Of a DNA stretch of 32,740 bases, positions 1 through 32,740 are shown piece by piece. A program made the translations under genes and the position numbers. The stretch is from the sequence record NZ_CP072582.1. The stretch is one strand, 5' to 3'. The first letter of the stretch is position 1; each line of letters starts with the position of its first letter. Origin of the DNA: a plasmid. Under the pieces are notes generated by a model. It worked only from the letters and a program-made list of their open reading frames with translations, did not search any database and was not told where the DNA came from.

Positions 1-9
1 CCTCATGTT

Positions 10-72
10 GGGGTCCCGAGCGCCTACGAGGAATTTGTATCGATAAGAAATAGATTTAAAAATTTCGCTGTT
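10..72. repeat. Left copy of a 63-bp perfect inverted repeat bracketing the ermBL-erm(B) unit (partner at 1497..1559)
   Basis: Reverse complement of 10..72 is identical to 1497..1559 over 63 nt by direct reading. The match stops at GGGACCCC. Confidence 0.85.
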
Positions 73-197
73 TTTTTCTAATTTCATTTTGAGGTGAATT
101 AATTGGTAGTTATTAGAGGTGCCCTATACCTAATAATTTATCTACATTCCCTTTAGTAACGTGTAACTTTCCAAATTTACAAAAGCGACTCATAGAA

Positions 198-935
198 TTA
201 TTTCCTCCCGTTAAATAATAGATAACTATTAAAAATAGACAATACTTGCTCATAAGTAACGGTACTTAAATTGTTTACTTTGGCGTGTTTCATTGCTTGA
301 TGAAACTGATTTTTAGTAAACAGTTGACGATATTCTCGATTGACCCATTTTGAAACAAAGTACGTATATAGCTTCCAATATTTATCTGGAACATCTGTGG
401 TATGGCGGGTAAGTTTTATTAAGACACTGTTTACTTTTGGTTTAGGATGAAAGCATTCCGCTGGCAGCTTAAGCAATTGCTGAATCGAGACTTGAGTGTG
501 CAAGAGCAACCCTAGTGTTCGGTGAATATCCAAGGTACGCTTGTAGAATCCTTCTTCAACAATCAGATAGATGTCAGACGCACGGCTTTCAAAAACCACT
601 TTTTTAATAATTTGTGTGCTTAAATGGTAAGGAATATTCCCAACAATTTTATACCTCTGTTTGTTAGGGAATTGAAACTGTAGAATATCTTGGTGAATTA
701 AAGTGACACGAGTATTCAGTTTTAATTTTTCTGACGATAAGTTGAATAGATGACTGTCTAATTCAATAGACGTTACCTGTTTACTTATTTTAGCCAGTTT
801 CGTCGTTAAATGCCCTTTACCTGTTCCAATTTCGTAAACGGTATCGGTTTCTTTTAAATTCAATTGTTTTATTATTTGGTTGAGTACTTTTTCACTCGTT
901 AAAAAGTTTTGAGAATATTTTATATTTTTGTTCAT
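198..935 (-). CDS. erm(B): 23S rRNA (adenine2058-N6)-dimethyltransferase Erm(B), 245 aa
   Basis: Full-length ORF whose translation ([22 protein letters not shown]...SYLLFNGRK) matches the Erm(B) sequence from memory. A leader peptide sits upstream. Confidence 0.97.
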
Positions 936-1059
936 GTTATCACTCCTGAAGTGATTACATCTATAAACAAATACAGAAGTTAAACGATTTGTTTGTAATT
1001 TTAGTTATCTGTTTAAAAAGTCATAAGATTAGTCACTGGTAGGAATTAATCTAACGTAT

Positions 1060-1143
1060 TTATTTATCTGCGTAATCACTGTTTTTAGTCTGTTTCAAAA
1101 CAGTAGATGTTTTATCTACATAACGCATTTGGAATACCAACAT
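1060..1143 (-). CDS. ermBL: erm(B) leader/stalling peptide ErmBL, 27 aa (MLVFQMRYVDKTSTVLKQTKNSDYADK)
   Basis: Hand translation of the minus strand upstream of erm(B). It matches ErmBL except position 8, which is Y here where I recall N. Confidence 0.8.
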   Translation of the reverse strand: MLVFQMRYVDKTSTVLKQTKNSDYADK

Positions 1144-1496
1144 GACGAATCCCTCCTTCTTAATTACAAATTTTTAGCATCTAATTTAACTTCAATTCCT
1201 ATTATACAAAATTTTAAGATAATGCACTATCAACACACTCTTAAGTTTGCTTCTAAGTCTTATTTCCATAACTTTAGGGTTAACCATACGCAAGACCAAT
1301 CACTCTCGGACAATACTCATGATTTTAATGATAAAATCCATGTTAAACCCATAGATAAGAAATACACCTGCAATAACCGTTACCTGTTTGTGCCAATTTA
1401 AAAATGCACCACTTTTTTATAATTAAAACGGTTGAAAACTGTACCACTAATAACTCACAATAGAGAGATGTCACCGTCAAGTTAAATGTACAAAAT

Positions 1497-1559
1497 AACA
1501 GCGAAATTTTTAAATCTATTTCTTATCGATACAAATTCCTCGTAGGCGCTCGGGACCCC
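1497..1559. repeat. Right copy of the 63-bp perfect inverted repeat bracketing ermBL-erm(B)
   Basis: See 10..72. Confidence 0.85.
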
Positions 1560-1632
1560 TATCTAGCGAACTTTTAGAAAAGATATAAAACATCAGAGTA
1601 TGGACAGTTGCGGATGTACTTCAGAAAAGATT

Positions 1633-1673
1633 AGATGTCTAAAAAGCTTGTAGTTAAAGCTTTTTAGACATCT
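1633..1673. terminator. Perfect 17-bp-stem palindrome (AGATGTCTAAAAAGCTT / AAGCTTTTTAGACATCT), bidirectional terminator 3' of aph(3')-IIIa
   Basis: Stem 1633..1649 pairs with 1657..1673 around a 7-nt loop. It is U-rich on the minus-strand 3' side, immediately after the aph stop. Confidence 0.7.
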
Positions 1674-1684
1674 AAATCTAGGTA

Positions 1685-2479
1685 CTAAAACAATTCATCC
1701 AGTAAAATATAATATTTTATTTTCTCCCAATCAGGCTTGATCCCCAGTAAGTCAAAAAATAGCTCGACATACTGTTCTTCCCCGATATCCTCCCTGATCG
1801 ACCGGACGCAGAAGGCAATGTCATACCACTTGTCCGCCCTGCCGCTTCTCCCAAGATCAATAAAGCCACTTACTTTGCCATCTTTCACAAAGATGTTGCT
1901 GTCTCCCAGGTCGCCGTGGGAAAAGACAAGTTCCTCTTCGGGCTTTTCCGTCTTTAAAAAATCATACAGCTCGCGCGGATCTTTAAATGGAGTGTCTTCT
2001 TCCCAGTTTTCGCAATCCACATCGGCCAGATCGTTATTCAGTAAGTAATCCAATTCGGCTAATCGGCTGTCTAAGCTATTCGTATAGGGACAATCCGATA
2101 TGTCGATGGAGTGAAAGAGCCTGATGCACTCCGCATACAGCTCGATAATCTTTTCAGGGCTTTGTTCATCTTCATACTCTTCCGAGCAAAGGACGCCATC
2201 GGCCTCACTCATGAGCAGATTGCTCCAGCCATCATGCCGTTCAAAGTGCAGGACCTTTGGAACAGGCAGCTTTCCTTCCAGCCATAGCATCATGTCCTTT
2301 TCCCGTTCCACATCATAGGTGGTCCCTTTATACCGGCTGTCCGTCATTTTTAAATATAGGTTTTCATTTTCTCCCACCAGCTTATATACCTTAGCAGGAG
2401 ACATTCCTTCCGTATCTTTTACGCAGCGGTATTTTTCGATCAGTTTTTTCAATTCCGGTGATATTCTCATTTTAGCCAT
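1685..2479 (-). CDS. aph(3')-IIIa: Aminoglycoside 3'-phosphotransferase APH(3')-IIIa, 264 aa
   Basis: Translation MAKMRISPELKKLIEKYRCVKDTEGMSPAKVYKL...ILLDELF matches APH(3')-IIIa. Confidence 0.97.
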   Translation of the reverse strand: MAKMRISPELKKLIEKYRCVKDTEGMSPAKVYKLVGENENLYLKMTDSRYKGTTYDVEREKDMMLWLEGKLPVPKVLHFERHDGWSNLLMSEADGVLCSEEYEDEQSPEKIIELYAECIRLFHSIDISDCPYTNSLDSRLAELDYLLNNDLADVDCENWEEDTPFKDPRELYDFLKTEKPEEELVFSHGDLGDSNIFVKDGKVSGFIDLGRSGRADKWYDIAFCVRSIREDIGEEQYVELFFDLLGIKPDWEKIKYYILLDELF

Positions 2480-2571
2480 TTATTATTTCCTTCCTCTTTT
2501 CTACAGTATTTAAAGATACCCCAAGAAGCTAATTATAACAAGACGAACTCCAATTCACTGTTCCTTGCATT

Positions 2572-2829
2572 CTAAAACCTTAAATACCAGAAAACAGCTT
2601 TTTCAAAGTTGTTTTCAAAGTTGGCGTATAACATAGTATCGACGGAGCCGATTTTGAAACCACAATTATGATAGAATTTACAAGCTATAAGGTTATTGTC
2701 CTGGGTTTCAAGCATTAGTCCATGCAAGTTTTTATGCTTTGCCCATTCTATAGATATATTGATAAGCGCGCTGCCTATGCCTTGCCCCCTGAAATCCTTA
2801 CATACGGCGATATCTTCTATATAAAAGAT
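2572..2829 (-). pseudogene. sat4: sat4 (streptothricin acetyltransferase) 3' fragment, about codons 98-180, ending ...EKAVFWYLRF*
   Basis: Minus-strand translation YIEDIAVCKDFRGQGIGSALINISIEWAKHKNLHGLMLETQDNNLIACKFYHNCGFKIGSVDTMLYANFENNFEKAVFWYLRF with TAG stop at 2572..2574. The fragment is cut by the IS insertion at 2830. Confidence 0.85.
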
Positions 2830-2931
2830 AACCCGTGGTGCTAGTTAATTTTTTCCTAGAGGAAAATGTCTAAACATGTTGGTAAATCAACAAAAAAACG
2901 CATATAGTAGTCTCAAAACTCCCAAGAAATG

Positions 2932-4445
2932 GGCTCTATAATTTATGGGACTGATGAATCAGAATTGATTCTTCAGCCCCATTTTCATTTTAGGTATTAA
3001 AAAACATATCGTTCTCTAGTATGATTAAATCACCACAAAATAAACAACTGAGAGGACGATACGCTATATGAATGATTCTATCAAAAAAATGCTGAGAATA
3101 ACAGAGAAAGATTTGATGATTACAGAGGTCTCTTACGAGACCCTTCAGAAGAAAAAGACGTTGGTCGTCGATGCTGTTCTCTCGCCTACTCCTCGTGCTT
3201 GTAGAAGTTGTGGTTCTACTGTGGTAGATGGAAACGGGAAAGCAATTATAGTGAAAAATGGAAAAAAGGAAACGATTGTCCGTTTTGAACAATACAATCA
3301 TATGCCTTTGGTTATGCGCCTAAAAAAGCAACGCTATACCTGTAAAAACTGTCGCACCCATTGGACGGCTCAAAGTTATTTTGTCCAACCCAGACATTCA
3401 ATCGCAAATCATGTTAGATATAAAATTGCTTCTTTACTGACTGAAAAAGTATCTTTATCTTTTATTGCGAAAAGCTGTCAGGTATCTTTGACCACCGTTA
3501 TTCGTACATTGAAAGAGTTTAAAAGCTATTTACCAAAGCAATCTAAGAAGATCCTCCCCAGAGTATTGATGGTTGACGAATTTCGTTCGCATGCTTCCAT
3601 AGAAGATAAGATGAGCTTTATTTGCGCGGATGGCGAAACAGGAAAATTAATAGATGTTTTGCCTACGCGTAAATTACCTCGATTAACAAGCTATTTCTTA
3701 GGTTGTACCAATCCAGAAGAAGTAGAATTCTTGGTGACAGACATGAACGCCGCCTACTTCCAGCTCACCAAACGTGTTCTGCCAAATGCGAAAGTCGTGA
3801 TTGATCGGTTTCATATTGTCAAACACATGAATCAAGCGTTCAATGAGTTGCGTATCCGTGAAATGAATGAACTTCGTAAAGCCGGACAGAAAAGCCAGGC
3901 AGAAAAACTGAAAAAGAACTGGCGCTTTTTGCTAAAAAATCGTGCAAACATCAACCATTATGAATACAAAACATGGAAAAGTTTCCGAGCACCAAAATAC
4001 CCATTTCTTACTGAAGCAATGATGATTGATCGATTGCTTGAGTTTTCTCCGCCCCTAAAGGAGGCGTATCCCTTTTTTCATGAATTAGTTGAAGCCTTTC
4101 GAGACAAAGACCCTGACTTATTTTTCTCCTTATTGGCAGAACTTCCCGAAACGTTAGATGACAGCTTTCGGGAAAAGCTTCAAAACCTTCTGACCTATGA
4201 AGAAGGCATCACCAACGCAATGATCTATCCTTATTCCAATGGAAAAATAGAAGCGAAGAATACCCACATAAAGACAATGAAACGAGTATCCTACGGATTT
4301 AAATCATTTGAGAACATGAGAATTAGAATCTTTTTGATCAATCAATTAATCAATGTAAGATAACAAAAAATCTGAGCCAGAATGTGGTTCATTCTGACTC
4401 AGATTTGATTTTGCACAACTCATCAGTCCTTATTGACAAAGAGCC
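2932..4445 (+). mobile_element. ISL3-family insertion sequence (1514 bp) nested in the IS982-like element, just upstream of its transposase start
   Basis: Imperfect terminal IRs GGCTCTATAATTTATGGGACTGATGA... and ...TCATCAGTCCTTATTGACAAAGAGCC. Perfect 8-bp TSD AAGAAATG at 2924..2931 and 4446..4453. It carries a 431-aa ISL3-type transposase. Confidence 0.8.
3068..4363 (+). CDS. ISL3 family transposase, 431 aa
   Basis: N-terminal Cys-rich zinc-finger-like region (CRSCGS...CKNCRTHW), length and position inside ISL3-type IRs. Confidence 0.85.
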   Translation: MNDSIKKMLRITEKDLMITEVSYETLQKKKTLVVDAVLSPTPRACRSCGSTVVDGNGKAIIVKNGKKETIVRFEQYNHMPLVMRLKKQRYTCKNCRTHWTAQSYFVQPRHSIANHVRYKIASLLTEKVSLSFIAKSCQVSLTTVIRTLKEFKSYLPKQSKKILPRVLMVDEFRSHASIEDKMSFICADGETGKLIDVLPTRKLPRLTSYFLGCTNPEEVEFLVTDMNAAYFQLTKRVLPNAKVVIDRFHIVKHMNQAFNELRIREMNELRKAGQKSQAEKLKKNWRFLLKNRANINHYEYKTWKSFRAPKYPFLTEAMMIDRLLEFSPPLKEAYPFFHELVEAFRDKDPDLFFSLLAELPETLDDSFREKLQNLLTYEEGITNAMIYPYSNGKIEAKNTHIKTMKRVSYGFKSFENMRIRIFLINQLINVR

Positions 4446-4463
4446 AAGAAATGAGGACTACAT

Positions 4464-5372
4464 ATGCGTTCATCAAAATATACTGAACATTATACAGATA
4501 CTTTTATAACATTCAAGGAAATTATGAGAACTGTTTCTAACATATACCACAATTGTGTACCAGATAAGATTAAAAACCGAAGAAATACTGATCAACTGAA
4601 GCAACGCGATACAGTGATTATTGCTTGTGTTATATGGGGTATAATTAATGGCTATACTAGCCAAAGAGCCACGTATAGAGCGGTTTGTTCCGTCTTATTT
4701 CCTAATGGTGACTTTCCTAGTAGGAGTCGATTCACTCGCTTAAGTTCAAACTTAGCTTACACTATCAAGATTATTCGATACTTTTTCATCAAGAAGCTCA
4801 CCAAAGGTGAACTAGTCGGAATTATAGATAGTTTTCCTAGTCCATTATGTAAACCAGTTAGAAATAGACAAGCAAAACTATTGAATCAAATAGCCAAAGT
4901 TGGCTATAACTCAACAAAAAAATCTTATTTTTATGGTCTTAAAATTCATATGATCGTTACTAAGACTGGCTTTCCGATTACTTACTCAATCACGAATCCA
5001 GGTGTCCATGACGTGAAAGTGTTAGAGACTTTATCGGAAGAAGCGAATCTTCCCAATATCCTAGGGGACAAAGGATATATTAGCCATAAAATCCATGAAA
5101 AGCTTGCCCTTAAGGGCATTACTATATCCGTTCCTCCACGTAAAAACATGGATAAATCAGAAAAACTAGACCACAGCTTACTTGGAAAACAAAGAAAAAC
5201 AGTTGAGACTGTTTTTTCTTCCTTAGAAAAATTAGGTTGTCAAAATTTCAACTCACGTTCTGTTAAAGGGCTAGAGAGTAGATTTGAAAGCATATTACTG
5301 GCTTACAGTGTTCTATTAAGTCGAGCACAACGACGTTTTGGAGGAACTTTGAGATATTCTTTAGGATATTAA
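4464..5372 (+). CDS. IS982-family-like DDE transposase, 302 aa
   Basis: About 300-aa ORF filling a 1-kb IR-bounded element and ending 0 bp before the right IR. It has a DKGY-type DDE motif. The family call is from memory only. Confidence 0.55.
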   Translation: MRSSKYTEHYTDTFITFKEIMRTVSNIYHNCVPDKIKNRRNTDQLKQRDTVIIACVIWGIINGYTSQRATYRAVCSVLFPNGDFPSRSRFTRLSSNLAYTIKIIRYFFIKKLTKGELVGIIDSFPSPLCKPVRNRQAKLLNQIAKVGYNSTKKSYFYGLKIHMIVTKTGFPITYSITNPGVHDVKVLETLSEEANLPNILGDKGYISHKIHEKLALKGITISVPPRKNMDKSEKLDHSLLGKQRKTVETVFSSLEKLGCQNFNSRSVKGLESRFESILLAYSVLLSRAQRRFGGTLRYSLGY

Positions 5373-5393
5373 AATTAACTAGCACCACGGGTT

Positions 5394-5623
5394 AAAAGAT
5401 ATATTATCTTATCAGTATTGTCAATATATTCAAGGCAATCTGCCTCCTCATCCTCTTCATCCTCTTCGTCTTGGTAGCTTTTTAAATATGGCGCTTCATA
5501 GAGTAATTCTGTAAAGGTCCAATTCTCGTTTTCATACCTCGGTATAATCTTACCTATCACCTCAAATGGTTCGCTGGGTTTATCGATATCTTTCAGGTGC
5601 CCTGCTTTCATTTCTGTAATCAC
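5394..5623 (-). pseudogene. sat4: sat4 5' fragment (codons 1 to about 77; MITEMKAGHLKDIDKPSEPFEVIGKIIP...DNTDKIIYL)
   Basis: Translation matches the Sat4 N-terminus and then runs into the IS982-like right IR. The start overlaps the ant(6)-Ia stop, as in the canonical cluster. Confidence 0.85.
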
Positions 5624-6528
5624 TGTTCCCGCCTCTCTTCTATATCAGCGGCATATGTGCTATCCAGGCAGCCGGTTTTACCAGTGTATTTTTTATACAT
5701 GTCCCTGGTATATTTTGTTATATTCCTATCATACTCCGGATAGGCATAATGAAGCCTTTCCGCCACCTCACCGGATACCGCCCTGAACAATTGATGGCAT
5801 AGAAATAATGCTTCCCATATGTTTTCATAGGAATCCATCCGGTAGGTGGACAAAAGTTTCTCCCACAAATCCTCGGATATATACCTTTCAATAAACTTAT
5901 AGTTCTTGCCTACACTTAATTTAAAGCCTGTTTCGATGCCGACCTTCCATGATATCATTCTCAGCAGCTCATGGCGAACAATCTGATTAAAATGATCAAT
6001 AGCAAATAAAATTTCCTTACGGCACAATCCTTTAATAACATAAGGTGTTACATTCCAAAATTCATTGCAGCAATCATCATACTCCCTTGCGCTTGGCTTT
6101 CTTACATGATAATCTATATCAGTCGGAACTATGTCCCTTTTAATTCTACAATCTTTATCAATTAGAACCTTTATTAATTTATCGCCCTTTAGGTAATTAT
6201 CTAACTCTTCCAAGGGCAATAAGGTAAGATCAATTTTATTGTAATCATCAAATAGCATAAGATAGGAAAATCCCTTTTCTTCAGGTGGGAATAATTCCAT
6301 ATCCTCCGGCTTTTGCATCATTATTATATTCCCAAATTGATTAAGCCAGTCATCATTAGATATAAACGGTTCTATATCACTTACAAAATATGTAATATCA
6401 TAATCCTGAAATTCATCTTTAGGTATATTAATATTTGCGCGTGACCCCTCAAGGGTCACAATTCGAATACGTTCATCCTGTTCTGCTAAAGAAAGTACTA
6501 AATCCATCATTTCTTTTTCTGATCTCAT
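5620..6528 (-). CDS. ant(6)-Ia: Aminoglycoside 6-nucleotidyltransferase ANT(6)-Ia (AadE), 302 aa
   Basis: Translation MRSEKEMMDLVLSLAEQDERIRIVTLEGSRANINIPKDEFQDYDITYFV... matches AadE. It lies in the classical aadE-sat4-aphA-3 arrangement. Confidence 0.95.
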   Translation of the reverse strand: MRSEKEMMDLVLSLAEQDERIRIVTLEGSRANINIPKDEFQDYDITYFVSDIEPFISNDDWLNQFGNIIMMQKPEDMELFPPEEKGFSYLMLFDDYNKIDLTLLPLEELDNYLKGDKLIKVLIDKDCRIKRDIVPTDIDYHVRKPSAREYDDCCNEFWNVTPYVIKGLCRKEILFAIDHFNQIVRHELLRMISWKVGIETGFKLSVGKNYKFIERYISEDLWEKLLSTYRMDSYENIWEALFLCHQLFRAVSGEVAERLHYAYPEYDRNITKYTRDMYKKYTGKTGCLDSTYAADIEERREQ

Positions 6529-6560
6529 TTACATACTCCTCGTTTATTTTTTCTATATTA

Positions 6561-7295
6561 TTACATCTTCTTTTTTGCCGATACAATCAGCATCATTGGG
6601 CGTCGCATTTCATCCGCCATCCCCGGAATATCCATCATGTTCTCTGGCGGCTGTGGCTCCACAATCTGATTTATTATAAAACTATTTGAAAGCAGTGTAT
6701 TTAGATATGTGGTCAGTGTTCTATGATATTTTGTAACCTTTTCTTCCAAAAACATAGCTGTCCGTTTGCCCTCATAATAATAATTGTCCACCGGGAAATG
6801 CAGTATTTCTCCTTTTTCGTTATAATACCAGTCTTGTGTTCCATGAGCAGTAAAAACAGGATGTTCAACTGTAAAAACTAAATTGCCACCAGCCTTCAGC
6901 ATCCTATATATCTTTTTTATTAAATTCTCATAGTCTGCTACATAATGAAACGCAAGCGAACTTAGTATTACATCAAAGCTCTCCTCTGGGAAATCCACAT
7001 CTTCTATGGCACAGCATTCATATTCAATCTGTGGAAAATGGGTTTTTCCTTTTGCTACTTCGAGCATTTTATGAGAAATATCAACACCTACTACAGAGGA
7101 AGCACCGTTTTCCATCGCATATATACAGTGCCATCCATAGCCGCATCCTAAATCAAGCACACGCTTACCCTTAAAATCAGGTAGCATCTTTTTCAAAGTC
7201 TCCCATTCTCCCGCACCAGCCAGTCCTTTCTGCGAGCGACTCATTTGACTGTATTTTTGAAAAAATATATTATCATCATATTTGTTTTCTTTCAT
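6561..7295 (-). CDS. Class I SAM-dependent methyltransferase, 244 aa
   Basis: Motif I VLDLGCGYG near the N-terminus. This is the usual gene upstream of aadE in this resistance cluster. Confidence 0.8.
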   Translation of the reverse strand: MKENKYDDNIFFQKYSQMSRSQKGLAGAGEWETLKKMLPDFKGKRVLDLGCGYGWHCIYAMENGASSVVGVDISHKMLEVAKGKTHFPQIEYECCAIEDVDFPEESFDVILSSLAFHYVADYENLIKKIYRMLKAGGNLVFTVEHPVFTAHGTQDWYYNEKGEILHFPVDNYYYEGKRTAMFLEEKVTKYHRTLTTYLNTLLSNSFIINQIVEPQPPENMMDIPGMADEMRRPMMLIVSAKKKM

Positions 7296-8145
7296 CTGAA
7301 CTCTCCTCGTTTAAAAAGTTATTTATCTCCGATACAATTTCATTCACTTCTTTATAAAGTTTCTCGGTCATGTCGTAGCATTCAAAAAGAGAAAGACCGA
7401 GTACTTCAAAAATATGATTAACTCTTTCGGCATATTTTTCAGGTTTATATTCAAAAGTTTCAAGCAGTTTTATAGCTTTCTTTTCGTTAATGCAATAAGC
7501 ATTATTACATGCAAATAGTACTTGATTTAAGCATGAAATAATACGAAAAACATGGCCTGCAATATAATATTTATCCTCTGCCCCCGCATTTGCTTTTACA
7601 AACATTAAAGAGAATTCAGCTTCAAATATAAAAAAGTTCATCAAGCTTTTCTTTAGAGCAGTAGGGTAAATTTCTGCCTGCTTTTTTAATTCGCATAAGC
7701 TTTCGTTCTTAGCATATAGTATTTTACTAATCGCTAATTCTCCACGATACATAGCACTTATATAACCATGGGGATGCCCGGTCTGATAATTGGCAGTAAC
7801 AATTCCTTGCTCCGTATCTTTGATTATTTGTTCCACCCGTTTTATATCACGTAATATCAAGTCAACATGACACCCGTTTATAACTAACCATCCACCGCCA
7901 TTAACCCAATCACCCCACGCTCCGGGAGGTACAACAAGGTTGTTTCTATTCTCATCATCCAACTCTGTAGCAATTTGATTAATCGCTGTCAGGTCAAATG
8001 AGTCTGAATTGTAATAGATTCCGATATCTATATCAGAATTTTCTGTATGGGTGCTTCTTGCACGTGAGCCCCCTAATACAATGCCTTCTATAAAAGGCAA
8101 AGATGATAATTTCTCTGTTACTATTTGAATAACATTACCTACCAT
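7276..8145 (-). CDS. Pol-beta-superfamily nucleotidyltransferase domain protein (ANT-like), 289 aa
   Basis: Minimal nucleotidyltransferase motif LGGSRARS...DIDIGIYY. The ORF overlaps the methyltransferase start by 20 nt, suggesting an operon. Confidence 0.75.
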   Translation of the reverse strand: MVGNVIQIVTEKLSSLPFIEGIVLGGSRARSTHTENSDIDIGIYYNSDSFDLTAINQIATELDDENRNNLVVPPGAWGDWVNGGGWLVINGCHVDLILRDIKRVEQIIKDTEQGIVTANYQTGHPHGYISAMYRGELAISKILYAKNESLCELKKQAEIYPTALKKSLMNFFIFEAEFSLMFVKANAGAEDKYYIAGHVFRIISCLNQVLFACNNAYCINEKKAIKLLETFEYKPEKYAERVNHIFEVLGLSLFECYDMTEKLYKEVNEIVSEINNFLNEESSDERKQI

Positions 8146-8159
8146 ATAAACATCCTCCT

Positions 8160-8384
8160 TTATTCGTTAGATATTTTTATTTCATCTCCATCTGGTAAAA
8201 TAAATGCCTGCACAAACTTGACACCTAGCACATCAGCAATGGCCTTCAACTCATCCAAGGTTACTGTTTCTCGTTGTAATTTTTTATTAAAATTCTGTGG
8301 AGTCTGGCCAATACGTCTAGCAAGTTCGGAAACACTTATATTCATTTGCTCACACAGTTCTTTAATCATTTCTGCCGTAGTCAT
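8160..8384 (-). CDS. XRE-family helix-turn-helix transcriptional regulator, 74 aa
   Basis: HTH signature ISVSELARRIGQTPQNFNKKL. Confidence 0.7.
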   Translation of the reverse strand: MTTAEMIKELCEQMNISVSELARRIGQTPQNFNKKLQRETVTLDELKAIADVLGVKFVQAFILPDGDEIKISNE

Positions 8385-8526
8385 ACAGCACCTCCAAGTT
8401 TATGCTAAGAATAACATAAACCATTTGGTTGATAAATGCAATAGTCATTAAAATATTATTATAATCAGCAATTAAAAGAAAACCCACAACTCTACTTCAG
8501 AGTCATGGGCTATTTACTTCTGGTTT

Positions 8527-9237
8527 TCATATTTCCATTTCGATACCTGGTTTGAAGGCTATGACGAAGTGGTCTTCATAGACCTTAACGTTCTGGATTA
8601 TCTTCCTTACAAGCTTATCATCATATTCTAAGGTGCGGAATTTGTTCTTGCGGATAAATTCAATCAACTCATTGATGCGCTCGTTCTCGCCACTGAGGGA
8701 GGCATCTTCTACTAAAAGAGTCTGACGCTTATCTCGCATCTCATCGATCTCATCTACCAGGTATTCATAATCTTGACCTTTATTGGCCAGCTTGATTAGT
8801 TCTTTTTGTTTTTCATCTAGTAGGGTATTAATCTCTGAAATTTGGTATTCTGTGGTTTCTCCAATCACAGCATGAATATTTTCTTCCAGTGTCTTTATCA
8901 TATTGTTGCCACCAGCAAGTAGCTTATTAATTGCGGTCATTACCGCACCATAGAGTTCATCTTCTTTTACGGTTCGGTTCTTACATACCTCGGGACCCTG
9001 CTCGATTCTAGTCACGCATCGCCAGACAAATTCTTTTCTGCCATGAATATTCCAATAGGTTCTCCTATAAATATCGCCACAATATCCACAGAAGGTGATG
9101 GCACTTAAAGCGTACTTGCTACTATAAATTCTTTTGTTCTTGCCTTCTCCTGTGTAGATATTACTTCTCCGATAAATTTCTTCTTGAGCCTGCAAAAATA
9201 ACTCTTTAGAAATAATCGCTTCATGGCTATTTTCAAC
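8527..9237 (-). pseudogene. 3' remnant (about 236 codons) of a large serine recombinase gene: zinc-ribbon plus coiled-coil C-terminal domain only
   Basis: FCGYCGDIYRRTYW...CKNR zinc-ribbon motif. The frame is open upstream to 9237 without a start or an N-terminal resolvase catalytic domain. Confidence 0.6.
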
Positions 9238-10035
9238 ATAATACTGGGGAAAATGAGAGATTAACTACAGTCTCACTTACTGGCTAGTGACAGTAAGCAG
9301 ACACACTCAACGTTTAGTACTCAGGCGATTTAGGGATCAAGTCAACAAACACTAAAAACTATTGATTGCATAGGATTTTTAAGCATCTCCTAACAACCCA
9401 ACATCTAATCTATCACTTCATTTAAGTAGGGTATTTTAGTTTCGCTGTTAAAATCAAGCCTATTTTTATCTGTGGATGTAAATCCTACTAATATCCGATT
9501 CTCCACTCCCTTAAGCCATGCAAAGAAATTCTAAACCATATTTGCACCAAAAAGAGATTAACCACTAGCGGATCGAAGAAAAACACCTTGTCTCAGCTAC
9601 GTCAAAAGATGAAATGTGAGTGACGCTAGATTCGTGCTTCAGCAATTCTAGGATCGAAGCGGTCTCGCAGCCCCTCACACAAGGCGGTTTTCCATAGGAT
9701 AGCGCGAGATTCAATCACCACTATTTGCCAAAGAGCCCAAAAAACCGCTAGCCAAAAATCGGCTACCGGTTCTAAAAATGATGTTTATCCTTTTCGAGTC
9801 TAACAACTCGTCAGGACGAACAATAATTATTTTCTTGTTAACAGACATACTGCTTCCACATGGATTGAGAGGACAGAATGAATGTCATTTGTGTATGTCC
9901 GTTCTCGGAAACATATCCACGACACTTTTTGCACTATCGGTAGACGGGAACATATCCATAGGCTTCGCTGTTTTTTGAAAAACTGAGGTATGCTGTTAAT
10001 TTTCAGTACCCAATACTGTGAATAACGTTACTCTC

Positions 10036-10593
10036 CTATTCACTAATGTAATTCAACAATCTTTCTAAAATGTCATGTGTAACTTTTAAGTTGTATTGTT
10101 CAATAAGGTGACTTTGCAAATCCATAACTAATAGCAAAGAATTTTTATAGGCTTCAAATAATTCTACCTTATCTAATCGAGCAGTGGTCTTTGCAAATTT
10201 TTTATAATTTTCAAGGCTAATTTCTTTTTCAAGGTTTTTACTCATGTTTAGCCAATTATCAGCATTTTTTTCTGCCATACGTATAAGTTGTAGTGTATTT
10301 TTTTGAAGTTGTGATAAGAGTTCTAATGAACGAGCATATTCTCCTCTTTTTAGAACGTTGATTCCCATCAACCATAGATTAGAGAAATTACACAACAAAA
10401 AATTAGCATTTTCTTCAGTAAGTCTATTTGGTCTTGCACCACTTATCTCTGATAAATAATTTTCTAATTGCCCTGTTTCATCGTAAATAAGCATAGCCTT
10501 CGTATCAGGAATATAACCTGAATCTTTAAACGAGGGGATTATGTTCATATCTTTTTCAGAAAGGAAATGAAATTCCCCACGTATAAGATTATC
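10036..10593 (-). pseudogene. lnu(B): lnu(B) lincosamide nucleotidyltransferase, 5'-truncated (last 185 of 267 codons) by IS1216
   Basis: Translation DNLIRGEFHFLSEKDMNIIPSFKDSGYIPDTKAMLIYDETGQLENYL...ERLLNYISE matches the Lnu(B) C-terminal two thirds. The ORF's N-terminus is IS1216 IR sequence. Confidence 0.85.
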
Positions 10594-11402
10594 GGTTCTG
10601 TTGCAAAGTTTTAAATCTACTATCAAATAAGGTAGAATAATAGAAAAAGATAGCAGGAGGAATGACGATGAATCATTTTAAAGGAAAGCAATTTCAGCAG
10701 GATGTGATTATTGTAGCCGTGGGCTACTATCTTCGTTATAACCTTAGCTATCGTGAAGTTCAAGAAATCTTATATGATCGTGGCATTAACGTTTCTCATA
10801 CGACGATTTATCGTTGGGTGCAAGAATATGGCAAACTACTCTATCAAATTTGGAAAAAGAAAAATAAAAAATCCTTTTATTCATGGAAAATGGATGAAAC
10901 GTACATCAAAATTAAAGGAAAATGGCATTATTTGTATCGAGCCATCGATGCAGATGGTTTAACCTTGGATATTTGGTTACGTAAAAAACGGGACACACAA
11001 GCAGCCTATGCTTTTCTTAAGCGGTTAGTGAAGCAGTTTGATGAACCGAAGGTTGTAGTCACAGATAAAGCCCCCTCTATTACAAGTGCCTTTAAGAAAC
11101 TAAAAGAATACGGCTTTTATCAAGGGACAGAACATCGTACCATTAAATACCTGAATAATTTGATTGAACAAGACCATCGTCCAGTAAAGAGACGCAATAA
11201 ATTCTATCGAAGTTTACGCACTGCCTCTACCACGATTAAAGGCATGGAAGCCATTCGAGGATTATATAAGAAAACCCGAAAAGAAGGCACTCTCTTCGGG
11301 TTTTCGGTCTGTACTGAAATCAAGGTATTATTGGGAATCCCAGCTTAAATCATAGATACCGTAAGGGATTTTATTCTTTATTTAAAACTTTGCAACAGAA
11401 CC
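10594..11402 (+). mobile_element. IS1216-type (IS6 family) insertion sequence, copy 1, 809 bp
   Basis: Terminal IRs GGTTCTGTTGCAAAGTTTTAAA at both ends. 228-aa transposase identical to the other copies. Confidence 0.95.
10662..11348 (+). CDS. tnp: IS6-family (IS1216) transposase, 228 aa
   Basis: MTMNHFKGKQFQQDVIIVAVGYYLRYNLSYREVQEIL... DDE transposase. Five copies occur in the window. Confidence 0.95.
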   Translation: MTMNHFKGKQFQQDVIIVAVGYYLRYNLSYREVQEILYDRGINVSHTTIYRWVQEYGKLLYQIWKKKNKKSFYSWKMDETYIKIKGKWHYLYRAIDADGLTLDIWLRKKRDTQAAYAFLKRLVKQFDEPKVVVTDKAPSITSAFKKLKEYGFYQGTEHRTIKYLNNLIEQDHRPVKRRNKFYRSLRTASTTIKGMEAIRGLYKKTRKEGTLFGFSVCTEIKVLLGIPA

Positions 11403-11435
11403 AAAAATGTTTATGATGGCGAAGAATTAAATAAG

Positions 11436-11817
11436 AGTTTGTCAGATATGGCTCAAGGATTTCGCCGAATGATGCAATATAAAAAAATTAATAAAAATCT
11501 TGTTGGTTTTATGCGTGCAACGGAAGTGACAATAAATAATAAAGATAATTCTTATAATCAGCACATGCATGTATTGGTATGTGTGGAACCAACTTATTTT
11601 AAGAATACAGAAAACTACGTGAATCAAAAACAATGGATTCAATTTTGGAAAAAGGCAATGAAATTAGACTATGATCCAAATGTAAAAGTTCAAATGATTC
11701 GACCGAAAAATAAATATAAATCGGATATACAATCGGCAATTGACGAAACTGCAAAATATCCTGTAAAGGATACGGATTTTATGACCGATGATGAAGAAAA
11801 GAATTTGGGTTCTGTTG
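11436..11817 (+). pseudogene. rep: Internal fragment of a Rep_1-family (pC194/pUB110-type) rolling-circle replication initiator, cut at both ends by IS1216 copies
   Basis: HUH-type motif NQHMHVLVCVEP and a downstream KYPVKDTDF region typical of Rep_1 proteins. The frame enters from copy 1 and runs into the IR of copy 2 (…GSVAKF*). Confidence 0.6.
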
Positions 11818-12626
11818 CAAAGTTTTAAATAAAGAATAAAATCCCTTACGGTATCTATGATTTAAGCTGGGATTCCCAATAATACCTTGATTTCAGTACA
11901 GACCGAAAACCCGAAGAGAGTGCCTTCTTTTCGGGTTTTCTTATATAATCCTCGAATGGCTTCCATGCCTTTAATCGTGGTAGAGGCAGTGCGTAAACTT
12001 CGATAGAATTTATTGCGTCTCTTTACTGGACGATAGTCTTGTTCAATCAAATTATTCAGGTATTTAATGGTACGATGTTCTGTCCCTTGATAAAAGCCGT
12101 ATTCTTTTAGTTTCTTAAAGACACTTGTAATAGAGGGGGCTTTATCTGTGACTACAACCTTCGGTTCATCAAACTGCTTCACTAACCGCTTAAGAAAAGC
12201 ATAGGCTGCTTGTGTGTCCCGTTTTTTACGTAACCAAATATCCAAGGTTAAACCATCTGCATCGATGGCTCGATACAAATAATGCCATTTTCCTTTAATT
12301 TTGATGTACGTTTCATCCATTTTCCATGAATAAAAGGATTTTTTATTTTTCTTTTTCCAAATTTGATAGAGTAGTTTGCCATATTCTTGCACCCAACGAT
12401 AAATCGTCGTATGAGAAACGTTAATGCCACGATCATATAAGATTTCTTGAACTTCACGATAGCTAAGGTTATAACGAAGATAGTAGCCCACGGCTACAAT
12501 AATCACATCCTGCTGAAATTGCTTTCCTTTAAAATGATTCATCGTCATTCCTCCTGCCATCTTTTTCTATTATTCTACCTTATTTGATAGTAGATTTAAA
12601 ACTTTGCAACAGAACCGTTCGTCACA
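11818..12626 (-). mobile_element. IS1216-type insertion sequence, copy 2, 809 bp, inverted relative to copy 1
   Basis: IRs at both ends. A few point differences from the other copies, including one that opens a 4-codon upstream extension (MAGGM) of the transposase ORF. Confidence 0.95.
11862..12548 (-). CDS. tnp: IS6-family (IS1216) transposase, 228 aa
   Basis: Same protein as 10662..11348 apart from 2-3 substitutions. Confidence 0.95.
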   Translation of the reverse strand: MTMNHFKGKQFQQDVIIVAVGYYLRYNLSYREVQEILYDRGINVSHTTIYRWVQEYGKLLYQIWKKKNKKSFYSWKMDETYIKIKGKWHYLYRAIDADGLTLDIWLRKKRDTQAAYAFLKRLVKQFDEPKVVVTDKAPSITSVFKKLKEYGFYQGTEHRTIKYLNNLIEQDYRPVKRRNKFYRSLRTASTTIKGMEAIRGLYKKTRKEGTLFGFSVCTEIKVLLGIPA

Positions 12627-12683
12627 TCTTCGATCAATTTCTCTTACGATTTTCTCATCCACATTTCTTATTCTTACTTCCAT
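12627..12683 (-). pseudogene. 5' end (19 codons, MEVRIRNVDEKIVREIDRRCDE...) of a small ribbon-helix-helix-like gene, truncated by IS1216 copy 2
   Basis: ATG at 12683 with a GGAGG RBS 7 nt upstream. The beta-strand plus helix pattern is typical of RHH N-termini. The ORF runs directly into the IS1216 IR. Confidence 0.4.
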
Positions 12684-12700
12684 ATTAATTCCTCCAATTT

Positions 12701-12733
12701 AAAAAGGATAGCGAAAAGGAGCCTATCCTTTTT
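12701..12733. promoter_or_regulatory. 11-bp-stem hairpin AAAAAGGATAG-N11-CTATCCTTTTT between the operator repeats and the RBS of the truncated RHH gene. It is terminator-like on both strands.
   Basis: Direct reading. It is flanked by T5/A5 runs. Confidence 0.5.
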
Positions 12734-12734
12734 G

Positions 12735-12792
12735 CTATCCTACTACCCTCCTTTTACTATCCTTCACTATCCTTTCACTATCCTATTTTTAA
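12735..12792 (-). repeat. Array of GGATAGT-type heptad/hexamer direct repeats (minus strand GGATAGTGAAA GGATAGTGAA GGATAGTAAAA GG GGGTAGT AGGATAG): putative operator for the RHH gene
   Basis: Visible as CTATCC / ACTATCC repeats on the plus strand. A 12-bp-arm perfect palindrome GGAACACTTTTT/AAAAAGTGTTCC at 12840..12866 and a 7-bp-arm palindrome AATAGGC-ACA-GCCTATT lie further upstream. Confidence 0.5.
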
Positions 12793-12974
12793 ATATTTTG
12801 TTCCCACATTTATTTTTGAGAAACGTAATAGGCACAGCCTATTGGAACACTTTTTTTAAAAAGTGTTCCCACGTTTCCTTATGCTCTTTACAAATAAAGG
12901 CTTTTAGAGACGTTCTGGAATTTTAGATTCCTTGAATTGTTCCCATTCATCAATCAATTGGCTATAAGTAGCCA

Positions 12975-13205
12975 TTAATTTTTTTCTTGCTCTTGTTGCT
13001 TTCGAATCAACAAAAAATCAGTTTGATTCGTTAATTCTAAATATTCTGTTCGGTATTCAATGTTCATCGTACCCGTTTTACTACATAGTAACTGATTATG
13101 ACGTTCTTTCACTTTGAATAACTGCTCCTTCTTTAAGGTTTTTAACTCCATGCCAACTATAAGCACAATCCTGTATAGAGGAATCATTTTCAAACGATTC
13201 TCCAT
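12975..13205 (-). CDS. Hypothetical 76-aa protein, 3 nt downstream of the 283-aa membrane protein gene
   Basis: ORF only. It appears translationally coupled to the upstream gene. No recognisable motif. Confidence 0.3.
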   Translation of the reverse strand: MENRLKMIPLYRIVLIVGMELKTLKKEQLFKVKERHNQLLCSKTGTMNIEYRTEYLELTNQTDFLLIRKQQEQEKN

Positions 13206-13207
13206 AA

Positions 13208-14059
13208 TTATTTATCTTTCATTGGAAGTTCTAAATCACTACTGTTCCAAAAAATGTATGGTTTGTTTTGACGAATATTACTTCCATCTAACCACAATTT
13301 TCCGATGCCATATCGTAGGCTTGCTTCGACTTCATAAAAATTGTAGATCTCTTTTCTTCGATCTATTGCTTTCATTTCCTGGCCATTTTTTAAAATAGAT
13401 CTGATGCCCTTAACAGTAGATTCATGGATACTCGTGTGAACGATATCCGTATTGATCAATTCGTCATATCTTCCAAAATCAACATTGTACTCATAACCAA
13501 GAAGTGTCGGAATCAGGTCAATTTCAATTTCTTTTTCAATTGAACGTTTAATAAGTTTCGTGGATACATACCCGACAAAAAAGAGAATAATACCCACTTC
13601 AAACAAATACATGTGTCCATTTACAAAGTGAATAAACGTCAATAAAAAATCCTTCACTCCTTTTGTTGTTCTTCCAGATTGTTCAATTTGTTTTATTAAA
13701 GTCGCTAGAATTGCATTTACAACAATTAAATCGAATAGGCTTTTGAAAAGTTTTCCTGCTGTTAATTTTTGCCTGGTAAATTGCATGACTAATTGAGTAA
13801 AAATAGACAATAGCATGACAAAAATCAACGTCATTAGCACTGTAAAAATGTCTGATGCTGCAATCCTATTGGGATCATTTATCAAGTAATAAGCCGTTCC
13901 AAATACTCCAATCGAGTAAACGGTTAAATCAAGAATAAGTCGTGCCCCGTAACTACAAAGTTTTCCTAATGGCCATAATTGCAATACCCAAAATTTCTTT
14001 CGTTTGCTATTTCTTTTCAGAGGAAGCCAGGTGTGTTCAATCCAGTCGTCCGATTTCAT
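13208..14059 (-). CDS. Hypothetical integral membrane protein, 283 aa: basic N-terminus, about 4 TM helices, about 110-aa cytoplasmic C-terminal domain
   Basis: Four hydrophobic stretches (LILDLTVYSIGVFGTAYYLI, IFTVLMTLIFVMLLSIFTQLVM, LFDLIVVNAILATLI, LFEVGIILFFVGYVSTKLI). No family recognised. Its upstream region is cut by IS30 at 14154. Confidence 0.55.
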   Translation of the reverse strand: MKSDDWIEHTWLPLKRNSKRKKFWVLQLWPLGKLCSYGARLILDLTVYSIGVFGTAYYLINDPNRIAASDIFTVLMTLIFVMLLSIFTQLVMQFTRQKLTAGKLFKSLFDLIVVNAILATLIKQIEQSGRTTKGVKDFLLTFIHFVNGHMYLFEVGIILFFVGYVSTKLIKRSIEKEIEIDLIPTLLGYEYNVDFGRYDELINTDIVHTSIHESTVKGIRSILKNGQEMKAIDRRKEIYNFYEVEASLRYGIGKLWLDGSNIRQNKPYIFWNSSDLELPMKDK

Positions 14060-14153
14060 TTCGATTTCTTCCCTAAATTCTTTCCTTTAACGTTTTCCTT
14101 TGCTACTTTAGCAGCGATAGGTTGCTCAATGAACCAATTTTTTAAGTACGCCG

Positions 14154-15205
14154 ATTGTAAAATTAAGCTAGACAACTAAAAAAGTCATTTGTGCTACACT
14201 CAAAATAGTTCCGTCCAAAGAATTATAAGGAGTGAGTACAAATGACCTATACCCATCTTACAACGGATGAACTTGTAATGATAGAGTCTTATTTCAAAAT
14301 AAATCAATCTGTTGCGAAAACTGCGCATTTCTTGAATCGTTCAAGACAAACGATCCATAAAGTATACCTGTTCTTCAAGCAAGGAAAATCAGCCTTAGAG
14401 TACTATCAACAGTATAAGAAAAACAAATCAAACTGTGGTAGACGCCCGCTTGTTTTACCTGAGGAACAATCAGAATATATTCAAAGAAAGGTTGTTCAAG
14501 GATGGACACCCGATGTGATTGTTGGTCGTGCAGCGTTTCCTATTCGTTGTTCTGCTCGTACCATTTATCGTATGTTCAAAAAGGGGCTATTTAATCCTTC
14601 TGACTTACCGATGAAAGGCAAGCGTAAACCAAATGGACATCAAGAAAGACGTGGAAAACAAGCTTTCCGTCGCTCTATTCATGAACGTGAAAAAGATTAT
14701 AGCCAATTCTCAAATGAGTTTGGTCACCTTGAAGGTGACACTATCGTAGGTTTGAAACATAAAAGTGCTGTAATTACCTTAGTTGAGCGATTATCAAAAG
14801 TTATCATCACATTGAAACCGTGTGGTAGACAAGCGATTGATATTGAAAACAAATTAAATCATTGGTTTGAATCTGTACCGAAAAATCTATTCAAATCCAT
14901 CACTTTTGATTGTGGAAAGGAATTTTCAAATTGGAAACAGATCAGTAATGCCAATGATATTGCCATTTATTTCGCTGATCCAGGAACGCCGTCTCAAAGA
15001 GGCCTAAACGAGAATTCTAACGGATTGTTACGTAGAGATGGTTTATTGAAATCTATGGATTTCAATTCAGTAGATGAATCTTTTATTCAATCTGTCGCAT
15101 CGAAACGAAATAATATTCCTAGAAAATCACTGAATTATCGAACACCTTTGGAAGTATTTTTGAGTTACGTAAGTATTGATGATTTGTCTAACTTAATTTG
15201 ACAAT
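14154..15205 (+). mobile_element. IS30-family insertion sequence, 1052 bp
   Basis: Terminal IRs ATTGTAAAATTAAGCTAGAC (14154..) and ATTGTCAAATTAAGTTAGAC on the reverse complement (..15205), 18 of 20 identical. A single 319-aa transposase ends inside the right IR. Confidence 0.8.
14242..15201 (+). CDS. IS30 family transposase, 319 aa
   Basis: N-terminal HTH, C-terminal DDE region (DTIVG...FDCGKEF...SYRTPLE-like), typical size. Confidence 0.85.
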   Translation: MTYTHLTTDELVMIESYFKINQSVAKTAHFLNRSRQTIHKVYLFFKQGKSALEYYQQYKKNKSNCGRRPLVLPEEQSEYIQRKVVQGWTPDVIVGRAAFPIRCSARTIYRMFKKGLFNPSDLPMKGKRKPNGHQERRGKQAFRRSIHEREKDYSQFSNEFGHLEGDTIVGLKHKSAVITLVERLSKVIITLKPCGRQAIDIENKLNHWFESVPKNLFKSITFDCGKEFSNWKQISNANDIAIYFADPGTPSQRGLNENSNGLLRRDGLLKSMDFNSVDESFIQSVASKRNNIPRKSLNYRTPLEVFLSYVSIDDLSNLI

Positions 15206-15224
15206 TAAGAGTAAATAAAAACTA

Positions 15225-15521
15225 CTACTGGATATACTTCTTCCTTTTTCTTAACTCGTTAGCTATTTTATACTCAATATACTCCTGCTCTAACACACAC
15301 AAACAATCATATACCTGATCCATAGTCTCCCCAGAAGCTAAGGACAACCCATGAAGAAACTCAATCGGCAAAGAAGCAACTGTTTTTTCCCTGGTAACCC
15401 AAGAAGACAAAGTCCCCTGCTTAAAACCATAAAGCTCACAGAACACTTCCACAGATAATCCCAAACGACCAATGATAAACACATTAACAGGATGTGAATA
15501 GACATAATTTTTTAACGACAT
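15225..15521 (-). CDS. Hypothetical 98-aa protein downstream of the replication initiator (start MSLKNYVY, GGAGGA RBS)
   Basis: ORF with a good RBS 6 nt upstream of the internal ATG. The upstream ATG of the track ORF overlaps the RBS. Confidence 0.45.
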   Translation of the reverse strand: MSLKNYVYSHPVNVFIIGRLGLSVEVFCELYGFKQGTLSSWVTREKTVASLPIEFLHGLSLASGETMDQVYDCLCVLEQEYIEYKIANELRKRKKYIQ

Positions 15522-15655
15522 ACAACTTCCTCCATGATACATAAGACTGCATACGCAGTTATAAGTATACCACCTACACGTAGCTAGGCAAAGGGAGCAA
15601 CACCTACAGAAGTATCATAGATATATTGTATAAGGCAATTTGCACCTTTTATTTT

Positions 15656-17149
15656 TCAACCTGTATCTACTTCAAAAAGATTCACTTCTTTAAGAGGGTT
15701 CAAGGGGGTTGATAATTGTCTAAATGTCTCTTCTACTAAGCTCTCGTTGAGTCCAAATACCTCTGTGATCCTTGTTGAATAATCTAGTCTCTTTTCTTTA
15801 CTTAGTTGAATAACCCTCGCGAACAACGTTTTGACTGAAGCAATGATCATTCCGCCATTTCTTCCTCGTGTTACCTTGTAGAAGACTTTATTCTCCTCTC
15901 GTAACTCATTTAAGATCTTATCAAGTGTTCGCTTGGGCATCGTTAGTTGTGAAGCCAATTCTTTTTTTGACAGGTTCAAATAAGGCTCACTAGCAAGACT
16001 TTTTTCGCTTAGATAAGCCAATAGATCTTCTTTCCATTCATTTTTATGACTATATTTTCTTTGATCTCGTGGCTTTTTAAATTTCCACCAGCCACGTCGT
16101 TGAATGAACAGATCATTATTTTTTAAGGTTGGTGAAACCCATTGCTGGCACAATTCAATAATGAATTCTCTGCTTGCTGCTTGATAATTACCAGAATAAG
16201 CACTACGTACAATCTTTACTAATTCTGCTTCAGATAGCGGTTCCTGTAACCGTTCGTTGAATGTGAACATATTGTATTCGCAAGTATCCAATGCATAACC
16301 TGAAGAGTAATAAGCTAAAGAAAGCGTGAAAATCACATTATTTCGACCAAGACGTCCTTCTCCGCCGACGATGTTTGCTTTATGAAGTAACATATCGAAC
16401 CACGGTTCATCTACTTGACGAATTTCTTTTTTCTCAGGAAAGACAATTAGTTTTCGTTCTCGATCTTCTTTTGTTTTTTGATCTGATTCAAGCTTCATCG
16501 ACCATTGAATCCAGTCAGCAAAAGAATACTGATAGTTCATTTCTTTAAAAACAATATTATTTTCTTGTGGGAATCGAGCAATTCCGAAGTGGTTACATCC
16601 TAGATCCACTCCGGACAATTTTTCAGCCAACTGTAGACGAATTGTTTTTGAAATTTTTTTTGCTACATCGATCACCTTGAAATTGCTTTTCTTTGTGACA
16701 TAGCCTGGTGTCTTTAGTACAAAATAAACTTGATAACCATGATCTGATTCTAAAATTAGCGTTGGCATGTAGCCCACTTGATCTAAACAGGCTAAAATAA
16801 TTTCGCCTTGATGGTTCTCTTTTGAATCGATATCAACTACAAATGTGTTGATTTGACTTAAGTTTTTCTCAGAATGACCTTTAACCACTGTTCGATAATC
16901 ATCCGCATAAGTACCAAAGCGATAGGTATTAGGTGTCCAATGCGTTAGTTTCTTTTCGTTCTCTAAAATAGCTTCTTCCGAAGTAATGACCATACCACGC
17001 CCAACATTCATTAATTGCTTGCTACGGTACGCAAAGATAGCACCACTCCTACTGGAATCAATATGACCTGCAGGTTTCATGGTGCTGTTTCGATATTTGT
17101 ATGTACGTAAGCCGTTTTTAAGAATAGCTGAATAAATTTCGCTCAACAT
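15656..17149 (-). CDS. repE: Inc18-family theta replication initiator (RepE/RepR/RepS type, primase C-terminal domain), 497 aa
   Basis: Conserved blocks GAIFAYRSK, TSEEAI, THWTPN, KGHSE, CNHFGIAR, DEPWF, GRNNVIFTLSLAYYSSGY, TCEYNMFTFNERL, KIVRSAYSGNYQ and C-terminal ...DTG. The 497-aa length is as in pAMbeta1 RepE. Confidence 0.9.
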   Translation of the reverse strand: MLSEIYSAILKNGLRTYKYRNSTMKPAGHIDSSRSGAIFAYRSKQLMNVGRGMVITSEEAILENEKKLTHWTPNTYRFGTYADDYRTVVKGHSEKNLSQINTFVVDIDSKENHQGEIILACLDQVGYMPTLILESDHGYQVYFVLKTPGYVTKKSNFKVIDVAKKISKTIRLQLAEKLSGVDLGCNHFGIARFPQENNIVFKEMNYQYSFADWIQWSMKLESDQKTKEDRERKLIVFPEKKEIRQVDEPWFDMLLHKANIVGGEGRLGRNNVIFTLSLAYYSSGYALDTCEYNMFTFNERLQEPLSEAELVKIVRSAYSGNYQAASREFIIELCQQWVSPTLKNNDLFIQRRGWWKFKKPRDQRKYSHKNEWKEDLLAYLSEKSLASEPYLNLSKKELASQLTMPKRTLDKILNELREENKVFYKVTRGRNGGMIIASVKTLFARVIQLSKEKRLDYSTRITEVFGLNESLVEETFRQLSTPLNPLKEVNLFEVDTG

Positions 17150-17175
17150 CGATTGTAACGTCCTTTCTCAAACAA

Positions 17176-17222
17176 AAAGAGAACACAGTTTAGCTTTAAT
17201 CTCAGCCATAGTATGTGTTCTC
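17176..17222 (-). promoter_or_regulatory. Leader attenuator hairpin (AGAGAACACA...TGTGTTCTCT followed by TTTTGTTT on the mRNA strand) immediately upstream of the repE RBS
   Basis: 10-bp stem plus U-tract on the minus strand. This matches the Inc18 transcriptional attenuation mechanism. Confidence 0.65.
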
Positions 17223-17410
17223 TCTTCAGTGTTTAAGAATATTTAATTTAAGTACACTAAATAAACGTTCTTCTGTTGAGTTGCTCGCCTTTTTTTGGTA
17301 GAATAAAGGCAATCGGAAAAGGTATCCGATCAACTTTTAATATAAGTAGTTGGTAGCTACTTACATATTCTTGAGACGAGCGTGAACACATGTCCTAACC
17401 ATGTGATTCA

Positions 17411-17458
17411 GAAATAATTGATTTTAGCAGAATCAATTATTTCCGTCTCTTTTTTTTA
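17411..17458 (+). terminator. Rho-independent terminator (13-bp perfect stem GAAATAATTGATT/AATCAATTATTTC plus T8) on the strand antisense to the repE leader: candidate end of an RNAIII-like countertranscript
   Basis: Direct reading. It sits about 260-300 nt upstream of the repE start, consistent with a roughly 330-nt leader. Confidence 0.6.
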
Positions 17459-17595
17459 TGTAATTTTTCTGTTTAAAGAGTACCACTGCTTTTGCTACTT
17501 TGTAAATAGTGAATTATCTGTGGTTTCTATAGAATTAAGTTTACCTCTTTTCACTCTAAATTGTCAACGCAAAACGCACAAATATATTTTGACAT

Positions 17596-17745
17596 TTTGA
17601 ATATATCTGATATACTGAATATAGCAAATATATTTAGTATATCCACTATATTCCTTATAAAGTCTGAATTCTTATCAATTTGGAGTATATTAGATATATC
17701 GAATATATTAAGTATATGAAGTATACTAAATATATTTAGTATAGG
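17596..17745. repeat. Upstream centromere-like array: about 12 degenerate (A/T)AGTATA(T/C) / AATATAT heptamer repeats at about 8-12 bp spacing
   Basis: Direct reading (TGATATACT, GAATATAGC, AAATATATTTAGTATAT, GAGTATATTAGATATATCGAATATATTAAGTATATGAAGTATACTAAATATATTTAGTATAGG). Confidence 0.7.
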
Positions 17746-17760
17746 AAATTGGAGGGAACT

Positions 17761-18714
17761 ATGGAAAACTTACGGACTGCATTTAAAACATCAGATAAAC
17801 TAGGAAAAGTTGTAATGCTTACAGGTAGAAAAGGCGGCATTGGTAAGACTACAGACAATGATTTATTAGCGATTGTTTCTAGTCAACTTTTTGAAAAAGA
17901 CGTGTTGCTAATTGATTATGACCAACAAAGAAATACTACTTCCAACATTGGATCAACGTATCAAATTACTAGCTTTGATCGATCCATGTCTGCAGCAATC
18001 AAAAAAGGGGACTGGGTTTCAGGTATTACTCAAGTAAGTCCACATTTATATATTATGGCTGGCTCTCCTGGATCTGAAGAACTTAATGAATACTTGTCCG
18101 AAAAATATCCTGATCGTCGTAAGAGATCATTGGCCTTCATTAAACCTTTAGAAGAATTGAGAAAAAATTTCGATTATATCTTTATCGACTGCCCACCATC
18201 AACAGATAATGTGGTTCGTGCATTCTTAACTGCTGCAGATTATATTATTGCAATGCAAGAATTAAAACGGTACGCAATGGAAGGAACAGAAGATTTTATT
18301 AATAAAGTTTTAGTTCCGATTGTCACGAATTTTGAAGAGTCTCATCTTCAAATCATTGGAATTTTGCCTGTTCTTTTCTCAGTGCGACGTTCCTCTCAAC
18401 ACGCAAACTATCAAAAAACAATTGATAAGTATGGTGAATCAAACATTTTTAAAAGCATTGTTAAAGGCTCGGATCGGTTAGAAATGTATGGTGAGAATGG
18501 TATCCAATTAAATGATTATGTAGATCGAAGATGGTGGGCTATTTTTGCAGACATCTTTACAGAATTAGAAGAAAGAATTGAATACTATGAACAACATGGT
18601 GATATTGAAGGATTTGATTATACACCTAAATATGCTGACTCAATGGCCAATCATATCCTACCTCTTGGAAAGGAGATTAAACTAAATGGCATTATTACCA
18701 ACGAACAAAGATAA
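17761..18714 (+). CDS. parA: ParA-family partition ATPase, 318 aa from the ATG after the RBS
   Basis: Deviant Walker A GRKGGIGKTT. The first ATG of the track ORF lies inside the GGAGGG RBS, so the start is placed at MENLRTAFK. Confidence 0.85.
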   Translation: MENLRTAFKTSDKLGKVVMLTGRKGGIGKTTDNDLLAIVSSQLFEKDVLLIDYDQQRNTTSNIGSTYQITSFDRSMSAAIKKGDWVSGITQVSPHLYIMAGSPGSEELNEYLSEKYPDRRKRSLAFIKPLEELRKNFDYIFIDCPPSTDNVVRAFLTAADYIIAMQELKRYAMEGTEDFINKVLVPIVTNFEESHLQIIGILPVLFSVRRSSQHANYQKTIDKYGESNIFKSIVKGSDRLEMYGENGIQLNDYVDRRWWAIFADIFTELEERIEYYEQHGDIEGFDYTPKYADSMANHILPLGKEIKLNGIITNEQR

Positions 18715-18961
18715 GAAGAAAATTGGTGCTGAAGATATTTCAATTAAAGATGATATTAATGTCGAGTTAGGGGAACGAAAGTACACTGCGAAAGAAAGAA
18801 AACCAGTTCAAGTAGATCCTCCCGTACTAAAAACCATTCGGGATCTTAGTTATGCAAAAGATATTCCTATGTATGAAATAGTCAAACTTGCAATGGACGC
18901 CTATGTTGATACTTTAAACGACGAGGAACGGATTATATATAATAGACGATCAAAAGATTAA
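18686..18961 (+). CDS. Small partition adaptor or centromere-binding protein (RHH-like, PrgO/ParG-type), 91 aa
   Basis: Overlaps the parA 3' end. It sits between parA and a second centromere-like repeat block, in the type Ib partition operon layout. Confidence 0.65.
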   Translation: MALLPTNKDKKKIGAEDISIKDDINVELGERKYTAKERKPVQVDPPVLKTIRDLSYAKDIPMYEIVKLAMDAYVDTLNDEERIIYNRRSKD

Positions 18962-19016
18962 AATATAGTAAGTATACTAGATATAGTAAATATATTTAGT
19001 ATACTTACTATATTTT
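18962..19016. repeat. Downstream centromere-like repeat block (AAATATAGT AAGTATACT AGATATAGT AAATATATT TAGTATACT TACTATATT)
   Basis: Same heptamer family as 17596..17745. Confidence 0.65.
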
Positions 19017-19153
19017 TAGCTTTATTAATCCTAATCCTTCAAAATATGTGTATTGTTTGGGGGTATACAACATTTGGTGTTAGTATCAAATCTTAGACAG
19101 CTTTTCGTAGAGACAAGAATAAATTAAACTTATCTACGAGAGGATGAATTTTT

Positions 19154-19408
19154 ATGACCCGATATGAAGAAAATTTTAAACAAATGATTGTTGAACTGAA
19201 TCAAACTGGACGTTCTGTTCGAGGGTTAGCGAAAGAATATGGCTTATCTGAAGCAACGATTTACAAATGGAAGAATTTATATTTACCTGATCAGTCCACA
19301 GGACTGACTGGAAAAGAAGTAGCTGAACTGAGAAAAGAAAATGCTCGTTTAAATGAGGAACTTGAAATCTTAAAAAAAGCCGCAGCCATATTCTCTCGGA
19401 AAACCTAA
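19154..19408 (+). CDS. IS3-family OrfA (HTH transposase subunit) of element A, 84 aa
   Basis: HTH plus leucine-zipper-like C-terminus (ELRKENARLNEELEILKKA). Confidence 0.8.
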   Translation: MTRYEENFKQMIVELNQTGRSVRGLAKEYGLSEATIYKWKNLYLPDQSTGLTGKEVAELRKENARLNEELEILKKAAAIFSRKT

Positions 19409-19458
19409 ATTCGCTTGTTCAATTTATTGAAAAATGGTGTAAGGATTACACTGTTTCT

Positions 19459-19773
19459 TTGTTGTGTCGGTTATTAGAAATCCCTAGAAGTGTCTATTAT
19501 TTTTATAAGAATAAACCGTTGACAGCTACAGAAATCAGAAATAATAAGTTGAAAAAGAAGATTTCAACAATTTTTTTTACGAATAAACAACGCTATGGTG
19601 CCACAAAGATCCATCAAGTTTTATTAAAAGAAGGGATTTCAGTATCTCTTAAACATGTCCAAAAGCTAATGAAACAATTAAATTTAAGGTCGATTGTAGT
19701 TAAAAAATATAGACCTCAAAGGTCTAATAAACCGATCATGGATAGGCTACAATTAACTAGACAGAAAAATTAA
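19459..19773 (+). pseudogene. IS3-family OrfB of element A, N-terminal part, interrupted by element B
   Basis: The frame stops where element B begins. The same protein continues in frame at about 21095. Confidence 0.7.
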
Positions 19774-19813
19774 GGTGTGTAGACTAGAAGAAAACATACC
19801 AGGAGGAATTTTT

Positions 19814-20104
19814 ATGTCTAAGAGAACACGAAGAACTTTTTCACAAGAATTCAAGCAACAAATCGTCAATCTTTACTTAGCTGGAAAGCCACGTGTAGAA
19901 ATCATTCGAGAATATGAACTAACGGCTTCAGCATTTGACAAATGGGTAAAGCAATTTAAAACGAGTGGTTCATTCAAAGAAAAAGATAATCTTACGCCTG
20001 AACAAAAAGAATTGTTAGAACTACGTAAAAGAAACCAGCAATTAGAAATGGAAAATGATATTTTAAAGCAAGCAGCGCTGATATTCGGACGAAGAGACAA
20101 GTAA
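19814..20104 (+). CDS. IS3-family OrfA of element B (start MSKRTRRTF)
   Basis: HTH plus zipper (ELLELRKRNQQLEMENDILKQA). The upstream ATG lacks an RBS. Confidence 0.75.
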   Translation: MSKRTRRTFSQEFKQQIVNLYLAGKPRVEIIREYELTASAFDKWVKQFKTSGSFKEKDNLTPEQKELLELRKRNQQLEMENDILKQAALIFGRRDK

Positions 20105-20139
20105 TCGATGCGAATAAGCATCTTTACCCTATATCAGCG

Positions 20140-20976
20140 ATGTGCAGAATATTAGGTCTATCACGTCAGTCCTATTATTATCAATCAAAACCAAAGAAAG
20201 ACGAATCAGAACTTGAAGAAGTAGTCGCTGAAGAATTTATCCGCAGCCGAAAGGCCTACGGCTCAAGAAAAATAAAAAAAGCCTTATCAAAACGAGGCAT
20301 TCAGATCAGCCGACGAAAAATTAGTAGAATCATGAAAAATAGAGGATTAAAATCGAGCTATACTGTTGCTTATTTTAAAGTACATCATTCTACTTGCAAT
20401 GAAGCCAAAACGACAAACGTATTGAATCGTAAATTCTTAAGAGACAACCCATTAGAAGCGATCGTAACAGACTTGACTTATGTACGAGTCGGGAAAAAAT
20501 GGAATTATGTCTGTTTCATTTTGGATCTGTTCAATCGAGAAATTCTCGGCTATTCTTGTGGAGAACATAAAGATGCCGTTCTAGTAAAAAAAGCATTTAG
20601 CCGTATCAAACAACCTCTGACAGAGGTTGAGATTTTTCATACTGATCGTGGAAAAGAGTTTGATAACCAAGCTATTGATGAATTATTAACAACTTTTGAC
20701 ATCAATCGATCATTGAGTCATAAAGGCTGTCCTTTTGATAATGCCGTAGCTGAATCAACTTATAAGTCGTTGAAAGTAGAATTTGTCTATCAATACACAT
20801 TTGAAACCTTACAACAATTGGATTTGGAGTTATTTGACTATGTCAATTGGTGGAACCACCTTCGGTTGCACGGTACACTTGGCTACGAGACACCGGTTGG
20901 TTACCGTAACCAGAGATTGGCGCAGCGAATCCTTGATAATGAGCTCGGATGTGCTAACGCTAGCGAGGCAGTCTAA
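20140..20976 (+). CDS. IS3-family OrfB (DDE integrase core) of element B. It is probably expressed by -1 frameshifting from orfA.
   Basis: DDE/rve region with HTDRGKEF and GCPFDNAVAES motifs. Confidence 0.8.
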   Translation: MCRILGLSRQSYYYQSKPKKDESELEEVVAEEFIRSRKAYGSRKIKKALSKRGIQISRRKISRIMKNRGLKSSYTVAYFKVHHSTCNEAKTTNVLNRKFLRDNPLEAIVTDLTYVRVGKKWNYVCFILDLFNREILGYSCGEHKDAVLVKKAFSRIKQPLTEVEIFHTDRGKEFDNQAIDELLTTFDINRSLSHKGCPFDNAVAESTYKSLKVEFVYQYTFETLQQLDLELFDYVNWWNHLRLHGTLGYETPVGYRNQRLAQRILDNELGCANASEAV

Positions 20977-21094
20977 CTTTAACTGTTAGCTCCTGCCGAA
21001 GATCGTCACATCCGAGGAGGCTCATTGTCAAGGACAATCGGAATAGCATACGGAAAGAAGTTCTGCACCTTATAAAATTTGTCAAAAAAACTGT

Positions 21095-21649
21095 TGCCAT
21101 TCCATCATTTCAAAAGAGAATCTCTTAAATCAGGACTTTTCTACTGAAACGATCTGTGAGAAATGGGCAGCTGACATTACGTACATTCCTACTAAGAAAA
21201 ATGGTTGGTGTTACTTATCTTCAATCATGGATTTACACACGAAAAGAATTATTAGTTATACATTTTCAAAACGAATGACTGTGGATTGTGTCATTCAAAC
21301 ATTGAATAAAGCAAAAATACATTATCACATTCCAGAAGGAATGATTCTACACACTGACTTGGGCAGCCAATACACAGCAAGAGAAGTGGAACAATGGCTT
21401 AAAACCAACAAAATAAGGCATTCTTATAGTAGAAAAGGAACACCTTATGATAATGCTGGAATCGAATCTTTCCATGCCTCATTGAAAAAAGAAGAAGTCT
21501 ACACGACTAGCTACTCAGATTTTGAAGAAGCAAATCGAGCGCTATTTAGCTACATTGAAGGATTTTATAACCGAAATCGAATCCATAGCTCGATTCACTA
21601 TCTAACCCCACAGGAATTTGAAGAATTAGCAAAAGAAAAAATGGCTTAA
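21095..21649 (+). pseudogene. IS3-family OrfB of element A, C-terminal part (…ENLLNQDFSTETICEKWAADITYIP… then the DDE core)
   Basis: In-frame continuation of 19459..19773 across element B. Motifs HTDLGSQYT and GTPYDNAGIESFH. Confidence 0.7.
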
Positions 21650-22121
21650 CCGTCTCTACTAAAATGTGTCCAAGATATTGACTCAAATCCAGTAATATCA
21701 CAATAGGAATGCTGTTTATTATATTAGCAGCAGTGCTGATTTTTATGATAGTTATTTGGTTCTTAAATGAAAGATCTAAAGACAATCAACACCGTAGGGA
21801 TATGGAGATAAAATCAATAGAGTCAATAGATTATTTATCGATAATAACACTAAAAAAGCCACGTTCCTAAACGTGACTTACGCTGAACGATATGTGTTGT
21901 TTGGTAGACGAACAAATCGTTCATTATAAATATATGATGGTATCCTAATATAGTAAGCGTGGCTAGCATACCTTTAATTACTTTACCTTTTACAGTTACC
22001 ATACACATTTTTTGAGCAGAAATCAAGTAAATAAAAAAATATTATATTTCACAACATGCTAATAGACTCATATCTAGAACGCATTAAGTATTTACCTGTC
22101 TGGTTCGCTGAGACTTCTTTT

Positions 22122-22703
22122 TTAACTTTCTTCAATTTTCTTCTTTATTCTAAAAAGCGTACTGCGACTGAAACCGGTTATAGCTTCAACTTCCTTATAC
22201 GATTTACCTGAAGTAAGCAGTTCATATGCGTGCCTCTTCTTCGGTGTGATTGTTGCTTTCGGACGTCCTTCTCTGAAATTAGGATTATTCTTTCTTGCAA
22301 ACATTTTTCCTTCTTGGGTACGTTCCACAATCATATCACGTTCCATTTCTGCTACACTCAACAACGTCCGTGTCACCATTCGCCCCATGGACGTATTTTC
22401 AATCGTTCCTAGATTCAAAACCTTGATCGTTACGTTATCATCGAGTAAAGGTTCAATGATCTCTAATGCTTCTCTCGTGTTACGAGCAAATCGATCAAGC
22501 TTCGTAACAACTATTTCATCTCCAGGCTTCAGACCAGCCAACAGCTGATTGAATTTTGGCCGATCCCGTTTTGTACCCGTAAATTTTTCTGAAAAAATAT
22601 TCTTCTTCTCTACGCAGTTCTCAAGCAACTGTTGAATTTGTTCTTTTGTACTTTGAGAAGCGGTTGAGACACGTGCATATCCATATTTCGTCATTTGGTC
22701 CAC
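22122..22703 (-). CDS. Small serine recombinase (resolvase/invertase), 193 aa
   Basis: N-terminal [11 protein letters not shown] catalytic serine motif. C-terminal HTH. Confidence 0.85.
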
Positions 22704-22709
22704 CTACTT

Positions 22710-23315
22710 TTACAAATCATCTATCGTATACTCAGAATACCCTTCATAGAAATAGCTGACATCGATTCCTTTCATATATAACTCGCGATCGTCAATTTTA
22801 TCAGTCAGAGCATTGGAAATTAGATAGCGTATTTCCAAATCGTTTATGGGACTTCGCTCCATTGCAGAAAGATAGTCTGCTTTATCGATTAAGTTCCAAT
22901 CTACAACTTTTTGCAATTCTTCCTTTAAAATGAGATCCAGCCAAATTCTAGTACTTCGGCCATTTCCTTCTCGAAATGGGTGAGCGATATTCATCTCCAC
23001 ATATTTCTTGATAATCTCTTCAAAAGAAGTTTGTGGCATCTGATCAATATGCTGTAACGAATGTTCTAAATACATAACTGGTGCAAATCGAAAATTTCCT
23101 TTTGCAATATTGACCGATCGGATTTTTCCGGCAAAATCGTAAATATCCGAAAATAGAAATTCATGAATTTCAGATAAACCTTTAAATGTACCAACTTCGA
23201 TTTCATTTATTTTTCCACAATCGTACAATTCTTTCGCTTTTTGTTTACTGAGTTTTTCTTCAACCTTAGCCAACTCAACTTGATTGGTTAATCCCAATTT
23301 ATTCTCTAAAATCAT
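22710..23315 (-). CDS. fic: Fic-family protein, class III (C-terminal inhibitory SxxxEG helix), 201 aa
   Basis: Fic motif [13 protein letters not shown]-terminal SYFYEG matches the auto-inhibitory [S/T]xxxE[G/N] motif. It lies 7 nt upstream of the resolvase gene. Confidence 0.8.
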
Positions 23316-23458
23316 GCGAAATCTCCTTAACTTTATGACATAAGTTTATGAAACACTCTCAACCCCATTATATCGCGATTTTGTTTATGTGTCAAAAACT
23401 ATTAAGTTTCTGACCCCCGATAGATTTTTCAAGTGTCTCTATTTTGCACAGTCTAGTT

Positions 23459-24267
23459 GGTTCTGTTGCAAAGTTTTAAATAAAGAATAAAATCCCTTAC
23501 GGTATCTATGATTTAAGCTGGGATTCCCAATAATACCTTGATTTCAGTACAGACCGAAAACCCGAAGAGAGTGCCTTCTTTTCGGGTTTTCTTATATAAT
23601 CCTCGAATGGCTTCCATGCCTTTAATCGTGGTAGAGGCAGTGCGTAAACTTCGATAGAATTTATTGCGTCTCTTTACTGGACGATGGTCTTGTTCAATCA
23701 AATTATTCAGGTATTTAATGGTACGATGTTCTGTCCCTTGATAAAAGCCGTATTCTTTTAGTTTCTTAAAGGCACTTGTAATAGAGGGGGCTTTATCTGT
23801 GACTACAACCTTCGGTTCATCAAACTGCTTCACTAACCGCTTAAGAAAAGCATAGGCTGCTTGTGTGTCCCGTTTTTTACGTAACCAAATATCCAAGGTT
23901 AAACCATCTGCATCGATGGCTCGATACAAATAATGCCATTTTCCTTTAATTTTGATGTACGTTTCATCCATTTTCCATGAATAAAAGGATTTTTTATTTT
24001 TCTTTTTCCAAATTTGATAGAGTAGTTTGCCATATTCTTGCACCCAACGATAAATCGTCGTATGAGAAACGTTAATGCCACGATCATATAAGATTTCTTG
24101 AACTTCACGATAGCTAAGGTTATAACGAAGATAGTAGCCCACGGCTACAATAATCACATCCTGCTGAAATTGCTTTCCTTTAAAATGATTCATCGTCATT
24201 CCTCCTGCTATCTTTTTCTATTATTCTACCTTATTTGATAGTAGATTTAAAACTTTGCAACAGAACC
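23459..24267 (-). mobile_element. IS1216-type insertion sequence, copy 3, 809 bp
   Basis: Terminal IRs. Transposase identical to copy 1. Confidence 0.95.
23513..24199 (-). CDS. tnp: IS6-family (IS1216) transposase, 228 aa
   Basis: Identical to the copy 1 protein. Confidence 0.95.
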   Translation of the reverse strand: MTMNHFKGKQFQQDVIIVAVGYYLRYNLSYREVQEILYDRGINVSHTTIYRWVQEYGKLLYQIWKKKNKKSFYSWKMDETYIKIKGKWHYLYRAIDADGLTLDIWLRKKRDTQAAYAFLKRLVKQFDEPKVVVTDKAPSITSAFKKLKEYGFYQGTEHRTIKYLNNLIEQDHRPVKRRNKFYRSLRTASTTIKGMEAIRGLYKKTRKEGTLFGFSVCTEIKVLLGIPA

Positions 24268-24288
24268 CTTCTTTCTAACTGGAACATA

Positions 24289-24912
24289 TTACATTCCTAA
24301 ATCTCTTTTTACTCGATAAACGGTTTTTCTTGTAACTCCTGCGTTCTTTGCTATTTTAGAAATAGTTTCTTTTTTCTTCAGACCATCAACAATTTCATCG
24401 TAAATCAATTTGTTTTTTCCTGTTGCATTGGCATGGTATTGAATCTTTTTACCAGTATAACGACCATTTTTCTTTGCAATTTCAATGCCTTGTTTTTGAC
24501 GCTCTTTGATTTTTTTCCGTTCGTTTTCAGCAACATAGCTAAACACTTCTATGACTAAATTTGTTAGCAAGTCTCTTAATGCAGGGTCAGTTACCCCATT
24601 AAACGACGGTAGGTCTAATATTTCAATAGAAGCACCTTTACTACGAAACAATTGAAGTAAGTCTTTTGTATCTTTACTATTTCTTGCTAATCGATCAAGA
24701 CTAGGAATAATAATCGTATCTCGTTCACGTATGAAAGAAATAAGCTCTTGCAGCTCTGGTCTGTTTTCAATATTTTTTCCAGAGACTTTTTCCTCGAAAA
24801 TTTTTAAATCGTCTTCAGCAATATTATTTTTGACTGACCAATTTTCAATTAGCTTATGTTGCCGAGCTAAACTTTGATCGTCGGAAGAAACTCTTAAATA
24901 AGCTAAATACAT
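24289..24912 (-). CDS. Serine recombinase (resolvase), 207 aa
   Basis: YLRVSSDDQ catalytic motif and C-terminal HTH. A probable res region lies upstream (24913..25150), with GGGTACAC / GTATACCC-type inverted motifs. Confidence 0.8.
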   Translation of the reverse strand: MYLAYLRVSSDDQSLARQHKLIENWSVKNNIAEDDLKIFEEKVSGKNIENRPELQELISFIRERDTIIIPSLDRLARNSKDTKDLLQLFRSKGASIEILDLPSFNGVTDPALRDLLTNLVIEVFSYVAENERKKIKERQKQGIEIAKKNGRYTGKKIQYHANATGKNKLIYDEIVDGLKKKETISKIAKNAGVTRKTVYRVKRDLGM

Positions 24913-25151
24913 TTGCCATCATTCCTATCCAATCTATTTACTATTAGTATACAGGTCTTAGGGTACACTTTGCAATAAAGAAAAACCGCTGAAAAATCAA
25001 CGCTTTAAGCAAATATGGATTTGTACCATTAGAGTATACCCAAAAGAAACAACAAATAAACTGTAGATAGCGGGTTCAAGTTGTAGTCGTTGCTGGCTAC
25101 ATCACCTCCTTTAAGTATTTCTTAGGTAACAGAAATGTGAACACAAAAATA

Positions 25152-25190
25152 AGGACATTAGTTTATTTTAAAACTAACATCCTTAATATC
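25152..25190 (-). terminator. Native rho-independent terminator of the AT-rich operon, now separated from it by the ISL3 insertion
   Basis: Imperfect 13-bp stem AGGACATTAGTTT/AAACTAACATCCT followed on the minus strand by CCUUAUUUUUGUGUU. It lies just past the reconstructed original stop of the 172-aa gene. Confidence 0.5.
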
Positions 25191-25201
25191 TTAATTTATC
25201 C

Positions 25202-26700
25202 GGCTCTATACTTTTTGATGTTGGTGGATGACACCAGCATCTTTTTTATTTTCCAAAACATATAGAAAAGACACCTTGAAATCCTTTAGAATTAATTTGG
25301 CGAACCAACCCAAAAGGAGGAATCAAGATGTCTTACACTCACCTTATCAAAGAAACATTAGATATTCTAGACTTATCAGTTACTTTTAACGAAAATTGTC
25401 TCACAAAAGAAAAATACAAAGGGCAAATCTGTCATATTTATCGTGGAAACTTGATTTATACAGCCCAAGAATGCATCCACTGTAAACACCAGATTGCTTC
25501 AGATATTGTGCGTTGGGGTACAACAACCGTCCGGTTGTTAATGAACGATGTTTCTGAATACCGTACCTACCTCGAATTGAAAAAGCAACGCTTCAAATGC
25601 AAAGCTTGTCAGCGGACCTTTGTCGCAGATACTTCTGTTGCGAAAAAACATTGTTTCATCAGTGAGAAAGTCCGCTGGTCTGTCGTGACTCGTCTGAAAA
25701 AAAATACCTCAATGACAGAGATCGCCGCTCAGAAAAATCTATCGGTCTCTTCTGTTTACCGTATTATGAAGCGATTTTATCGTCCGTTGAATCCTTTTCG
25801 GACACCGTTACCTAAGGTACTTTGTTTTGATGAATTCAAATCAGTTCGGGGTGTTTCAGGTGCTATGAGTTTCATCATGATGGATGGACAAACACAGCGC
25901 TTATTGGACATTGTCGAGAACCGACAACTGCCTTTTTTAAAACGTTATTTTAGTCATTTTTCACGAGAAATTCGTGAAGCGGTCGAATGGATCGTGATTG
26001 ATATGTACGCTCCTTATGTATCGCTCGTTAAAAAGCTGTTTCCAAAAGCACAGCTGATTATTGACCGGTTTCACATCGTCCAACATATTGGTCGTACCTT
26101 TCGCAATCATCGAATCAAAGAAACGAACCAACTATTAAAAAGCAAAGAACAAAAACACTATCAATTAGGTAAGCAATTAAAAAGATACTGGAAACTTCTT
26201 CAAAAAGATGAACGCAAGCTTGATTATACTCGACGCCTTTGGCGACCTGGCTTCAAAGCTCATTTAACAGAGACCGATATTGTGGATCGCTTACTGAAAG
26301 GGAGCCCTGCTTTGCGTGTAGGCTATCAGTTATATCAAGACTTTCTTTACGCTGTAAAGGAACGAGACTACGTATCGTTTGAAGAACTACTTACCAATAA
26401 TATCATGCTTCCCGAAGGCTATCAGACGACCTTGAGAACGTTCCAGAAATTTCTGCCACAAATCAAAAATGCTTTACAACAAAGTTATTCAAATGGCCCA
26501 CTTGAATGTCTGAACAACCATATCAAAGTGTTAAAACGAAATGCATATGGCTTTCGTAGCTTTTATAATTTCAAATTGCGCATCATGATTCGTCATGGCA
26601 ACGCATTGATTTTCAACTAAAAAAGATCAAGAGGAACTGATCCACTTGATCTCCAATTATTCTAAGATTTCTCTTTACCAACATCATTTGACAAAGAGCC
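25202..26700 (+). mobile_element. ISL3-family insertion sequence (second, distinct element), 1499 bp
   Basis: IRs GGCTCTATACTTTTTGATGTTGG… and …CCAACATCATTTGACAAAGAGCC. Perfect 8-bp TSD ATTTATCC at 25194..25201 and 26701..26708. Confidence 0.85.
25328..26620 (+). CDS. ISL3 family transposase, 430 aa
   Basis: Zinc-finger-like N-terminus (CIHCKH…CKACQRTF). ISL3-type length and IRs. Confidence 0.85.
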   Translation: MSYTHLIKETLDILDLSVTFNENCLTKEKYKGQICHIYRGNLIYTAQECIHCKHQIASDIVRWGTTTVRLLMNDVSEYRTYLELKKQRFKCKACQRTFVADTSVAKKHCFISEKVRWSVVTRLKKNTSMTEIAAQKNLSVSSVYRIMKRFYRPLNPFRTPLPKVLCFDEFKSVRGVSGAMSFIMMDGQTQRLLDIVENRQLPFLKRYFSHFSREIREAVEWIVIDMYAPYVSLVKKLFPKAQLIIDRFHIVQHIGRTFRNHRIKETNQLLKSKEQKHYQLGKQLKRYWKLLQKDERKLDYTRRLWRPGFKAHLTETDIVDRLLKGSPALRVGYQLYQDFLYAVKERDYVSFEELLTNNIMLPEGYQTTLRTFQKFLPQIKNALQQSYSNGPLECLNNHIKVLKRNAYGFRSFYNFKLRIMIRHGNALIFN

Positions 26701-27202
26701 ATTTATCCATATTTTGAGAAATAATACTTTTCCATTCAGAAACTAATTTAGTAAGGAATCTTGCAATGTTTTGTCTCATTAATTCATTATTTCTATTATC
26801 TATAAGATCTGTTAGATATTTTTCAAATTCTAAAAAGCTATCCGAATTTTCTTCGACGATTAAATACTTAAGAGAATTTATATCGGAAAAGATAGATTCA
26901 AGTTTACTAATCTCATTTTCTAAATCTATATTTTCACGTGTGATTATCTCATCACTTTTTCTTAAAAAGCTAAAAATTGCATCAGTTGCTTTACACTTTT
27001 CCATTAAAGAAGTATATTCTTCAATTTTTCTTCTTTCTTTATGGTCATTTTTTAAATCAGTTTCAATGTCTTTTTTCATTTGTTCTATACTGAGTTTGTT
27101 CTTTTTGTTCTTTTGAGTAAATCTAAAATTCAAACACGAAAAAAGTATGTTAGCAATAACACCTATAATAGCAAATAAATCATTTATACTATTTAATTTC
27201 AT
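26684..27202 (-). CDS. Hypothetical membrane-anchored coiled-coil protein, 172 aa (one N-terminal TM helix, then a charged helical domain). Second gene of the AT-rich operon. The last 5 codons are supplied by the ISL3 end.
   Basis: TM LFAIIGVIANILFSCLNF followed by a highly charged region. The reconstructed native C-terminus is …SQNMDKLRY*. Confidence 0.6.
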   Translation of the reverse strand: MKLNSINDLFAIIGVIANILFSCLNFRFTQKNKKNKLSIEQMKKDIETDLKNDHKERRKIEEYTSLMEKCKATDAIFSFLRKSDEIITRENIDLENEISKLESIFSDINSLKYLIVEENSDSFLEFEKYLTDLIDNRNNELMRQNIARFLTKLVSEWKSIISQNMDKWLFVK

Positions 27203-27208
27203 TTATCA

Positions 27209-27727
27209 TCACAAACTTAGAACTTTACTTATCATCTCATAAGACAAGTTTCCAAATTGATAATTATTGGTAGATTTTAAATCATTATAATTTTCGAGAA
27301 ATTTTATATAAGTACCTCTCATCGGTTTATGGCTATTAAAAGTGTTAAAATCACTATCTTCAACTATTTCTTGAAACCTATTTAATTTTTCAATAAAAAA
27401 TTGTGCATAAAGTGCTAACTTAAATTCGGTAGAGCTATTAAAGTCAAAACCTTTAAATTGTATATAATAATTATCAATTGAATTTATATCTTTTAATTTA
27501 TTTTTACTAAAAGTAATATCTCTATACATATTTAATATGTCTAGAACAAACCGCGAATCTTCTTCTGGCAATGGATCAGAAATATTTTCAAATATTTCAC
27601 TATAGTGATATTCGTAACCTTCTGTTAGTATTTCTATTTTTTCAGCATAGTATTTTTCTTCGTTAGGATTTAAAGCTTTTAAAATTTCAAACTGATTTAT
27701 TAATGTTAATCTATTAAATTTATCCAT
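27209..27727 (-). CDS. YfbU-family (UPF0304, PF03887-like) protein, 172 aa. First gene of the AT-rich operon.
   Basis: Block-wise similarity to E. coli YfbU, recalled from memory: RLTLINQFEILKALNPNEEKYYAEKIEILTEGY vs [33 protein letters not shown]; FKGFD vs FLGFD; SHKPM vs AQTPM; C-terminal LSxxEIxxxL. GGAGGA RBS 7 nt upstream and a TATAAT -10. Confidence 0.65.
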   Translation of the reverse strand: MDKFNRLTLINQFEILKALNPNEEKYYAEKIEILTEGYEYHYSEIFENISDPLPEEDSRFVLDILNMYRDITFSKNKLKDINSIDNYYIQFKGFDFNSSTEFKLALYAQFFIEKLNRFQEIVEDSDFNTFNSHKPMRGTYIKFLENYNDLKSTNNYQFGNLSYEMISKVLSL

Positions 27728-27796
27728 ATTTTATCCTCCATGATTTATTTACTTTCATTATATAAAAGAATGAGATATAATATAAATGAAAGGGCA

Positions 27797-27816
27797 TGCT
27801 GTCACATGCCCAGTGT
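27797..27816 (-). terminator. Hairpin GGGCATG-CTGTCA-CATGCCC followed on the minus strand by a U-rich tract. It insulates the small-peptide gene from the YfbU operon promoter.
   Basis: Direct reading. Confidence 0.5.
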
Positions 27817-27856
27817 AGTCCGTTCAAAGCGGATGGCATGTAAATAAAGCTTTAGA

Positions 27857-27900
27857 GCTCGTCTACCTCGCCAAAAGTTGAGACGGCTCTATTTTTTTTG
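27857..27900 (+). terminator. Hairpin GAGCTCGTCT…AGACGGCTC followed by T8 (plus strand). It is bidirectional-looking and overlaps the 3' end of the 70-aa ORF.
   Basis: Direct reading. There is no obvious plus-strand gene upstream. Confidence 0.5.
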
Positions 27901-28101
27901 TTCTTTTTTGAACTTTAACCAAGCTAAAATCGAATCGCTAGCTTTCGCTACGGCAGTAATAACTACTGCTGCTGCTCCGATAATAGCAATGATTTGATCC
28001 AATGAGAACAAATCAGGCATTTCCTTTCTACAGAGTACGTCCGATAAGCTAATAAGCCCATAGGCACCACGCTCCTTCAATTGGATTTGCCAAACCGCCA
28101 C
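27889..28101 (-). CDS. Hypothetical small membrane protein, 70 aa (GTG start; C-terminal TM IIAIIGAAAVVITAVAKA plus Lys-rich tail)
   Basis: ORF with an extended -10 promoter TGATATAAT about 25 nt upstream (28133..28141) and a weak RBS. Confidence 0.4.
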   Translation of the reverse strand: MAVWQIQLKERGAYGLISLSDVLCRKEMPDLFSLDQIIAIIGAAAVVITAVAKASDSILAWLKFKKEQKK

Positions 28102-28235
28102 AAACTTTCTACAGTAACATTATATCATAGAATAAAGAACTTTAGATTGACTAAAAAAGCTAATTAGATTTTTTAAATATGTTGATTATTTTATGAATGG
28201 AGATACTCACTTTTCGGAATATATAGTGTTTTTAG

Positions 28236-28258
28236 GGTTCTGTTGCAAAGTTTTAAAT
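28236..28258 (-). repeat. Extra solo copy of the 23-bp IS1216 terminal repeat (GGTTCTGTTGCAAAGTTTTAAAT), tandem to the IR of copy 4
   Basis: Exact 23-bp tandem duplication at 28236..28258 and 28259..28281. Confidence 0.85.
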
Positions 28259-29067
28259 GGTTCTGTTGCAAAGTTTTAAATAAAGAATAAAATCCCTTAC
28301 GGTATCTATGATTTAAGCTGGGATTCCCAATAATACCTTGATTTCAGTACAGACCGAAAACCCGAAGAGAGTGCCTTCTTTTCGGGTTTTCTTATATAAT
28401 CCTCGAATGGCTTCCATGCCTTTAATCGTGGTAGAGGCAGTGCGTAAACTTCGATAGAATTTATTGCGTCTCTTTACTGGACGATGGTCTTGTTCAATCA
28501 AATTATTCAGGTATTTAATGGTACGATGTTCTGTCCCTTGATAAAAGCCGTATTCTTTTAGTTTCTTAAAGGCACTTGTAATAGAGGGGGCTTTATCTGT
28601 GACTACAACCTTCGGTTCATCAAACTGCTTCACTAACCGCTTAAGAAAAGCATAGGCTGCTTGTGTGTCCCGTTTTTTACGTAACCAAATATCCAAGGTT
28701 AAACCATCTGCATCGATGGCTCGATACAAATAATGCCATTTTCCTTTAATTTTGATGTACGTTTCATCCATTTTCCATGAATAAAAGGATTTTTTATTTT
28801 TCTTTTTCCAAATTTGATAGAGTAGTTTGCCATATTCTTGCACCCAACGATAAATCGTCGTATGAGAAACGTTAATGCCACGATCATATAAGATTTCTTG
28901 AACTTCACGATAGCTAAGGTTATAACGAAGATAGTAGCCCACGGCTACAATAATCACATCCTGCTGAAATTGCTTTCCTTTAAAATGATTCATCGTCATT
29001 CCTCCTGCTATCTTTTTCTATTATTCTACCTTATTTGATAGTAGATTTAAAACTTTGCAACAGAACC
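28259..29067 (-). mobile_element. IS1216-type insertion sequence, copy 4, 809 bp
   Basis: Terminal IRs. Transposase identical to copy 1. Confidence 0.95.
28313..28999 (-). CDS. tnp: IS6-family (IS1216) transposase, 228 aa
   Basis: Identical to the copy 1 protein. Confidence 0.95.
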   Translation of the reverse strand: MTMNHFKGKQFQQDVIIVAVGYYLRYNLSYREVQEILYDRGINVSHTTIYRWVQEYGKLLYQIWKKKNKKSFYSWKMDETYIKIKGKWHYLYRAIDADGLTLDIWLRKKRDTQAAYAFLKRLVKQFDEPKVVVTDKAPSITSAFKKLKEYGFYQGTEHRTIKYLNNLIEQDHRPVKRRNKFYRSLRTASTTIKGMEAIRGLYKKTRKEGTLFGFSVCTEIKVLLGIPA

Positions 29068-29208
29068 CCTTGAATGTATATAAACATTCTCAAAGGGATT
29101 TCTAAATCGTTAAGGGATCAACTTTGGGAGAGAGTTCAAAATTGATCCTTTTTTTATAACAGGAATTCAAATCTTTTTGTTCCATTAAAGGGCGCGATTG
29201 CTGAATAA

Positions 29209-29244
29209 AAGATACGAGAGACCTCTCTTGTATCTTTTTTATTT
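29209..29244 (+). terminator. Rho-independent terminator (AAGATACGAGAGA / TCTCTTGTATCTT stem plus TTTTTTATTTT)
   Basis: Direct reading. Confidence 0.55.
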
Positions 29245-29251
29245 TGAGTGG

Positions 29252-29341
29252 TTTTGTCCGTTACACTAGAAAACCGAAAGACAATAAAAATTTTATTCTT
29301 GCTGAGTCTGGCTTTCGGTAAGCTAGACAAAACGGACAAAA
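29252..29341. other. Long imperfect palindrome (outer arms TTTTGTCCGTT / AACGGACAAAA, inner arms CCGAAAG / CTTTCGG): candidate single-strand origin (sso) of the rolling-circle plasmid remnant
   Basis: Roughly 90-nt hairpin-capable region located upstream of oriT/mob, as in pUB110/pMV158-type plasmids. Confidence 0.4.
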
Positions 29342-29559
29342 TAAAAATTGGCAAGGGTTTAAAGGTGGAGATTTTTTGAGTGATCTTCTCAAAAAATACT
29401 ACCTGTCCCTTGCTGATTTTTAAACGAGCACGAGAGCAAAACCCCCCTTTGCTGAGGTGGCAGAGGGCAGGTTTTTTTGTTTCTTTTTTCTCGTAAAAAA
29501 AAGAAAGGTCTTAAAGGTTTTATGGTTTTGGTCGGCACTGCCGACAGCCTCGCAGAGCA

Positions 29560-29600
29560 CACACTTTATGAATATAAAGTATAGTGTGTTATACTTTACT
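29560..29600 (+). other. oriT: MobV-type origin of transfer (RSA site): inverted repeat TAAAGTATAGTGTG/TTATACTTTA with predicted nick site in GTGTG/TTATA
   Basis: The sequence ACTTTATGAATATAAAGTATAGTGTGTTATACTTTA matches the pMV158-family oriT consensus from memory. It lies about 70 nt upstream of the mob start. Confidence 0.75.
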
Positions 29601-29668
29601 TGGAAGTGGTTGCCGGAAAGAGCGAAAATGCCTCACATTTGTGCCACCTAAAAAGGAGCGATTTACAT

Positions 29669-30484
29669 ATGAGTTATGCAGTTTGTAGAATGCAAAAAGT
29701 GAAATCAGCTGGACTAAAAGGCATGCAATTTCATAATCAAAGAGAGCGAAAAAGTAGAACGAATGATGATATTGACCATGAGCGAACACGTGAAAATTAT
29801 GATTTGAAAAATGATAAAAATATTGATTACAACGAACGTGTCAAAGAAATTATTGAATCACAAAAAACAGGTACAAGAAAAACGAGGAAAGATGCTGTTC
29901 TTGTAAATGAGTTGCTAGTAACATCTGACCGAGATTTTTTTGAGCAACTGGATCCAGGAGAACAAAAACGATTTTTTGAGGAAAGTTATAAATTATTTTC
30001 CGAACGATATGGCAAGCAAAATATTGCTTATGCAACAGTTCATAATGATGAGCAAACCCCTCACATGCATTTAGGTGTTGTGCCTATGCGTGATGGAAAA
30101 CTGCAAGGAAAAAATGTGTTTAATCGTCAAGAACTGTTATGGCTACAAGATAAATTCCCCGAGCATATGAAAAAACAGGGTTTTGAGTTGAAGCGTGGTG
30201 AACGTGGCTCTGACCGTAAACATATTGAGACAGCTAAATTTAAAAAACAAACTTTGGAAAAAGAGATTGATTTTCTAGAAAAAAATTTAGCAGTTAAAAA
30301 AGATGAATGGACTGCTTATAGCGATAAAGTTAAATCAGATTTAGAAGTACCAGCGAAACGACACATGAAAAGTGTTGAAGTGCCAACGGGTGAAAAGTCC
30401 ATGTTTGGTTTGGGAAAAGAAATAATGAAAACAGAAAAGAAACCAACCAAAAATGTTGTTATATCGGAGCGTGATTATAAAAAC
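29669..30484 (+). pseudogene. mob: MobV-family (Mob/Pre) relaxase, 3'-truncated by IS1216 copy 5 (272 codons retained; start MSYAVCRMQKVK)
   Basis: N-terminal MSYxVxRMQK relaxase motif, HNDEQTPHMHLGVVP histidine triad. The ORF runs into the IS1216 IR (…NWFCCKVLNLLSNKVE). Confidence 0.85.
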
Positions 30485-31294
30485 TGGTTCTGTTGCAAAG
30501 TTTTAAATCTACTATCAAATAAGGTAGAATAATAGAAAAAGATAGCAGGAGGAATGACGATGAATCATTTTAAAGGAAAGCAATTTCAGCAGGATGTGAT
30601 TATTGTAGCCGTGGGCTACTATCTTCGTTATAACCTTAGCTATCGTGAAGTTCAAGAAATCTTATATGATCGTGGCATTAACGTTTCTCATACGACGATT
30701 TATCGTTGGGTGCAAGAATATGGCAAACTACTCTATCAAATTTGGAAAAAGAAAAATAAAAAATCCTTTTATTCATGGAAAATGGATGAAACGTACATCA
30801 AAATTAAAGGAAAATGGCATTATTTGTATCGAGCCATCGATGCAGATGGTTTAACCTTGGATATTTGGTTACGTAAAAAACGGGACACACAAGCAGCCTA
30901 TGCTTTTCTTAAGCGGTTAGTGAAGCAGTTTGATGAACCGAAGGTTGTAGTCACAGATAAAGCCCCCTCTATTACAAGTGCCTTTAAGAAACTAAAAGAA
31001 TACGGCTTTTATCAAGGGACAGAACATCGTACCATTAAATACCTGAATAATTTGATTGAACAAGACCATCGTCCAGTAAAGAGACGCAATAAATTCTATC
31101 GAAGTTTACGCACTGCCTCTACCACGATTAAAGGCATGGAAGCCATTCGAGGATTATATAAGAAAACCCGAAAAGAAGGCACTCTCTTCGGGTTTTCGGT
31201 CTGTACTGAAATCAAGGTATTATTGGGAATCCCAGCTTAAATCATAGATACCGTAAGGGATTTTATTCTTTATTTAAAACTTTGCAACAGAACC
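30485..31294 (+). mobile_element. IS1216-type insertion sequence, copy 5 (810 bp; 1-bp insertion in the 5' UTR relative to copy 1)
   Basis: Terminal IRs. Transposase identical to copy 1. Confidence 0.95.
30554..31240 (+). CDS. tnp: IS6-family (IS1216) transposase, 228 aa
   Basis: Identical to the copy 1 protein. Confidence 0.95.
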   Translation: MTMNHFKGKQFQQDVIIVAVGYYLRYNLSYREVQEILYDRGINVSHTTIYRWVQEYGKLLYQIWKKKNKKSFYSWKMDETYIKIKGKWHYLYRAIDADGLTLDIWLRKKRDTQAAYAFLKRLVKQFDEPKVVVTDKAPSITSAFKKLKEYGFYQGTEHRTIKYLNNLIEQDHRPVKRRNKFYRSLRTASTTIKGMEAIRGLYKKTRKEGTLFGFSVCTEIKVLLGIPA

Positions 31295-31305
31295 GAAAGA
31301 AGTGA

Positions 31306-31521
31306 GTGATTGTGGGAAATTTAGGCGCACAAAAAGCAAAACGAAATGATACACCAATCAGTGCAAAAAAAGATATAATGGGAGATAAGACGGTTCGTGT
31401 TCGTGCTGACTTGCACCATATCATAAAAATCGAAACAGCAAAGAATGGCGGAAACGTAAAAGAAGTTATGGATCAAGCCTTAGAAGAATATATACGGAAA
31501 TATTTACCTGACAAACTTTAA
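31306..31521 (+). CDS. omega: Omega global repressor (RHH) of Inc18 plasmids, 71 aa, GTG start
   Basis: MIVGNLGAQKAKRNDTPISAKKDIMGDKTVRVRADLHHIIKIETAKNGGNVKEVMDQALEEYIRKYLPDKL matches omega. The IS1216 end lies 11 nt upstream. Confidence 0.9.
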   Translation: MIVGNLGAQKAKRNDTPISAKKDIMGDKTVRVRADLHHIIKIETAKNGGNVKEVMDQALEEYIRKYLPDKL

Positions 31522-31537
31522 AAGGAGTGAAAATGAA

Positions 31538-31810
31538 ATGGCAGTTACGTATGAAAAAACATTTGAAATAGAGATCATTAACGAATTATCGGCAAGCGTT
31601 TATAATCGAGTATTAAACTATGTTTTGAACCATGAATTAAATAAAAATGACTCTCAATTATTGGAAGTCAATTTATTAAACCAATTAAAGCTTGCAAAAC
31701 GTGTAAATCTTTTTGATTATTCTTTAGAAGAATTACAAGCCGTTCATGAGTATTGGCGGTCAATGAATCGTTACTCAAAACAAGTTTTGAATAAAGAGAA
31801 AGTGGCTTAA
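31538..31810 (+). CDS. epsilon: Epsilon antitoxin, 90 aa
   Basis: [44 protein letters not shown]… matches epsilon. Confidence 0.92.
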
Positions 31811-31811
31811 T

Positions 31812-32675
31812 ATGGCAAATATAGTCAATTTTACTGACAAACAATTTGAGAATCGCTTAAATGATAATTTAGAAGAATTGATTCAAGGAAAAAAAGCGGT
31901 TGAATCGCCAACCGCTTTTTTACTTGGTGGGCAACCAGGGTCAGGGAAAACCAGTTTGCGATCAGCAATTTTTGAAGAAACACAAGGGAATGTTATTGTC
32001 ATTGATAATGATACCTTTAAACAACAGCACCCTAATTTTGATGAACTAGTGAAACTTTATGAAAAAGACGTAGTAAAACACGTTACCCCTTATTCTAATC
32101 GCATGACAGAAGCGATCATAAGCCGTTTGAGCGATCAAGGGTATAATTTGGTGATCGAAGGTACAGGACGAACAACAGACGTTCCTATTCAAACCGCAAC
32201 AATGCTTCAAGCCAAAGGTTATGAAACAAAAATGTATGTCATGGCAGTACCTAAAATCAACTCATATTTAGGAACAATTGAACGATATGAAACCATGTAT
32301 GCAGATGATCCAATGACAGCCAGGGCAACACCAAAACAAGCGCATGATATTGTTGTCAAAAACTTACCGACCAATTTAGAAACCCTTCATAAAACGGGCT
32401 TATTTAGCGATATAAGGCTATATAACAGAGAAGGAGTAAAACTCTATTCAAGTTTGGAAACACCTTCTATTAGTCCAAAAGAAACCTTAGAAAAAGAATT
32501 GAATCGTAAAGTATCAGGGAAAGAAATTCAACCGACTTTAGAACGAATAGAGCAAAAAATGGTTCTAAATAAACACCAAGAGACACCTGAATTTAAAGCA
32601 ATTCAACAAAAATTGGAAAGCTTGCAGCCACCTACACCACCAATACCCAAAACACCTAAACTTCCAGGTATTTAA
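31812..32675 (+). CDS. zeta: Zeta toxin (UDP-GlcNAc kinase), 287 aa
   Basis: Walker [11 protein letters not shown]. The sequence matches the zeta toxin of the pSM19035/pRE25 family. Confidence 0.92.
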
Positions 32676-32687
32676 ACCTTAAAAAAG

Positions 32688-32729
32688 GAAAAGAGTAGTT
32701 ACCAAAAAACGGTAACTACTCTTTTTTTA
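32688..32729 (+). terminator. Rho-independent terminator of the omega-epsilon-zeta operon (perfect 12-bp stem AGAGTAGTTACC / GGTAACTACTCT plus T7)
   Basis: Direct reading. Confidence 0.85.
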
Positions 32730-32740
32730 TAAAAACATTT

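Follow-up and report, generated by a model that had tools for sequence, protein, structure and literature searches.

What two tightly linked genes of very low GC content do on an enterococcal plasmid is the question raised by positions 26684 to 27727 of the window, that is, the whole 32,740-nucleotide stretch of plasmid record NZ_CP072582.1 analysed here. The initial annotation had described a minus-strand pair separated by 6 nt, with TATAAT and GGAGGA elements and an insulating hairpin upstream, and had read it as a candidate defence module. All of these elements were recovered at the following positions:

27792..27811, minus strand: terminator-like hairpin, 5' of the operon promoter (scan)
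27757..27786, minus strand: promoter-like site TTTATA-18 nt-TATAAT, 10 of 12 consensus matches (consensus scan and direct reading)
27734..27739, minus strand: Shine-Dalgarno sequence GGAGGA, 6 nt before the ATG of gene 1 (direct reading)
27209..27727, minus strand: gene 1, YfbU-family ORF of 172 aa, WP_000357244.1
26684..27202, minus strand: gene 2, ORF of 172 aa, predicted N-terminal transmembrane (TM) segment and helical tail; native part 26701..27202, residues 1-167

Both genes lie in the same frame, as seen from the ORF list and sequence reading. Judging from this layout, gene 1 and gene 2 are predicted to be cotranscribed, and they are probably translationally coupled. The upstream hairpin sets the operon apart from a 70-aa TM ORF at 27889..28101, which we rejected as a third component because a terminator lies between and because it is absent from diverged pairs. 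The low GC content first noted for the pair was also borne out (23.6% versus 35.2% for the window), the pair being the lowest-GC 1-kb stretch of the window, about 4 SD under the mean.

The surroundings of the pair are made of mobile elements, in agreement with the context of direct IS1216 copies and a resolvase gene reported initially:

28259..29067, minus strand: IS1216 copy (repeat search)
25202..26700, plus strand: ISL3-family insertion sequence, transposase at 25328..26620 (alignment to the uninterrupted plasmid L002, both junctions read)
25150..25193, minus strand: displaced native 3' end of gene 2 (L-R-Y and stop, 25183..25193) and native terminator hairpin (25150..25185)
24289..24912, minus strand: serine recombinase/resolvase gene (ORF; annotated as a recombinase family protein in L001 and L002)
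23459..24278, minus strand: IS1216 copy, direct repeat of 28259..29067 (repeat search, ORF list)

The direct IS1216 copies enclose the resolvase gene, ISL3, gene 2, the YfbU gene and the 70-aa ORF. These brackets, together with the extreme low GC content, favour horizontal acquisition of the pair. Where no ISL3 element intervenes, the resolvase gene lies directly downstream of the two genes. The initial annotation had recognized that ISL3 displaced the native terminator, and the hairpin at 25150..25185 does come right after the stop codon of gene 2 in uninterrupted plasmids; it had overlooked, however, that the insertion also changes how gene 2 ends. ISL3 is inserted at codon 168, inside gene 2, and is flanked by an 8-bp target duplication, GGATAAAT, at 25194..25201 and 26701..26708. 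The last three native codons were thereby swapped for five IS-derived codons (WLFVK and stop), turning the native C-terminus NMDKLRY (170 aa) into NMDKWLFVK (172 aa). Because of this change, positions 26684..26700 are IS sequence. The fused allele is a minority, found on 64 contigs by exact-sequence look-up versus at least 1000 contigs for the native allele, and of 160 plasmid records, 148 carry an undamaged native gene 2 with no sequence difference (100% identity). In the window, the C-terminus of gene 2 is IS-altered and the terminator lost, while the core YfbU gene is intact.

The pair could be regarded as cargo without a function that merely hitch-hikes on plasmid mosaics built by IS1216. 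Its 100% identity across hundreds of plasmids points to a recent spread and not to selection over a long time, and IS insertions are frequent in and around it. Nevertheless, both ORFs are intact across diverged homologues (30-57% identity), and the translational coupling and regulatory signals are kept, making this explanation extremely improbable. We also observed that the locus tolerates IS and transposon insertions in clinical lineages, which counts against a defence role.

Profile searches confirmed the YfbU homology proposed for gene 1, which matches the family (PF03887/UPF0304/NF003936) over its full length and above the curated cutoffs. Residues 1-170 of 172 align to positions 3-164 of the 166 of Pfam PF03887 (E = 1.9e-34, 119.5 bits, cutoff 25), and NCBIfam NF003936 is matched at 104 bits (cutoff 90). 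A profile of gene 1 and its homologues matched PDB entries 4lr3_A and 1wpb_A over the full length (E ~3e-33). Gene 1, which matches PHROG phrog_6084, consists of a YfbU domain only (172 aa) and is found on Enterococcus plasmids, the exact protein occurring on at least 1000 contigs.

The initial annotation knew of no defence system built on a YfbU protein. That statement is superseded by Kamadhenu, a single-gene system encoding a 180-aa YfbU-domain protein, which was published in 2024 from the Lactococcus plasmid pUCCL624_130 (Grafakou et al. 2024, PMC11381338) and confers over 4 logs of protection in Lactococcus with an Abi phenotype (PMC11381338). Kamadhenu escape mutants, reported in 2025, map to G22 of a Sak-like phage single-strand annealing protein (SSAP), and the same Sak G22 change escapes both AbiJ and Kamadhenu (PMC12184496). 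Like gene 1, Kamadhenu is a single-domain YfbU protein (PF03887) of ~170-180 aa encoded by a plasmid of Lactobacillales; it is plasmid-borne beside other defence genes. For comparison, we used the Kamadhenu-like 180-codon gene of the sister plasmid pUCCL629C, in which a 1-nt frameshift was corrected by hand. Gene 1 is 29% identical to this corrected gene (E 2e-21), short of the >70% identity at which Kamadhenu homologues were counted by its authors (PMC11381338). Both proteins share the motifs NQ[YF]E, GFDxN and NSH. However, Kamadhenu consists of one gene, and the pUCCL629C gene is not followed by a partner, whereas gene 1 and its homologues at 53-57% identity have a coupled one. The Abi phenotype of Kamadhenu and its escape through SSAP mutations are published for Lactococcus only.

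Chromosomal E. coli YfbU (UPF0304; PDB 1WPB/4LR3), a 'death protein' acting downstream of MazF, belongs to the same Pfam and NCBIfam family as gene 1 and aligns with it over the full length, at 30% identity. As gene 1 is about equally far from the Kamadhenu-like gene and from E. coli YfbU, function can be transferred at the family level only. One could propose that YfbU acts as a 'death' factor in general stress or DNA damage, with the operon adjusting host physiology (for example, how cells react to DNA damage or antibiotics) rather than acting specifically on phages. In E. coli, yfbU is indeed required for mazEF-dependent death after DNA damage (PMC2646832), and the family is widely distributed, including in the conserved, housekeeping-like chromosomal context yfbV-yfbU-hxpA, unlike the plasmid pair. 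Yet the motifs [KR]GFDxN and NSH, common to gene 1 and the Kamadhenu-like protein and carried by YfbUs in mobile, defence contexts, are absent from E. coli YfbU (which lacks GFDGN and NSH), and close relatives of gene 1 are found in defence islands, not in conserved chromosomal operons. In addition, the E. coli membrane neighbour YfbV (PF04217) lies upstream of yfbU, in the reverse order, and is unrelated to gene 2. A general stress factor is therefore very unlikely. The housekeeping-like chromosomal context of E. coli YfbU, the gene 2 model described below, with its low confidence and lack of an informative fold match, and the missing PADLOC match for either protein are observations that count against the two-gene defence module favoured below.

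The second gene fits the architecture initially proposed for it, an N-terminal TM helix followed by a helical domain. A hydrophobic helix at residues ~8-27 precedes a KNKKNK stretch and an all-helical tail, and the AF2 model, which like two of the alignments lacks Met1 (leaving the conclusions unaffected), is likewise all-helical at low confidence (pLDDT 64). By the positive-inside rule, gene 2 is predicted to be a single-pass membrane protein whose ~140-aa helical domain faces the cytoplasm. Family searches (Pfam, NCBIfam, PADLOC and PHROGs) returned nothing meaningful for gene 2, with one spurious 12-bit match in PADLOC-DB 2.0. A word-index search of 5.8e9 proteins retrieved near-identical enterococcal copies only, to which an exhaustive HMMER search of 1.84e9 representatives added just two remote relatives (P0042 and P0044). 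Sequence searches of the PDB gave coiled-coil noise only, and Foldseek comparison of the AF2 model with the PDB gave generic helical bundles only (E>0.2). We also considered whether gene 2 is a homologue or analogue of YfbV and rejected this, as gene 2 has no PF04217 match and hhalign of both partner profiles against YfbV gave a probability below 0.1%. Finally, gene 2 is not a truncated piece of a larger protein, an outcome that would have refuted the initial annotation, because its homologues are 167-171 aa long.

These homologues were found next to other YfbU genes, and the pair is thus conserved elsewhere in diverged form, a point that the initial annotation had proposed to check. Three enterococcal YfbU homologues with 53-57% identity to gene 1 (P0012, P0014 and P0018) each have a partner of 167-171 aa located 0-6 nt downstream, with ~30% identity to gene 2 over its full length (phmmer 1e-6 to 3e-15). 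With partners at ~30% identity and YfbU at 57%, gene 2 evolves much faster. An analogous partner of 159-177 aa with an N-terminal hydrophobic segment was observed at -4 to +9 nt in 10 of 39 species-representative genome loci, and upstream of YfbU in one further locus, for a total of 11 genomes from other phyla. Undescribed pairs of YfbU and a TM partner (L021-L032, L052, L056 and L057) occur in Pseudomonas, Psychrobacter, Halieaceae, Phycisphaeraceae, Desulfobacteraceae and others. These Gram-negative-type pairs resemble the window pair in gene order, adjacent or overlapping stop and start codons, and a partner of 159-177 aa with a hydrophobic N-terminus and a helical tail, and their YfbUs are 37-48% identical to gene 1; their partners differ from gene 2 in showing marginal sequence similarity only (HMM E ~0.003-0.5). 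Nonetheless, enterococcal-type and Gram-negative-type partners are reciprocal best non-self matches among 1821 ORFs (E 0.008 and 0.003), and hhalign of the two types gave a probability of 55% (E 1.2e-4), a weak homology that also tells against the two-gene module favoured below. Common ancestry of the two partner groups is thus likely from sequence comparison. Stop and start codons are adjacent or overlapping in every YfbU-partner locus, and YfbU clades track partner type.

YfbU genes also occur without such a partner. In the enterococcal YfbU clade P0020, a hairpin directly follows the stop codon. A solo YfbU gene also lies in prophage PLg-TB25, in its post-lysis region, and 6 viral contigs carry solo copies; comparison of the locus DNA with the phage collection returned IS-end fragments only. 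Because Kamadhenu and one enterococcal clade have no partner, YfbU can probably act alone, and the partner would therefore be accessory, not obligatory. Taken further, YfbU alone would be a Kamadhenu-like defence gene, and gene 2 a passenger that it can do without or, at best, a modulator of minor importance. This possibility accords with the single-gene nature of Kamadhenu, with the lack of a partner at the pUCCL629C gene and at the prophage, viral-contig and P0020 copies, with the far faster evolution of gene 2, and with its IS-altered 3' end in the window. We consider it unlikely, as the junction between the two genes is tight at every pair locus, partner size and architecture are kept across YfbU clades at 53-57% identity, with an analogue in 11 distant genomes, and native gene 2 is preserved in nearly all of the 160 plasmid records.

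Besides the TM partner, other genes are closely associated with YfbU. An FRG-domain candidate defence gene (PDC-S15) lies 7-14 nt upstream of YfbU, or overlaps it by 4 nt, in 6 loci, while Abi_alpha/PDC-S47 is located directly downstream of YfbU in one locus and an AbiJ-like protein likewise in another. None of FRG (PDC-S15), Abi_alpha (PDC-S47) and AbiJ is encoded in the window, and gene 2 matches none of them. Exchangeable neighbours of this kind are typical of a defence component, and their tight linkage to YfbU elsewhere suggests that YfbU is a module reused with a variety of effectors.

Such arrangements bear on whether the pair could be a toxin-antitoxin-like plasmid addiction module, with gene 2 as the toxin and YfbU as its neutraliser, kept by killing plasmid-free segregants and not by phages. 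The two genes are small and translationally coupled, the soluble product coming first and the membrane product second; they adjoin resolvase or small integrase genes on plasmids, and the pair is very widespread among enterococcal plasmids. However, YfbU has no antitoxin DNA-binding domain recognisable by Pfam search, and no toxin or antitoxin family was found in gene 1 or gene 2 (Pfam, PADLOC and NCBIfam), so that the pair does not qualify as a type II system despite its coupling. Moreover, YfbU often occurs as a solo gene, in one case with Abi activity, which does not fit a pure antitoxin role. FRG, Abi_alpha and AbiJ-like genes accompany YfbU elsewhere in different orders, and IS and transposon insertions are tolerated in either gene, including yfbU, where the toxin should be unleashed. 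An addiction module is thus quite unlikely.

The genomic context of the homologues points instead to defence. In one diverged pair locus (L017), Dodola DolA/DolB lies 40 nt upstream, and other diverged pairs have SpbK-like TIR, AbiC/AbiP-like, restriction-modification or FRG genes nearby. The defence reading of the initial annotation is strengthened by this context and by Kamadhenu, but its proposed PADLOC check gave no match, gene 1 having none among the PADLOC-DB 2.0 HMMs; PADLOC and DefenseFinder do not include Kamadhenu (PMC13335696).

We favour, as somewhat more likely than not from these sequence comparisons, a two-gene version of the YfbU (Kamadhenu) kind of anti-phage Abi module, acquired horizontally and carried by plasmids, and regard the pair as a candidate defence module in Enterococcus. 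It reads as a two-gene variant of a known anti-phage system because the YfbU family already blocks phages in Lactococcus and is here coupled to a membrane partner. The same architecture recurs, diverged, in other enterococci and in other phyla, and homologous pairs are found in defence islands. Since Kamadhenu works as a single gene, we infer a role for gene 2 solely from its linkage. In the proposed mechanism, soluble YfbU would be the core component, probably the core or sensor, and would respond to infection. If Kamadhenu is a guide, YfbU may be triggered by a phage SSAP or by the recombination intermediates that the SSAP makes. The membrane partner would be a clade-specific effector or amplifier that damages or depolarises the membrane, or tethers YfbU there, such that the infected cell would no longer support phage growth. 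RexA and RexB of phage lambda offer a precedent for a soluble sensor and a membrane protein, in which membrane depolarisation and abortive infection follow once phage DNA-protein or recombination intermediates are sensed. RexB is a polytopic channel, unlike the predicted single-pass gene 2, and the comparison with the window pair is a purely inferential mechanistic analogy, with no sequence or fold relationship.

A broader proposal, which we put forward tentatively and rate as possible but doubtful, is that YfbU is a widespread reusable phage-sensing core wired to interchangeable effectors, the enterococcal pair being an undescribed two-component defence system on more than 1000 Enterococcus contigs. 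Here, YfbU may respond to phage SSAPs or recombination intermediates. In the window operon and the 11 distant genomes its effector would be the single-pass membrane protein; elsewhere that part would fall to an FRG/ART-type enzyme, to Abi_alpha or to an AbiJ-like HEPN protein, and a solo gene like Kamadhenu would be the system at its minimum.

YfbU-based phage defence is already known from Kamadhenu, but its two-gene form with a membrane partner is undescribed. Together with the linkage to FRG, Abi_alpha and AbiJ-like genes and with the Dodola and SpbK islands, the membrane partner would provide a concrete handle on the mechanism of Kamadhenu and YfbU, and the pair could help explain the 'death' gene behaviour of E. 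coli YfbU. The exact pair is found on a great many plasmids of clinical E. faecium and E. faecalis, where resistance genes are often its neighbours. Should the pair be active, it could restrict phage therapy and spread along with resistance determinants. On the broader proposal of a reusable core, the contigs that carry the enterococcal system include hospital E. faecium plasmids, and it would matter for phage therapy against VRE.

The pairing of a YfbU-family gene (gene 1) with a gene encoding a membrane-anchored helical partner (gene 2) recurs well beyond this plasmid, and this conservation is the main new result of our analysis. ORF listing and direct reading agreed with the initial annotation on two linked minus-strand genes separated by 6 nt (TGA TGA TAA ATG, same frame), with a TATAAT -10 element, a GGAGGA ribosome-binding site and a terminator hairpin upstream. 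Furthermore, a repeat search recovered the directly oriented IS1216 copies reported to bracket the operon. The features are as follows.

27727→27209, minus strand: gene 1, ORF of 172 codons (ORF listing)
27202→26684, minus strand: gene 2, ORF of 172 codons (ORF listing)
Six bases 5' of the gene 1 ATG, minus strand: GGAGGA (direct reading)
27786..27757, minus strand: promoter-like TTTATA-18-TATAAT, 10/12 matches, 5' of gene 1 (consensus scan and reading)
27811..27792, minus strand: G+C-rich hairpin followed by a T-run, 5' of the promoter (scan)
23459..24278: IS1216, in direct orientation with the next copy (repeat search)
28259..29067: IS1216, in direct orientation with the previous copy (repeat search)
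30475..31294: third IS1216 copy, inverted

Between the two direct IS1216 copies lie, besides the pair, a serine-recombinase gene, an ISL3 element and a 70-codon ORF. The low G+C content noted earlier was also confirmed (23.6% for the pair vs 35.2% for the window); the pair is the lowest 1-kb stretch of the window, and sliding windows with a value this low make up only 0.2% of the total, all of them overlapping it. The 70-codon ORF (WP_002349227.1, 27889..28101, minus strand), which encodes a TM helix, accompanies the two genes on plasmids of enterococci and in E. raffinosus (L020). It is set apart from them by a terminator, and diverged pairs lack it.

Gene 1 encodes a full-length YfbU-family protein, as the initial annotation had recognized: the profile check that it proposed gave PF03887 at E=1.9e-34, NF003936 scored 104 bits (cutoff 90), and a profile of gene 1 and its relatives matched both solved structures of E. 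coli YfbU with E of about 3e-33. Gene 2 had no family match in Pfam, NCBIfam, PADLOC or PHROG, and its relatives among 1.84 billion representative proteins were only near-identical fragments and two remote proteins of 167-168 aa. The anticipated architecture of one N-terminal TM helix and a helical domain held. The hydrophobic helix covers about residues 8-27 and precedes a KNKKNK stretch; by the positive-inside rule the rest of the chain, which is helical, would lie on the cytoplasmic side. AF2 predicted helices throughout, though with low confidence (pLDDT 64), and a fold search with this model returned no informative match.

Alignment of the window to the uninterrupted plasmid NZ_CP025427 and to an ISEfa11-bearing plasmid (L001) showed that an ISL3 element (25202..26700) interrupts gene 2, with an 8-bp duplication, GGATAAAT, at both flanks. 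The native terminator is indeed displaced by this element, as previously proposed, and now lies with the native gene 2 tail 1.5 kb away at 25150..25193; however, the 3' end of gene 2, which had been taken as native, is IS-derived. The native protein (WP_000774078.1, 170 aa) ends in ...NMDKLRY and the window protein (172 aa) in ...NMDKWLFVK, its final five codons and stop being contributed by the IS end. At least 1000 contigs carry the native allele, which 148 of 160 plasmid records contain in intact form at 100% identity; the fused one, a known form but in the minority, is WP_194849699.1 and occurs on 64 contigs. The fused allele may retain function since the replaced residues are not conserved across homologues. 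The AT-rich 3' end of gene 2, together with its terminator, has the look of an insertion hot spot. ISL3-family elements have inserted there twice independently, at sites at most about 35 bp apart (window 25194..26708; L001 7886..8000), one in codon 168 of gene 2 and the other, ISEfa11 in NZ_CP027519, 32 nt beyond the stop. On other plasmids, IS30 or Tn1549 is found in or near the pair.

Considerably more than a hundred Enterococcus plasmids carry the identical pair. YfbU homologues with 53-57% identity (P0012, P0014 and P0018) come from E. faecium, E. hirae and metagenomes; in each case the next gene lies 0-6 nt further on and encodes a protein of 167-171 aa with the architecture of gene 2. 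The diverged enterococcal partner is about 30% identical to gene 2 and collinear end to end (phmmer 1e-6 to 3e-15). Conservation in other genomes, whose absence the initial annotation had named as a refutation, extends to 11 of the 39 YfbU loci obtained by scanning one genome per species. At 10 loci the start of an ORF of 159-177 aa falls at -4 to +9 nt relative to the YfbU stop, and its product has a hydrophobic segment at the N-terminus; at one more such a partner lies upstream. Pseudomonas, Psychrobacter, Halieaceae, Phycisphaeraceae and Desulfobacteraceae are among the taxa represented. The Gram-negative-type partners are clearly homologous to one another. Their relation to the enterococcal type appears weak but reciprocal (hhalign probability 55%, E 1.2e-4), each partner profile having the other group as its best non-self match among 1821 ORFs (E 0.008 and 0.003), and YfbU clades follow partner type in a rough neighbour-joining tree. 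That the pair is inert cargo between IS copies deserves hardly any credence beside this recurrence, and we consider it quite improbable that the pair is a toxin-antitoxin-like stability module.

YfbU also occurs alone. In one enterococcal clade (P0020) a solo YfbU gene has a hairpin directly 3' of its stop codon, solo copies occur in six viral contigs, and L. garvieae prophage PLg-TB25 carries one (phrog_6084) two genes past the endolysin gene and before parA. A second, truncated paralogue of 107 aa (P0028), whose identity of about 61% is confined to residues 1-91, is found on E. faecium megaplasmids of 150-295 kb. A YfbU-family gene also lies on the small extrachromosomal element of Methanocaldococcus jannaschii (NC_001733.1), and the family therefore extends beyond bacteria.

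The earlier statement that YfbU underlies no described defence system no longer holds, as Kamadhenu (pUCCL624_130) is a YfbU-only, single-gene lactococcal plasmid system of 180 aa with an abortive-infection phenotype (PMC11381338). Phages escaping Kamadhenu are altered at G22 of a Sak-like single-strand annealing protein (SSAP), a site at which phages also escape AbiJ (PMC12184496), and phage DNA replication, transcription and translation are not blocked (PMC13064643). Kamadhenu is absent from both PADLOC and DefenseFinder, which explains why the PADLOC search suggested earlier gave no defence-model match for gene 1 or gene 2. For comparison, we used the Kamadhenu-like 180-codon gene of the sister plasmid pUCCL629C (NZ_PP589679, locus L060 4257..4798) after correcting a 1-nt frameshift that splits it in the assembly; this frameshift may reflect an error in sequencing and not a genuine pseudogene, because several adjacent genes are fragmented too. 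Unlike the window YfbU, this gene has no partner. The window protein is 29% identical to the corrected product and 30% identical to E. coli YfbU. The [KR]GFDxN and NSH motifs common to mobile YfbUs, including the window and Kamadhenu-like proteins, are missing from E. coli YfbU. In E. coli K-12 (L019 6101..7133), yfbU is preceded on the same strand, after an 82-nt gap, by the small membrane-protein gene yfbV, whose product is unrelated to gene 2. E. coli yfbU has been reported to be a 'death gene' needed for mazEF-dependent killing after DNA damage (PMC2646832); that the window protein is likewise a general DNA-damage death factor seems very doubtful. Since solo YfbUs exist and one functions alone, the membrane partner is probably accessory; the stronger claim, that YfbU alone is functional and gene 2 a passenger, is unlikely, and the pair itself recurs in diverged form.

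Other genes linked to YfbU, and the surroundings of diverged enterococcal pairs, which adjoin validated defence systems, are as follows.

L028, L033-L036 and L042 (six loci): FRG-domain gene (PADLOC candidate PDC-S15), either 7-14 nt upstream of YfbU or sharing 4 nt with it
L048 5525..6388: Abi_alpha (PDC-S47), 20 nt downstream of YfbU
L058 981..1889: AbiJ-like protein, 1 nt downstream of YfbU
L017 2005..3960: Dodola DolA/DolB, ending 40 nt upstream of the YfbU of a diverged pair
L006 6748..8528: SpbK-like TIR gene and Dodola, 1.7 kb downstream of another diverged pair
L004 and L005: AbiC/AbiP-like gene near a diverged pair
L011 to L013: FRG genes near diverged pairs

The FRG, Abi_alpha and AbiJ-like linkages come from unrelated bacteria, and FRG is considered a putative NADase effector of the ART superfamily in prokaryotic immunity (PMC9503650).

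Our results show a conserved architecture in which the operon couples a YfbU core to a membrane-anchored partner. Relatives of the operon reside in defence islands, and one protein of the YfbU family has been proven to act as an Abi system. We regard the finding as real and a defence interpretation of the pair as reasonable. The tie between the YfbU family and phage defence is already known, and thousands of records already carry annotations of these very genes; what appears undescribed in the literature searched is YfbU in a two-gene form and its modular association with a variety of effector-like genes. We propose that YfbU would react to infection, possibly via phage SSAP activity, and that its partner, located at the membrane, would serve as effector, amplifier or anchor, following a logic like that of RexA/RexB.
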